From contig JBCBZT010000006.1 in assembly GCA_039815185.1 (NCBI GenBank), positions 128,001 to 192,000 of the forward strand: DNA of 64,000 nt, read 5' to 3'. Below are positions 1-64,000 of the stretch, piece by piece (positions within the stretch are counted from its first letter, which is position 1; the number at the start of each line of letters is the position of its first letter). Source of the stretch: Cyanobacteria bacterium P01_A01_bin.123. GTDB taxonomy: Bacteria > Cyanobacteriota > Cyanobacteriia > Phormidesmidales > Phormidesmidaceae. Position numbers and translations under genes: made by a program. The notes beneath the pieces were generated by a model. That model was not told where the DNA came from. It did no database searches and saw nothing but the letters and a program-made list of their open reading frames with translations.

Positions 1-179
1 GATTTTGGGGCTTTGTAGATGTGTACGCCTCCGAACCAGCCAATGTGGATCCGATAGTCCAGTGGGTTAAAGGACTGATAGAGCGGCATGGGCCGTTTCT
101 GTTGGCGGGGTTCTGGGAGGGTTGCCCCCCTCGTTAGATCAGATGTACAAGGGGGCTTCACAAAAAGGTTTTGACTCAT
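1..179 (-). CDS. Partial hypothetical ORF downstream of apcE2, running off the window edge
   Basis: ATG at 179 opens MSQNLFVKPPCTSDLTRGATLPEPRQQKRPMPLYQSFNPLDYRIHIGWFGGVHIYKAPK with no stop before position 1. Same strand as the apc genes; no recognisable family. Confidence 0.3.
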   Translation of the reverse strand, partial: MSQNLFVKPPCTSDLTRGATLPEPRQQKRPMPLYQSFNPLDYRIHIGWFGGVHIYKAPK

Positions 180-269
180 CTTTCATGGGGTTGATTGGAT
201 GGATTCACTCAATTGGCCACATGGAATGAGCGTTTTGGTTTCGCCTCCCATTTGCCTATCCCGCGTGAC

Positions 270-2684
270 TCAAGTTTGAGAACTGGTCTCAGTCTGAGGA
301 ATACTTGCTGCTGGGGCAGTTTGCCCAGCAGGCGTAGCCGTTTCTGCATGGGTATCACCAGCGTTGTCGCTATGACCCGTCACCTTCTCCCGGGGTGGAT
401 TTAATGACTGGGGTTGTTGCGGTTGAGCTTGATTGGTGACTGGCAACTGTGTCTGAGTCAGCCAGGGTGGCTCCATCACTGCGACGCCTCCAGCAGCACC
501 AGAGGCAGGATAGGGACGACTTTGCATCCATTCACCCGCAGTGGCTGGGTTGTGTCTCGGTTTTGACCAGGCGACGGGGCCTTGGGGCGATCGCAGGGCG
601 AACCCACGCGGCGTCAGGTAACGCTCATAGGGCACTGTATCTTCCCCAAATTCCGCTTGGTATTCGGCACTGTCTATCACCGCATCGACCAGGGCATAAA
701 ACCCTTGGTGGGCACAGATATCGTAGTACCGACCCATTTCCCGGCGTCCGTAGGTGGGTCGCCCCAGCAGTCGGCGATGAATGCACTCAATCGCCTTAGT
801 GATGTAAAGCTCTTCCCAATACATCCGGCGAAACTCACGAGACTTGGCCAGTTGACGGACAAACTCTTGCAGGGTGATACTGCCTGCTTTGAGTTGTGTC
901 TCAGCTACCCCCTGGCGCTGACTGTCAAATACCTCACGCCCCAATACCTGACGATAGGCTGCCTGAATGACAGCTTCAGGCGAGTGGTTGGTCAGGTTCA
1001 TGCTGGGCTGGAGTCGTTGATCCATAGCGGGTTGGACGGATCGACCATTCTGACTCAAGTTACCGGTGTGATTCGGGTTAGACTCCCATCTCAGCACATG
1101 CTTTTCTGGAGAACCGGGGACTCTACCCAGGTATGCCGTGTCCTGACCGTTGCCATTGAAACCGCTGTGGCCGTTGCCAGCGCCACTGCTAATCAAAATT
1201 CGGCGGCTGTCTTCACTAAAGTGGGCAGGTTGGGCCTTGGGGTCACGCGTTTCCTGCGGGAAAATCGCGCCGAACTGAATTTCTAACGGATCATTACCGA
1301 CGCCGTAGGGATGTTGATTGGGTAGGGGCTGCTGATACCCAGCAAAGGTCGTGACAAACTGAGGGACTTTGCGCACCGGCGCACTGTACTTGAATAAATC
1401 AAGCTGCGGTCCCCAGTTGCGGGATTCCTGTGCTTCTAACCCTAAGCCCCTGAGGTAGGGGACCGTTTCTTCGCCAAAGTAGTCGGCATATTCCTGGGAG
1501 TCGATGAAGGTGTCTACCAAAGCTGGAAATCCCTCGATAGACATGACCTCAAAATAGGTCTGAAACTCTTCCATGCAGCTCAACCCCCGCCCCAAAAAGT
1601 GACGACAGGCCAGCTCGATACTGCGGCTGATCGTATAGGGTTCGTAATAGAGCTTTCGGTAAAGCCGCGATTTGCCCAACTGGCGGATAAACGCTTTCAT
1701 CGACCAAAGGCCACTTTTGAGCTGGGAGGCTAACGCCGCTACAGCATCCCCATAGGGATGGGTAATATCGCGTTCAAAGACCTGTCGATAGGCAGCTCGA
1801 ATGACTTCATCTTTTTCGATATCGGGCAAGTCAGGCTTCATCACCCAGCGCAGTTTAGGATTAGCGCTGTCCCCATAGCTTTGGGGCAGCTGTAAACCCG
1901 GGTGGTGCTTTGAAACGCCCATTCGTAGTCGATCGGAAGGCTTTTCGACGCAGTAATCAGCAATCAGCACGTCGAAATATCGTTTTACTAGCGCCGCTGC
2001 CGCCTCAGATGGAAAGCTCTGACTTGCTTTCCACTTCATTTCCCGCAGAGCAACCACGGTGGCAAGGGTGATGTCTTCTGGCATGACGCCCCGCAAGCCC
2101 CGCGTGTTGACACTGATGATGCTGGTATCCCCAGCCACGATCGCATAGGTCACATACCGCAAAAACCAGCTCAGATCCCGCAAAGAGCGCTTCATGCGAA
2201 CGTTGCCATAGCGAGAGATGTCAATGGCGCGAAAATTGCTGGGGACAGCGGGTTTCCCCCCAGCGATTAGTCCTTTGAACCACTCGCCGATGCTGTTGCC
2301 CGGATCGATGTAACGGGGGCGATCGCGAGCAGCCACTCGCTCTCGTTTTTGTTTCGTGGCGGCAGAGAGATAGTCTTCGCCCACGTAATATCCTGAACCG
2401 GGTAATCCTAAAGGGTCTTCGGGGCGCTCCAGGTAAATCATGGGGTTGCCCCCTACAAAGATGCGGTTCGCACCAGCAGCTACAATTTTGTCGGCTTGTT
2501 GAGTTAAGGTCTGGGCAATCTCCAACCGCCTCAACCCAGAGCCAAAGAAGGCTAAGAGTTCTTTCGCCTCACTTTGACTCGGGTAGCGATCGCGCTGCTG
2601 GGCACCGATAATCACGGCAGTGGGCACCGTGTGATATTGCTGCGGATGGACGACTGGGCTACCCCCATTAATCTGATCAGTCAT
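270..2684 (-). CDS. apcE2: Far-red phycobilisome core-membrane linker ApcE2
   Basis: N-terminal phycobiliprotein domain with GVMPEDI in place of the chromophore Cys region (VIPEDV-type motif). Only two linker (REP) domains (IRAAYRQVFER, IQAAYRQVLGR). FaRLiP context. Confidence 0.96.
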   Translation of the reverse strand: MTDQINGGSPVVHPQQYHTVPTAVIIGAQQRDRYPSQSEAKELLAFFGSGLRRLEIAQTLTQQADKIVAAGANRIFVGGNPMIYLERPEDPLGLPGSGYYVGEDYLSAATKQKRERVAARDRPRYIDPGNSIGEWFKGLIAGGKPAVPSNFRAIDISRYGNVRMKRSLRDLSWFLRYVTYAIVAGDTSIISVNTRGLRGVMPEDITLATVVALREMKWKASQSFPSEAAAALVKRYFDVLIADYCVEKPSDRLRMGVSKHHPGLQLPQSYGDSANPKLRWVMKPDLPDIEKDEVIRAAYRQVFERDITHPYGDAVAALASQLKSGLWSMKAFIRQLGKSRLYRKLYYEPYTISRSIELACRHFLGRGLSCMEEFQTYFEVMSIEGFPALVDTFIDSQEYADYFGEETVPYLRGLGLEAQESRNWGPQLDLFKYSAPVRKVPQFVTTFAGYQQPLPNQHPYGVGNDPLEIQFGAIFPQETRDPKAQPAHFSEDSRRILISSGAGNGHSGFNGNGQDTAYLGRVPGSPEKHVLRWESNPNHTGNLSQNGRSVQPAMDQRLQPSMNLTNHSPEAVIQAAYRQVLGREVFDSQRQGVAETQLKAGSITLQEFVRQLAKSREFRRMYWEELYITKAIECIHRRLLGRPTYGRREMGRYYDICAHQGFYALVDAVIDSAEYQAEFGEDTVPYERYLTPRGFALRSPQGPVAWSKPRHNPATAGEWMQSRPYPASGAAGGVAVMEPPWLTQTQLPVTNQAQPQQPQSLNPPREKVTGHSDNAGDTHAETATPAGQTAPAASIPQTETSSQT

Positions 2685-2716
2685 TTCGTTTCACAAGCTC
2701 CAAATCTAAAACTTCA

Positions 2717-3196
2717 CTAGGGCATCAGCCCCTGAATCAGATAGTCAAAGTAGGGAGCAACCTCCGCCCCATCCTCTAGACTCAGCAGTTCTAGGGTGAC
2801 TTCTTTAAGGCAGCGCATACACTCCGCTACATTCCTGAGGGGAATTTCTAGGGAGAGGTACATCGCTTTGACGCCCCTCACACCGCTGACCTGAAGCGGG
2901 TCGATATCACCGACCACAACCGCATAGGAAATCAAACGGATAAACCAACCCTGATCCCGTAAGCAAGAAGCCCGAAAGGTCGGGTTGCCGCTATTGCTAG
3001 GCGTGATTGGACAACGCTGCCAAAATCGCTGGCTACCTTTTTCAACGATGGTCTGTACATTGGCGCTCAGGACTGAGGCAATCCGCAGCCGTTGTTGTCC
3101 ATCTTCGAAGAAGAAGCCAATGGCATCTAGCTCCCCACGACTGAGATAACGAGCCTCGCGATCGGCATTGGCGATCACTTGGGTAATGATGCTCAT
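2717..3196 (-). CDS. apcD2: Far-red allophycocyanin alpha-type subunit ApcD2
   Basis: MSIITQVIANADREARYL start, ASCLRD chromophore Cys, position between apcB2 and apcE2. Confidence 0.88.
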   Translation of the reverse strand: MSIITQVIANADREARYLSRGELDAIGFFFEDGQQRLRIASVLSANVQTIVEKGSQRFWQRCPITPSNSGNPTFRASCLRDQGWFIRLISYAVVVGDIDPLQVSGVRGVKAMYLSLEIPLRNVAECMRCLKEVTLELLSLEDGAEVAPYFDYLIQGLMP

Positions 3197-3245
3197 AGTA
3201 GATAACGTGCTTAATTTAGAGAACGGAAATTGTTGAGGGCGATCG

Positions 3246-3731
3246 CTAACTCAGTCCCGAGCAAATGTGGTCAAAGCAAGCTCCCATTTCTCGACCCGCA
3301 TCGGCTCCCAACATCTCGTCAACGACCTCCTTCATCGACTGCACAGAACGTACTGTCGCACCGACTGGAACTCCAAGAGAGTTGTAAGTTTCTTTGAGGC
3401 CGTTGAGCACCCGTTCATCCAAAATCGACGGGTCGCCTGCCAGCATGGCGTAGGTGGCATAGCGCAAGAAATATTCCATATCGCGAACGCAAGCGGCATA
3501 GCGACGGCAGGTATACATGTTGCCCCCAGGGGCAGTGATGTCGGTATAGAGCAGTGATTTGGCAATGGTCTTAGTCACAATTGTGGAGGCATTAGCACTA
3601 ATATTCATGGCTGCCTTAGCCCGCAGATCGCCACTCCGAAAATAGTTTTGCAAATTGTTCAATGAGGCATCGTCTAAGTATTTCCCACGTGCATCGGAGG
3701 AATTGATCAGCGTGGTAATTGCATCTTGCAT
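3246..3731 (-). CDS. apcB2: Far-red allophycocyanin beta subunit ApcB2
   Basis: [10 protein letters not shown]...[17 protein letters not shown]. Start moved to ATG 3731, which follows an AGGAG RBS. Confidence 0.95.
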
Positions 3732-3925
3732 GTCTGTTCTCCTAATAAAGCAGTAATAAATTGAGGTAAGGTTTAGCCACTTAATGCAGGGCATTGTCCT
3801 GAGGATAAAATTCAGGAGCCTGAATCCAATCCCTTAATGACTGCTGTCTACTGATTTTTTTTTACCGGGCAGGCTTTTTCTGCTGACGTCGATACCCGGA
3901 TTGAGTGGTGAAAACTAGATGCTCA

Positions 3926-4402
3926 CTAGGACAGTGAATGAATAATTAAATCAAAGTATGGCGCTACTTCTTGAGCATCTTCTCCGCTCAGAACTGCCAT
4001 CGCTTCTTCCTTTAAACAGCGCATGCACTCTGCAATATTCCGGATCGGAATTTCGAGATTGTTGTACATCTCTTTAATCCCTACGGTGCCGATTTCTTCT
4101 AGGGGACGCTCACTCCCAGCCAATATAGAATAGGCAATTAAGCGCACATACCAACCTTGATCACGCTGACAAGAAGCTGTTTTGCGATCGTTACCGCTGT
4201 TACTCGGGGTATTTGGGCAGCGCTCCCAGAAGCGCTGACTGCCGTTTTTAACAATCCGCTGTTCATTATCTGCCAAGGCTTTAGCGATACGAATGCGTTG
4301 TTCTCCCGTTTTGACAAAATCTTGAAAAATTCGGAGCTCTTTTGGAGCAGGATAGCGAGCTTCACTGTCTGCGCTAAGAATGAGTTCTGTAACCAAGCTC
4401 AT
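3926..4402 (-). CDS. apcD5: Far-red allophycocyanin alpha-type subunit ApcD5 (ApcA2)
   Basis: MSLVTELILSADSEARYPAPKEL, TASCQRD; first gene of the apc run, GGAG RBS. Confidence 0.88.
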   Translation of the reverse strand: MSLVTELILSADSEARYPAPKELRIFQDFVKTGEQRIRIAKALADNEQRIVKNGSQRFWERCPNTPSNSGNDRKTASCQRDQGWYVRLIAYSILAGSERPLEEIGTVGIKEMYNNLEIPIRNIAECMRCLKEEAMAVLSGEDAQEVAPYFDLIIHSLS

Positions 4403-4628
4403 TGTGATTTCTCCCTATTTAAAGTGTGATGTAATTAATCAACTTGGACGGATATATCTTTGAACTGACGGGAAGCAGGGCTATAGAAGCCATTACCCCC
4501 ATCAGTCGTCATAGATAAGAGATCCTGCTAGATCCCTTCAAACTCCTAACTGGGCCCCTTTTGACTGCTTAAAAAATGCACTCGTTTCAGCGGGTTAAGG
4601 CATCTTTTATCAATTAAGGTTTGAAAGA

Positions 4629-4661
4629 AGATTAAACAATAAAAATGAAGAACCTATGAAA
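4629..4661 (-). promoter_or_regulatory. Candidate RfpB box plus -10 element for the apcD5 operon
   Basis: Minus strand TTTCATAGGTTCTTCATTTTTATTGTTTAATCT: 11-bp-spaced YTTCA repeats, T-tract, TAATCT. 26/33 identical to the element upstream of chlF. Confidence 0.65.
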
Positions 4662-4712
4662 GTATGAAAACAGCTTCACGAAAGTTTATGGACTACTGCG
4701 GACACACTACTT

Positions 4713-4745
4713 CTTCACCGGTTCTTCAGCTTTTTTTGGTTGAAT
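4713..4745 (+). promoter_or_regulatory. Candidate RfpB box upstream of the psbO paralogue
   Basis: CTTCACCGGTTCTTCAGCTTTTTTTGGTTGAAT: same repeat and GGTT spacer, T-tract, weaker -10. Confidence 0.55.
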
Positions 4746-4816
4746 TCAGATCGTAGGTTGGCAACCTTCGTCCAATCTGCGATCTAAATTCAACCGGGAT
4801 GAACTTGAATAAGACT

Positions 4817-5647
4817 ATGAAATATCGCGCTTTAATCGCTGTTTTTTTTGCCCTGTGCGTTGGCTTATTGATGGCTTGTAGCAGTGGCCCAAACGCGGCA
4901 AACGGTACGCTCAGCTATGAAGCTATCAAAGGGAGCGGGCTGGCCAACAACTGCCCACAGCTTTTAGAAAGTAGTCTAGATGCGATCGCCATCGAGTCTA
5001 GTCAGTCCTATCAACTGAAGGAGCTGTGTCTACAACCCGAGGCTTTTTTGGTGCGGCGATCGCCCTTGGTCAAACGCCAAGAGAGCAAATTTGTACTGAC
5101 TAAGCCTCTGACCCGCGAGAGTTTCAGCCTTGATCAAGTTAGCGGTTCCTTGCAGGTTGGTGCTGACGGTAGTCTGACTTTCGTCGAGCAAGGGGGCTTT
5201 GACTTTCAGCCCGTGACTGTGCAGCTCCCCGATGGAGAACGGGTGCCGCTGCTGTTTACTGTTAAAGGTTTGGTCGCCAAAACCCAGGATGCCGTTACAC
5301 AGCTCAGTTCTGCGACGCGTCTGGTGGGCGATTTTCAGGTACCGCCTTACCGTACGTCAAGCTTTATTGATCCCAAAGGTCGAGGATTAGCGGTGGGTTA
5401 CGACGCAGCAGTTGGGTTGCCGCCTCAAGCTGATAGCGAAGAATTTACTCGGCAAAATATCAAGACTTTTGACGTTGGGCAGGGTCGCATTTCATTCCAG
5501 ATTAGTCGGGTTAATCAGGCAACGGGAGAATTTGTAGGCTTATTTGAAAGTGAACAGCCTTCTGATACTGACTTTGGGTCGAAGGAAGCTATGGACGTCA
5601 AAATTCGGGGGCAGTTTTACGGTCGCATTGAGCAGATGGTGGCCTAA
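4817..5647 (+). CDS. psbO: PSII manganese-stabilising protein paralogue (FaRLiP-linked PsbO2)
   Basis: Signal peptide MKYRALI...[40 protein letters not shown] motifs. Alternative start at 4799. Confidence 0.95.
4982..4989. repeat. HIP1 octamer GCGATCGC (example; recurs throughout window)
   Basis: Seen at 4982, 5788, 6147 and many other places, inside and outside the FaRLiP cluster. Confidence 0.9.
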
Positions 5648-5685
5648 GCCATAGGGTATCAGCAATTTTTAGCCGGAGGTTTTTC

Positions 5686-5820
5686 ATGACCGATTTTAAC
5701 CGCGACCCAGAAATCACCTATCCTATTTTCACCATCAGGTGGTTAGCAATCCACACGCTGGCGATTCCAACCATATTCTTCTTAGGTGCGATCGCAGCAA
5801 TGCAGTTTATTCAACGCTAA
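5686..5820 (+). CDS. psbF: Cytochrome b559 beta subunit paralogue PsbF2 (44 aa, not in ORF track)
   Basis: Manual translation [52 protein letters not shown]; heme-ligand His in RWLAIH. Confidence 0.96.
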
Positions 5821-5850
5821 GTCTGCAACGGGCTTAGGCTAATAATCGTT

Positions 5851-6027
5851 ATGGAAATACTAACCAAGTTAAGCTTAGAACAAGAATTTGAGCTGCAAAT
5901 CTTGAGAGAGCAAGTCAAAGATCTATCCCTTGATCAAGCGCAAAACTATGTCGTCGAAGTTGTCCGCCAAATGATGCTCAAAGATAATCTGTTTAAGCAT
6001 TTACTCAAGACTGCTCATACCAGTTAA
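5851..6027 (+). CDS. nblA: Phycobilisome degradation adaptor NblA (58 aa, not in ORF track)
   Basis: Manual translation MEILTKLSLEQEFELQILREQVKDLSLDQAQNYVVEVVRQMMLKDNLFKHLLKTAHTS; LSLEQxF, LSxxQAQ and RQMMxKDN NblA signatures. Confidence 0.9.
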   Translation: MEILTKLSLEQEFELQILREQVKDLSLDQAQNYVVEVVRQMMLKDNLFKHLLKTAHTS

Positions 6028-6036
6028 ATAATCAGC

Positions 6037-6068
6037 AAACCCCCAGCACAGAAAAAGTCTGGGGGTTT
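6037..6068. terminator. Hairpin between convergent nblA and psbV paralogue (likely bidirectional terminator)
   Basis: AAACCCCCAG...CTGGGGGTTT 10-bp inverted repeat. Confidence 0.7.
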
Positions 6069-6079
6069 AAGATGAAACG

Positions 6080-6607
6080 CTATCGATTTGGTTTACCTCC
6101 GGCCCACTGATCACCAATAATCTTAGGCTGAACCAAAATATAACCTGCGATCGCGGTTAAGTCTTCCTCAGTTAAGTCGCGCATTTTAGGAAACAGATCG
6201 GTATTTTGTGTGGATGGATGCAATTCTGTCAAAGACACCGCACCATCGTAGGTCATGGGGTTATTCAGATAATCCACTACATCTTCTATGGTGTCGCGCG
6301 GTGGTGTTGCTAGCATCAAGGTTTGAGGGCCTAAATCTACATCGGGGTTAGTTTTAGTGCCACCGTCTAAATGGCATTGAGCACAGCTCCCGTTAAATTT
6401 GCGCTGGCCAACCGCGAGTTGCTTTGTGGTTAACGTAATTTGTTCTCCAGCAGCATTCAGTGGCACGGTTCGGATGACGGGATCAATTTCGACGGCGATC
6501 GCATTGTCTACCCATAGGCCTATCGAAATTAAAACTACAAAAGCAGAGCCGACTATCAGCTTAATTAATATCCTGTTGAACAATCTCATCATTTCAGTGG
6601 TCTCCAA
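6080..6607 (-). CDS. psbV: Cytochrome c550 (PsbV) paralogue
   Basis: Signal peptide, CAQCH heme motif, GGTKTNP, LATPPRD, ELHPS axial His, FPKMRDL. Exact start uncertain. Confidence 0.92.
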   Translation of the reverse strand: METTEMMRLFNRILIKLIVGSAFVVLISIGLWVDNAIAVEIDPVIRTVPLNAAGEQITLTTKQLAVGQRKFNGSCAQCHLDGGTKTNPDVDLGPQTLMLATPPRDTIEDVVDYLNNPMTYDGAVSLTELHPSTQNTDLFPKMRDLTEEDLTAIAGYILVQPKIIGDQWAGGKPNR

Positions 6608-6757
6608 AAACTGCTTAACTAACAGTTTGAAAGTACCATATTTTCTATTTTTAATTCATTGATAGTACATTTTTTGAATTATCAAATATCTGCTCATAAT
6701 GAGCCAATTCGCCTACAGCCAAGTCGGACTGTAACTTTTCCTGAAGGGCTCTATCAT

Positions 6758-6790
6758 CTTCATGGGTTTTTCATTTTTATTCCTTACGCT
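6758..6790 (+). promoter_or_regulatory. Candidate RfpB box plus -10 element for chlF-psa operon
   Basis: CTTCATGGGTTTTTCATTTTTATTCCTTACGCT: YTTCA repeats 11 bp apart, T-tract, TACGCT. Confidence 0.65.
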
Positions 6791-6939
6791 GACTTTATTA
6801 ATCCAGGTGGCAGATTGCGCTCTATCCTGTCACCGTGATGCTTGACTCTCCGGGAAAGAGAAGCAGGTGATTTTCAAACGCTAGAAAAAATTCATATTCC
6901 AAAAATGTGTCACAGTTCAGTTAAGAGAGGAGCTTTAAG

Positions 6940-8124
6940 ATGAAACAGTTTGGTAGAGCGATCGCCCTTAATCGTCCTGACCAACTGCCTGATCCACTCC
7001 CCGTGATCGACATTGAAACCTCTATCACTGACGAGATCATTTCAGCAGAATCTGTCTCGCTTTGGGAACGGTTTTGCCGATGGGTAACCAGCACGGATAA
7101 TCGTATCTATGTTGGCTGGTTTGGGATGATTATGTTTCCGACGCTCTCAACGGCTGCCATCGTCTTTGTGTTGGCATTCATCGCAGCTCCTGCGGTAGAT
7201 ATGGACGGCACTGGCAGAGCAATTTCAGGGGCGCTGCTCGATGGCAATAATCTAATTACGGCAGCCGTTGTACCCTCATCAGCAGCGATCGGGTTGCATT
7301 TCTACCCAATTTGGGAAGCTGCGTCTTTAGAGGAATGGCTAATCAATGGAGGTCCATATCAGTTAATTGTGCTGCATTTCATTATCGGCATTATTAGCTA
7401 TCAAGATCGAGAGTGGGAATTGAGCTATCGCCTAGGGATGCGTCCCTGGATTTCGCTTACATTTACAGCGCCTGTCGCGGCAGCAGTTTCGGTCTTGTTG
7501 ATTTACCCTGTGGGCCAGGGCAGTTTTGCCTCAGGCATGCCGCTTGGCATCTCGGGGACTTTTACCTTCATGTTGCATTTTCAGGCCGATCACAACATTT
7601 TGGCTAATCCGTTTCATCAGCTTGGTGTGATGGGTGTATTCGGCGGCTCCTTGTTATGTGCAGCGCATGGTTCTTTGGTAACTTCAGCTTTAATTCGACA
7701 TCCGGAAAATGCTTCAAGCGGGTTGAAACACTCTGATTTAAAGCCAGCCAGAAAAAACTATAGTTTTGAGCATATTCAATCCTATCAGCAGAAGCTATTC
7801 TGGCGAGGCTTTACTTTTAAGACATCTCGATCTGTACATTTCTTTCTGGCCGCAATTCCTGTTGCTGGTATTTGGTCAGCAGCATTGGGGATTGATATGG
7901 CTGCCTTTGGTTTCGATCGGTTTTCGTTGAATCGATCAGCCAGTAGCTATTTTCAAAAGACGGCGGTTCCCACCTGGGCCGATATTGTAACTGAGGCCAA
8001 TACGGGAATTAAAGCACTTGAAAATACCCGTGAAACAAGATTTCCAATTTTTCTTGAAACCGTAGAGGCTGACGGCGAAATAAACATGCTGTCAACCACA
8101 TTATCAGACCGCGATCGCGCTTAA
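6940..8124 (+). CDS. chlF: Chlorophyll f synthase (super-rogue D1, PsbA4)
   Basis: D1-like, with YQDREWELS (QD replacing MG). D170-equivalent lost (GSFASGMP), E189 is D, and the HERNAHNFPLDLA Mn-ligand C-terminus is absent. Confidence 0.97.
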
Positions 8125-8181
8125 TTAGATGAAATCAGCGCGATCGACTGATTTATTTTTTAGTAAAAAAGGAGGTTTTTG

Positions 8182-10539
8182 ATGACAACGAGTCCTCCGG
8201 AGCAACGGCAACGGGCTAAGGTTGTTGTCGACAACAATCCGGTTCCCACCTCGTTTGAGCCGTGGGCAAAGCCGGGGCATTTCGAGCGTACCCTAGCACG
8301 GGGTCCCAAAACCACGACCTGGATTTGGGATCTGCATGCCGATGCCCATGATTTTGATACCCATACTGGTGATTTAGAAGATATTTCTCGCAAAATCTTT
8401 TCTGCTCATTTTGGCCATTTGGCCGTCGTCTTTATTTGGCTGAGCGGCATGTATTTCCATGGTGCTCGCTTTTCCAACTTTTCCGCTTGGATGGCTGATC
8501 CCATCAATGTTAAGCCCAGTGCCCAAGTGGTCTGGCCGATTGTCGGCCAAGATATCCTCAACGCTGATGTGGGAGGCGGTTTCCGGGGGATTCAAATTAC
8601 CTCTGGACTGTTTCAAATGTGGCGCGGCGCTGGGTTTACCCATGAATTTCAGTTGTTTTGGACTGCCATTGGTGCCCTGGTGATGGCAGCCCTGATGCTG
8701 TTTGCTGGGTGGTTCCATTACCACGTTCGTGCTCCCAAGCTGGAATGGTTCCGCAACTGGGAATCAATGATGAACCACCACCTAGCCGGACTCCTGGGTA
8801 TGGGTAGTCTGGGTTGGGCTGGGCATTTGATTCATGTGTCGTTACCAACCAACAAACTGCTCGATGCGGGTGTGCCGTTGCGAGATATTCCGTTACCCCA
8901 CGAGTTTATTCTTGATAAAAGCTTGATGGCCGATCTGTATCCCAGTTTTGCCGAGGGTTTGAAGCCATTTTTTACGCTCAACTGGTCGGTTTATGCAGAT
9001 TTCTTGACCTTCAAGGGGGGGCTCAACCCGATCACGGGCGGTTTGTGGATGACCGATATTGCCCATCATCATGTGGCGATCGCCGTGCTATTTATTGTTG
9101 CCGGGCATTTTTACCGCACCAATTGGGGCATTGGTCACAGCTTCCGGGAACTACTGGATGATGCCAGAACTCCCAAAATGCTGCCAATCTTTAACTTTAT
9201 TGGCCCGGTCGGGCATCGAGGGCTCGATAAAATCTTTGAAACCTCTTGGCATGCCAATTTGGCCATTCACCTAGTGCAGTTTGGCACGGCTAGCCTATTG
9301 GTGGCACACCACATGTATGCCATGCCGCCTTATCCCTATCTGGCCACCGACTATGCCACTGTCACGTCCCTATTTACCCACCACGTCTGGATTGCAGGCT
9401 TCTGCATTGTGGGTGGTGCTGCCCACGCGGCGATCTTCTTCGTCCGCGACTACAACCCCGCCGACCATGTCAACAATGTTCTCGATCGGGTGTTGCGCCA
9501 CCGGGATGCCATTATCTCTCACTTAGCCTGGGTCTGTCAGTTTCTGGGCTTCCATAGCTTTGCGATGTACTGTCACAACGACACCATGCGAGCCTTTGGT
9601 CGCCCCCAAGACATGTTTTCAGATACTGGGATTCAGCTGCAGCCCATTTTTGCCCAGTGGATACAGCAGATTCACACCATGGCGGTGGGCAATCCAGTTC
9701 TGCAAGCGGCTGAACCCCTGGGTAATGTGTTTGGGGGGCTACGCAATATTGAGCTATCGGGTCTGGGCACCACGGTACCCAATGTCGCGGCACCGATCAG
9801 CCATGCCTTTGGTGGAAGCGTTGTGGCCGTTGGTGGCAAGGTTGCCATGATGCCTATCCATCTGGGCACAGCGGATTTCCTGATCCACCATATCCACGCG
9901 TTTACCATTCACGTCACGGTGCTGGTGTTGCTCAAAGGGGTACTGTTTGCCCGCAGCTCTCGGTTAATTCCCGATAAGGGCGAACTGGGTTTCCGCTTCC
10001 CGTGTGACGGTCCGGGGCGTGGCGGTACCTGTCAGGTCTCTGCTTGGGATCATGTGTTCTTGGGGTTGTTTTGGATGTACAACTCCCTATCGATTGTGAT
10101 TTTTCACTTCTTTTGGAAAATGCAGTCGGACGTTTGGGGCACGGTGAACGCCGACGGGTCAATTTCCCACATTACGGCGGGCAACTTTGCCACGTCATCG
10201 ATTACTAACAATGGCTGGCTACGAGACTTCCTTTGGGCGCAGGCGTCTCAAGTGATTGGCTCCTATGGGTCTGCCCTTTCCGCCTACGGGTTGATGTTCT
10301 TAGCCGGACACTTTGTTTTTGGCTTCAGTCTGATGTTCTTGTTTAGCGGCCGCGGCTACTGGCAAGAGCTGATTGAATCGATCGTTTGGGCCCACAACAA
10401 GCTAAGGATTACGACGGCGATTCAACCCCGAGCCTTGAGCATTACCCAGGGTCGCGCCGTGGGGGTTGCTCACTACCTGTTGGGCGGCATTGTCACCACC
10501 TGGGCATTCTTCCTGGCCCGAATGGTAGCGGTGGGCTGA
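8182..10539 (+). CDS. psaA2: Far-red PSI core protein PsaA2
   Basis: PsaA sequence with [12 protein letters not shown]x motif, [11 protein letters not shown] and a lumenal insertion. ATG 8182 follows GGAGG. Confidence 0.97.
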
Positions 10540-10578
10540 CGACTGGGGTTCATGCCCCCATCGCCCCTCTCTTAAAAC

Positions 10579-10611
10579 GGTGGATTGAGATGGCAAACCC
10601 CTCAATCCACC
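10579..10611 (+). other. Intercistronic stem-loop psaA2/psaB2
   Basis: GGTGGATTGAG...CTCAATCCACC 11-bp inverted repeat, no U-tract. Confidence 0.55.
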
Positions 10612-10659
10612 CCAGTGCTTTACATCTCTAACTCATCATTGAAAATTCAATTTTGAACC

Positions 10660-12891
10660 ATGGCGACAAAATTTCCGAAATTTAGTCAGGATTTGCAGCA
10701 AGATCCGACCACCCGTCGGCTCTTCTATGCGATCGCCACGGCCCATGATTTTGAAAGCCACGATGGGATGACGGAGGAAAATCTTTATCAAAAGATTTTT
10801 GCGTCCCACTTTGGTCATCTTGCCATTATCTTTTTATGGATTTCTGGCATTTTGTTTCATGTGGCCTGGCAGGGCAACTTCGAGCAGTGGATTCAAGATC
10901 CGCTGAATACTTCACCCATTGCCCACGCCATCTGGGATCCCCAGTTTGGCCCTGATGCCATTGAAGCGTATACCCAGGCTGGTGCCTTTAACCCGGTGGA
11001 TATCTGTTACTCCGGGGTCTATCACTGGTGGTATACCATTGGCATGCGCACCAACAATGATTTATTTGTTGGGGCGATGTTTTTACTGCTGCTAGCGGCA
11101 GTGATGCTTTATGCCGGATGGCTACATTTGCAACCCCGGTTCCGTCCCGGCCTAAGCTGGTTCAAGAATGCGGAATCTCGTCTAAACCACCACTTGGCGG
11201 GTTTATTTGGGGTGAGCGCTTTGGCTTGGACCGGACACTTGGTTCACGTTGCGATTCCCGAATCACGAGGCCAACATATCGGGTGGAACAATTTTCTCTC
11301 TGTTGCCCCCCATCCCGCCGGACTGACGCCGTTCTTCACGGGGAACTGGGGCGTTTATGCCCAAAATCCAGATACGGCAGAACACCTATTTGGCACGACT
11401 CAGGGATCTGGCACCGCGATTTTGACTTTTTTAGGGGGCTTCCATCCCCAAACTGAGTCTTTGTGGCTGACCGATATGGCCCATCACCACTTGGCGATCG
11501 CGGTCATCTTTATCATCGCGGGCCACATGTACCGCACCAACTTTGGCATCGGTCACAGCATCAAAGAAATGACCGATGCCCTGCAAGGGCCGGGTTGGAA
11601 AGGCTTCTTCATTGCCCCCCGAACTGGGCGCGGGCACCAAGGCATCTATGACACCTACAACAACTCTCTGCACTTTCAACTGGGGTGGCATCTGGCTTGT
11701 CTAGGTGTGGCCTGTTCGTTGGTGGCGCAGCATATGTATTCCATGCCACCCTATGCCTTTTTGTCTCGGGACTACACCACAATGTCGGCCCTCTACACCC
11801 ATCACCAGTACATCGCTGGATTTTTGATGGTGGGTGCCTTTGCCCATGGGGCGATTTTCTTGGTGCGAGACTATGACCCAGAAGCGAACAAAGATAATGT
11901 GCTGGCGCGGGTGCTCGATCACAAAGAAGCGATCATTTCTCACCTAAGTTGGGTATCTTTATTCCTCGGTTTTCACACTCTGGGCATCTATGTTCACAAC
12001 GACTGCGAGGTGGCCTTCGGTAGCCCTGACAAGCAGATTTTGGTTGAGCCTGTCTTTGCCCAATGGATTCAAGCCTTCCACGGCAAAGCTCTTTACGGCA
12101 TTAATTCACTGCTGTCTAATCCGGACAGTATTGCCACAACGGCTTGGCCCAATCACGCCAATGTCTGGCTGCCCAACTGGGTAGAGGCGATCAATAGCGG
12201 TACGAACTCGCTGTTTCTTACCATTGGCCCCGGAGATTTTCTGGTTCACCACGCGATCGCCCTCGGTCTGCATGTCACTACCCTAATCTTGGTGAAAGGG
12301 GCGCTGGATGCGCGCGGATCTAAGCTGATGCCGGACAAAAAAGACTTTGGCTACAGCTTTCCTTGTGATGGTCCCGGTCGTGGCGGCACCTGCGATATTT
12401 CCGCCTGGGATTCTTTCTATCTAGCCATGTTTTGGATGCTAAATTCCATGGGCTGGATCACCTTCTACTGGCATTGGAAGCACCTGGCCATCTGGGGCGG
12501 CAATGTTGCCCAGTTTAATGAAAGCTCAACCTATCTGATGGGCTGGTTCCGCGACTATTTATGGCTCAACTCGTCCCAGCTGATTAACGGCTACAGTCCA
12601 TACGGCACCAACAGTCTTGCAGTCTGGGCCTGGATGTTCTTATTTGGGCATTTAGCTTGGGCCGTCAGCTTCATGTTCTTGATCACCTGGCGGGGCTATT
12701 GGCAAGAGCTGATTGAAACCCTGCTGTGGGCCCATGAAAGTACACCGTTGTCCTTTGGCTATCCCAAAGATAAACCCGTTGCCCTGTCGATTGTGCAGGC
12801 TCGACTGGTGGGACTGACCCATTTCACGGTCGGCTACATTGCCACCTATGGCGCATTCCTAATTGCGTCAACGTCCAGCCGATTTCCGTGA
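10660..12891 (+). CDS. psaB2: Far-red PSI core protein PsaB2
   Basis: [12 protein letters not shown] start, [15 protein letters not shown]; FaRLiP context. Confidence 0.97.
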
Positions 12892-13069
12892 CCCAGCCTT
12901 GGCCAGGGTGAATATGGAACTGGCCAGATTGCTTAATATACCTAGAATCGCTGGGATACCCAGCATATAAGCAATCTGGCTCACCGTAGCTCACACAGCT
13001 TTGTGGTTACGGCGATACCAGCAACTTTCACCCCGGCCTTCAATCTGCGGACTCTCCTCGTCCCAGACT

Positions 13070-13104
13070 AGTCCTGGTCGAGGTTCAGCGACCAGGACTT
13101 TTTT
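13070..13104 (+). terminator. Intrinsic terminator-like hairpin between psaB2 and psaL2
   Basis: AGTCCTGGTCG-loop-CGACCAGGACT followed by a T run. Confidence 0.65.
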
Positions 13105-13129
13105 CAACATTACGCTGCGAGGTAAAACA

Positions 13130-13699
13130 ATGACCTCTACTCAAAACCCGGCTTGGGCCGATGCCTATACCCAGGAAGATCCCATCCAACCCTATTTAGG
13201 GGATCCCCAGCTAGGCAATCTGGCGACCCCTTTGAATAGCTCTAGCTTAGTCAAGGCTTACATCAACAACTTGCCTGCCTACCGCTCTGGGTTATCACCT
13301 TTCCTGAGGGGATTAGAAATTGGCATGGCCCATGGCTATTTTTTGGTGGGGCCAGAAGTCGTGGTTGGTCCCCTGCGAGAAACTGCCCATGGAGCCAATC
13401 TGAGCGGTTTGATTACCGCCATCTATATCACCGCATCGGCTTGTCTCGGCATTTCCATTTTTGCCCTGGCAACCTTTCAGGGTGACCCCCGGGGAGCCTA
13501 TAACTCTCGCTCCAAAGACCGATTGCGTCCCCTACGCAACAAAGAAGACTGGTTTCAACTTTGTGCTGGCATTTTGCTGGGGTCAATGGGGGGAGCCATC
13601 TTTGCCTATCTGCTGCTAGAAAATTTTGGCGATCTAGATGCCATTTTGAGGGGGGCTGTCAATGTTAGTCAAGCGGTCTTCTCAGGCGGCATTGGATAG
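13130..13699 (+). CDS. psaL2: Far-red PSI subunit PsaL2
   Basis: GNLATPLNSS, NLPAYRSGLSPFLRGLEIGMAHGYFL. Start set to ATG 13130 after GAGG. Confidence 0.94.
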   Translation: MTSTQNPAWADAYTQEDPIQPYLGDPQLGNLATPLNSSSLVKAYINNLPAYRSGLSPFLRGLEIGMAHGYFLVGPEVVVGPLRETAHGANLSGLITAIYITASACLGISIFALATFQGDPRGAYNSRSKDRLRPLRNKEDWFQLCAGILLGSMGGAIFAYLLLENFGDLDAILRGAVNVSQAVFSGGIG

Positions 13700-13750
13700 G
13701 GACAGCAGTAGCGACGAACATCCAATTTACCCCAAAGAGGAAGACCCATT

Positions 13751-13969
13751 ATGGCCGACATGACTCAACTCACCGGAGCCTACGCGGCTCCCTGGTTACC
13801 GTGGATTATGATTCCACTCATTTTTTACATTCTTCCCTTTCCCGTTTTCGCCATCGTGTTTCTTTGGATCGAACGAGAAGGCGAAAGACAAGGGGCTATG
13901 GGACAAGACGCCTCGCCCCAATCATCAGCATCGCCATCTGACCCTATGGGGGCCACACCAACCTCGTAA
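13751..13969 (+). CDS. psaI2: Far-red PSI subunit PsaI2
   Basis: GAYAAPWLPWIMIPL...FLWIE single TM helix with low-complexity C-tail; follows psaL2. Confidence 0.9.
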   Translation: MADMTQLTGAYAAPWLPWIMIPLIFYILPFPVFAIVFLWIEREGERQGAMGQDASPQSSASPSDPMGATPTS

Positions 13970-14038
13970 TAAGGTCATAGATGGGCTGCGTCGCTCATCT
14001 TGTTTAGAACACGTTGCAGCTTTTTAGGAAACAATCCC

Positions 14039-14521
14039 ATGCGAAAGCTATTTGCAATCTTATTGCTGATTGTGCTCTGGGTTGGCGTTATGCCGCCAGC
14101 CTTGGCCGCATCAGATACCCATTTGATCCCCTGTCAAGAATCTGCTGCGTTTCAAGCGCGCCAACAGACTGCCCCAAAAAATTACTATTTCGATCAACCC
14201 TTGCAAACCTACTCATCTAACCTCCTGTGCGGTGAAGATGGCTTACCCCATTTGCAACTGCGGTTTGATCGGGCCATTGATATAGTGATTCCCTTCGCTA
14301 TTTTCTTTTACTTTGCTGGATTTGTGGGTTGGTCAGGTCGAGCCTATTTGATTGGCAGTAAACAAGCGTCTAAACCCGAGGAGGCGGAAATTTTTATTGA
14401 TATCCCGCTGGCAATTCGGTCGTTTACCCAGGGCTTACTGTGGCCGCTACTGGCGGTCAAAGAATTCAATACCGGGGAGTTAACGGTCAAAGAGAGTGAA
14501 CTTTCAGTGTCCCCTCGGTAA
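14039..14521 (+). CDS. psaF2: Far-red PSI subunit PsaF2
   Basis: Signal peptide, LIPCQES, LCGEDGLPHL, GWSGRAYL, C-terminal VSPR. Start set to ATG 14039. Confidence 0.94.
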   Translation: MRKLFAILLLIVLWVGVMPPALAASDTHLIPCQESAAFQARQQTAPKNYYFDQPLQTYSSNLLCGEDGLPHLQLRFDRAIDIVIPFAIFFYFAGFVGWSGRAYLIGSKQASKPEEAEIFIDIPLAIRSFTQGLLWPLLAVKEFNTGELTVKESELSVSPR

Positions 14522-14621
14522 TGTTGGGAAGGCTTGGGGCGTTACAGCAATATCTAAACGCATCCTAAACATCTGAACTTTTTTCAGCCATTCAAAACCG
14601 CCAAATCAATCTGGAGATGCT

Positions 14622-14762
14622 ATGCAATATTTAATGAAATATTTGACCAGTGCCCCAATTATGGCTGCGCTAGCTTTAATTTTTCTGTCCGGGATAATGA
14701 TTGAACTGAATCGAATTTTTCCCGGTTTACAGTATGGCACCTATTTTCACGGCGGGCCTTAA
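14622..14762 (+). CDS. psaJ2: Far-red PSI subunit PsaJ2 (46 aa, not in ORF track)
   Basis: Manual translation MQYLMKYLTSAPIMAALALIFLSGIMIELNRIFPGLQYGTYFHGGP; GGAG RBS. Confidence 0.93.
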   Translation: MQYLMKYLTSAPIMAALALIFLSGIMIELNRIFPGLQYGTYFHGGP

Positions 14763-15251
14763 GGATTCATAGTCCTGCCATAGCCATGTCAATTGCAGCC
14801 ATTAGAGCGTGTCAGCCATTAAACGCCAAACGCTTTATGGCTGGTCCAGCTCAACGAGCTAGGGGCTGTCACCGCTGCTCTCAAAGCAATAAACACTCTA
14901 ATTGATGACAGCTTCTAGTCATGGGCGCTCAAATATGCGCCCTTATCAACGCTTTGTGCGCACATTAAACCGATGCTTCATAACCTAATTTCAACGTATT
15001 TCAGTTAAGTTTTAGAACCAAAATTTTGACTTTAAACCGCGTCCACAACGGCCTTTTTTGAGCCGATCAGGACACTGAAACAGAGGTTAACTTTTATAAA
15101 CTTTGATAAAATATTGATTAATGTTCATTACAACTGCTTATCATATCTATACTGTTTTCTCATAATTTGTAGGGTGTCACCCAGCATCCGGCCTTTCAAG
15201 ACACGCCTTTTGTATTCGCTAATAAGACGCTATTTATCCAGGCAATAAAGT

Positions 15252-17219
15252 ATGAGGATTCTACTTGTTGACGACGATGAGTCAGTTGCCAAAGTTCTTA
15301 AAAAAGTTCTGACTGATGGGCACTACGCTGTGGACGTTGCTCACGATGGTCAAGCGGGTTGGCAGTTGGTCAACAGCTTTGACTATGACTTGATTGTGCT
15401 AGATGTCGTGCTGCCCAAGTTAGATGGCTTTGAATTTTGCCGTCGCCTCCGCGAGAAGTCTTATAGTATGCCTGTGCTGTTAGTGACTGCACTTGATTCG
15501 AGTACTAAGAAAATTACGGGACTCAATGCTGGGGCAGACGATTACATCACTAAACCTTTTGAATGTGAAGAATTGCTGGCTCGCGTCCGGGTCCTTTTGC
15601 GACGCGTTCAAGCGCCCGTTCTATCAACATTAGAATCGGGTGAATTACGCTTAGATCTGAATAGCCGGGAGGTGACTTATGGTAAGTTCTGCCTGAATCT
15701 GACGCCTAAAGAATATGGCCTGCTTGAATTATTTTTGCGCAATCCATCTCAGGTATTTAGCCGGGGCGCAATTTTAGATAATCTTTGGAGCTGTAGTGAA
15801 GCACCGGGCGAAGATACGGTGACAGCCCATATCAAAGGGCTCAGGCGTAAGTTGACCGATGCGGGTGCGCCAAACGATTTGATTAAAACGGTGTACGGTG
15901 TCGGCTACCGCCTTAAACCTGCCGCACTGACTGGGTCTGAAACCGATTCTGAACAAGCGACGCCAGTGTCTGCTGTAGCGCCTGAGTCGAAGCTGGCGAC
16001 CACCTCCCAAAAAACTAAAGCCGCGTTGGCGGCGCTTTGGCATTCAACTCAATTTCAACAAATTGAACGGTTGACTGTCCTCAAGCAAACGGTTCGTGCT
16101 TTGCAACGTCAACAGCTTACCGATGACCTACGGCAAGCCGCGATTCGGGCCACCCATAGCTTAGCGGGGTCGCTGGGCGTATTTGGTCTGAGTTCGGGAT
16201 CTGACCTGGCTCGAGCGATTGAGCAAATTTTGCAGGGCGATGCTCCCATTCATCCCGATGACCAAAAACAGCTGTTTAAGCTGGTCAAAGCTTTAGCCAC
16301 GGAGATAGAGCAGGCGCTACATCAACCTGAAGCAGTCCCACCGGGTTTAGTCTCTCCACCATTAGTGATTGTTGACGATAATTTGCTGCTGCAACAGCAA
16401 TTGACCCAAGCGGTTCAGACTCAGGGCTTAACCGTACGGGTTGTTGACCAGGTTGGGGTACTGCAAGCCCTGCGATCGCAGTTGGATGTCATCAAAAGGA
16501 GAGCTATCCCCCCTAACCACCCAGATAAGCCAAAGTCAGACAGGCCAGAGGTCGAGACATCTCTACCCGATGTGGTGGTGTTTGACGTATCTTTGGCAAG
16601 TCTCGATGATGCTGAACTCAAGCAACTATCGCAGCTGATTAATCAAGTGCCGCCCATGCTCTTGATCGTGGGGAGTGCCGATGGGAGTTTGGCCAATCGG
16701 ATTAGAACGGCTCAATTGGGCAGCCATTCTTTTCTTCACAATCCTGATGTAGCTACCCTGCTGAACAGTGTATTGAAGGTGCGATCGCGCCTTCAACATC
16801 CTGCTAATAAAGTGTTAGCGGTAGATGACGACCCCCAGATTTTGAATGCCCTGCGGGCTCGATTGGAACCCCAGGGGTTAGAACTGGTCACCCTAGATCA
16901 TCCCCTTGAGTTTTGGCCCACCCTCCAAGCTTCGGCTCCAGATCTCTTGCTGCTTGATATTGAAATGCCCAAATTTGATGGTCTCGAACTTTGTCGGGCA
17001 GTCCGTCAAGCGCCCGTTTGGAATCAGTTGCCGATTGTATTTTTTACAGCCCACGGCGATGCCACGACCAAAGCCGCCGCACTCCAAGCAGGGGCCAACG
17101 ATTTGGTCGAAAAATCTTTGATCGATGCAGATTTGCTCAGTCGGCTTTGCGATCAACTCAAGCGATCGCAGTTGCAACAGGCTATGACTGCGATCGCGGA
17201 TAGCCATTTTTCTAATTAA
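15252..17219 (+). CDS. rfpB: FaRLiP transcriptional activator RfpB (REC-winged helix-Hpt-REC-REC)
   Basis: OmpR-type REC and wHTH (IKTVYGVGY), Hpt (ATHSLAGSLG), C-terminal receiver domains; precedes rfpA. Confidence 0.93.
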   Translation: MRILLVDDDESVAKVLKKVLTDGHYAVDVAHDGQAGWQLVNSFDYDLIVLDVVLPKLDGFEFCRRLREKSYSMPVLLVTALDSSTKKITGLNAGADDYITKPFECEELLARVRVLLRRVQAPVLSTLESGELRLDLNSREVTYGKFCLNLTPKEYGLLELFLRNPSQVFSRGAILDNLWSCSEAPGEDTVTAHIKGLRRKLTDAGAPNDLIKTVYGVGYRLKPAALTGSETDSEQATPVSAVAPESKLATTSQKTKAALAALWHSTQFQQIERLTVLKQTVRALQRQQLTDDLRQAAIRATHSLAGSLGVFGLSSGSDLARAIEQILQGDAPIHPDDQKQLFKLVKALATEIEQALHQPEAVPPGLVSPPLVIVDDNLLLQQQLTQAVQTQGLTVRVVDQVGVLQALRSQLDVIKRRAIPPNHPDKPKSDRPEVETSLPDVVVFDVSLASLDDAELKQLSQLINQVPPMLLIVGSADGSLANRIRTAQLGSHSFLHNPDVATLLNSVLKVRSRLQHPANKVLAVDDDPQILNALRARLEPQGLELVTLDHPLEFWPTLQASAPDLLLLDIEMPKFDGLELCRAVRQAPVWNQLPIVFFTAHGDATTKAAALQAGANDLVEKSLIDADLLSRLCDQLKRSQLQQAMTAIADSHFSN

Positions 17220-17274
17220 CTGCCCAGCGATCAGATCTGCTTACCTCCAAAATGCCTAATGCCCAATTTTTGCT

Positions 17275-19836
17275 ATGCCCCTACAATCATCTGACTCAAT
17301 CAAAACCCCGGAGGTGCTGCTGCATCGGATGACCGATCGCATCCGCCAATCTATTGAGTTGCCTGAGATTCTAAATGCAACCGTCGATGAGATGCGCCGT
17401 TTTCTAGGTACCGACCGGGTTAAAGTTTACCGATTTCACGACGACAATAGCGGCGAAGTGGTTGCAGAGGCTATTCGAGATCAACACTTGCCATCGCTGT
17501 TAGGGCATCGCTTTCCGGCAGAAGACATTCCAGAACATGCCCGTGAGCTGTTCCTCGTGGCTCGTCAACGCACGATTGTCAATGTTGCCAAAAAAGAGAT
17601 TGGCATCAGCCCCCTGCTTTGCCATAAAACCCAAGCCCCTTTGGCCACCAGCGTTTGGTTTCGCCCCGTCGATCCGTGCCATATCGAATACTTAATGGCC
17701 ATGGGGGTACAGTCATCCTTAGTCGTGCCCATTCTGCATCGTCATCAGCTTTGGGGTCTGCTCGTTGCCCATCACCGGATTCCGCATCGTTTCAGCCGCA
17801 AAGAATTGGAAGTGGTTCAGCTGATTGCCAACCAGGTTGCCGTCGCCATCAGCCACGCTAATCTACTGCAATTAACCCGCCTACAGGGACAACACGAAGC
17901 TGTCATCAATCAAGTGGTCTCACTGCTGCACTCCACCACCCCAGATCCGTTACAAAAAGCATTAGATCAAATCGTCACCACGTTGCAATGCATTGGTGGG
18001 CGAATCTACATATCGGCAGGCAGTTTAGCGTCAACTGCCCAGCTAATCACCAATGGTGTTCAACCTGAACTGTCCAAAACCAAAATAGCTGGTCGTCGGC
18101 AGTCCACTCCAACACTCATCTTAGAGCAGTGCCCTGACTGGGCAAACTGGCTTGAGGCCGAAACTCCTAAGCAGTTGGTTAACCAACTTTGGGCAATTGC
18201 CGATATCAAGCAGACGCAGCTTTCATGGCCAGCCGTATCTGCTTTGATAGCCAAACACATTCGGGGGGTTTTGGTAGCCAGGCTAACCCATCGGAATCGA
18301 TTTCTAGGATATTTGACCCTATTTCGCCAATCTATTGATGTTGAAACCATTTGGGCCGGTCGCCTAGATCCTGTTGACCCGCGCAATCGTCGTCCCCGTC
18401 AGTCCTTCGAAACTTGGCGTGAACTCAAACGGGGACAGGCCCATCCTTGGGCGGCTCGGGAAATTGGGCTTGTCCAAGAGTTGGCTGATCGATTAGCGTC
18501 CGTGATTTACCAAACCCAACTCTACCAAGAAATTCAGGTCCTTAATGCTGACTTAGAACAGCGCGTGATGCAGCGCACGACTGAGCTACAACAACTCAAC
18601 GAAAATTTAAAACAAGAAATTGTAGAGCGAGAGCAGGCCCTGATTGAACTTCAGCAAGCTCGGGATTCGCTTAAACGCCTTAGTCATCAAAATGAGCTCA
18701 TTCTGAATTCTGCGGGAGAAGGCATTTATGGCATTGATGCCAACGGTCAGACAGTCTTTGTCAATCCGGCTGCTGTCAGACTATTGGGCTATGCCAAGGA
18801 GGAGCTGATCGAGCAATTTATGCACGATCTCCTCAATCACTCTATGTCAGATGGAACGCCCTATGGGTGGCAACAAAGCCCAATTTTCAAAACCTTAACG
18901 CATGGCCAAACCCACCATATTACCGGAGACTTATGGGAGCGGAAAGATGGGTTCCAATTTCCCACAGAGTACGTTAGCACCTCAATTCGCGAAAATAGCA
19001 ACATCATCGGGGCAGTGGTCATCTTCAAAGACATTACTGAGCGGCAGGTGATTGAGTCGATGAAAGATGAATTTATTGCTGTTGTTAGCCATGAACTCAG
19101 AACACCGCTCACATCTATTCGAACAGCCTTAGGGTTGTTAGCTCAAGAAGGCTTAGACATTCCCTCGCCAAAGCGTCAACGGATGGTGGAAATTGCTTCC
19201 TCAAATACTAATCGTCTGGTTAGATTGGTCAATGACATCCTAGATGTTGAACGGATGAAATTGGGTAAAATTACGCTCAACAAAAAAACCTGTAATTTGG
19301 CCGATATTATGTCTCAAGCTGCCGATGAGATGCAGGCCATGGCAGAAAATCATGATATCTACCTGTCGATTTGCCCCCTTTCAACACAGCTATGGGCAGA
19401 CCCAGATCGGATTATCCAAACGCTAACCAATTTACTCAGTAATGCGATCAAATTCTCCACAGCTGGCTCAAAGGTAGACCTTAGTGCTCAAAAGGTTGAT
19501 TCAAGTAATGCAGGGCTGCTGAAAGAAGCACTCAGCCATCAAGGCCGAGCCGCAATTCAGGCTGGTTTGGATATTGCAGAAACGGTGCTGCTTATCCAGG
19601 TTAGTGACCAAGGACAGGGGATTCCCAAAAACAAACTTGAAGCTATTTTTGGACGCTTTGAGCAACTCAATGTTTCAAACACGAGTCACCAAGGGGGCAC
19701 AGGGCTAGGCCTTGCCATCTGTCGCAGCATTGTTCAACAGCATGACGGCAAAATCTGGGCGCAGAGTTCTGTTGGCACGGGCAGCACATTTTACTTGACG
19801 CTACCGATACAACCTGAGGCACACCTAAATGGATAG
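17275..19836 (+). CDS. rfpA: Knotless red/far-red phytochrome histidine kinase RfpA
   Basis: GAF with EDIP and VDPCH (bilin Cys), PHY tongue PRQSFETW, PAS, HisKA (SHELRTPL), HATPase (GTGLGL). Confidence 0.95.
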   Translation: MPLQSSDSIKTPEVLLHRMTDRIRQSIELPEILNATVDEMRRFLGTDRVKVYRFHDDNSGEVVAEAIRDQHLPSLLGHRFPAEDIPEHARELFLVARQRTIVNVAKKEIGISPLLCHKTQAPLATSVWFRPVDPCHIEYLMAMGVQSSLVVPILHRHQLWGLLVAHHRIPHRFSRKELEVVQLIANQVAVAISHANLLQLTRLQGQHEAVINQVVSLLHSTTPDPLQKALDQIVTTLQCIGGRIYISAGSLASTAQLITNGVQPELSKTKIAGRRQSTPTLILEQCPDWANWLEAETPKQLVNQLWAIADIKQTQLSWPAVSALIAKHIRGVLVARLTHRNRFLGYLTLFRQSIDVETIWAGRLDPVDPRNRRPRQSFETWRELKRGQAHPWAAREIGLVQELADRLASVIYQTQLYQEIQVLNADLEQRVMQRTTELQQLNENLKQEIVEREQALIELQQARDSLKRLSHQNELILNSAGEGIYGIDANGQTVFVNPAAVRLLGYAKEELIEQFMHDLLNHSMSDGTPYGWQQSPIFKTLTHGQTHHITGDLWERKDGFQFPTEYVSTSIRENSNIIGAVVIFKDITERQVIESMKDEFIAVVSHELRTPLTSIRTALGLLAQEGLDIPSPKRQRMVEIASSNTNRLVRLVNDILDVERMKLGKITLNKKTCNLADIMSQAADEMQAMAENHDIYLSICPLSTQLWADPDRIIQTLTNLLSNAIKFSTAGSKVDLSAQKVDSSNAGLLKEALSHQGRAAIQAGLDIAETVLLIQVSDQGQGIPKNKLEAIFGRFEQLNVSNTSHQGGTGLGLAICRSIVQQHDGKIWAQSSVGTGSTFYLTLPIQPEAHLNG

Positions 19837-20239
19837 TCCAACTCCCTACGCCACGAGGCAACTATCGATGGTTACCAAACGTATTCTCATCATTGACGAC
19901 GATGCTGATATCCGAGAAGCGACCCAGCTTTGTTTAGAAATCACGGGACATTGGGATGTTTTGAAAGCCAGTAGTGGCCCAGAAGGAATCGCGATCGCCC
20001 AATCGGAAACCCCCGACGTCATTTTATTGGACATTATGATGCCTGGGATGGATGGCTTCGCGACACTGCAAAGACTGAGAGAAAAAAACAGCACGCAGCA
20101 AATTCCGATTATTATTTTGACCGCTAAGGCCCAATCTCGTGAACGACAATCTTTTGGTCAGCTGAATGTTTTGTCTGTGATCACAAAACCTTATGATCCT
20201 TTAACTATATCCGACCAGATTCTATCGGTGCTAGCTTAA
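19829..20239 (+). CDS. rfpC: CheY-like response regulator RfpC
   Basis: Single receiver domain (IDDD, LLDIMMP, KP); overlaps rfpA stop. Alternative start at 19868. Confidence 0.92.
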   Translation: MDSPTPYATRQLSMVTKRILIIDDDADIREATQLCLEITGHWDVLKASSGPEGIAIAQSETPDVILLDIMMPGMDGFATLQRLREKNSTQQIPIIILTAKAQSRERQSFGQLNVLSVITKPYDPLTISDQILSVLA

Positions 20240-20350
20240 TTGCTCAAAATAGCTCAAAGTAAATACACCGATAAGTCTTCAGCCAATATTGCTATTCTTA
20301 GGGTGCTATATTCTCATGTTGAGGTAGATTTGGAATTCATCAGGATGCCC

Positions 20351-21052
20351 TCAGTTCAGTTGTTGCAGCTCATCATGAACGCTAGTGCCAATTTGCAATG
20401 CCTCGTTGAGCAATCGGCTATATTCGCTGGCTTCGGCGTCGATCTGAAAGGCCTGTAGCGTGGCTAAATTATTTTCAATATTGGCAAATAGGTCATATCG
20501 ACGGGCAATAAACCGTTGGTGCTTGCGCATCACCCGTTCTGTCATCAGGCCACAAATTAGGTTCTCGCGGGTTAGATGCAGCGCTTCTAAAACGGTCTCT
20601 CGATTGTCTAAGTTAAGGCTTTTTGAGTTTACGGCTTGGAGCTCGTCTAAAACTTCGACTGCTTTCAAAATTTCGTTATAGCGATCAATTTCATCTAGCA
20701 GGTGATTCAGCATAGTGAGCTGTTTTCCACGGTAGAGCAAATAGCTCATCCATAAGAGTGTCAGCGCGATCGCGACCCCTAACCCCACTGGCAAAAACAC
20801 AATCACGTTCGCATTTTGAGCACTGCCGCTCAAGCTGCGCCCCAAGAGCAGTGTTACTGGCACACATAGAATCAGCGCGACTCCGAGCGTTAGCACCTGT
20901 GTACTGAACCACGACACAATCTGCTTGGATGACCTAAACAGTGAGAGCCGATAGGCCCACCCCATCGAAATATCATTAATATCTAATCCGGTGAGTTCAT
21001 CTAGCTCCCGCTGGGTAATCCGCAGATTGTCCAAGTTAGAAACAAGCCCCAT
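20351..21052 (-). CDS. Hypothetical membrane protein (2 TM helices, coiled C-terminus)
   Basis: Long ORF with two hydrophobic segments; co-oriented with upstream membrane protein gene. Confidence 0.75.
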   Translation of the reverse strand: MGLVSNLDNLRITQRELDELTGLDINDISMGWAYRLSLFRSSKQIVSWFSTQVLTLGVALILCVPVTLLLGRSLSGSAQNANVIVFLPVGLGVAIALTLLWMSYLLYRGKQLTMLNHLLDEIDRYNEILKAVEVLDELQAVNSKSLNLDNRETVLEALHLTRENLICGLMTERVMRKHQRFIARRYDLFANIENNLATLQAFQIDAEASEYSRLLNEALQIGTSVHDELQQLN

Positions 21053-21124
21053 CTTCAAATTTTAGCCCCATCCAGATCCACGACTATTCTTCAAGCTAAA
21101 CTCAACCCTTTAAATCGGATGGGT

Positions 21125-21805
21125 TTAGAAACCCATTAGCGTTTTGATGATTCGGAAGACTTGGGCGTAAAAGTTACCGTCAATTTCAGGGCGAAAGATT
21201 TGGAATGGCTCCCCCGGTGCACCAAAGAAAGGTCGTAGCGTCCAGCCAAGCTGACACCCCACCAGACCATAAAGCACCAACCAGCCTTTGAGCAGGCGGT
21301 CTCTCATAACGTCTTGGGTGGCCTCGTCGCCAGCAATCATCCGCATGCCGCGATAAAACATATTGATGCCGACTACGCCTGTTAACGCCATGACAATCAC
21401 GTTGAGCAACAAAAAGAAATTGTAGTCTTGAATCGAGATCAAGAAAAACAAAACGACAGGGGCAAAACTAAACATCAATACGCTAATCACAGACACTGCC
21501 GTCATTAACATGGCGCTGTACTGGCGAAAGTTAAGCTTTGAACCAAACAAAATGTCAAAGAAATAAAGCGTTGGCAGACAGATAATCAAGGTTACTAGGT
21601 ACAAAGCTGGCAGTTTTATCGCTGACGACAGCATCTGCAGCCAACTACTCGATGACCCAATAATCGCCCCGTAGACCGCAAAAAAGATGCAGCTCGCCAC
21701 CAGCAGCGACAACACCTTGCTCTCCAATTTGATGTCTTTACGGATCTCCTCTAAAAAAGCTTTGCGATCGCGCAGCAGCCGAATCAACACTGCGAAATAG
21801 TTCAT
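21125..21805 (-). CDS. Conserved multi-pass membrane protein (YIP1-like)
   Basis: About five TM segments, KLPALYL, GCQLGWTLRPFFG motif; start set at MNYFAVL. Confidence 0.75.
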   Translation of the reverse strand: MNYFAVLIRLLRDRKAFLEEIRKDIKLESKVLSLLVASCIFFAVYGAIIGSSSSWLQMLSSAIKLPALYLVTLIICLPTLYFFDILFGSKLNFRQYSAMLMTAVSVISVLMFSFAPVVLFFLISIQDYNFFLLLNVIVMALTGVVGINMFYRGMRMIAGDEATQDVMRDRLLKGWLVLYGLVGCQLGWTLRPFFGAPGEPFQIFRPEIDGNFYAQVFRIIKTLMGF

Positions 21806-22010
21806 AACCCCATACCTATATACCAATGGTTAAAATAGCTACAGCTATAGAAACCCAAATTTCGGATTAAGCGCGGGTTAATCAGTCAAAAAAATAATTT
21901 GTGCACCTTAAAGGTGCCCCCTGGAAGAGACATATAGCAGGAATGGGTTAGCTTTGGGCCACCGCGACCTTGCTAGGGCAGATTTTACGATTCAAATTTA
22001 TGTATTTTTT

Positions 22011-22478
22011 TTACCTTGAGAAGACATCTAGACAGATGTCTAAAGTCGCTCTATCTTCTTCTGTGCCAGCGTATGTGATTCTGTCATATTGGCTCAAATC
22101 GAGCATTTCACCCGATTGGTAATCCCACGCTGACCCTGGTGTATAGGGCGGTAAAACAGAGGTAGCATCAACGATGCGATCATCCTCTACGAATCCCTTA
22201 AAGCAAACAAGCCTAGTGGGTAAACGAGCGTCAATTCCGATGACGATTCTGCCCCATTTATGCAATAAGATATACGGGCTATCCAGGAACTCAGAAGCGG
22301 GTGTTCCTAAATAGTAATATTCGCCATTAGGTAAAGCCGAGAAGGATATATTTTGACCCTGTGTCGGTTGAACTACACCGATGAATAGCGGGATTGAAGT
22401 CGCAAAAATAATAATTAATTTCCGAAAAGCTGCCATAAGTGACTGCTGAAGTGCGGGGCCATTAGCCAGATTCTGCAA
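22011..22478 (-). CDS. Hypothetical exported protein
   Basis: Signal-like hydrophobic N-region followed by a globular domain. Confidence 0.6.
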   Translation of the reverse strand: MQNLANGPALQQSLMAAFRKLIIIFATSIPLFIGVVQPTQGQNISFSALPNGEYYYLGTPASEFLDSPYILLHKWGRIVIGIDARLPTRLVCFKGFVEDDRIVDATSVLPPYTPGSAWDYQSGEMLDLSQYDRITYAGTEEDRATLDICLDVFSR

Positions 22479-22881
22479 CTATTTTTTAGCCTAATTCTGC
22501 AACTGAATCTTGCCCTTTAGGTAGGATATTAACAATTTAATAAACTGTATCACATCTAACCAAATCAAATTTGGGAATCAGAGACATTGAGTGGGCCAAC
22601 TTGGAGAACATTGATGTTAAAACTTGTGCAGCCTTGGCAGACTTAAAAAATTTACACATTTGGATCTATGGTTGATTGATTCCTGTGGGTTATTGAACTT
22701 TTAAGAAGCCGAAAAGGTTGCCATAAATTAACCGCGTTTTCGCTGTATGTGCCGCCAGGTTTGTGCATGAAAAAACTGGCATTGTTGCCATGCTTTGATT
22801 TGGACTCGCTAATTCTAGGGTATATCAGTCATTTGTAAGTTCGAGAGTAACGTTTGTCCAGCATTTACCGACGTTTTAACC

Positions 22882-25800
22882 GTGAAGCATTCAACCTCTA
22901 AGCCCCGTAATTTCAGAAGTTGCGATCGCCTTGTTTTCATTGATCTATCCGTTGATGACTCCGCGAGTTTGATCGCTGGAGTACTGCCAAATTCAGACGT
23001 CATTCTTCTTGACCCGGCTGAAGATGGCATCGCGCAAATTACGGCTTTTCTCGCAGAACGCACCCATGTCGCCAGCATGCATATTGTCTCCCACGGACAG
23101 CCTGGGATTTTGCAGCTTGGTAACATCCAGCTCAATTTAGACTCCCTCGATCGCTACCGGGATGCGCTGCAATCTTGGCGGCGGGCTTTGCGCACTGATG
23201 CTGAGGTATTGCTTTATGGCTGTAATGTGGCGGCTGGAGAGCTAGGGAACTTATTCGTTGAGCAACTGAAGGAGCTGATTGGTGCAGGGATCGCAGCTTC
23301 TAAAACGCGAACAGGCCATGCACAGCAGGGTGGAGACTGGAATCTAGAAGTTACCACAGGGGACGTTCGCTCAGGATTGGCATTCTGGCCAGCGGTGATG
23401 GCCACCTATCCGTCCACTTTTGCTTTGTTGGCGGAAGATTTTGGGGGTGGATTTCCACCCTCGGGTTGGACCACCTTTAATGGTGCAAGCGAACCCGATG
23501 CTGATGAACAATACTTTCCCGGTAACAATGACTGGTCAGTCGGCGCTCTGGGGGATAATAGCGTCGCCTTTGTCTTTGGGGAAGATATCGAAGCCGATGG
23601 CGGATTCGCCCAGGACTGGTTGGTGACCAGCTTGCTCAAACCCGATGCTGGGAACAGTACCTTTTCATTTGATGCGTTAGCTTTTCCGGGTAATACCCCC
23701 AGTGAGTTTTCAGTCCGGGTCTCAACGGGCGAGCAAACGGATCAAGCTAGCTACGTTGTCGCAGCGACTTATACGCCAGCGGATTTTACAACAGACTTTC
23801 AAACCTTTGACGTCGATTTGAGCGCCTACGTTGACGAGTCAGTGTATGTCAGCTTCGTGATGGAAAACGACGATGGGGATACCTGGGTCGTTGACAATGT
23901 GGGCGGGGTGCCATTGGCCCCTGACATTTTGATTTCAGTACCTGGCGATCAGTTTGGCTTGAGCGAGGGTGGGGTTGATCAGACGTTGATTGTCGAACTG
24001 GCAACCGCCCCCACAGAAGAAGTCACCATAAACTTTTCGACGGACGCGACTGAGGTTGAACCTGTTAGGCCGGTTATCTTTACCCCTGAGAACTGGGATA
24101 CTCCTCAACTGATTGACTTCTCAGCGATCCAAGATGGCTTGGATGAAGGGGAGGAAACGACCTCGATCGGCGTTGAGGTGAGTAGTGCTGATGCGGGATA
24201 CAATGCGCTGATCTTGGATGATATTGAGGGTGCGATCGCTGATGCAGGCATCCCGTTTTTCTCTAGCTATCGCACGGTGGAAGAGACGCTGAGCGATCTG
24301 GAAAACCTAACGACCGCAAACCCAGACTTGGCCGACTGGATCGACATTGGCGATACCTACGACAAAATTACCCCGGGCGGGGCAGACGGGTACGATATCA
24401 ATGCCCTCATACTCACCAATGAAGAATTTAGCTTGCCGGACGGTAGCGATAAGCCTGTTTTGTATATGCAGGCTGCTATCCACGCCAGAGAATATACCAC
24501 GACTGAGTTAGTCACCCGTTTTGCGGAGGACTTGATTGCAGGCTACGGCGTGGATGCTGATACCACCTGGCTGTTGGACTATAACGAAATTCATATCGTC
24601 CCAATTGTTAATCCAGATGGTCGCAAGATTGCTGAGCAGGGTTACCTCTGGCGGAAAAACACCAATCCCAACCCCAATCCCGGTGATGATCCAGCCCCTT
24701 TCCCGACCTATGGGGTAGACCTGAACCGCAACTACGGGTTTGAGTGGGCCAATGGCGTTGCCAGCGATGGGACAACGGGTATAGGTTCAACGGATAATCC
24801 ATCTTCTAATAGCTACCACGGCTTAGGGCCTTTTTCAGAGCCTGAAAGTAAAGCGGCTAGCGACTATGTGTCAACGCTGTTTGAACCGAATGGGCCAAAG
24901 CTACTGAATGATCCAACGCCAGAACTCGAGCGGGTCTACGAAGCAGTTCCAGATGACATTTCAGGCATTTATGTTGACTACCACAGCTTCGCTGAGGGCA
25001 TCCTCTACTCTTGGGGGTGGGCTGAAGGGTTGATCGCGCCGAATGATGAACAACTGCGTACCCTGGCCCGCAAGTATGGTTTCTTCACTGGGGCTGTAGG
25101 AGAACCCTACGATGCTCTACCGGCTCAAGTATTTGGGGCAGTGGGGGGGGCTACCGATGACTGGGCCTATGCCACCTTTGGGATACCGGGCTTCACGATG
25201 GAGATCGGCACGTCTTTCTTCCAACCCAGTGAAGACTTTGAGAATGAGATTTTGCCCGATAACATGCCCGGCATGTATTATCTGGCCAAGGCCGCCCGCC
25301 GCCCATACCAAACGCCCTTTGGCCCAGAAGCCATTGAAATCGGTCTCGATCGCCCGCAGGTGGTGGCTGGGCAATCGGTGCAGCTTTCTGCGATCGCAGA
25401 CGATGAGCGTTACGACGATAGTGATGCCATCGGCGGCGGCCAGGACGAAGCCCCCCAAACCTTCCAACCGATCGCCGCAGGTCGCTATTCAATTGACTTA
25501 CCTTCTTGGATCGCAGGGGTTGAACTGTTTGACATGCAGGCCACAGATGGGACATTCAGTAGCACCTTAGAATCCATCACCGCAACTATCGATACAACAG
25601 GGTTGGCGTCTGGGCGACATACCGTCTTCGTTGAAAGTCAAGATACGGATGGTAACTGGGGCGTCGCCACAGCCGTGTTCCTTGATATTGTGGCTGCGCC
25701 AGATGATGCCATTACCACCGATGGCTCTGATCAATCAGAAACCTTGGTCGGCGGCAACACCTCAGATGTGATTTATGCGCTGGGGGGCGATGATACGGTT

Positions 25801-26298
25801 GCTGGCGGTCTCGGGGACGATGTCATTTTTGGAGAAGATGGGGATGACGTGCTGCGGGGCGATCGCAATAGCCGCTCGTCAGGTGGCGCCAACGATGGGG
25901 ATGACATCATCTATGGCGGTGCTGGAAATGACCGCATTGGCGGTAAGGGCGGCGATGACAAGCTCTACGGTGATGAGGGCGATGACACCATTTGGGGCGA
26001 TGACGGCGATGATTTGCTTTGGGGTGGCGGCGGTAACGACACCCTGACTGGCGATGACAACTCTGGCGGCAGTGGCAGCGATACTTTCGTTTTAGTCATC
26101 GGCGAGGGTACCGACACCATTACTGATTTTGAGGTCGGCATCGACTTGCTGGGTCTGTTCGGCACATTGAGCTTTGGCCAATTATCGATTCGCCAAGATG
26201 CTCAAGACGCACTCATCGAGTTTGGGGACGAAACCTTAGCCATTCTTTCAGGTACCGAGGCAGACACCTTGACCGAATCTGCTTTTGTCCCTGTCTAA
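22882..26298 (+). CDS. DUF4347 + beta-sandwich + M14 zinc carboxypeptidase + RTX Ca-binding protein
   Basis: DUF4347 (HIVSHGQPG, LLYGCNVA, GGDWNLE); M14 motifs HARE, NPDG, WRKN, GVDLNRN, DYHSF, catalytic E in MEIG; GGxGxD repeats. Confidence 0.88.
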   Translation: MKHSTSKPRNFRSCDRLVFIDLSVDDSASLIAGVLPNSDVILLDPAEDGIAQITAFLAERTHVASMHIVSHGQPGILQLGNIQLNLDSLDRYRDALQSWRRALRTDAEVLLYGCNVAAGELGNLFVEQLKELIGAGIAASKTRTGHAQQGGDWNLEVTTGDVRSGLAFWPAVMATYPSTFALLAEDFGGGFPPSGWTTFNGASEPDADEQYFPGNNDWSVGALGDNSVAFVFGEDIEADGGFAQDWLVTSLLKPDAGNSTFSFDALAFPGNTPSEFSVRVSTGEQTDQASYVVAATYTPADFTTDFQTFDVDLSAYVDESVYVSFVMENDDGDTWVVDNVGGVPLAPDILISVPGDQFGLSEGGVDQTLIVELATAPTEEVTINFSTDATEVEPVRPVIFTPENWDTPQLIDFSAIQDGLDEGEETTSIGVEVSSADAGYNALILDDIEGAIADAGIPFFSSYRTVEETLSDLENLTTANPDLADWIDIGDTYDKITPGGADGYDINALILTNEEFSLPDGSDKPVLYMQAAIHAREYTTTELVTRFAEDLIAGYGVDADTTWLLDYNEIHIVPIVNPDGRKIAEQGYLWRKNTNPNPNPGDDPAPFPTYGVDLNRNYGFEWANGVASDGTTGIGSTDNPSSNSYHGLGPFSEPESKAASDYVSTLFEPNGPKLLNDPTPELERVYEAVPDDISGIYVDYHSFAEGILYSWGWAEGLIAPNDEQLRTLARKYGFFTGAVGEPYDALPAQVFGAVGGATDDWAYATFGIPGFTMEIGTSFFQPSEDFENEILPDNMPGMYYLAKAARRPYQTPFGPEAIEIGLDRPQVVAGQSVQLSAIADDERYDDSDAIGGGQDEAPQTFQPIAAGRYSIDLPSWIAGVELFDMQATDGTFSSTLESITATIDTTGLASGRHTVFVESQDTDGNWGVATAVFLDIVAAPDDAITTDGSDQSETLVGGNTSDVIYALGGDDTVAGGLGDDVIFGEDGDDVLRGDRNSRSSGGANDGDDIIYGGAGNDRIGGKGGDDKLYGDEGDDTIWGDDGDDLLWGGGGNDTLTGDDNSGGSGSDTFVLVIGEGTDTITDFEVGIDLLGLFGTLSFGQLSIRQDAQDALIEFGDETLAILSGTEADTLTESAFVPV

Positions 26299-26410
26299 TG
26301 GCATGTTTCACCCCGCTTGAAATACCGAGCTGCGATGAATCTGCTGGCTAAAAAATAAGTTGGGCTGTGCGTGCCTAGACGATTGCAGTGATTTCGATAA
26401 CAACTGACTG

Positions 26411-26442
26411 ATCGTGATGCTCGGGTGATAGAGCATCACGAT
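26411..26442 (+). other. Perfect 12-bp hairpin between the two peptidase genes
   Basis: ATCGTGATGCTC-N8-GAGCATCACGAT. Confidence 0.55.
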
Positions 26443-26487
26443 GGCCCGTGACCGCGAATTGTGTTGATTGATCACAAGGAGTATACC

Positions 26488-29355
26488 GTGGCAGAAATTC
26501 TACTCAATGAAGGATTTGGTGGCAGTTTTCCTCCCCTGGGGTGGGCCTCGTTTATTGGTGAAAATGGGCTTGGGCCCGTTAGCAATTGGGTTCCCGGTAC
26601 CGATGGCGGTTTTGATAATCGCAGTGTGGCTTTCGTCAGCCCCGAAGATGTTGAAGGCGGCTTGGCCGAAGACTGGCTGGTCACACCGCTGCTGCGACCC
26701 AGTGCAGACAACAGCACGTTTAGCTTCGACAGCAGACTGGTTTTCCCAGAGGATCAAGGCAGTATCTACACGGTGCGGGTCTCCACGGAAAGTCAAACCG
26801 ACCCTAATAGTTTTGACACCGTGGAAACCTTCTTGGAGACTGACTTTGCAGTTGACGCAGATGGCAATGCGACCTACAAGACGTTTGAGATTGATTTAAG
26901 CCCCTACCAGGATCAAGACGTTTATGTCGCCCTGGTAATGGAAAATGACAACGGTGATTTTTTTGCCATCGACGATGTTGGCGGCGTCCCCTTTGCACCT
27001 GATGTACTGGTGACAGAGTCTGGGGGAGAGGTCGCTTTGAGTCGGGGCGGCACGAACGAAACGCTGCAGCTAGCCCTGGCCACTGCACCGACCAGCGCAG
27101 TCACCCTCAACTTCAATACGGATACGGATGAGATTGGCCCAATTGCATCGGTGACATTTACCCCAGATAACTGGGACCAGTCACAACTCGTCAATTTAAA
27201 TATTGCCAACCTTGGCGGTACTGGGGCACCGGAGACTAGCTTTAACCTCAGCTTTGACGTGGACAGCGATGACCCGAACTATGCGGGTCTTGAGATCGAC
27301 GAGGTGGCAGGGCGAATTGTTGACAACGGTATTCCTGGCTTTTCGAGCTATCGCACGGTTGAAGAAACCTATGCTGACTTGTCCTTCTTGGCCGATGAAA
27401 ATCCAGATCTAGTTGACTGGTTTGCCATTGGCGAAAGCTATGACAAAGTCACGCCTGGCGGAGCTGATGGCTATGATATCAACGTCTTGAAGCTGACCAA
27501 CAAAGCGATTGAGCTACCAGACCGACAGGAAAAGCCGGTTATCTATATTGAGGGCGCGATTCATGCTCGCGAATATACCACGGCTGAACTGGTGACCCGC
27601 TTTGGCGAAGGGCTAGTCGCAGACTATGGGGTTGACCCCGATATCACCTGGCTGTTGGATTACCACGAGGTTCATATTGTGCCAGTGGCTAACCCTGACG
27701 GCCGCAAGTTTGCCGAACAAGGATATTCGTGGCGCAAAAATACCAATCCCAATCCGCCCCCTGGAGAAGAACCTGCCCCCTTCCCCAACTACGGGGTTGA
27801 CCTAAATCGAAATTTTGATTTCAAGTGGAATGACGCTAAACCTTTTCCCGATGCTCTGCCGCCCTCTAGTGGGGATCCGGCTAGCAATATCTATCGGGGC
27901 GATGCCCCGGCCTCAGAACCAGAACTGCAAACCGTGCAAAATTACGTGCGGTCGATTTTCCCCGATCAACGGGGGCCAAATGATACCGATGCTGCCCCAG
28001 AGGATGCCACCGGGGTTTTTCTAGATGTCCACAGCTTTGGTAATCTCGTGCTTCACCCGTGGGGGTGGACGGATGCAGATTCTCCCAATGAACCCGCTTT
28101 ACGCACCTTGGGTCGCAAGTATGGCTACTACACCGGACAGGGGCCTGATGGAGCCTACGATGTTGATGAGGGGTTAGGGCTTTACCCCTCTGATGGGACT
28201 TCTGATGACTGGGCCTATGGGGAACTTGGGATAGCGGGTTACATTATCGAGCTGGGGGAAACGTTTTTCCAACCGAGTGAAGATTTTGAAAACGAGATTC
28301 TGCCGGAGAACCTGCCAGCGTTAACCTACATGGCTAAGGCCGCTCGCCGCCCTTACCAAACCCCTGCCGGGCCGGAAGCCTTGGATGCTGAGCTAGACAT
28401 GGCCCAGGTGGTGGCGGGTAAGTCAGTGGTGCTAACGGCGCTGGCTGATGATACTCGCTACGATGATGGCGCTGTCACAGATGATGAGGTCGGCACCGTC
28501 AACGATTTACCAGAACCTAGCCAAGATATCGTGGCGGGGCGTTATTCGATTGGCCTACCGTCTTGGATTCCAGGTGCTGAGCTATTTGACATGAGCGCAA
28601 TGGATGGGGCTTTTGACAGCTCATCAGAAACCCTCACTGCCACTGTGGATACAGCAGGGTTGGAAGCGGGTCGCCACATGGTCTTTATTGAAGGTCAAGA
28701 TGCTGATGGCAACTGGGGAGTCGCTGCGGCTGTATTCCTCGATATTGTGGCTGCACCAGATGATGCCGTTGTGACGGAGGGTTCTGATGGGCCAGAAACC
28801 CTGGTTGGCGACGATGCTCCAGATGTGATTTACGCGCTGGATGGTGATGATCGGGTGGCTGGCGGCCTAGGAAATGATGTCCTCTTTGGCAATGCCGGGG
28901 ATGATGTGATGCGGGGCGATCGCGACAGTCGCTCGCCCGGTGGCTCCGGTGGTGGCGATGACATCATCTATGGCGGCGCCGGAAATGACCGCATTGGGGG
29001 CAAGGGGGGTGATGACAAGCTCTACGGTGATGAGGGTGATGACACCATTTGGGGCGATGACGGCGATGATTTGCTTTGGGGCGGGAGTGGCAACGACACC
29101 CTAACGGGTGATGATGACTCTGGCGGGAGTGGTAGCGATACCTTCGTTCTAGCGATTGGTGAGGGTACCGACACGATTACCGATTTTGAGGTCGGCACAG
29201 ATCTGATTGGTTTGTTTGGCACGCTGAGCTTTGGTCAATTGTTGCTTCGCCAAGATGCCCAGGATGCGCTCATTGAGTTTGGGAATGAGACGCTAGCCAT
29301 CCTCTCAGGGATTGAGGCAGAGACTTTGATTGAGTCGTCCTTTGTGCCGGTCTAA
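26488..29355 (+). CDS. M14 zinc carboxypeptidase with RTX tail (tandem paralogue lacking DUF4347)
   Basis: HARE, NPDG, WRKN, GVDLNRN, DVHSF, IELG; GGxGxD repeats. GTG 26488 follows AAGGAG. Confidence 0.88.
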   Translation: MAEILLNEGFGGSFPPLGWASFIGENGLGPVSNWVPGTDGGFDNRSVAFVSPEDVEGGLAEDWLVTPLLRPSADNSTFSFDSRLVFPEDQGSIYTVRVSTESQTDPNSFDTVETFLETDFAVDADGNATYKTFEIDLSPYQDQDVYVALVMENDNGDFFAIDDVGGVPFAPDVLVTESGGEVALSRGGTNETLQLALATAPTSAVTLNFNTDTDEIGPIASVTFTPDNWDQSQLVNLNIANLGGTGAPETSFNLSFDVDSDDPNYAGLEIDEVAGRIVDNGIPGFSSYRTVEETYADLSFLADENPDLVDWFAIGESYDKVTPGGADGYDINVLKLTNKAIELPDRQEKPVIYIEGAIHAREYTTAELVTRFGEGLVADYGVDPDITWLLDYHEVHIVPVANPDGRKFAEQGYSWRKNTNPNPPPGEEPAPFPNYGVDLNRNFDFKWNDAKPFPDALPPSSGDPASNIYRGDAPASEPELQTVQNYVRSIFPDQRGPNDTDAAPEDATGVFLDVHSFGNLVLHPWGWTDADSPNEPALRTLGRKYGYYTGQGPDGAYDVDEGLGLYPSDGTSDDWAYGELGIAGYIIELGETFFQPSEDFENEILPENLPALTYMAKAARRPYQTPAGPEALDAELDMAQVVAGKSVVLTALADDTRYDDGAVTDDEVGTVNDLPEPSQDIVAGRYSIGLPSWIPGAELFDMSAMDGAFDSSSETLTATVDTAGLEAGRHMVFIEGQDADGNWGVAAAVFLDIVAAPDDAVVTEGSDGPETLVGDDAPDVIYALDGDDRVAGGLGNDVLFGNAGDDVMRGDRDSRSPGGSGGGDDIIYGGAGNDRIGGKGGDDKLYGDEGDDTIWGDDGDDLLWGGSGNDTLTGDDDSGGSGSDTFVLAIGEGTDTITDFEVGTDLIGLFGTLSFGQLLLRQDAQDALIEFGNETLAILSGIEAETLIESSFVPV

Positions 29356-29379
29356 TTGAATTCAGTTGAGCTGTATCAA

Positions 29380-29414
29380 TTGCCTTTAGCCCCCCATTGA
29401 GGGGCTAAAGGCAA
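29380..29414 (+). terminator. Terminator hairpin after the second peptidase gene
   Basis: TTGCCTTTAGCCCC...GGGGCTAAAGGCAA 14-bp stem. Confidence 0.75.
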
Positions 29415-29648
29415 ATTACCTGGGTGGTTTGTTAGGCGGCGTCTAGTTCCGTCTTGCAATAGGGTGGCTTTTATGACTCATTCAACTGGGCTAAATTTTT
29501 CTGTTTCTTTTCTGGAATGCGATCGCTGTCTGTTGTATCTAAGCTCTATAAACCACATCCGATTGAACATTGGAGTCTTTAGTTCATAGAGAACTATGAA
29601 TCTGTATGTGGTTAAGGTTGACATCCTGAATAATACGGAGGAGTTGTG

Positions 29649-29906
29649 ATGGCACAGCGGTTGAAACGGTGGGAATCACCCCGTCGGCAAGGCCGAAACG
29701 CAAAAGGAAAAGGCGGATCGGCACGCAAACGACAGTATCTTAAACAGCAACAGCAGTTGAGGCAACGGTTAAAGCGGAACGAATCCCAGAAATCATCTAG
29801 TCAATCTTGCGGAGGAGAGGTTAACCCCTCTCTTTTTTTATGCATTTTTGCGGTTTTCACAGCCCGGCGCACTTTGCAAAATAAAGGTGTCATGCGGCCG
29901 AACTAA
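29649..29906 (+). CDS. Small basic protein, candidate ArfA/ArfT/BrfA-like ribosome rescue factor
   Basis: GGAGGAG RBS; Arg/Lys-rich N-half with KGKGGS; internal terminator at 29815-29839; hydrophobic segment after the hairpin. Function is inference. Confidence 0.55.
   Translation: MAQRLKRWESPRRQGRNAKGKGGSARKRQYLKQQQQLRQRLKRNESQKSSSQSCGGEVNPSLFLCIFAVFTARRTLQNKGVMRPN
29815..29839 (+). terminator. Intrinsic terminator inside the small basic ORF
   Basis: GAGAGG-TTAACC-CCTCTC followed by T7; lies upstream of the in-frame stop at 29904-29906. Confidence 0.6.
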
Positions 29907-30019
29907 GAATCTTTGAGGGTTAGATGAAGGTGCGTCAATTTGTCTTCTGACCCGCGATCTTCTTCCCAAGCTGGGCATGTTAGACCTGTAGAGCGCCTTG
30001 TGGGGCTAAGGGAATCATT

Positions 30020-30520
30020 TTGAACAACAACTTTACGTATGTCCCTGTATTGTCCGGTGTTTCCCAGATGCCAAGTAAGGCTGAGGGCACAACCTATCTC
30101 ATTAAGCTCCACGCCTACAATCAAGAACATTTATTTGGCTCGGTTCAAAGGGGTTCGGTTTGTCTCAACGATATTGGTCACATTGCAGCAGACGAATGGG
30201 TGCAATCATCTCGAAATCGTCAGGAGATTGAGCTAGACGGTTGGGCCATACTGCCCAACTATATTCAAGGGATTGTCGTTGTTCAACCCAAAATCGCAAT
30301 TCGAGAAGCTGCAGGTTACGACCAAATCCGACAGGTTCAAAAGCCGCGATCGCTCTCCGCCTTTGTTGCCGGGTTCAAAGCTGCCGCTGCTAAGCGCATC
30401 AACCTATTACGCAATAATCCTGGGTTGCCCGTTTGGGAACGCAGCTACCGTGAACGGTTGCTTTACACCCCTGCACAGCTCGACTACACCCGTCAAAGCC
30501 TGCAAGAATACCCGTTGTAA
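30020..30520 (+). CDS. REP-associated tyrosine transposase (Y1/HUH) homologue with catalytic residues replaced
   Basis: LFG...LNDIGHIAADEW...IELDGWAILPN, SLSAFVAGFK, KRIN, PVWERSY match RAYT-type proteins; PNHxH reads PNYIQ and YIxxNP reads SLQEYP. Confidence 0.75.
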   Translation: MNNNFTYVPVLSGVSQMPSKAEGTTYLIKLHAYNQEHLFGSVQRGSVCLNDIGHIAADEWVQSSRNRQEIELDGWAILPNYIQGIVVVQPKIAIREAAGYDQIRQVQKPRSLSAFVAGFKAAAAKRINLLRNNPGLPVWERSYRERLLYTPAQLDYTRQSLQEYPL

Positions 30521-30647
30521 ATCGGGCTTACGGCAAGCTTCATTTCAACTGAAAGCTTGACCACATCGAGATCCGTCATTTTCCCCCTGAGCTAAAAATT
30601 TCTCCTCCGGAAACGCTGCGCGAACAGGTTTTCAATCCGGATAGGGT

Positions 30648-31175
30648 TTAGACATCCAGTAGGCCAGCGGGCGGCTTGATTTCGACCCTTCCAGCTTCAA
30701 TATCAACCACGGGCACAATCGCTTCCACAAAGGGAACTAAAACTCGGCGCGGTTTTATCGCTGATGTTAATTCCACTTCCAACAAATCGTTGCCCGCACT
30801 AAACACGTCGACCACTACCCCAATCTCTGCCTGTTGGTGTTGGTCAAATACTCTTAACCCAATCAAATCAGCTACATGGTACTCATCGGCTTCTAGGGGT
30901 AAGCGATCGCCTTCAGGGACGAGCAGTTCACAATTGCGCAATTTCTCCGCTTGGTCGCGATGTTGGATGTCTGCAAATTTGATCACATATAACCCTTTAC
31001 CGTGCAAAAATCGCCCTTGCACTAACTGAATCGGTTTGGGGGTGGGGAAGGAGGGCGATCGCAACCAGCGCTGCCCCGGATCCAGAAACCGTTCTGGAAA
31101 GTCACTGTTAGGATAGACCCGAACCTCACCGTGGAGCCCATGGGGGGCAACAATTTTGCCAATGACTAGCCACAT
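30648..31175 (-). CDS. rimM: 16S rRNA processing protein RimM
   Basis: IGKIVAPHGLHGEVRV, EYHVADLIGL, GNDLLEV, LVPFV. Confidence 0.96.
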   Translation of the reverse strand: MWLVIGKIVAPHGLHGEVRVYPNSDFPERFLDPGQRWLRSPSFPTPKPIQLVQGRFLHGKGLYVIKFADIQHRDQAEKLRNCELLVPEGDRLPLEADEYHVADLIGLRVFDQHQQAEIGVVVDVFSAGNDLLEVELTSAIKPRRVLVPFVEAIVPVVDIEAGRVEIKPPAGLLDV

Positions 31176-31181
31176 AGGCGA

Positions 31182-32486
31182 TTAACCACTGACCGCCAAT
31201 TCTGGGGATTTGATCTGGCCTTGGCTGTAAATTTGGTCAACAACGCGAGCCAAGTGTCCCATGCCGGCAACAATCTCTTCATCCGTTGCGGTCAGGCTGA
31301 TTCGAATGCACTGCTGGGTATGGATCCAGTCATCTTTCATGCCGGGGAAGAAGGGACTACCCGGCACAGCAATCACACCATGTTGCTTGAGTTCCTGATA
31401 GAGTTGCCAATCGCTAACGGGTAAGTCTTTGAACCACAACCAGGCAAAGATTGACCCTTCCCCCCGATGCATATACCAAGGGACTGCATCCGGCATAGCA
31501 TTGTCAAGGGCAGCTTCGAGAACTTCAAATTTGTGTTGGTAGTGGGGGCGAATCACGTTGAGAGAAATGTCTGCTAAGGCACCCGAGGCGATCGCGCGGG
31601 CGGCAATCGCCTGTCCATAGCGCGACGAGTGAATACACAGATTAGTTTGGAAAGATTCCAACACCTGAATCATGCGTTCGTCGCCAAGGGCAATGCCAAT
31701 GCGCTCACCGGGTAACCCTGCCTTCGACAGGCTGATGCAGTGCACCATGTTGGGTTCAAACAGCGGCGTCATCTCGGTGTAGTTCAAAGCCGGGAAGGGG
31801 GGAGCATAGGCTGAATCGACGAGCACCGGGACGTTGTGGGGGGCAGCTAGGGCAGCAATTCGGCGCACTTCATCATCGCTGAGCACGTTGCCTGTCGGGT
31901 TACACGGGCGAGAGAATAACACAAACCCTGTATTTTCGTTAATTTCAAGCTGATTAAAATCGGGGCGATATTTGAATCGGTGGGGTTCGTTGCCAATCTC
32001 GATGGCGGGTTTGTAAGCTTTGAGTGCCTCTGGAATTAGCGTCACCCCACCATAGCCAGTGTAGTCAGGGCTGAGGGGTAGCACAATTTCTTTCAGCTGG
32101 CCGGCACTGCTGTAGCCCCCTAATGCATTGGCAGCAAAGAAATAGAGGGCCTGACTGCCGGGGGTGATCAAAATATTGCGATCGCTCAGGGATAACCCAT
32201 AGCGGTTGTTAAAATCGTTTAAGACAGCATCAATAAAGGGCTGATACCCTTGACTAGAGCCATAGCGGCAGACCACCTCGCCATAATCATCACTGGCCAA
32301 CAAATCGGCGGTACAGTCGCGCCAAAGCTGTTCGACTTCCGGCAAGATCACCGGATTCCCTGCACTCAAATTAATAAACTCTCGACCTTCCCCGGCGTGC
32401 AGGGTTTCAATGATATCTTTCATAATCGCCCGCACCCCAGTTAGGTGGGACATCTGATCGCCAAATTGAGTGAGTGCAGGATTCAT
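31182..32486 (-). CDS. avtA: Valine--pyruvate transaminase
   Basis: INLSAGNP, SRPCNPTGN, DSAY, SLSKAGLPGERIG PLP lysine motif. Confidence 0.92.
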   Translation of the reverse strand: MNPALTQFGDQMSHLTGVRAIMKDIIETLHAGEGREFINLSAGNPVILPEVEQLWRDCTADLLASDDYGEVVCRYGSSQGYQPFIDAVLNDFNNRYGLSLSDRNILITPGSQALYFFAANALGGYSSAGQLKEIVLPLSPDYTGYGGVTLIPEALKAYKPAIEIGNEPHRFKYRPDFNQLEINENTGFVLFSRPCNPTGNVLSDDEVRRIAALAAPHNVPVLVDSAYAPPFPALNYTEMTPLFEPNMVHCISLSKAGLPGERIGIALGDERMIQVLESFQTNLCIHSSRYGQAIAARAIASGALADISLNVIRPHYQHKFEVLEAALDNAMPDAVPWYMHRGEGSIFAWLWFKDLPVSDWQLYQELKQHGVIAVPGSPFFPGMKDDWIHTQQCIRISLTATDEEIVAGMGHLARVVDQIYSQGQIKSPELAVSG

Positions 32487-32948
32487 AGGAAAGGTTTCAG
32501 CAGGTCAGCAAATGAACTGAGTCGGCAAGCCATAAATATTCTTCCCAATATAGCGCGACCTTAGGGCGATTCATTTTTTGAGATTTTGTTCAAAACCAAC
32601 GATACCCTTTCAGAATCAGCCTTTAACCCACGATCGATTTTTATTACAGCCCAGGCCTTGAGGCCACTTAGAGCAAATCTGTGAATTCCGCTTAATTGTC
32701 ATCAAAGGGTGGCGGATGTGGGGCCCAATGCCGTCTGGAGGCTCTAAAATTCAGCATCCATTTTTATAAAATTACCTGACTGACCCAGACAACAAATCCT
32801 ACCCGTGAAAAAACGCTTAGAGTTCTTACACAACCGTAACGATTATCCCGATTTCTAGAGTATCTTCTCTACAGTGTTAAAAGTTTTACGCTAGTCAGCT
32901 TTGCTAGTTATTCCTGATTTATAAGTTCCCATTGCCGTTCTAAGCCCT

Positions 32949-35141
32949 ATGAATTCGATTACCCAACTCCGGACTCGTCTGCCGATCCCCTTACGCCGTC
33001 TTGCCGATTTGGCCTACAACTACTGGTGGAGTTGGACTACCGAAAGGATTTCCCTGTTTAGCATCATTGCGCCGACCATGTGGAAAAATTGCCAGCATAA
33101 CCCCGTCGCGTTGCTAGAGTCAGTTCCCTATGAACGGCTATCACAGGTGGCTGAAGATCCTCAATACCTCAGGCGTTTGGGGCGGTTAGCCCAGCAGTTT
33201 GATATCTATATGGCCGAGCAAGACACCTGGTCGAATCGAGTTGCGCCTCATATTTCCCCAGAACAACCCATTGCCTATTTTTGCGCCGAGTTTGGGATAC
33301 ATGAATCTCTACCGATTTACTGCGGTGGCTTAGGGGTGTTGGCAGGCGATCATCTTAAATCCGCCTCTGATTTGGGGGTGCCCATGGTTGGGATTGGATT
33401 GTTTTATCGCCAGGGCTATTTTCGCCAGCGGTTGAACCGCAGTGGTTGGCAAGAAGATCATTACGTTGATAATGACTTTGATCACATGCCCCTGGAACTG
33501 GTGCGCGATGAGTTTGGGCAACCCGTGACTGTGCGGGTGAACATTCGCCAGCGGTTGGTGCGGGTACAGGTTTGGCGGGCTCGTATTGGTCGGGTCGATT
33601 TATATCTCTTGGATACCGATCGCGAAGATAATGACACGATTGATCGCTGGTTGACGGGCCATCTCTACGGCGGTAACCGAGAAACGCGTATTGGCCAAGA
33701 GATTTTACTGGGTATTGGCGGTGTGCGGGTGCTCAATGCGTTGGAAATTGAGCCATCGGTGTACCACCTCAACGAAGGCCATGCAGCCTTTGCGTTGTTA
33801 GAAGTGGCTCGCCATGAGATAGATTACGCCGGAGAGTCGTTTTACGATGTCGAAAGCCGGGTGCGCGATCGCGCGGTATTTACCACCCATACCCCCGTTC
33901 CTGCTGGAAATGACACCTTCTCTGCAGACATGGTGGACTCCTTCTTTGCCGACTACTGGCCCCAACTCGGGTTATCGCGGGAGCAGTTCCAGGCATTGGG
34001 GGCACGGCGATTGGGCGATCCATGGGAGCCGTTTGGGATGACCGTGTTAGCCCTGCGTCTTACTCGCACGGCTAACGGGGTGAGCAAAAAACATGGCGAA
34101 ATTTCACGCCAAATGTGGAGTGCGCTCTACCCAGAGCGCAGTGAAGCTGAAGTGCCCATTGGCCACATTACTAACGGCGTCCATGCCCGCACCTGGATTG
34201 CCCCCTTGATCAGCGACCTTTATGACCAGTATTTGGGGGAAGGGTGGTCACAGCAAATCGGTAATGCCGAGATTTGGGCCAAGGTGGATACCATTCCCGA
34301 TGCTGAATTGTGGCAGCGTCATTGCATCTTGAAAGAGCGGTTAATTGCCTACAGTCGCGATTGTGTGCGTCGATGTCGCCAAGATCGTGGAGAAGCCCCC
34401 GATGATGTGGCCGCCGTCGATCAACTGCTGGATCCCAACACCCTGACCATCGGCTTTGCTCGTCGCTTTAGCCCCTATAAACGAGGCTACTTAATCTTTC
34501 GAGATTTCCAACGTTCGGTGCGGATTCTCTCCAATGCCAAGCGCCCAATTCAACTCGTTTTTGCAGGCAAGGCTCACCCCGCTGACGACGAAGGCAAACG
34601 AATTATCCAACGCTTGATGGAATGGTGTCGCCACCCAGCGTTAAGAGATCGGGTCGCCTTTGTCGAAGACTACGACATGACCACGGCTAAGTTAATGGTG
34701 CGCGGTGTAGATGTCTGGCTCAACAACCCTCGACGTCCGCTAGAAGCGTCGGGAACCAGTGGTCAAAAGGTATGCCTCAATGGCGGTATCAACTGTAGCG
34801 TACTCGACGGGTGGTGGTGTGAAGGTTACCAGCAAGACCGTAAAGGTCGGGGAATCAATGGCTGGGTGATCGGAGAAGACGCCAATACCAGTGATCAAGA
34901 GCTGCAAGATCAAATTGACGCAGAGTCGTTATATAGCATCCTTGAACGGGATATGGCACGGCTTTACTATGACCGTGATGCTCAGGGCATTCCCAAGGGC
35001 TGGGTGAAAATGATGAAAGCCTCTATACATACCTGTGCCCCGGTGTTTAATACCGATCGCATGGTAGCCGAATATGTGACCCGCATTTATGCGCCGGATG
35101 TTGCTGCTACAGAGCCGGTGTTGAGCAGTGTGATTGCATAA
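32949..35141 (+). CDS. glgP: Alpha-glucan (glycogen) phosphorylase
   Basis: AYFCAEFG, GGLGVLAGDHLKSASD, HLNEGH, EASGTSGQK. Confidence 0.96.
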   Translation: MNSITQLRTRLPIPLRRLADLAYNYWWSWTTERISLFSIIAPTMWKNCQHNPVALLESVPYERLSQVAEDPQYLRRLGRLAQQFDIYMAEQDTWSNRVAPHISPEQPIAYFCAEFGIHESLPIYCGGLGVLAGDHLKSASDLGVPMVGIGLFYRQGYFRQRLNRSGWQEDHYVDNDFDHMPLELVRDEFGQPVTVRVNIRQRLVRVQVWRARIGRVDLYLLDTDREDNDTIDRWLTGHLYGGNRETRIGQEILLGIGGVRVLNALEIEPSVYHLNEGHAAFALLEVARHEIDYAGESFYDVESRVRDRAVFTTHTPVPAGNDTFSADMVDSFFADYWPQLGLSREQFQALGARRLGDPWEPFGMTVLALRLTRTANGVSKKHGEISRQMWSALYPERSEAEVPIGHITNGVHARTWIAPLISDLYDQYLGEGWSQQIGNAEIWAKVDTIPDAELWQRHCILKERLIAYSRDCVRRCRQDRGEAPDDVAAVDQLLDPNTLTIGFARRFSPYKRGYLIFRDFQRSVRILSNAKRPIQLVFAGKAHPADDEGKRIIQRLMEWCRHPALRDRVAFVEDYDMTTAKLMVRGVDVWLNNPRRPLEASGTSGQKVCLNGGINCSVLDGWWCEGYQQDRKGRGINGWVIGEDANTSDQELQDQIDAESLYSILERDMARLYYDRDAQGIPKGWVKMMKASIHTCAPVFNTDRMVAEYVTRIYAPDVAATEPVLSSVIA

Positions 35142-35166
35142 AGGGGGATGGGTAAGGAATCAGGTG

Positions 35167-36033
35167 ATGGCAGCCATTAACATTTGGCAAGCAGATTTTT
35201 ATCGTCGTCCTTTGCAAAGCAGCGATGGGCAACCCCTTTGGGAATTGCTGGTGTGTAGTGCTGATCAGCAGTTTACCTATGGTGCTACCTGTGAACAGTC
35301 CGCTGCCAATGCTCAGTGGTTGATTGACCAGTTGACTGTGGCAGTGGCGCGATGGTCAAAGGCTGGCTTGGGGGAATCATCGCATCAGCGGCCCGAGCAA
35401 ATTCAGGTATTTCGTCCCCAAAGTTTAAGTCTGATTCAGGCTGCTGGGGAAAGCCTGGGCATTCTGGTGCAGCCAAACCGAGCTACACCTGCGTTAAAGC
35501 GCTGGTTAGGACAGCGGGCAACCTGGTATGCGACCTTACCGGGCTACACTGGGGAAGCTTATGATCCATTAGCCATTGATCGACCGCCACCGAATCCTTT
35601 GCCAGAACATCTGTGGGGAGATCAGTGGCGGTTTGCGGCGATCGCCGCAAATGAATTCCAACAAACCTTTCCCTATGAACCGATTCCGGTTCAAGACTTG
35701 CCGGCAGAAAAACTGCCACTGGCTTTGGGGCTCTCTAGCACGACTTTAATTCCCGGTGTTGTGATTGACGCTGGACGGCAGGCTATGCCGCTGGCGCTTT
35801 GGCTACAAGCAGCACAACCGGTTTCACTTAATGCCATGGCAGGCGCACCGAATGGGCTAATTTTGGAAGCGGGCTTAGCGGATCGTTGGATTGTAGCCAC
35901 CTTTGACGACGCGACAGTGACCACCGCCGCCAAAACTTTTGAACAGCGAAAACAACAAAGTCAAGGATTACACTTTTTGCTGGTGCGACCCGATGATTCA
36001 GGGATGACTCACACAGGAATTTGGTTGCTATGA
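35167..36033 (+). CDS. Tab2/Atab2 family RNA-binding protein
   Basis: IWQADFYRRPL, WELLVC, GLHFLLVRPDDSGMTHTGIWLL. Confidence 0.88.
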   Translation: MAAINIWQADFYRRPLQSSDGQPLWELLVCSADQQFTYGATCEQSAANAQWLIDQLTVAVARWSKAGLGESSHQRPEQIQVFRPQSLSLIQAAGESLGILVQPNRATPALKRWLGQRATWYATLPGYTGEAYDPLAIDRPPPNPLPEHLWGDQWRFAAIAANEFQQTFPYEPIPVQDLPAEKLPLALGLSSTTLIPGVVIDAGRQAMPLALWLQAAQPVSLNAMAGAPNGLILEAGLADRWIVATFDDATVTTAAKTFEQRKQQSQGLHFLLVRPDDSGMTHTGIWLL

Positions 36034-36058
36034 GGGAACTTTGAATTATCCCTTCTGG

Positions 36059-36499
36059 TTACGGTAATCCCTTTATCATACAGGTAGCGGCATCTGGGCA
36101 AAGCTCTCGAAATTGCGCCGTCTCCTTGATTGCAGGGGGAGCAGCGGCACGGTCAACGGTTGCGTAGCCTAACTTTGCGAAATAATCTTTTGCAGTTGTG
36201 GTTAGCAAGTACAGCGTTTTGACGCCTTGCTGCTGGGCATAGCGTTCTGCATTGTCGACTAAAATCTTACCCAACTGCTTACGACGGTGGGGTTGGGCAA
36301 CGGCCAGCGATCGCAGTAGCCCAACCTCTCCATAGCATTCAACGCCAACGACGCCGACAATCACTCGCTCTGAAGCCGATCGCGCCGTCAAAAAGTGAGC
36401 CAGCTTTTGGGGGTTTAAATCACTGTGCGGCAGGGCAGATTCATCTAACAGAGCCCGGACAGACGGCTCATCAGACGGATTGACGGGATAAATGTCCAT
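36059..36499 (-). CDS. GNAT N-acetyltransferase, ArsN2-like
   Basis: GLLRSLAV, LYLLTTTA, QFRELCP. Confidence 0.85.
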   Translation of the reverse strand: MDIYPVNPSDEPSVRALLDESALPHSDLNPQKLAHFLTARSASERVIVGVVGVECYGEVGLLRSLAVAQPHRRKQLGKILVDNAERYAQQQGVKTLYLLTTTAKDYFAKLGYATVDRAAAPPAIKETAQFRELCPDAATCMIKGLP

Positions 36500-36578
36500 A
36501 GATGATAAATTTAGCCGTTGCCAGCTGCTCTTAACAAATTCAAAAGCGCTGCTCAGGGGAGTTTTGGAGGTCAGGCCT

Positions 36579-36944
36579 TTAGTTGAACACGTCTAGATCC
36601 AAAGCTTCAGAACCGCCTTCTTCCAAGGTTTTGAGATTGCGGCCAAGCTGTACCCACACCAATAGGCCAATCAATAAGGTCATGGGGAGTCCGAAGGCAT
36701 AGGAGATCTTATCGGGTACGCCAAACAGCGATATTCCTGATGATAAGAACACACAGGTGCCAATACAAATACCAATAAACGGAACCATCAGGGATAATCC
36801 TTGGAGATTAGCCAGGGTCTGGGTGCTACGGTTAGCGGCCCAGTCTTTCACCCCTTGCTGCAGGGTAGCGCTAAAGGCAGCACCAGCCGCGATCGCCGAC
36901 AGCAGGCCAGCAGCAACTAAAACGAATGGAGGATTGAAGTACAC
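36579..36944 (-). CDS. Conserved cyanobacterial membrane protein
   Basis: Three TM segments, C-terminal GGSEALDLD. Confidence 0.75.
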   Translation of the reverse strand: MYFNPPFVLVAAGLLSAIAAGAAFSATLQQGVKDWAANRSTQTLANLQGLSLMVPFIGICIGTCVFLSSGISLFGVPDKISYAFGLPMTLLIGLLVWVQLGRNLKTLEEGGSEALDLDVFN

Positions 36945-37094
36945 GGGTTAAATGCCAGATATTTGTAAATGATTGTAAATCCTGGCCGATCACTTGATCA
37001 ACTCGATCTTTAATGTCATTCAACTCTACAGTTTCCCCAGTAGGGGTGCAAAGCGCCGCGCCTCTAATCAGCCCTTAAATCAGATAGGGTTTGA

Positions 37095-38810
37095 CTACCG
37101 AGATGGAGATTGGAATGCCGTGGCCATATCTGCAACATTAGGCACTAACGCCGCTGCTCGCTCCATAGAAAAGTCAGATATTGCTCCCCAAGCCGCCCCC
37201 AGCAAACGAGAAGGCGTCATCTCATCTTTGACGAGTTCCCAAAGCCGCTGCACCTCTTCGGTATGAATGCGGTCGTCATCAATTAGGGCAATCAACAGTT
37301 CACGCCGCAGATATTGGCCTTCTTCGGACATGAGATATTGCAACCCCAAACTCGCCGTCGGAATCAGGTCAAAACTACCGCCTGAACGGGCGATGGTGAG
37401 CATGTTTTCCAACCGCTGCCACTGAAACTTGCCGTCTTTGAACAAGACTTCCAACAGCCGCTGTCTTAGGGAAGGCGTTTCCCCGGTTAATAGCCGTCGT
37501 GCCACATAGGGATAGGCAATATCAACGATTTTGAAGTTGGGGTTGAGGCTCAACGCCAAACCTTCTTGAGTGACCAACGAGCGGATGATCAAAGCAAACT
37601 TAGCGGGAACGCGAAACGGATAGTCGTACATCAGCTCCGAAAAGCGATCGGTGATGGTCTTAAAGTTAAAATCACCGACACTAGCCCCGACGGCATCGCC
37701 CAAGACAGCCTCTAGAGCTGGCAGGATAGGATGAATATCAACATCTGGGGTCAAAAAGCCGAGTTTTACAAAATCCTGAGCCAGCCGTTCATAGTCTCGA
37801 TTAATCAGATGAACCACAGAGTCAACTAGGGTTTCTTTAGTCTCCTGGTCAAGTTGATCCATCATGCCAAAGTCAATGAAGGCCATGCGGCCATCAGGCA
37901 TAGCAAATAGGTTGCCGGGGTGAGGATCGGCGTGAAAAAAGCCAAATTCTAAAAGTTGCCGTAACCCAGAACTGACGCCAACTTCAATCAGCTCATCGCT
38001 GTCTAGCCCTGCCGCCTTCACTTTTTCCACATCGGTGAGTTTGCAGCCGTTAATCCACTCTAAAGTCAAAACTCGACGGCTGCTGTAGCGCCAGTAGATC
38101 GCAGGCACCTTAACTTTGGGGTCATCTTGAAAGTTAGCGGCAAAGGCTTCGGCATTACGGCCTTCATTCAGGTAGTCGATTTCTTCAAACAGCTTGCTGC
38201 CAAACTCATCGACAATCAGCGTTAAGTCATGACCCAAGTTGAGGGGCAAATAGGGAGACAACCAACCTGCTCCCAACCGCAGCAAAAACAGGTCTAGGGT
38301 AATGCGCGGCACCAAATTAGGACGCTGCACTTTGACTGCCACTTCTTCGCCACTGTAGAGGCGGGCGCGATAGACCTGGCCTAGGCTAGCAGCCGCAACG
38401 GGTTCACCTGATATAAAGCTGTAGGCTTCGTCTGGTGTCCGGCCAATTTCAGCCTCAATGATGCGAAAAGCAAGCTCCGTAGAAAAAGGAGGGAGCTGAT
38501 CTTGTAACTTAATTAGCTCGTCTAGAAAATTTTGTCGAACCAAATCTGGCCGGGTAGAGAGGGCCTGTCCAACCTTGATAAACGTCGGGCCTAAGTGGGT
38601 TAAAACGTTCCGGAGCTGAACAGCCCGTTTGCTTTTGTTGGCGTGTTCTTGTTTAAGCCAGCGATCGCACTGGAGGGCAAAAACAAAACTCCCCAAGAAC
38701 CAAAGGATTTGTAAGGTTCGCCAAAGGACTTTCCAGGGTCGACGGCGATAGTACCGAGCAATGGCGGCTGCGTCGTACCGCCTCAACTGAGCAGACTGGG
38801 ATTCGAGCAC
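37095..38810 (-). CDS. AarF/ABC1/UbiB family atypical kinase
   Basis: LGPTFIKVGQALSTRPD, AAASLGQVY, VAVKVQRP, FHADPHPGN, IDFGMM. Confidence 0.95.
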   Translation of the reverse strand: MLESQSAQLRRYDAAAIARYYRRRPWKVLWRTLQILWFLGSFVFALQCDRWLKQEHANKSKRAVQLRNVLTHLGPTFIKVGQALSTRPDLVRQNFLDELIKLQDQLPPFSTELAFRIIEAEIGRTPDEAYSFISGEPVAAASLGQVYRARLYSGEEVAVKVQRPNLVPRITLDLFLLRLGAGWLSPYLPLNLGHDLTLIVDEFGSKLFEEIDYLNEGRNAEAFAANFQDDPKVKVPAIYWRYSSRRVLTLEWINGCKLTDVEKVKAAGLDSDELIEVGVSSGLRQLLEFGFFHADPHPGNLFAMPDGRMAFIDFGMMDQLDQETKETLVDSVVHLINRDYERLAQDFVKLGFLTPDVDIHPILPALEAVLGDAVGASVGDFNFKTITDRFSELMYDYPFRVPAKFALIIRSLVTQEGLALSLNPNFKIVDIAYPYVARRLLTGETPSLRQRLLEVLFKDGKFQWQRLENMLTIARSGGSFDLIPTASLGLQYLMSEEGQYLRRELLIALIDDDRIHTEEVQRLWELVKDEMTPSRLLGAAWGAISDFSMERAAALVPNVADMATAFQSPSR

Positions 38811-39474
38811 GCTGCGTTAAGCCTCCCGCACCAAAACAAGGGAACAGTATCGAACTTCGTCCCCATCCAAATTGATGGCTTTTGCTTGAGCTGAAGACTC
38901 AAGTTCATCAATCGAATGTAGCTATCCAGAAACGGCACGACATGACCCCCAAAATTGGTACTGGTGAAATCAGTACGGTTGTGACTTGCTGAAACCCTTG
39001 AGCTTTAGCAAGCCTTCACGCTGTGGTTATCAAAAGCCTCTACAAAGGCTTTTCACAAATCATCGTGCCCTTAGGGACTCCCTTAATAATAGTATAGACA
39101 ACTACAAATAAGTCTGCTTTTAGAGGGTTTTTGGTTAAGTAATGTAATGTAACCCGAATCAGGTTTGTTGTCTGAAGACAACTCAATGAGAACGATTGAG
39201 GGATGTGTATGACGGCATTTGAATTCACTGATCTAAGCATTCCTGATATCAATTTTTCTTTGCCAATGGCGAATAAACCACTTCTTGTTTAAAGACTTAG
39301 ACAGGAAAGCAATTCCTTGAGTTTTGTAGCCGTAGCCACAAAGCTTTGTGCGCTATTGCAAGTCAGATTGCTTGTGGCCCCAGCATCTTGACGATACTCG
39401 GTGCATTAAGCAATCTGGTCAGCGCTATACCCAGAAACCCAAGGCAATAGGCAGGGTTTGAAGTCAACGGTTGC

Positions 39475-40617
39475 TCACACCAAACTTTCGGCTAAAGCAT
39501 CCTTCAAGGTGTGGACAACCTTTTCTTGTTGCTCAGCGGTTAATTCTGGAAACATGGGCAATGACAGCACTTGATTGGCTGCCTGTTCGGTGTTGGGAAA
39601 TTGTCCAGCTTTGTAAGGTAAATCGGCGTGGACGGCCTGTAGATGCAGCGGGATTGGATAGTACACCATGGAACTTACCCCTTCGCCTTGCATGTGCTGG
39701 CGGATGCGATCGCGCACCTCACTACTATCACTGGGGGCCGCCTCAATCAAAATTGTGTACTGGTTCCAAACGGCCTTACCCCCTTGACTCTCTGAGGGAC
39801 ACTGAATACCTGGAACTGGCGCAAGCAGCTGGTTGTAGCGCTTGGCAACAGTAGTGCGCTGCTGATTCCAATGCTCTAGGTGTTGTAGCTTGATGCTCAA
39901 AATAGCGGCTTGTAGGGCATCAAGGCGACTGTTAATGCCGATGGCGTCATGATAATACCTGACGCGGCTACCGTGTTCGGCAATCATTTTGGCGGTGTCG
40001 GCCAAGGTGCTATCAGCTGTGGTCAGAGCCCCCCCGTCGCCACAAGCGCCTAGATTTTTAGTAGGAAAGAAACTAAAGCAGCCGACATGGCCAATGCTGC
40101 CCACCCGTTGACCTTGCCACTCCGCACCTGTCGCCTGGGCACAGTCTTCAATCACCGGGAGATTATGGGCCGCTGCGATCGCCATGACCCGAGTCATATC
40201 GACTGGATGACCAAACAAATGCACTGGCATAATCGCCTTGGTGCGGGGTGTGATAGCAGATTCGATCTGGTCAACGTTCAAATTAAAGTTTGCCAGGTCG
40301 ATGTCCACAAATACCGGGGTTGCCCCCACCGCACAAATAGTTTCTGTGGTGGCAATGAAGGTAAACGGGGAGGTAATCACCTGATCGCCAGGGCCAATAT
40401 CGAGGGCTCGCAGGGCTAAGTACAGCGCGTCGGTGCCAGAATTGCAAACGACGCAGTGGGGATGGCCAACGTAGGTGCCAAACTGTTCGGCAAAGGTTGA
40501 AACGACGGGACCATTGATATAACGCCCTGAGGCCAGTACTTCCATCACAGCAGTACTGACAGCCGATTCTAGACCTTGATATTGTTGGGTTAAATCTAAG
40601 GGCGGGATAGTATTCAC
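39475..40617 (-). CDS. DegT/DnrJ/EryC1/StrS sugar aminotransferase
   Basis: NSGTDAL, IEDCAQA, FSFFPTKNLGACGDGG, NSRLDALQAA. Confidence 0.95.
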   Translation of the reverse strand: MNTIPPLDLTQQYQGLESAVSTAVMEVLASGRYINGPVVSTFAEQFGTYVGHPHCVVCNSGTDALYLALRALDIGPGDQVITSPFTFIATTETICAVGATPVFVDIDLANFNLNVDQIESAITPRTKAIMPVHLFGHPVDMTRVMAIAAAHNLPVIEDCAQATGAEWQGQRVGSIGHVGCFSFFPTKNLGACGDGGALTTADSTLADTAKMIAEHGSRVRYYHDAIGINSRLDALQAAILSIKLQHLEHWNQQRTTVAKRYNQLLAPVPGIQCPSESQGGKAVWNQYTILIEAAPSDSSEVRDRIRQHMQGEGVSSMVYYPIPLHLQAVHADLPYKAGQFPNTEQAANQVLSLPMFPELTAEQQEKVVHTLKDALAESLV

Positions 40618-40716
40618 TCACTCACACCAAATCACAGTTGCGGTAGCCTATGGGCACCGCCTTTATCATCGCCCATCTGATTGATTTGTTGGAACCCTTT
40701 GGGACAATTTATTCCG

Positions 40717-41502
40717 ATGACCGCTGAACCGTTATACCAACTGGATACTGGGCGATTGTTGGGGGCGTTAGGGTTGATCGCGATCGCGCTGGGGCTCTCT
40801 AGCTGGCAACGCCTGGGTTTGACTTGGAATCTGGCCCTAGCCACTGGACGCACGCTATTGCAGCTGGGGGCAGTGGGCTATGTTTTGGCCGTCGTGTTTG
40901 ACTGGGGTAACCCCTGGATAACCTTAGCTGTGCTGCTGCTATTGCTAACCATGGCAGCGATTGTCACCCGTAACCGCATCAGCCAGAAGGTTCCTCGGCT
41001 GCTGCCTGTGGTGTGGGGCAGTTTGGCAGTGAGCTTGTTGTTGACACTGACCTACACGATTGGGGTGGTGATTCAGCCCGAAGCGCTGTTTGACCCCCGC
41101 TACTGGATTCCGTTGGCTGGGGGCGTGTTGGGGCATGCCATGGGCAGCGCTGGGATTGCGGGGGAACAGCTCGTCTCGACTTTGAATCAGCATCGCCTCG
41201 ATATTGAAACCCATCTGAGTTTGGGGGCGACGCCCCAGCAAGCGATCGCGGTCTATACGCGTCAAGCTATTCGGGCTGCCGTACTGCCGACGTTGAACAC
41301 AATGGCAATTGTAGGCATCGTCAGTTTACCTGGCTTTCTCTCAGGGCAACTGCTGGGGGGCGTTGAACCGCTTAATGCTGCGGCTTATCAAACCCTGCTG
41401 ATGCTGATGCTGGCGTTTTCGTCTTTGCTGGCATCGTTACTGGTGACAGCTGGGATTCGGCAGCGATGCTTTAATCGGGCAGCACAGTTGATATTGCCTT
41501 AA
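40717..41502 (+). CDS. FetB/STAR2 (UPF0014) ABC transporter permease
   Basis: RTLLQL, PRYWIPLAG, IETHLSLGAT, GIVSLPG..SGQLLGG. Confidence 0.88.
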   Translation: MTAEPLYQLDTGRLLGALGLIAIALGLSSWQRLGLTWNLALATGRTLLQLGAVGYVLAVVFDWGNPWITLAVLLLLLTMAAIVTRNRISQKVPRLLPVVWGSLAVSLLLTLTYTIGVVIQPEALFDPRYWIPLAGGVLGHAMGSAGIAGEQLVSTLNQHRLDIETHLSLGATPQQAIAVYTRQAIRAAVLPTLNTMAIVGIVSLPGFLSGQLLGGVEPLNAAAYQTLLMLMLAFSSLLASLLVTAGIRQRCFNRAAQLILP

Positions 41503-43331
41503 ATGGACTGCCGATAATCGGTCAATAGCTCAAGCAAATAGTCGTAGCCGTCGACGCCGATTTGGGGCAATAATTGGGGGCGGTGACTGGCCAGGTGGGC
41601 TTGGAAAGCTTCCGGGCCGAGTTGTCCGTAGAGGATACTCAAGAGTCCGGCGGGTTGTCGCCATTGGGAAGAGTTGATCTGGTGCAGGGTATACATGGCC
41701 AAGCTACCCGTGTAGATAGCCAGTTCGAAGTTGCTTTGACCGCGATAGGCTTCGGCTAGGTAGGCACAGTTGAGACCTTGTAGGAAGCGATCGCCGATGG
41801 CTTGGGCCACCATCAGTCCTTTTTGTAGGGACTCGATAGCCACGTCGTACTGTCCGAGCATCACCTGGGCGACGCCTAAGCTATGGCTGCATAGGGCTTG
41901 ACTGGGGCGATCGCCCAATTCATCGCATAAAGCCAAGCCCCGCTGGAGAGAATCCAGCATGTTTACGTAACGCTCGGGGTCGAGGGTCGTGGCTTTGGCC
42001 TGAAAAACTTCGCTGTAACCCAGATTAGCTAGGGCATTGGCTTCTCCCAATCGATCGCCGCTTTGGCGGGCTAGAATTAGCGCCCGTTGGCTGCTGTCAA
42101 TGGCGGCAGCGTAGTCCCGTTGGCGCACTCGTGTGCGGCTCAGGTGGTTGAGGTTAGCGATTTCACAGGGGCGATCGCCTGCTTCCCTGGCGATGTCTAG
42201 GGCGTGTTGGTGGAACTGCAGCGCCTGTTCATATTGGCCTACCGCCCGTTGGGAATAGCCCAGCAGCGTCAAGATGCGGGCCTTACTTTGGGTGTTAGCA
42301 GCTTGGCGGAGGGGTTGGTCGAGGTAGTTTAGCAGGGTATCTAAAGATTCCCCTGACAATGCAGCAAACAATCCGCCGTAGAGGGGAAAGTAAGTTTGCT
42401 GGGCAAATTGATAGAGGACTTGCAGGGCCATCTGAAAACAGCCAGCGGCGAGTTGGGGTTGGCTCAGCTGGGTAAACCGCTGCCAAAGTTGGCTCCACAC
42501 CACAGAGAAAGTGAGAAATGTCGCAATGGACAACCGCTTACCCGCTTGCGGATCATAGGGTTGCTTATCAAACCAGGCAACTAGGCCCAACTGCAACCGT
42601 TGCAACACAACGGCCATTTCGACCCAGTGGGTCACTGTCACTAAAGTTGGTATTCCCGCCGCAGTCACGGTTTGGTGCTGCCCTAGATCGGCAAATAGCT
42701 GCTTCAGTGGCGATTGGTTCACCACCTTAGACCAATAGGTCCACGGGCTACGCGATTCAACAGTATTGCCAAACCCCAAGGTCCGCTGACTACCGTAAAC
42801 CCATCCAATCAAGTCGCCTTGGAGGGATTGCCAGGTTTGCAACCCCTGGCTTAACCCCCGACCTAATTCGACCAGGGGCATAGGAGAAGGCTGACCATCA
42901 TCAGGAGATTGTTGCAACTGCTGAGCCAGTTGATGCAGTTGGTCGCGGTTGAGCCATTCGCTTTGGTTCGGATCGAGGGCTAACAGCAACTGGCTCAGAC
43001 GTTCATCCGGGGGAATCGTCGCGATCGCGTTTAGCAATCCCGCCATCACAGCACTGGTTTGATTTTCTTGCTGCCAGCGCTGCCACTCCGATTGAATGGT
43101 CTTGAGGGCACGTTGCTTGCGGATAGCCTTGGCTTGCTTAAGGTCGTCGTCTGATGTGAGTTGACCCTGTATGCTTTCGCTATAGGCTTGTAACCCCCGT
43201 TCAAAAATCTCTCCCGTGCCCGGCTCAATGCCAGCCTGCAGCATATCGTAGACCTGGGCCTTTGAGCGAATTTGACCCTTGAGGGTTGCCGTCACAATTT
43301 GCTCAATTAATGCCTCGTAGCGATCGCCCAT
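41499..43331 (-). CDS. Tetratricopeptide repeat protein
   Basis: C-terminal TPRs (LGYSQRAVGQYEQAL, GDRLGEANALANLG). Confidence 0.88.
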   Translation of the reverse strand: MGDRYEALIEQIVTATLKGQIRSKAQVYDMLQAGIEPGTGEIFERGLQAYSESIQGQLTSDDDLKQAKAIRKQRALKTIQSEWQRWQQENQTSAVMAGLLNAIATIPPDERLSQLLLALDPNQSEWLNRDQLHQLAQQLQQSPDDGQPSPMPLVELGRGLSQGLQTWQSLQGDLIGWVYGSQRTLGFGNTVESRSPWTYWSKVVNQSPLKQLFADLGQHQTVTAAGIPTLVTVTHWVEMAVVLQRLQLGLVAWFDKQPYDPQAGKRLSIATFLTFSVVWSQLWQRFTQLSQPQLAAGCFQMALQVLYQFAQQTYFPLYGGLFAALSGESLDTLLNYLDQPLRQAANTQSKARILTLLGYSQRAVGQYEQALQFHQHALDIAREAGDRPCEIANLNHLSRTRVRQRDYAAAIDSSQRALILARQSGDRLGEANALANLGYSEVFQAKATTLDPERYVNMLDSLQRGLALCDELGDRPSQALCSHSLGVAQVMLGQYDVAIESLQKGLMVAQAIGDRFLQGLNCAYLAEAYRGQSNFELAIYTGSLAMYTLHQINSSQWRQPAGLLSILYGQLGPEAFQAHLASHRPQLLPQIGVDGYDYLLELLTDYRQSI

Positions 43332-43607
43332 CGTTATCCCAGAATGGCTTACCGTTTTAGCCTAACGTATCAGCCTTAAAGGATAAGGGAGAGTATGGGG
43401 AACGGGACGGCATAGGAGCAGGGGGACAACACTTGCATGTTTGGGCAAGAATGTGTCACTTTTCAGGACAACTACCTTGGTCACGTCTGAGTCAGCGTCT
43501 CAGACCGTAAATCTTCCCCCAGCTCGTTGAGTTGGATCGGGCGTAGCAAGGCTCAGCCATAAAGCTTTTCGCGTTTAATTGATGATATGCCCTAGCCTCT
43601 AACGCCT

Positions 43608-44777
43608 TTAAGTCGCCGTTTGCTCTTCTAGCAATTCTGCGATCGCGACGTGCTCGATCGGCAGTTCAGCCGGAACAGGCTGACGGGTGTCGGTAATCAG
43701 CCAGTCGAGGGCGGCGGCTTTCATATCGATGGAGGCCCCATTTTTGTCTACACAGTAACGCCCGAAAACCAGTTTATCGGTCAGTCGGACGCCTCGACCA
43801 ATGCGGGAGTATTCAAAGATAACGCTTTTATCGACAATGGCATTGCTGCAAATGCAGCAGCTAGCGCCGATCATGCTGGGGCCAATGATAGTCGCACCAT
43901 CCTCGATTTCAGCCATACCGCCAATGTAAACCGGGCCTTGGATATCTACTTTGTCCCAGTTGACTTTGACATTGAGTCCAGCATAGACCCCTGGCTTAAT
44001 TTCGTTGCCCGGGATTTGCACGCCTTTGACTTGACCCGTCAAGACATCTTGAATGGCCTGCCAGTAGTCGGGCACCTTACCGATATCGACCCACTCAAAG
44101 TCCATCGTGATGCCGTAAAACGGGGCATTGGCTTCTACTAGTTTGGGGAAGAGATCGCCCCCAATGTCAAACTCGACCCCGGACGGGATGTAGTCAAAAA
44201 TTTCCGGTTCAAAGATGTAAATCCCAGTGTTGATGTCGGTGCTAAGCGCTTCTTCAACCGAAGGCTTTTCTTGGAAGGACTTGATTTTGCCGTTGTCGTC
44301 GGTAACCACCACGCCATAACTGGGGACTTGCTTGATGGGTACAGACTTCATGACGATAGTGGCAATGGAGCCTTTTTCACGGTGTTGACGCAGCGCTTCG
44401 GTTAAGTCGAGGTCAATCAGAGCATCACCGCAAAGCACGATAAAGGTTTCGTCGAAGAAGGGGTAGAAATCTTGGATCTTGCGCATCCCCCCAGCAGAAC
44501 CGACGGCCTCACCCACAAGTTGACCATCAATGATACGGCCTTCAAATGAGTAAGCCAGCTCGACGCCAAATCTTTGACCATCGCGAAAGTAGCCTTCGAT
44601 TTCATTGGCCAAATGACTGACGTTGGCCATAATCTGCGTAAAGCCGTGATGGCGAAGCAGTTCGAGCAAAAATTCCATCACTGGCTTTTGCAAGATAGGA
44701 ATCATTGGCTTGGGAATGGTATACGTGATCGGACGAACCCGAGTTCCCTTACCTGCGGCCAGAATCATGGCTTTCAT
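43608..44777 (-). CDS. cugP: NDP-sugar pyrophosphorylase, cyanobacterial CugP type
   Basis: MKAMILAAGKGTRVRPIT, FQEKP, C-terminal left-handed beta-helix. Confidence 0.85.
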   Translation of the reverse strand: MKAMILAAGKGTRVRPITYTIPKPMIPILQKPVMEFLLELLRHHGFTQIMANVSHLANEIEGYFRDGQRFGVELAYSFEGRIIDGQLVGEAVGSAGGMRKIQDFYPFFDETFIVLCGDALIDLDLTEALRQHREKGSIATIVMKSVPIKQVPSYGVVVTDDNGKIKSFQEKPSVEEALSTDINTGIYIFEPEIFDYIPSGVEFDIGGDLFPKLVEANAPFYGITMDFEWVDIGKVPDYWQAIQDVLTGQVKGVQIPGNEIKPGVYAGLNVKVNWDKVDIQGPVYIGGMAEIEDGATIIGPSMIGASCCICSNAIVDKSVIFEYSRIGRGVRLTDKLVFGRYCVDKNGASIDMKAAALDWLITDTRQPVPAELPIEHVAIAELLEEQTAT

Positions 44778-44931
44778 ATAGACCTATTGTGCTCCCAAAG
44801 TAATCTACGGTTCAAACCTGGTTACTGCTACCATTCGCTATGCTATCAGCCCAGTTGGGATGCGTCAGCATCCTAACCAGAACTTGACCTTCTTTTGAAA
44901 ATTCGTCTAGTTTTCGGAGAATCCGCAACAA

Positions 44932-47900
44932 TTAGAACTTTCCCACGGGTACGGGGTGACTCCTCTCAGGATGACGATCAGACGATTTACCCCTGCGGGG
45001 TTGCTCAAGGCTAAGCCGAACCGGTAATTGGATTCTAAAGGTGCTGCCCTGACCTATAGCTGACTCACAGATTAAATTGCCGCCGTGGGTGTCGGTGATG
45101 ATTTGATAACTGGTGGAGAGGCCCATGCCAGTCCCTTTGCCCACAGGTTTAGTCGTGAAGAAGGGGTCAAAGATGCGATCGCGAATGTCAGCAGAGATGC
45201 CGGGCCCGTTGTCTGCGATCGCGATTTCGACTTGTTCGGCATTGAGCAGTTGAGTCTGGATGTGGATTTCCGGATTAGGCTGAGTACTGTTTTGTAAGGC
45301 ATCGATGGCATTGTTCAAAATGTGCATCAGCACTTGATTGATCTGTCCGGCGTAACATTCAACTTTGGGTAATTGATCGTAGGCTTTGACCACTGCGATC
45401 GCTTTGGGCATATCTTTCCCCCAGAGCCGATTTTCTAAAATCGTCAGCGTGCTCTCTAGACCTTGATGGATGTCGATATCCTTGAGGGCAGCTTCATCCA
45501 ATCGAGAGAAAGTCCGCAAAGATTCAACAATGGTCTTGACCCGATTGGCTCCGTTTTTCATTGAGCCAAACAGATTAGGCAGATCCGCTCGCAAAAAGTC
45601 TAGATCAATGGCTTCGATTTGAGCGGCTATTTGGGCCAAGACATTGGCCGGTAAGGCAGAGCTGTGGGCTTGGTAACTGTCTATCAGGTCTAACAGGTCT
45701 TGGGTATAGTTTTGAGCGTGGTTAAGGTTGGTGTAAATAAAACCCATTGGATTGTTAATTTCATGGGCTACCCCAGCGACTAACTGCCCCAAACTCGACA
45801 TTTTTTCAGTTTGTACCATCTGGGCCTGGGTGCGCTGTAGCGTTTGCAAGGCTTGCTGCAGTTCTTCAGCCTTGGTTTGACTTTGATCGTAGAGTTCAGC
45901 CTGGGTGAGGGCGATGTCAAGCTGTTCGAGGACGTCTTCTAAAATTTCAATTTCTTCGGTTTGCCAAGTTCGAGGTCTACCATACTGCCAACAATTGAGA
46001 ACGCCGATTTGTCCAGAGGTGCGTTGAAATGGCACGCTCAAGAAAGCGCGAGTGTTAGAAGCCGCCAAAAGCGATTGCAGCGGTGATTCAGGCAGGGTGG
46101 CAACATCTGCAATGCGATCGCCCTTTAAGCTGAGTAGCTGTTGATTGATGGAGCTAAGGCTCGATGCAGAGATTGTAGTGCTATCAAGGTTGGGCAAGTC
46201 GGCGCGGTGAGCGTCGCCAAGGATAAGCCAATAAGGCGAATCATCTCCATCGGTATAGTGCAGGGTGAAGGTACAGCGATCAATGTGCAAATAAGATCGC
46301 AGGTTTTCTAGGGTGGTCGAGAGGATGGTCTCAAAGTCAAGGGTCTTACGGAGCTGCAGGTTGATTTGATTGAGGAGCCGTTCTCGATCGGCTTGTTCCT
46401 TCAACTGCTGTTGCGCTTGTTTGAGCTGGGTAATGTCTTCTATGGTGACGAGAATCCCTTCAATCTTGTTGCTGCTAGTTTTGAGCGGCAACTTGTTGGT
46501 GTTGAGCCATTTCGTCTGTCCGCCAACTGTTTGCGGTTCAATGATGCCAAGATCAGCTTGGCCAGATTCGATGACTTGGCGATCGCAGCTGCGATACCAG
46601 TCTGCTTCTTCCCGTGCAAATGGCAGGTCATAATCCGTTTTGCCAACCAGCTCCTGGGGGGAAGAAAAGCCGAGCATCTCAGCGATTTTTTGATTACACC
46701 CTTGGAGGCGGAGATCCCGATCTTTCCAGACTACTCCTTGGGGAAGGGCGTCTAAAATGAACTGCAGAAACTGCTGTGATGCCCTCACTTGCTCTTCAAT
46801 CTGTTTACGCTCGCGAATGTCTCGCAGAATAGTGGAGAAGTATTCCGTCCCGCCGTGTTCGTTTTTATGGGCAACTAGCACCTGAGATACCGGAATTTCT
46901 TCACCATAACGGTTGAGGAGATGACCTTCTCCAGACCAAACCCCGTCTCGGATCGTGGCCGGAATCACTTCAGACTCAAACTTGCGCGCAAATGCCGGTG
47001 ACAGCACCTGAGTAATGTGAAATCCCTTCGTACGTTCAGGGGGAATGGCCAACATCTCTTGCCCCGCTTGGTTGAGATAGATGCTGCGACCCTGGGCATC
47101 GGCCATACCGATGACATCGGGGGTTGCTTCTAAAATCGCTTGCAGGCGATCGCGTTCGAGCTGCAACTGGCGCTGTTCGGTGTCATCCAGCAATATCCCG
47201 TGCCACAGGATCGAACCATCATCTTGAAGTTCAGGGGTGGACTGAATTTGTAGCCATTTCTCTCGGCCTTGAAGATCAATAATGGGGCCTGTCCAGTCAA
47301 AGGTTCCTAAGGATTGGGCAGAGTCGATCATTGCCTGCTGAAAGCCCGGTAAATATTCGGGGACGACTAAGTCAATGACCGTATTGGCATCGGCCATAAT
47401 CTCGGCTTGGGTCAAACCGCCGTAGATTTCCTGGCAACGACCATTAACGTAGGGAAAGGACGCTTGCCCATCGGGTGTCAGACGGAATTGAAACAGCATG
47501 CCTGGAACTTTGCTGACCAATTGGGAAAATCTCTGCTCTCGCTGTTGCAGCTTGGCTTCGGCTTCGGTTCGCTGGGCCGACTCTTGAGCAAGCTGGCTCA
47601 GATTTTGCCGCAGTTCTAGCTGATTGACGACCAAGCGGCTAAGGGCCTGTAAGGATTGCTGTTGATCTTCAGATAGGGTGCGGGGTTGGGTGTCGATGGC
47701 GCAAACGGTACCCAGGGCAAACCCGTCTGGGGTAATCAACGGTGCACCGGCGTAAAACCGGATATGCGGTGCGCCCGTTACCAAGGGATTGTCCGCAAAG
47801 CGGGGATCTTGGGTGGCATCAGGAACCACCATCACCTCAGGCTGCAAAATGGCATGGGCACAAAATGCCTGGTCGCGATTGGTTTGACATACCCCCAATC

Positions 47901-48087
47901 CCTGAGATGATTTGAACCACTGGCGATCGCGATCGACCAAGCTAACCAAGGCAATGGGAACGTTTAAGAGTTGAGTGACTAAGTGGGTGATGTCATCGTA
48001 GGCCGTTTCGCTTTCAGTATCGAGGATGTTGTAGCTCGACAGCTTGGCTAGGCGTTGCGCTTCATTGGTCGGTAGCGGTGCACTCAT
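44932..48087 (-). CDS. GAF-PAS-PAS-PAS-GAF sensor histidine kinase
   Basis: N-terminal GAF ([14 protein letters not shown]), PAS domains, [24 protein letters not shown]. Confidence 0.93.
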
Positions 48088-48248
48088 AGGAGTTCAAATG
48101 GACTGGATTAATAACCTAACTCGGCCTTAGCGACGTCAAGGGGGTACCAACTTTGTAAGGGAGTGTATATGGGGTTGTAGATAAGTCAAGATTGCCCGCG
48201 AGACCTTACCAACTAACGGTTGAAGCTAGTAGTTCAGCCATATCCCTA

Positions 48249-48288
48249 AGCCATATCTCATAGAGAGAAGCCATATCTCATAGAGAGA
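48249..48288. repeat. 20-bp tandem duplication spanning the sbcC stop codon
   Basis: AGCCATATCTCATAGAGAGA x2. Confidence 0.85.
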
Positions 48289-51283
48289 CCTGAATTTGGG
48301 AGCCATCTGGAGATTTGATCACATCGATGCGAGTTTGAAAGGCCTCACGAAAGTGGGGTACGTGGGTGACGGTGAGAATGCAGGCAAAATCCGTCGCGAT
48401 CGCGTTGATGGCGGCAATCAAGCGATCGCAGCCCTCCCGGTCTTGGGTGCCAAAGCCTTCATCGATAATCAGCAGCTGCAAGGCCGTCCCCGAGCGTTGG
48501 GCCAGCAGTCGGGCTAGAGCCAACCGGATGGCAAAGTTCACCCGAAACGCTTCTCCGCCTGAGTAGGTTTCATAGGGGCGGGTGCCTCGGGCATCGGCAA
48601 TTAAAATATCGAGGGTGTCAATCACCTTAGCTTTGCGCCGCCCAGTTCGCTGGGTGAGGAACTGTACGTGCAGTTGATTGGCGCTGAGCCGACTCAAGAT
48701 TTGGTTGGTTTCAGCTTCTAGCTGGGGCAGTACATTTTCAATCATCAGGGCCTGGATGCCGTTACGGCCAAAGGCATAGGCGAGCTCACCATAAACCCGC
48801 GATCGCTGACGAGCCTCTTCTAAAGCCTGCTGCTGTTGATCAAACTGCTGCTGTCGCCGATCGAGCTCGGCCAACTGCTGCTGCAATCGACCTTGCTGGG
48901 CCAAATCATACTCTCGTTGGGTTTGGCGCTGGGTCAGTTGGGCTTCTAAGGTCGCGATCGCGCTTTGACAATCGGGCCTTTGGACAAGCTGCTGTTGCAG
49001 TTGGGTCAGCTGCTGGGTGAGAACAGTGCGCTCTGCTTGATGGGTGTGCAGTTGGGCTTCGAGGGTTTGGCGCTGTTGATTGACCTGGGGTAGCTGTTGG
49101 TTTGCTTGATTCAGTGCCTGTTGCCGAGCTTGCCATTGCTGGGCCTGAGCCAGCGCCTGCCTCAACTGCTGGTGTTGCTCAAAATGGTAGTCAAGATCAC
49201 TCAGGTGTCGATCAAGCCGCTGGATCTTTCGCTGCAGGGAACTTTGGGCGATCGCGTCAAGCTTTTCTTCGAACTGGGCTAGCTGAGCCACTTGCTCGGG
49301 TCGTTGAGCGAGTAGAGCCTCTCGTCGTCGCTGGGCCTGCTGTAAGTCTTTAACCTTCACGTCGGCCCAGCGCAATCGATCCACCTGCCCACGCACTAGG
49401 GCATGATCTCGATCGTCATAGTCCAACTCAGCCAATTGCTGATCGAGCCAGTGCAGTTCTTCATGCAAGTCGCTAGCGTAGCGTTTTTCTTCGAGGCAAC
49501 GTTCAAGCTGGGCTTTTTCTGATTCAAGCCGACTCAACTGTGCCTGGGTATCTTCAGTAGAGCGTATCCGGGCTTGCAAGTGTCCTCGCCGTTCGAGTAC
49601 GGCCCCGTATTTTTCGAGGTCATCTTCAAGGGTTCGATATTCTTGACGCAGCACCTGAATTTCTTTTTCAGCGGTGGCAAGCTGTTCTCGAATCACCCAA
49701 ATTTGATCTTGCGTGCTGCTCCGCTCTGATTGATGGCGTTTGAGCACGAGCTCCCAATGTTGCTCATCCAGGGGACGATCGCATACGGGGCATAATGCAT
49801 TAGGCTCTGAGATGAGCTGAATTTTTTGATCGAGTTGAATCAATTGCAGTTCATAGGTGCGCTGATTGGCTTGGAGTCGCTCCATCAAGCTGCGGCGCTC
49901 TAAACCCCGTTCGCGCACTTTTTCCTGGTAATCGCGGCGTTCTTCTAGATATTTAACCGCGTCGGTAATTTCTAAAACTGCTTGCTGCAGTTGGGGCTGC
50001 TGGGCTTGTTGGGTTTGCAGGTGAACTTCAGATTGCTTAAGGGCTTCTAGACGGGCAGATAGCTGGGTTTGGGTGCGATCAATTTGGCTTTGCAGCTCGC
50101 CGCGCCGCTGGATCAAGGGCGTTACCGTTAGTTGGAGCTTGTCATAACGACTCAGCTTGGCCTGGGCATGCCGTAATTGAGTCAGGGCCGCTTGAATCTC
50201 TTCAGTTTTCGCTAACATCGCGTCGGTATCTTGCAGCTGTTGGTCGAGCAGTTGTAGGCCGAGGGTCGCCTGCTGAATTTGGTTTTGTAGATCTTGATGT
50301 TGGGCCTGAAGCTGGCTGGCTAACTCAACGCGCCGAGACTGGGTTTGTCGGTAGGTGTGAAACCGCTGATTGTAGGCGGCTTCTTCTGTTTGGAGGTGTT
50401 GCCAGTGCTGACACCCGGCTGCGATCGCATCTGCGCGGGCTACAGTGGCTGCTAATTCACGCTGTTGAGTACAGACGGCGCTGAGGGTTTGCTGCAACCG
50501 GGCAATGGTCTGTTCTAGATGATCTACTTGCTGTTGGTACAGGGCCTGTTGTTGCTGACAGTCCTGTCGTTGGCGGTGTTGCTGCTGCAAGGTTTTCAAC
50601 TGGACTTGATCGGCGTCTTGTTGATCCTGCGTCTCGGCCAATTTTAGTTCAAGGGTGCGATATTCTGCCGCGATCGCGCTCCGGTGCTGCAGCTGAGCTT
50701 CCAGGTCAATCTGGTTGCTTTCCAGTAGCTTGACCTGGGCCTTAGCGTCCCGGGCCTGTTCTTTGGCCCGCTCTGCCAAAGCATCGTACTGGCCAAGCTT
50801 AAGCAAATCGGCCAAAATCTGCTTGCGTTCGCTGGGACGCTTGAGCATAAACGCATCGGCTTTGCCCTGGCGCAAATAGGCTGAATTGACAAAGGTTTCG
50901 TAGTCAAGCTTTAGATGCTGTTGAATCAGCGCTTGGGTCGCCCGAATGCCCCGCTGGGTCAACGCTCGAAACCCGCCCTCGGTTTGAACCTGAAATTCTA
51001 GTGCGCTGGCCTGGTTGCGTCGCCGGGTGCGAATCACCCGATAGGTTTGCTGCTGGTGCTGAAAGACAAAATCGACCTGAGCCTCTGCCTCACCCAGATG
51101 GACGACGTCGTCTTCTGTGGCAACCCGACTATGGCCCCAAACTGCCCACGCAATCGCTTCCAGCAGCGACGACTTGCCCGCCCCATTGGGACCGCAAACA
51201 CAGGCCACGTGCAACCCGCGAAAATCTAGGGTGGTTGATCGATAGCTGAGGAAATTTTTCAGCGTTAACCGCTGGGGGATCAT
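48278..51283 (-). CDS. sbcC: Exonuclease SbcC (Rad50-like SMC ATPase)
   Basis: GPNGAGKSS Walker A, CPVC zinc hook, YSGGE signature, LIIDEGFG Walker B. Confidence 0.95.
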   Translation of the reverse strand: MIPQRLTLKNFLSYRSTTLDFRGLHVACVCGPNGAGKSSLLEAIAWAVWGHSRVATEDDVVHLGEAEAQVDFVFQHQQQTYRVIRTRRRNQASALEFQVQTEGGFRALTQRGIRATQALIQQHLKLDYETFVNSAYLRQGKADAFMLKRPSERKQILADLLKLGQYDALAERAKEQARDAKAQVKLLESNQIDLEAQLQHRSAIAAEYRTLELKLAETQDQQDADQVQLKTLQQQHRQRQDCQQQQALYQQQVDHLEQTIARLQQTLSAVCTQQRELAATVARADAIAAGCQHWQHLQTEEAAYNQRFHTYRQTQSRRVELASQLQAQHQDLQNQIQQATLGLQLLDQQLQDTDAMLAKTEEIQAALTQLRHAQAKLSRYDKLQLTVTPLIQRRGELQSQIDRTQTQLSARLEALKQSEVHLQTQQAQQPQLQQAVLEITDAVKYLEERRDYQEKVRERGLERRSLMERLQANQRTYELQLIQLDQKIQLISEPNALCPVCDRPLDEQHWELVLKRHQSERSSTQDQIWVIREQLATAEKEIQVLRQEYRTLEDDLEKYGAVLERRGHLQARIRSTEDTQAQLSRLESEKAQLERCLEEKRYASDLHEELHWLDQQLAELDYDDRDHALVRGQVDRLRWADVKVKDLQQAQRRREALLAQRPEQVAQLAQFEEKLDAIAQSSLQRKIQRLDRHLSDLDYHFEQHQQLRQALAQAQQWQARQQALNQANQQLPQVNQQRQTLEAQLHTHQAERTVLTQQLTQLQQQLVQRPDCQSAIATLEAQLTQRQTQREYDLAQQGRLQQQLAELDRRQQQFDQQQQALEEARQRSRVYGELAYAFGRNGIQALMIENVLPQLEAETNQILSRLSANQLHVQFLTQRTGRRKAKVIDTLDILIADARGTRPYETYSGGEAFRVNFAIRLALARLLAQRSGTALQLLIIDEGFGTQDREGCDRLIAAINAIATDFACILTVTHVPHFREAFQTRIDVIKSPDGSQIQVSL

Positions 51284-51449
51284 TGCAGGTCAAGAAGATA
51301 CCGAATGATACTGATTGTATCAGTACACTAGATCTTTAGTTCGCCTGATCTATAGATTGCTTGGGTGATGGGTGATCGGTTTTAGGTCATGGGCTCAGTC
51401 CACCTCTCTATCCCGCTATCTCCCTATCTCTCCATCCCATCATCTACCC

Positions 51450-52367
51450 TTACCCCACATTCAACTGATGACTCGGCTTAAAGGTTTTAAGCACGTCCAA
51501 AAAGGCGTAGACTGCCGGGGATAATAAAGCGTCTGAAAGGACAATGACACCGATGATCCGTTCTAACACGACAGGCAGCTCTACAACGACGATGTCGTTA
51601 GGAATCGGTTCAGCCGCAAGTTTGGGCAGGATTGTTGCGCCTAGCCCCTGCCGCACCATGCTGATGATGGTGGAATCTTCACGGACTTCGTAGGCGGGTT
51701 TGAGGGAAATATCGATCGCTTGTGTTTGTTCGTCGATGACTTGACGACAGCAGTCGTCTATGGGCCCCAAAATTATCGGGTAACGGGTCAAATCTTGCCA
51801 GCTAATTGGGGTGGTTGAGGGCTGGGCAGTGGGGGGTAATAGGACAAGATAGCGATCGCGCAGCAGTTCCCAAGCGTCAAACTCTGGGGGCGCAGGCAGG
51901 TGGGTAAACCCCAGGTCAGCCCGCCCTTGCCGCAGATCGTCTTCGACCTGATGGTGGTGGGGTAGTTCATCGATGGCGACCTGTACGCCCGGATAGCGAT
52001 CGCGAAACTGCTCAATCACCGCTGGCAAAATATGAGTCCCCACGCTGCGAAATCCTTTGACCCGCACCACGCCTGATTGCAGTCCTCGCTCCTGTTGGGC
52101 TTGGGCACAAATATTGTCTAAAGCTTGCAGCACCTGCTTGGCTTCATGGGTAATTTGGCTGCCCACGGGCGTCAATACCGCACCTTGACGTCCCCGATTC
52201 AGCAAAATCACGCCCAGTTCATCTTCTAGGGTGGCGATCGCGTGGCTCACTGCCGACTGTGATAAATCAATGTGCAAAGCCGCATCGCTAAAGGTACCTG
52301 CTTCTGCGATCGCCACCAGCGCCCGCAACTGAGAAAGCTTGATTTTGGAAGGATTAATCTCGGCCAC
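51450..52367 (-). CDS. LysR-family transcriptional regulator
   Basis: N-terminal HTH (FSDAA...SQSAVSHAIATLE), substrate-binding domain. Confidence 0.95.
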   Translation of the reverse strand: MAEINPSKIKLSQLRALVAIAEAGTFSDAALHIDLSQSAVSHAIATLEDELGVILLNRGRQGAVLTPVGSQITHEAKQVLQALDNICAQAQQERGLQSGVVRVKGFRSVGTHILPAVIEQFRDRYPGVQVAIDELPHHHQVEDDLRQGRADLGFTHLPAPPEFDAWELLRDRYLVLLPPTAQPSTTPISWQDLTRYPIILGPIDDCCRQVIDEQTQAIDISLKPAYEVREDSTIISMVRQGLGATILPKLAAEPIPNDIVVVELPVVLERIIGVIVLSDALLSPAVYAFLDVLKTFKPSHQLNVG

Positions 52368-52403
52368 AAGTTTACTAATGATTTTGGGCTAATAATTTTG
52401 GAT

Positions 52404-53687
52404 TTACAGTTCAAGCATCCTCTGAATGAAGGTCGGTAAACAAAACGCCGCATTGTGAATATCGGCATTGTAGTAGCCGAGTTGATGGGTTTGGGCAAAT
52501 TGATGGGCGACACCGCGATCAAAATCGCTCAGGGGATGGGGCCCATTCTTAGAACAATAGCTGAAGCTCCACATGCCTGTGGGATAAGTCGGGATAAACG
52601 CAAGATAGCAGTGGACCTGCTCGGCGCCAAAAATTTCCCTTAGACAGCGGTTGAGATCAATAAATGCGGCCTGATTGAAGCGGGGTGATTCGCTTTGGGC
52701 GGTCATCACCCCACCGGGTTTGAGACAGCGATGAACCTGCTGATAAAACGACTGACTAAACAACCCTTCCGATGGTCCTACGGGATCAGAAGAATCAATC
52801 ACAATTAGATCAAACGCAGCATCTGGTGCATTAGCCATGTAGTCGATGCCATCGCCAATGATTAGATTCAATTTTGGATCGTCCAATCTAGAAGAGAGGG
52901 TCGGCAGGTACTGGCGCGACGCCCGCACGACCACCTCGTCAATTTCCACCATGGTGACCCGTTCCACTTGGGGATGCTTGAGAACTTCACGGACGCTGCC
53001 GCCGTCTCCCCCGCCAATCACCAAAACATCCTTAGCCACTGGCTGGGTCAGCAGGGGAACATGGATGATCATTTCGTGATAGGCGGGTTCGTCGTTTTCG
53101 GTACACATCACCATTTTGTCGACAGTCAACATTTTGCCGTACTCAAAGGTGTCGAAGATTTCGACGGTTTGGTAAGCCGACTTTTCTCGAAATACCGGAT
53201 CGCCCTTGTGACGAATCGACAAGGCAATATTTTCGTTGCGATCGGTGAACCAAACGCTGCGACTAAATTTGGGGTCTAACAATTTATTCGTGGCCTCATC
53301 GCGCAGTTCACCCAAATCAATATCCAATTTTTCTAGCAAATCGAGTTGACCCCGATTCATTTCAATTGCGGACCCGCTTTCAGCTTGAAAGGCTTTTTTG
53401 AGTGAATCATAGGACACCCACGGATTGACAGAATAGCCGCAGGTAAACAGGTCTACGGCAGCATAGCGATACTCAGGCCAGGTGTGGATAGCCAAATGAC
53501 TCTCTTGAATCACCACTACCCCAGAAACGCCAAAGGGCGAAAAGTGATGAAATACCGAATTGATCAGCGTTGCCCCAGCTTCTTTGGCCGCCTCGACCAT
53601 GCTGTGCTCAATGCAAGGGACGTCATTGAGAATTTCGGCTGAACAGCCGTGAAACTCTACGAGTATGTGCCGACCCAGTGATTTCAT
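52404..53687 (-). CDS. speE: Fused S-adenosylmethionine decarboxylase / spermidine synthase (SpeD-SpeE)
   Basis: N-terminal LGRHIL...[12 protein letters not shown] (pyruvoyl cleavage E-S); C-terminal YHEMIIH, IGGGDGG, IDSSDP; one uninterrupted frame. Confidence 0.92.
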
Positions 53688-53825
53688 AAGCGCTAGCCCC
53701 CAATTCATCGCGTTTAGATACTACGACAGAAAGGTTAAGCTATACGCTAAATACCCATAGAAAAGCGCCAGTCCTGGGAACTGGCGCGATGGTGCAGATG
53801 AACAGGGAACTGATGCACCAAACTT

Positions 53826-53930
53826 GAACAAAAACCGCCTCCCCCATCTATCACGAGGGAGGCGGTTAGTTGGGTGTGAGGGACCGCTTAGAGGGTGGCG
53901 GGTACCCACCGGGGGCGACGCTTCAGCCCC
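53826..53930 (-). ncRNA. Yfr1-like structured element (hairpins, CUCACAC linker, terminator)
   Basis: Minus strand: two short hairpins, then UCCCUCACACCC, then 11-bp terminator stem 53833-53867 with U-run. Could be only the 3' UTR of the upstream gene. Confidence 0.35.
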
Positions 53931-54008
53931 AGGCAAGTCTGACGAGATAGCTGAGGTAACGTAGATTTCACCACAGGTGAATCGGGACAAATAGTTAATC
54001 TCATGGTC

Positions 54009-54431
54009 TTAGTCCGCTAGGGTTTCGTTGCGGAGTTGGTCGAGATTGGACTGGTCTTTATCCAAGTTCTCGCGGCGGAGTTGGTCAAACTTGCTGGACT
54101 TCTCCAAGTTCTCTTCGCGGATGGCGTCGAGGTTGGATTGATCTTTGTCTAAGTTTTCGCGGCGCAGTTGGTCAAACTTACTGGACTTTTCCAAGTTGTC
54201 GGCCCGCAACTCATCCAAGTTGGACTGGTCTTTGTCTAGGTTCTCACGGCGCAGTTGGTCGAACTTGCTAGATTTCTCCAAGTTTTCTTCGCGCAGTAGC
54301 TCTAGCTGGTTTTGGTCTTTGTCTAGGTTGTCGCGACGCAGTTGGTCAAAGTTGGGTGAGGCAAAGGCAGCAGGTGCGATAGTTGCAGAGGTGAGGACAA
54401 CGGATAGTAGAGAGAGGGTAAAGCGTTTCAT
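54009..54431 (-). CDS. Small exported protein made of about four 29-aa repeats
   Basis: Signal peptide ending AFA; repeats FDQLRRENLDKDQSNLDxLRxxNLEKSSK; AAGGAG RBS. Confidence 0.85.
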   Translation of the reverse strand: MKRFTLSLLSVVLTSATIAPAAFASPNFDQLRRDNLDKDQNQLELLREENLEKSSKFDQLRRENLDKDQSNLDELRADNLEKSSKFDQLRRENLDKDQSNLDAIREENLEKSSKFDQLRRENLDKDQSNLDQLRNETLAD

Positions 54432-54662
54432 CGTTTTCAGCTCCTTAGAAATCAGGTGATGTGTGGACTTCGTTCATCTTGATTTCTATAGTGCTGTTTC
54501 TAACTGAATTCCCCCTGACCGCATCGTGAGGCGTAATTAAAGGCTGTCTGAGTAGGGTGAAGGGAAATTCTCAGGGTAGATTCAGGGAGGGAGAGGCAAA
54601 AGCGATCGCGACCTAGGAGCACACACATATATCTATCGCGCCGTCGGTATCGTTTACATCTC

Positions 54663-54878
54663 CTAATCAGGAATAACTAATTCTTCGATCTCAGCAGGGG
54701 AGCCGATAGGCAGTTGTGTTGACTGAGTACGATCCCATATTCCAGACCCCACCAAACCTGCCAGAACAATAGGAACCAAAAGTTTGGTCAGCGTTGCCAG
54801 GGCAGACTCAGACACCCTGATCTTAAGTTCAATGCCGTTGGGTTCTGGCGGTGGCGGAGTTTGCTTTGCTGAAAACAT
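54663..54878 (-). CDS. Small single-TM hypothetical protein
   Basis: 71 aa, one hydrophobic helix; last gene of the PadR run. Confidence 0.55.
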   Translation of the reverse strand: MFSAKQTPPPPEPNGIELKIRVSESALATLTKLLVPIVLAGLVGSGIWDRTQSTQLPIGSPAEIEELVIPD

Positions 54879-54916
54879 GAGGGAAAATCCTTTAAGCAGG
54901 GAAGTACAGCTAAAAC

Positions 54917-55996
54917 TTAGTCATCGGTTTTGCGATCACCAGGAGGAAGGGTCAGGTTTTCAAGCTGAACCTGGATGTAGAAAACCCAGAGGAGCGTTAC
55001 AAATTCCTCGAGTAGCCGTAGGCAAATTAACCAGGGAGAAGTTTTTGCTTGCTTCATCCGCCTATGCATAATACCCAGCTCAGCAACACACTCCTCTGGC
55101 AGGAAGGCGATGAATTGCATCGTGTAGGGGAGGTGATAGGCACCTCGCAGCCTAATCAGCAGCATTGACATAGTCAGAAATATGAATAACGATACGCCTA
55201 GCAAGATGGCCGACTGGAGCAACACACGGGTACGACTAGGCTCACTCGTTAAAAGCTGCTCTAAAGACTGTCCTTGGTGAAGCGTCAAACCGTGAGTTCG
55301 CTTTAACTCAGCTTTTACGGTAGTTACCAATAAATGCTCTTGTAACAAAGCCTGAGCCAGATTCTGGGCCTGGGCTAGCTCCAGAACCAGATTCTGAGCC
55401 AGCTCAAGATCTGGAGCCAGCTCCAAACTCCGAGCCAGATTCTGAGCCAGCTCCAAACTCCGAATCAGATCCTGAGCCAGAGCCAGAGCCTGATGCGGAG
55501 CCAGAGCCCAAATCGCGCCCAGAGGCAGATTATGATTTGAAGCCTGATCCGAAACCAGAGCCCCAACCAGAACCCTAGCCAGAGCCTGACCCAGATACAG
55601 ATCCTGAGTCAGATCCTGAGCCAGATCCTGAGCCAAAGCCAGATCCTGAGCCGAAGCCAGATCCTGAGCCAAAGCCAGATCCTGAGCCAAAGCCAGATCT
55701 AGATCCTGAATATCCTGAATACCCAATAAAGAGCGGGTCGCAGACAACTGCTTTTCCTGGGCTATGGCTTGAATTTCAAGTTTCGCCTGTTCCACTGCCT
55801 CGGAAGAACTATTCTCGTCGGTTACAACTTCTACTAACCGTGCAAGCTCAAGTGACCATGATGGCTGTTGCGGACGATGCTGTAGCACAGTTTGTAACTG
55901 TAAGGCGGAAAACCCAAGCGCAATCAAAGTTCCAAACCCCATGATCAGGCGATCGCGACAAACCCTTCGCAAATCCTGCTTCATTACCTTATCCAT
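54917..55996 (-). CDS. Membrane protein with AQDLAL-type repeats, coupled to PadR
   Basis: ATG 55996 overlaps the PadR stop; TM segments flank a low-complexity repeat region. Confidence 0.7.
   Translation of the reverse strand: MDKVMKQDLRRVCRDRLIMGFGTLIALGFSALQLQTVLQHRPQQPSWSLELARLVEVVTDENSSSEAVEQAKLEIQAIAQEKQLSATRSLLGIQDIQDLDLALAQDLALAQDLASAQDLALAQDLAQDLTQDLYLGQALARVLVGALVSDQASNHNLPLGAIWALAPHQALALAQDLIRSLELAQNLARSLELAPDLELAQNLVLELAQAQNLAQALLQEHLLVTTVKAELKRTHGLTLHQGQSLEQLLTSEPSRTRVLLQSAILLGVSLFIFLTMSMLLIRLRGAYHLPYTMQFIAFLPEECVAELGIMHRRMKQAKTSPWLICLRLLEEFVTLLWVFYIQVQLENLTLPPGDRKTDD
55621..55692. repeat. 18-bp coding tandem repeat x4
   Basis: CCAGATCCTGAGCC(A/G)AAG x4, with degenerate 12-21 bp copies nearby (about 55350-55720). 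Confidence 0.9.
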
Positions 55997-56369
55997 GACC
56001 AGCACCTCCCCACATCGCTTGTCCCTGAGCTGCCCGTTGAGCAAGAGAGGCCCGATATTGCTGTACAGTGCTCAAGGAGCGAGCACCCAAGCCCGTCACC
56101 TTGTAGTATTTACGCCGGGCACCACCAGATTCATCAACCTCATCACCCCATTGCCAGGAAACCAATCCCTTTTTCTCCAGCCGATTGAGAGCGGGATAGA
56201 GACTACCAAACTTAAGCGCGATAGGCCGATCGAGATTGAGCTGATCGAGAATTTCGAGGCCGTATAGCTCTCGTCCAAGCAATACCGTTAGGATGTCCTC
56301 ATCAATAGCTGACAACCGTACAGGCTTTGAGGGCTTATCTTTTGGGTCTTTCTTCTGTTTGGGAGGCAT
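55989..56369 (-). CDS. PadR-family transcriptional regulator
   Basis: ELYGLEI, GSLYPALNRLEKKGLV, RRKYYKVTGLG. Confidence 0.93.
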   Translation of the reverse strand: MPPKQKKDPKDKPSKPVRLSAIDEDILTVLLGRELYGLEILDQLNLDRPIALKFGSLYPALNRLEKKGLVSWQWGDEVDESGGARRKYYKVTGLGARSLSTVQQYRASLAQRAAQGQAMWGGAGHG

Positions 56370-56621
56370 AATACCTACCTGAACAATATCTAAGTATCTA
56401 TGGATCTATATTATTGTAAAAACATATAATTGTCCACACATTTATAAAGCTCATTGAAAAATCGACTCAACGCTTAGCATTGAGTCGCCTAGGTGCTACA
56501 ACAATCTTCCCAATCGTGCGCCGCTTCCCAATCATCCGGTGCACGATCGCTAACGGCCACACCTTCACAGACACCTTCTACCGTCACGTTTCCCAAGCGA
56601 TCGCGTCCTTACCCCCTACCC

Positions 56622-57242
56622 TCACCGCCGGAGCTTAGATCCAAAGGGAGACCCATTGCGAAAGTAGTTGTCATCTGGAGAATGAGCTGGATTATTGGAG
56701 ACTGGCAAATCTGACCCATTGCTGGATAAAGGGGAAAACATGAGTTCTGAGTTCGGTGCTGCTAATACAGGTTCAGGGGATTCTGAATGCGTTTTAGAGA
56801 CCGGGATATCTTGTTTCGCAGCATTGAGCTCTCTGTTGAGCTCTCGAATACGCCGAGACAAAAGGCGAATGATATTGACCGCAATGCCAGGTGTCTCGTC
56901 AATAGCCTCATACAGTTGCTGCTGAGTCAAGACTAAGCAGTCACAGGGTTCTAACGTTGAGACAGAGGCAGAGCGAGGTTCAGCGTCAAATAGAGACATC
57001 TCACCAAAACAGGTGCCTTCGTCAAGCTCAGCGAGATTTTTCTCGTTGAGGTGAACCCGCACCTTACCCGAGACAACAATATAGAGCGATCGCCCCTCTT
57101 GCCCCTCAGTAAAAATTGAATAGTCCGCAGGGAACGACAATTCGTCCATAATGGACGCCAAGCGGACTAGAAAATCGTCCCGCAGTTCTTTAAAGATGGG
57201 GACACCCCGAACAAATAAAAGTCGATCAACACTAGTTAACAT
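56622..57242 (-). CDS. Cyclic-nucleotide-binding domain protein
   Basis: MLTSVDRLLFVR start, FGEMSL, PRSASV; no HTH, disordered C-tail. Confidence 0.9.
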   Translation of the reverse strand: MLTSVDRLLFVRGVPIFKELRDDFLVRLASIMDELSFPADYSIFTEGQEGRSLYIVVSGKVRVHLNEKNLAELDEGTCFGEMSLFDAEPRSASVSTLEPCDCLVLTQQQLYEAIDETPGIAVNIIRLLSRRIRELNRELNAAKQDIPVSKTHSESPEPVLAAPNSELMFSPLSSNGSDLPVSNNPAHSPDDNYFRNGSPFGSKLRR

Positions 57243-57412
57243 AACCTTTGAAATCCACAGACGGCGCCTGAGTGTTTTACCTAACAAAACTTCAGTTCAA
57301 GCATGCCCGTCGGCGGTGAAAATCAACCTTACGAACAGTGGAGGTTTCAGGAACTCACAGCTTGAATGTGCTTATTGGAGACTGTTTCGACGATTCTGTC
57401 AAGAAAATATCG

Positions 57413-57994
57413 ATGTTAACTCATCAACCCGTGACGCGATGTTTTATGGTTTTGTGCTTTGGCGCAGCAGTAATGGTCGTGGCTGCGGAATGGCAAGCCT
57501 ACCCCAATCGGCGAGATGCCCATATTCGGCCTGTCCCGGCTCGGCTAGCCAGTATCTGGGTGAATCAAGTCGCCCAGGCGTCGGAAATTCCCCTAGCCTC
57601 GGCTGAAGACCAAGCGTTGATCGTTAGCCTTAGCGAGCGGCGAGTCACTTTATATGAAGCGGGAGACGCAATTGTTCACTACGACATTGCCGTGGGTCAA
57701 GACGATTGGCAAACCCCTACCGGCGAATTTTCGGTGATGGACAAGCGCAAACATCCGGCTTGGCAACATCCGATTACAGGGCAGGTTTTTCAAGCGGGGC
57801 CAGAGAATCCGCTGGGGTCTCGCTGGATTGGGTTTTGGTCAGACGGGCAATACTTTATTGGCTTCCATGGCACTAACCAAGAAGATCTCATCGGTCAGGC
57901 GGTTTCCCACGGATGTATTCGGATGCGCGATCGCGATATTCAAGCCCTTTACGACCAAATCGCCATAGGCATTCCTGTGATTGTTAAACCTTAA
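57413..57994 (+). CDS. L,D-transpeptidase (YkuD/ErfK family)
   Basis: TPTGEF, NPLGSRWIGF, IGFHGT, SHGCIRM; start uncertain. Confidence 0.9.
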   Translation: MLTHQPVTRCFMVLCFGAAVMVVAAEWQAYPNRRDAHIRPVPARLASIWVNQVAQASEIPLASAEDQALIVSLSERRVTLYEAGDAIVHYDIAVGQDDWQTPTGEFSVMDKRKHPAWQHPITGQVFQAGPENPLGSRWIGFWSDGQYFIGFHGTNQEDLIGQAVSHGCIRMRDRDIQALYDQIAIGIPVIVKP

Positions 57995-58017
57995 AAAGTT
58001 CAGGGGTTGGGATTCTT

Positions 58018-58968
58018 TCAGGAATCCGATGCTTGACTCGCGATTGCCTGTCTTAAGCTGGCTTGATTTGCTGTCAATACCTCAGCGGCGACGACAGCCT
58101 CTAACCCCGTCCAGTGCATCATCAACGCAAGTTTGACATTGCGATCGCTTCTATCCAGCAATTCCCCCGCCTGGTCACGATCGAGGTCAGTCAAGTCGCA
58201 GAGAATACGCAGGGCGCGATCGCGCAGTTTGGTATTCGTCACCGACACATCTACCATGCGATTGCCGTAGACCTTGCCTAGCTTAACCATGACGCCCGTA
58301 GAAAGAATATTCAGCGCCATTTTAGTTACCGTACCGGCCTTTAGCCGGGTAGAGCCCGCCAAAATTTCCGGGCCCACCAGCAGGCGAATGTCGACATCTA
58401 CGGCGGCAGGCACCTGATCAGCCGGGACACAGGCCATAAAAATGGTTGTCGCTCCCCGCCGCTGGGCTTCTCGTAAAGCACCGTGAACATAAGGGGTCGT
58501 GCCCCCAGCGGTAATGCCCACCACCACATCATGCTGATTGATATGGCGTTCGGCAATCGCGTGTCCGCCATCTTCAGCAATGTCTTCTAGCCCTTCAGAA
58601 CTCCGCACCAACGCCCCTGCCCCCCCGGCAATAATGCCCTGCACCAACTCCGGTGGCGTACAAAACGTGGGGGGACACTCCGCTGCGTCCAACACGCCGA
58701 GACGACCGCTGGTGCCCGCCCCCACATAATAGAGATGGCCACCTTGGCAGAGGGCAGCTGCAGTTTTGTCAATGGCTTCAGCTAGGATGTCCTTTGCCGC
58801 TGCGATCGCGTCGAGGGTGCGCTGATCTTCGCGGTTAAACAGCGCCACGATTTCTGGAGACGACAGCAGATCAAGCTGGAGGCTGTCAGGATTATTTTGC
58901 TCCGTTAAAAGATAACCCCGATTCACTAGGGCATCATCTTGGGGAGTCGCGGCAGGATTGACAGGCAT
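58018..58968 (-). CDS. murQ: N-acetylmuramic acid 6-phosphate etherase
   Basis: GAGTSGRLGVLDAAECPPTF, GSTRLKAGT, GKVYGNRMVD. Confidence 0.96.
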   Translation of the reverse strand: MPVNPAATPQDDALVNRGYLLTEQNNPDSLQLDLLSSPEIVALFNREDQRTLDAIAAAKDILAEAIDKTAAALCQGGHLYYVGAGTSGRLGVLDAAECPPTFCTPPELVQGIIAGGAGALVRSSEGLEDIAEDGGHAIAERHINQHDVVVGITAGGTTPYVHGALREAQRRGATTIFMACVPADQVPAAVDVDIRLLVGPEILAGSTRLKAGTVTKMALNILSTGVMVKLGKVYGNRMVDVSVTNTKLRDRALRILCDLTDLDRDQAGELLDRSDRNVKLALMMHWTGLEAVVAAEVLTANQASLRQAIASQASDS

Positions 58969-59005
58969 CTTCAGATCTACAAGATCAAGTCTGCGAGAAC
59001 ACCCC

Positions 59006-59773
59006 TTACTTTATCAGCCGGAGGTTCAGAGGATAGCGAAACAACTGGCGATCGCCCGCTTTAACCGCCCCTAAAATCATGCAAACCAGCTCAAACAGCG
59101 CCAACGGAATCACCAGCAAAAAGCCGATCAAGATGACAAATAAAGCCGCTACGACCATCCAGCAGATCAACATGGAAATCTGGAAGTTCAGCGCCTCCTT
59201 TGCTTGTGCTTTGACAAACGGGGAATCTTTGCCCTTAGTGAACAAAATCACCAGCGGAAATGCAAGCCGCCCGATTAACCCAACAGACCCAGTGCCCCAG
59301 AATAACAAGAAACTGTCGTTACCCAACCACAACAGATAACCCAACAGCGGTCCAAGGTGAGCCAGCAGGGCAAACAGCCGTTCTTCGGATGGGGCAATCA
59401 AGCCAGATGGCTCAACGGGACTCAGTGAAGAAGCTGAAAGATTAGAGGCATCGGCGATCGCGGATTCTGGCGTGGGCTTTTCTGGCAACGCCACCGTCGC
59501 CGACCAATCGGGAAATTCGCTGTCTGTCCGCTTGCTGTAGATGCTGACTTCGTACAAACCTGGAATCGCCAGACGAATCATACCCTGGTGAATACGCGGG
59601 AGTACCGTATCTCGATCGAGGGGAATAGCCGATTCCAGCAAAATTTTTAAATGTTGGTCGTTGCGCTGGGCACTTGCACTCACACCATCTGTTTGTAACG
59701 ATTGGTTGATCAATTGGGCGATCGCATCCACATCTCCCTGTCTAGCTCGCTTTACCCAATCTGAATCGACCAT
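59006..59773 (-). CDS. DUF4870 family membrane protein with N-terminal soluble domain
   Basis: ALLAHL, KEALNFQIS, FRYPLNLRLIK. Confidence 0.85.
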   Translation of the reverse strand: MVDSDWVKRARQGDVDAIAQLINQSLQTDGVSASAQRNDQHLKILLESAIPLDRDTVLPRIHQGMIRLAIPGLYEVSIYSKRTDSEFPDWSATVALPEKPTPESAIADASNLSASSLSPVEPSGLIAPSEERLFALLAHLGPLLGYLLWLGNDSFLLFWGTGSVGLIGRLAFPLVILFTKGKDSPFVKAQAKEALNFQISMLICWMVVAALFVILIGFLLVIPLALFELVCMILGAVKAGDRQLFRYPLNLRLIK

Positions 59774-59819
59774 TTCATCCCCCAGCCTTTCAGCACTTCC
59801 CCACGTTCAACGCCTGCAA

Positions 59820-60215
59820 CTACAACAACCCCTCTAACCGTTGGCGAATTTTATCCATCTCAGCATCAGACATCGCTGTAGCTGCATCCTCGCCTCCTGA
59901 GGGGAACGATGCCTCGGGTTTTGCGTCAGGATCCCAGTCGGGGTCGGCAACATTGGTTTCCGGTGGCATGGCCAGCATGCCTTCTTCTACGAGGGCACAG
60001 TCATAGCCCGCCCCTTGGCAAAATTCTTCAATTTCATCTGAATCAATGGGCTCTACTGACGGATTGGGCAAATCTTGAGCTTCTAGCATCAACCCGTATC
60101 GAATCGCGTCATCCTCATTTTCAAACATCAACACCACATTGCGATCGCCCATTTTTAGGGTGTGGATGCCAGCATTGTCGCTGTTGGCATTAAATAAGAC
60201 CACAAACACTTGCAT
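59820..60215 (-). CDS. DUF3110 family protein
   Basis: VFVVLFNA, GIHTL, VLMFENEDDAIRYGLMLEAQD. Confidence 0.85.
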   Translation of the reverse strand: MQVFVVLFNANSDNAGIHTLKMGDRNVVLMFENEDDAIRYGLMLEAQDLPNPSVEPIDSDEIEEFCQGAGYDCALVEEGMLAMPPETNVADPDWDPDAKPEASFPSGGEDAATAMSDAEMDKIRQRLEGLL

Positions 60216-60433
60216 GACCTTTGACTCACCTTGCTGCTGGTTCTATCTTATGTTGAGCAGTCCCTCTGATTACGATCGGCCTGACCACGGCTCGGAAAAT
60301 TCGGTCAGTTTTAGGATAAATCATCCCCAATTGAGAAAAACTGAGACCTAATGAAGAAATTAATTTAGGACTTGGCAGCGCGAAACGTTCACGGTTTCAT
60401 TAATATTGGTGGGATGGGTGGTGTGAGACTAGA

Positions 60434-63400
60434 ATGACAAATTCTCCCAATGGCGGACGAAATTCAGGCCGAACTGAACGCCCCCGTCGCCGTCGATTTT
60501 GGGTCAATACGGGGTTAACTGCTGGCGCGATCGCGATTTTGGGGCTTGCGGGCGGAATCTGGTGGGGTTGGGTATTTGTCAACAATCGGCTTTCCCCCCT
60601 GGTTGCTAGGCTATTGACTGAGTTTTTAGATCGACCGGTAGAATTCGGCGATGTCGAGCGGGTGACGCTTTCGAGTATTCGCATCGGTCCTTCGGCAATT
60701 CCAGCGACTGACACTGACCCGGACGAGGTGTTTGTCGAATCGTTGGACGTCAGATTTAATCTGTTCCGCAGCCTGTTCTCTCGTAAGCTGCGACTTAATG
60801 TTGAAGTCAACGGCGTCACCGGCTATTTTGAGCAAGACGCCGACGGTCAATGGGTTGATGTTGAGATCGATTTGCCCGAGCGAGATCCGGACGAGGAGGG
60901 ATTTTTTCAAATCAAAGCGGGCACGATTCGCTTCAGTGACAGTGAAGTTGTCTTAATTCCATACGCAGAATCAGAAACGCCAGCGGAGTCAGCCATACCA
61001 GAGGGCACTGATCCGACCGCAGAGACAGGATCTGAAGAGGCAGGATCCGAAAAGCTTTCAGACGTTCTAGACAATTCAGACGGGTTAGCGACGGGCTTAG
61101 GCACGCCAGTGACGCTAGGGGCAGTCGAGGGGCAGGTTTCCTTTACCGATCTGAACCTGGAAGAGGAATTAGGTGAAGGCTTCGACATTGAAACCCAACA
61201 AATTGATCTTGACGTAACCACCAAACCAGGACGAGGCGGTGATTTGACCGTTAAAGGCGCATTTTTACCCATTCCCAAACCGGAAGATGATCCGGCGGGT
61301 GAAGGCAGCCTCCAAGCCAATCTAACAGTGCAGTCTCAAGACATTAACATCCAAGATATTGTGCCTCTGGTGTTGTCCCTTGTCCCCAAGGTTCCCGTCA
61401 CCATTACCGACGTTGAGGGAACGCTCGATGGCAACGTAGACATTACCATTCATCCTGATAGTCCGGTGACGTTGCAGGGCACAGCCCAGGTCAATCAAGC
61501 AGCCGTGGCTATGGATCTGCTCCCCCAAGCGATTGAAGACATCAATGGCACGGTACGCTTTAAAGATACGGTGCTGACGCTAGAAGATGTGGTGGCCAGC
61601 TATGGCGATATTGACGCCAACGGTGGCGGCACCCTCGACTACATGGGCGACTATGACCTAGCCGCAACCGTCGATAGCTTTAGCATTGAACAAGTTGTCG
61701 ATACCCTCGATGTTGACCTGCCCATTCCAGCAGAGGGGCTATTTACCGCTGACGTTACAGTGCAGGGCCCCCTAGCCCAACCCGAAATCGCCGGCACGCT
61801 TGAATCACTGGGGAATACAGTCATTGATCAAGTCGCTTTCGCTGATGTCAGCCTCGACTTTGCCTTTGCTAACGCTCAGCTGATCTTCGAGTCGTTTAGC
61901 CTGATTCCCACAGCAGGGGGCAGCTTGGTCGGTCGGGGGCAGTTTACCCTAGGTCAACCTAGAACCCTATTTTTGCAGGCAGAAGGACGGGATTTGCCTG
62001 CTGATGCGATTGGTCGCCTCTATGGATTACCTGAGACCGTCACCCTAGGTGCTGTCGCCCTAGACGCCGAAGTGTCTGGGCCGCTGGACAATTTGCAGGG
62101 GCTGGTCAGCTGGCAAGCACCCAATGGCGACTATCCGGCTCGTGGTGAGCTTGCCCTGAGCGGGCAGCAAATTGACTTCCGCAACACGGTGGTACAGGTG
62201 GCTGGGGGACTAGTGCGTGGTGAAGGCACTCTCGCCAATGGATTATGGAATGCTCGTGTCCAAGGGGAAGGGATTCAACTGGGGCGCTTTGCCGCTAATC
62301 TGCAGGGCAGCTCTGCTGGTGGGGATGTTCAGCTTTCAGGCAGCTTGGATGATTTGAGCCTGGGCGGTATTCGCGGGGACGGCACGGTATTTGCCCAGAT
62401 TGCTGGGGGGGAGATCTCGGGGACGGCCAATTTAGCCAACGGCCTTTGGCGCAGCAATTTGCAGGCTTCTGGGGTGCAGCTCAATACTTTTGCCCAACAG
62501 CTCCAGGGTGCGGCTAGCGGCGATGTGCAGCTTTCAGGCAGCATAGATGATTTGAGTTTGGCAGGGATTCGCGGGGAAGGCGACTTGGCCCTATCCCAAG
62601 GGTTAGCTAGCTTTGCCGGGTTTGCGCCCGAGTTAGCCAATGTGAATAGTCCGCTAACGGCGGCGGTGGCCTGGGACGGGAGCCAAATTCAGGTGCAGCA
62701 GGCGGATACCGCTGGGATCAGTGCTAATGGTGTGATCGTGCCCCGTTTATCGGGCCCTGGCGCACCAACCATTGCCAATTTAGACCTGAATTTGGTGGTG
62801 CGGGATTATGATTTGGCGGCATTGCCGGCACCGTTGCCCAATAGCATCATGCTGCGCGGACGCGGTGATTTTACCGGGCGCTTGCAGGGCAGTTTGGCCA
62901 CGCTATCGCTAGATGGGGATGCCCAACTGACCGATTTGGCGGTGAATGACTTGGCTTTTGAACCACAGCTTTCAGGGCCGGTGGCCTTTACCCTGGGCGA
63001 TCGCGTTGCGATTGACTTGACTGGCAACAGCGATCGCTTGCAGGTGAATTACGCCTTTAGCGATCGCGCCCTTGATTTTGACATCAGAACTACGGCCCAA
63101 AATGTGAGGGGTGAAACCCTAGAAGCGATCGCCATAGGCAACACCGATGGCGATACGCTGTACGCTGAAATCAGGAACTTTCCTCTTTCAGCGCTGAATC
63201 TGCCCCCTGATGGCGTCGGTGGGTATGGTCAAGTGCGGGGGGTTGTCGATCAGGCAGATTTAGCCATTAATTTGGCCAATCCCAGTGGCCTTGATTTTGT
63301 GGGCGAAGTCGCACTCAGCGATCCGGGGCTGGGCTATATCGGTGTCGATAGTTTCAGCGGGCGCATCACCTACGTAAACGGCACCGCAATGTTAACCGGT

Positions 63401-64000
63401 GGTAACGCCCAACGAGGGGAGAGTCAATATCTGCTAACCGGGCGGTTTACCCCAGGCCCAGATCCTGAAATCGTAGGCCAGCTCGACGTCTTAGAAGGAC
63501 GTATTCAAGACCTGTTGGAAATTTTCCAAATCTTCCAACTCAGTGACTTTGCTCGGGGGCTCAACCCACCCCCTTGGCTTGATCTCAGCCCTGAACAAAT
63601 TCAGACTATCCTAGCTACGACACCGACGGGTGACCCAGATGAAACCCTACTGAACCAAATCCGCCGCCTTTCTGAAATTCTGGTGAGCCAGCGCATCGCC
63701 GAAGCAGAGGTAGATCAAGCTCCCCTGCCTCCCCTGAGTGAACTCGAAGGCAGCTTTACAGGCAGCGTTGGACTTAACGGCACGCTGCGGTCTGGCTTTA
63801 ATGTTGACTTTGATCTGGCTGGGCAAGACTGGCATTGGGGTGATGACTTCGAAGCCGAACAGGTCACTGCCATGGGCGACTATAGCAAAGGGATTTTGAC
63901 CCTACGCCCGCTCCGGTTAGCCTCTGCTAATTCAGAACAGCCAATAGTCCTGAGTGCGATTGGTGACATTGCTCTATTTCCCGAAGGCGAAGACCGTAGA
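60434..64000 (+). CDS. tamB: Translocation/assembly module TamB (Tic236-like), partial, not in ORF track
   Basis: Manual translation MTNSP...RRRRFW-TM anchor-RLSPLVARLLTEFLDRPVEFGDV...IRIGPSAIPAT, then glycine-rich beta-strand repeats; frame spot-checked as open to the window end. Confidence 0.85.
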   Translation, partial: MTNSPNGGRNSGRTERPRRRRFWVNTGLTAGAIAILGLAGGIWWGWVFVNNRLSPLVARLLTEFLDRPVEFGDVERVTLSSIRIGPSAIPATDTDPDEVFVESLDVRFNLFRSLFSRKLRLNVEVNGVTGYFEQDADGQWVDVEIDLPERDPDEEGFFQIKAGTIRFSDSEVVLIPYAESETPAESAIPEGTDPTAETGSEEAGSEKLSDVLDNSDGLATGLGTPVTLGAVEGQVSFTDLNLEEELGEGFDIETQQIDLDVTTKPGRGGDLTVKGAFLPIPKPEDDPAGEGSLQANLTVQSQDINIQDIVPLVLSLVPKVPVTITDVEGTLDGNVDITIHPDSPVTLQGTAQVNQAAVAMDLLPQAIEDINGTVRFKDTVLTLEDVVASYGDIDANGGGTLDYMGDYDLAATVDSFSIEQVVDTLDVDLPIPAEGLFTADVTVQGPLAQPEIAGTLESLGNTVIDQVAFADVSLDFAFANAQLIFESFSLIPTAGGSLVGRGQFTLGQPRTLFLQAEGRDLPADAIGRLYGLPETVTLGAVALDAEVSGPLDNLQGLVSWQAPNGDYPARGELALSGQQIDFRNTVVQVAGGLVRGEGTLANGLWNARVQGEGIQLGRFAANLQGSSAGGDVQLSGSLDDLSLGGIRGDGTVFAQIAGGEISGTANLANGLWRSNLQASGVQLNTFAQQLQGAASGDVQLSGSIDDLSLAGIRGEGDLALSQGLASFAGFAPELANVNSPLTAAVAWDGSQIQVQQADTAGISANGVIVPRLSGPGAPTIANLDLNLVVRDYDLAALPAPLPNSIMLRGRGDFTGRLQGSLATLSLDGDAQLTDLAVNDLAFEPQLSGPVAFTLGDRVAIDLTGNSDRLQVNYAFSDRALDFDIRTTAQNVRGETLEAIAIGNTDGDTLYAEIRNFPLSALNLPPDGVGGYGQVRGVVDQADLAINLANPSGLDFVGEVALSDPGLGYIGVDSFSGRITYVNGTAMLTGGNAQRGESQYLLTGRFTPGPDPEIVGQLDVLEGRIQDLLEIFQIFQLSDFARGLNPPPWLDLSPEQIQTILATTPTGDPDETLLNQIRRLSEILVSQRIAEAEVDQAPLPPLSELEGSFTGSVGLNGTLRSGFNVDFDLAGQDWHWGDDFEAEQVTAMGDYSKGILTLRPLRLASANSEQPIVLSAIGDIALFPEGEDRR

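Follow-up and report, generated by a model that had tools for sequence, protein, structure and literature searches.

A small basic protein family of cyanobacteria with a non-stop mRNA layout, a candidate back-up ribosome-rescue factor

A small reading frame that runs through its own terminator

The window is the whole 64,000-nucleotide stretch analysed here, taken from Cyanobacteria bacterium P01_A01_bin.123 (contig JBCBZT010000006.1). It contains a small open reading frame that had been singled out from its letters as a candidate rescue factor made from a non-stop mRNA (Table 1). The strong ribosome-binding site that had been noted is there, and so is the very basic N-terminus: residues 1-44 hold 16 K+R against 1 D+E, with K19-G-K-G-G-S24 among them. 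A terminator about 65 nt ahead of the stop codon had been reported as well. Its core stem (29815-29832) has 6 bp and -7.9 kcal/mol, and with a G-U/A-U extension (29812-29835) it reaches 9 bp and -11.5 kcal/mol. The stop codon starts at 29904, approximately 64 nt past the terminator, and a terminated transcript would end at codon 63-64, so the stop-less mRNA of about 63 codons in the original prediction holds as a layout. The tail beyond the U-tract is probably not transcribed.

The stem is short, as had been cautioned, and among the weakest of the family (median -13.6). Taken alone, the window hairpin is modest (z -1.99, 7 of 200 shuffles folding equally well), and a simple consensus terminator scan did not pick it up. 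We took it as real because it is conserved across homologues. The hydrophobic segment that had attracted attention is present (LFLCIFAVF); it is the U-tract translated in frame, a by-product and not a conserved degron.

Table 1. Features of the locus, in window coordinates
Feature	Position	Strand	Remark
Strong hairpin, -25.6 kcal/mol	29380..29414	.	After the upstream peptidase gene
Shine-Dalgarno GGAGGAG	29637..29643	+	ATG 5 nt downstream; from sequence
Nominal ORF, 85 aa	29649..29906	+	Predicted non-stop product of ~63 residues
Conserved core, residues 5-41	29661..29771	+	N-terminal part extended and basic; basic helix starts at residue 25
N17-A-K-G-K-G-G-S24 stretch	29697..29720	+	Weak alignment to ArfA NKKGKGS (hhalign 1.3%, 12 columns); varied in phage forms
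Variable hydrophilic linker	29772..29811	+	In-frame stops kept out
In-frame intrinsic terminator, hairpin (core 29815-29832) + U7 (29833-29839)	29812..29839	+	Predicted from folding and family conservation
Tail 3' of the terminator	29840..29906	+	Neutral by stop spacing

Upstream lie two large tandem proteins, one (22882-26298) with DUF4347, an M14 zinc carboxypeptidase domain and calcium-binding repeats, the other (26461-29355) its apparent paralogue as judged by eye. The strong hairpin behind them probably separates two transcription units. Downstream, a frame at 30020-30520 (+) has a weak match to REP-associated tyrosine transposases (E 9e-4, far under the cut-off) and is common to 7 of 147 loci; rimM (30648-31175, -) comes after it.

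A family with a conserved core in one class of the phylum

A single-protein search returned 469 relatives. Among the best 120 of these, the named ones were hypothetical proteins, almost all cyanobacterial, and carried no Pfam domain. Named members are Sta7437_4311 of Stanieria cyanosphaera PCC 7437 and, through a phage annotation that cites it, AM1_2888 of Acaryochloris marina. A profile search found 451 representatives at E <= 0.001. At the genome level, exactly one match each was found in 117 of 401 genomes of the phylum, all of them in the window's class (117 of 186, ~63%, vs 0 of 215 in the other classes). One taxonomic family of 33 small genomes (1.6-3.0 Mb), judged by size to be probably the picocyanobacteria, gave no match, a broader host-plus-phage profile included. 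Over 80 genomes (all 69 matchless genomes of the class plus 11 from other classes), the broader profile gave one noise-level match, at E 0.044.

The frame encodes a genuine protein, and strong purifying selection acts on its core of about 40 residues. Across residues 5-41 of 146 distinct cores, the entropy by codon position was 0.64/0.41/1.47, and 11 core residues were invariant in 146/146. This codon pattern ruled out a reading as non-coding RNA. The consensus of the core is L-K-x-[WH]-E-S-P-R-x-x-G-R-N-x-K-G-[KR]-G-G-S-A-R-x-R-Q-x-x-K...L. AlphaFold2 predicted a low-confidence coil (residues 1-24) followed by a helix (25-50), with a mean pLDDT of 70. Nominal ORF lengths in the family scatter from 56 to 140 aa. 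Two divergent members were read by eye: L120, from the window's own family, carries NGRAA in place of KGKGG and retains the in-frame hairpin, and L123 has lost the N-terminal WESP segment.

Searches of Pfam, NCBIfam and PHROGs gave scattered weak matches only. A sequence-based search found no PDB match, and no plasmid match was found. The one-helix model had no Foldseek match and a best Z of 3.3 in the other fold search, such a fold being uninformative; the ESM Atlas returned unnamed cyanobacterial clusters and no usable named match. No account of the family turned up in the open literature searched, which covers few subscription papers.

The frame is kept open up to the terminator and no further

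For the comparison of loci, we combined 80 loci of relatives, 69 loci from the genome searches (drawn from the 117 matches) and, in addition, the window. L120, L123 and L124, which the motif search missed, and L076, which is cut off, were dropped, leaving 146 scorable loci. A terminator was called when a hairpin of <= -6 kcal/mol was followed by a U-tract, with controls at the same setting; a stricter cut-off of -9 misses 16 loci, the window among them. A frame counted as open if it ran free of stops to 8 nt beyond the stem.

A hairpin and U-tract follow the core in 143/146 loci, 12-48 codons past it, and in 142/146 the frame is open through both. Only one of the 143 terminator-bearing loci has an in-frame stop ahead of the predicted 3' end (L144, with the stop at the edge); L019 and L025 come close, their stops ending 9 nt past the stem. 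The +1 and +2 frames of the same loci contain stops in 31/143 and 100/143 cases, and shuffled linkers would be expected to contain one in 62/141. When only the 94 linkers less than 60% alike were kept, still not fully independent kin, the coding, +1 and +2 frames had stops in 1, 25 and 65 of them. When 6 or more T are required, the element is present in 142/146 family loci vs 44/1000 windows inside long ORFs of the own genome; windows after stops in the own genome gave 89/1000. Among the family U-tracts, 115/143 have 7-8 T of 8.

Hairpins occur in each of the three codon phases (52/50/28, n=130), and therefore what is selected is openness, not the peptide sequence. Past the terminator, the mean distance to the next stop is 18.3, 19.3 and 15.9 codons in the three frames. 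Stop exclusion up to the terminator, together with an equal stop rate beyond it, thus indicates that selection keeps the frame open to the terminator and disregards the remainder. Overall, these comparative counts strongly support the proposed non-stop design, namely that of brfA and arfA, far beyond chance; in the comparison across homologues set beforehand, the basic core and the in-frame pre-stop terminator were conserved and the tail was not. A conserved hydrophobic degron was ruled out, the tail being neutral and not conserved. A leader peptide or attenuator was ruled out as well: the downstream frames vary and lie on the opposite strand in 70/143 loci.

The exceptions are few. L121, L127 and L124, all on cellular contigs, have an ordinary stop and no terminator, and L135 has a weak U-tract. 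L127 encodes 43 aa and ends 14 nt ahead of a same-strand rimM-like gene; L124 has a phage-like motif.

In a rival account, an ordinary small protein tolerates a variable tail, the hairpin being masked by translating ribosomes or serving a convergent neighbour, and transcripts read through to the stop. In Synechococcus elongatus, according to PMC12642595, ends with a hairpin and U-tract do terminate, and additional U strengthens the effect; intrinsic terminators end only 22% of its transcription units, a figure in keeping with read-through. So are the opposite-strand position of the nearest downstream long frame in the 70/143 loci and the A-rich 5' flank of many stems. What this account leaves unexplained is the exclusion of stops in the coding frame alone up to the U-tract, with a random rate after it, and the scatter of nominal lengths. 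We regard it as very improbable.

Relation to known rescue factors and to bS21

With ArfA (YhdL, PF03889; beta- and gamma-proteobacteria), the family shares the non-stop design and an N-x-K-G-K-G stretch that aligns at ~1% probability. The hhalign probability was 1.0-1.3% overall, and none among 28 and 40 members matched PF03889 at E up to 10, where E. coli ArfA as positive control matches at 9e-26. The positions of the motif also differ: KG[KR]G lies at residues 19-22 here, N-terminal of the helix, and is variable in phages, whereas the KGKGS-like stretch of ArfA lies near its C-terminal part. Unlike in ArfA, the hydrophobic tail is not conserved, and E. coli arfA also uses RNase III, according to PMC10107115. 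The ArfA-like motif gives a weak clue: KG[KR]G is present in 143/147 host loci vs 5/19 phage rows, most of the phage relatives (14/19 rows) having another sequence in its place.

BrfA (YqkK) of Bacillus subtilis is closer in design: small, basic, with a terminator inside the frame, a non-stop product of ~62-63 residues and no catalytic GGQ. As described in PMC6881298, the brfA terminator lies in frame at ~62 codons, and experiments showed both that transcripts end inside the gene and that tmRNA causes the product to be lost. The sequence comparison gave 0.0-0.1% by hhalign against BrfA and against a 12-row, low-diversity BrfA alignment; the BrfA sequence came from a metagenome locus whose identity was confirmed against PDB 6SZS chain y. 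BrfA starts with helices and carries KH in its C-terminal part, whereas for the family the prediction is an extended N-terminus followed by a single long helix. The Lys-His dipeptide of ArfA and BrfA occurs in 2/147 loci (residues 25-55). Function has been shown experimentally for BrfA only, and for the family it is inferred.

In ArfB and the C-terminal tails of SmpB, an extended segment leads into a basic helix, and this shape inserts into the vacant mRNA channel (PMC8012679); the predicted family shape resembles it. Unlike ArfB, the family has no catalytic domain (GGQ in 1/147 loci) and no similarity to the ArfB of its own genome (hhalign 0.1%). ArfT of Francisella and the ArfT-like KGG-repeat family resemble it in a basic core of ~40 residues with a KGG tripeptide, whereas arfT has no internal terminator. 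No Pfam KGG match was found among 28 and 40 members. The supplement of PMC6514570 (Burroughs and Aravind 2019), whose cyanobacterial ArfT-like entries include KGG-repeat proteins, contains no ESPR; five member tags are absent from it as well, a weak result as the organism prefix Sta7437 is also absent. By these sequence comparisons, the family does not belong to ArfA, BrfA, ArfB, KGG/ArfT-like proteins or bS21, the ArfT-like set being separated by profile and supplement listing. Profile comparison can miss short basic proteins, and even ArfA and BrfA have little sequence in common (PMC8012679); the missing homology therefore lowers membership, not the functional reading.

The same comparison invites the alternative that the protein is a tmRNA-gated, ribosome-binding factor with another output, one that protects, hibernates or splits stalled ribosomes or acts as a truncated bS21. 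It would show the same non-stop design and basic coil-plus-helix shape; no ArfA or BrfA features were detected, and a cyanobacterial bS21 alignment pairs RLKRWESPR with RRRHFETPQ. That alignment, the best, spans 9 columns at 0.6% probability, and no Pfam S21 (PF01165) match was found among 28 and 40 members. The genes of non-stop design found in PMC8012679, PMC10107115 and PMC6881298 are release-factor-recruiting rescue factors, which speaks against another output. We judge this alternative unlikely, though of appreciable weight. Two features of the non-stop-mRNA rescue class are seen in the family: the conserved in-frame terminator (142/146), and a small basic protein without a catalytic motif alongside a genomic tmRNA-SmpB system.

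Genome context and other rescue components

The own genome encodes tmRNA, SmpB, RF1, RF2 and ArfB. In the 186 genomes of the class, 58 have both the family gene and ArfB, 59 the gene only, 42 ArfB only and 27 neither, with ArfB counted over the cut-off and three partial matches scored absent; this distribution ruled out simple complementarity with ArfB. The table of PMC11633108 lists ArfA as absent from 162 cyanobacterial genomes, a point in favour of the rescue reading, and RqcH as present in 161/162, a point against it.

A tRNA-Leu(CAA) gene lies upstream on the same strand in 56/144 loci, within 21-33 nt in 34 of them, and an M48 peptidase gene in 49/147, in the order M48 peptidase, tRNA-Leu(CAA), family gene. 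The own genome has a block of this kind without the family gene (contig C92, ~238000-240540), in which a murA-like gene precedes the M48 peptidase and tRNA-Leu(CAA); the murA-like label comes from inspection of the sequence.

Another reading is a sensor of trans-translation capacity with a non-ribosomal target, or a non-stop ORF that governs how stable the M48 peptidase and tRNA-Leu transcript ahead of it is, as arfA does for zntR. PMC10107115 describes such control of an upstream gene by a non-stop ORF at zntR-arfA, and the peptidase is upstream in the 49 loci. On the other hand, a role in RNA decay has no need of 11 invariant residues, the gene stands outside the M48/tRNA-Leu context in most loci, its own genome included, and phages retain the protein without the non-stop design. 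We consider such a role improbable.

A proposed back-up for trans-translation

A protein that exists only upon failure of trans-translation would most simply be a back-up for trans-translation. We therefore regard it as somewhat probable that the family serves cyanobacteria as a back-up ribosome-rescue factor, under brfA-like control but with no sequence kinship to ArfA, BrfA or ArfT. RNA polymerase would end the mRNA at the U-tract, and the ribosome would reach the 3' end at about codon 63, where tmRNA-SmpB would tag the product for destruction; we hold both of these steps to be very likely. When trans-translation is saturated or inactive, the product would be released untagged by another route and accumulate. 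It would then bind non-stop ribosomes; the vacant mRNA channel would probably take up its basic helix, and the decoding site the invariant K-x-[WH]-E-S-P-R-x-x-G-R-N segment. There is no conserved GGQ, so RF2 or RF1 would be recruited. Such recruitment could as readily prove wrong as right. Pairing the 45-residue core with RF2 domains 2-4 in a complex prediction scored 0.00 with the controls not folded, which counts neither for nor against it.

This small basic family is uncatalogued though carried by many cyanobacteria, and the combined analysis suggests that it is probably a new rescue factor. PMC8012679 predicts small rescue factors beyond the reach of similarity searches, still unidentified. 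The family offers a concrete candidate with a testable switch in ~63% of the sampled genomes of the window's class. It also implies that present annotations are misleading, listing 'hypothetical proteins' of 56-140 aa with tails that are probably never made.

Phage forms end mostly at an ordinary stop

Viral contigs and phage records contained 34 loci encoding 30 distinct proteins, the named carriers being S-SSM4, S-SSM6b, DSL-LC02, S-CREM1, P-SSM7 and A-HIS1. Of these proteins, 25/30 end at an ordinary stop after 41-52 residues and 5/30 have an in-frame terminator; a hairpin call in L200 and L201 is followed 7 nt later by the end of the stop. Host and phage forms have L-K-x-[WH]-E-S-P-R-x-x-G-R-N and A-R-x-R-Q-x-x-K in common, and the naturally stop-bearing forms delimit the same core as the host loci. 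The ordinary stop in most phage versions, together with that in L121, L127 and L124, means that the protein is tolerated without tmRNA control, a point against the rescue reading.

In the proposed scheme, cyanophages would have taken the gene mostly with an ordinary stop, which would make it independent of tmRNA during infection. We rate as an even call a fuller reading: that the family is a further release-factor-recruiting rescue factor of independent origin and the first in cyanobacteria, that its non-stop mRNA gates it, and that cyanophages captured it and mostly uncoupled it from tmRNA through an ordinary stop, including phages that infect marine Synechococcus and Prochlorococcus, hosts in whose probable family the gene is missing. 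The phage versions suggest that cyanophages may supply ribosome rescue during infection, and they allow gated and ungated versions found in nature to be compared. A tree built from 37 columns left most branches without support (4/44 starred) and gives neither the direction nor the number of host-phage transfers.

Several viral copies deserve mention in their own right. In S-SSM4 (NC_020875.1, 1382-1507; L191), a family ORF is unannotated and ends 6 nt before tRNA-Val, and L192 and L193 (at 1201) are likewise unannotated in cyanophage records, the three ORFs being of 41-44 aa. L216, L217, L222, L223 and L224 are viral KSPKRS variants with an in-frame terminator, that is, the non-stop design; within their hairpin lies TTGACA, which may serve the next gene as a promoter box. 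L208 and L209 are two copies on one viral contig, ~7 kb apart, each near tRNA genes.
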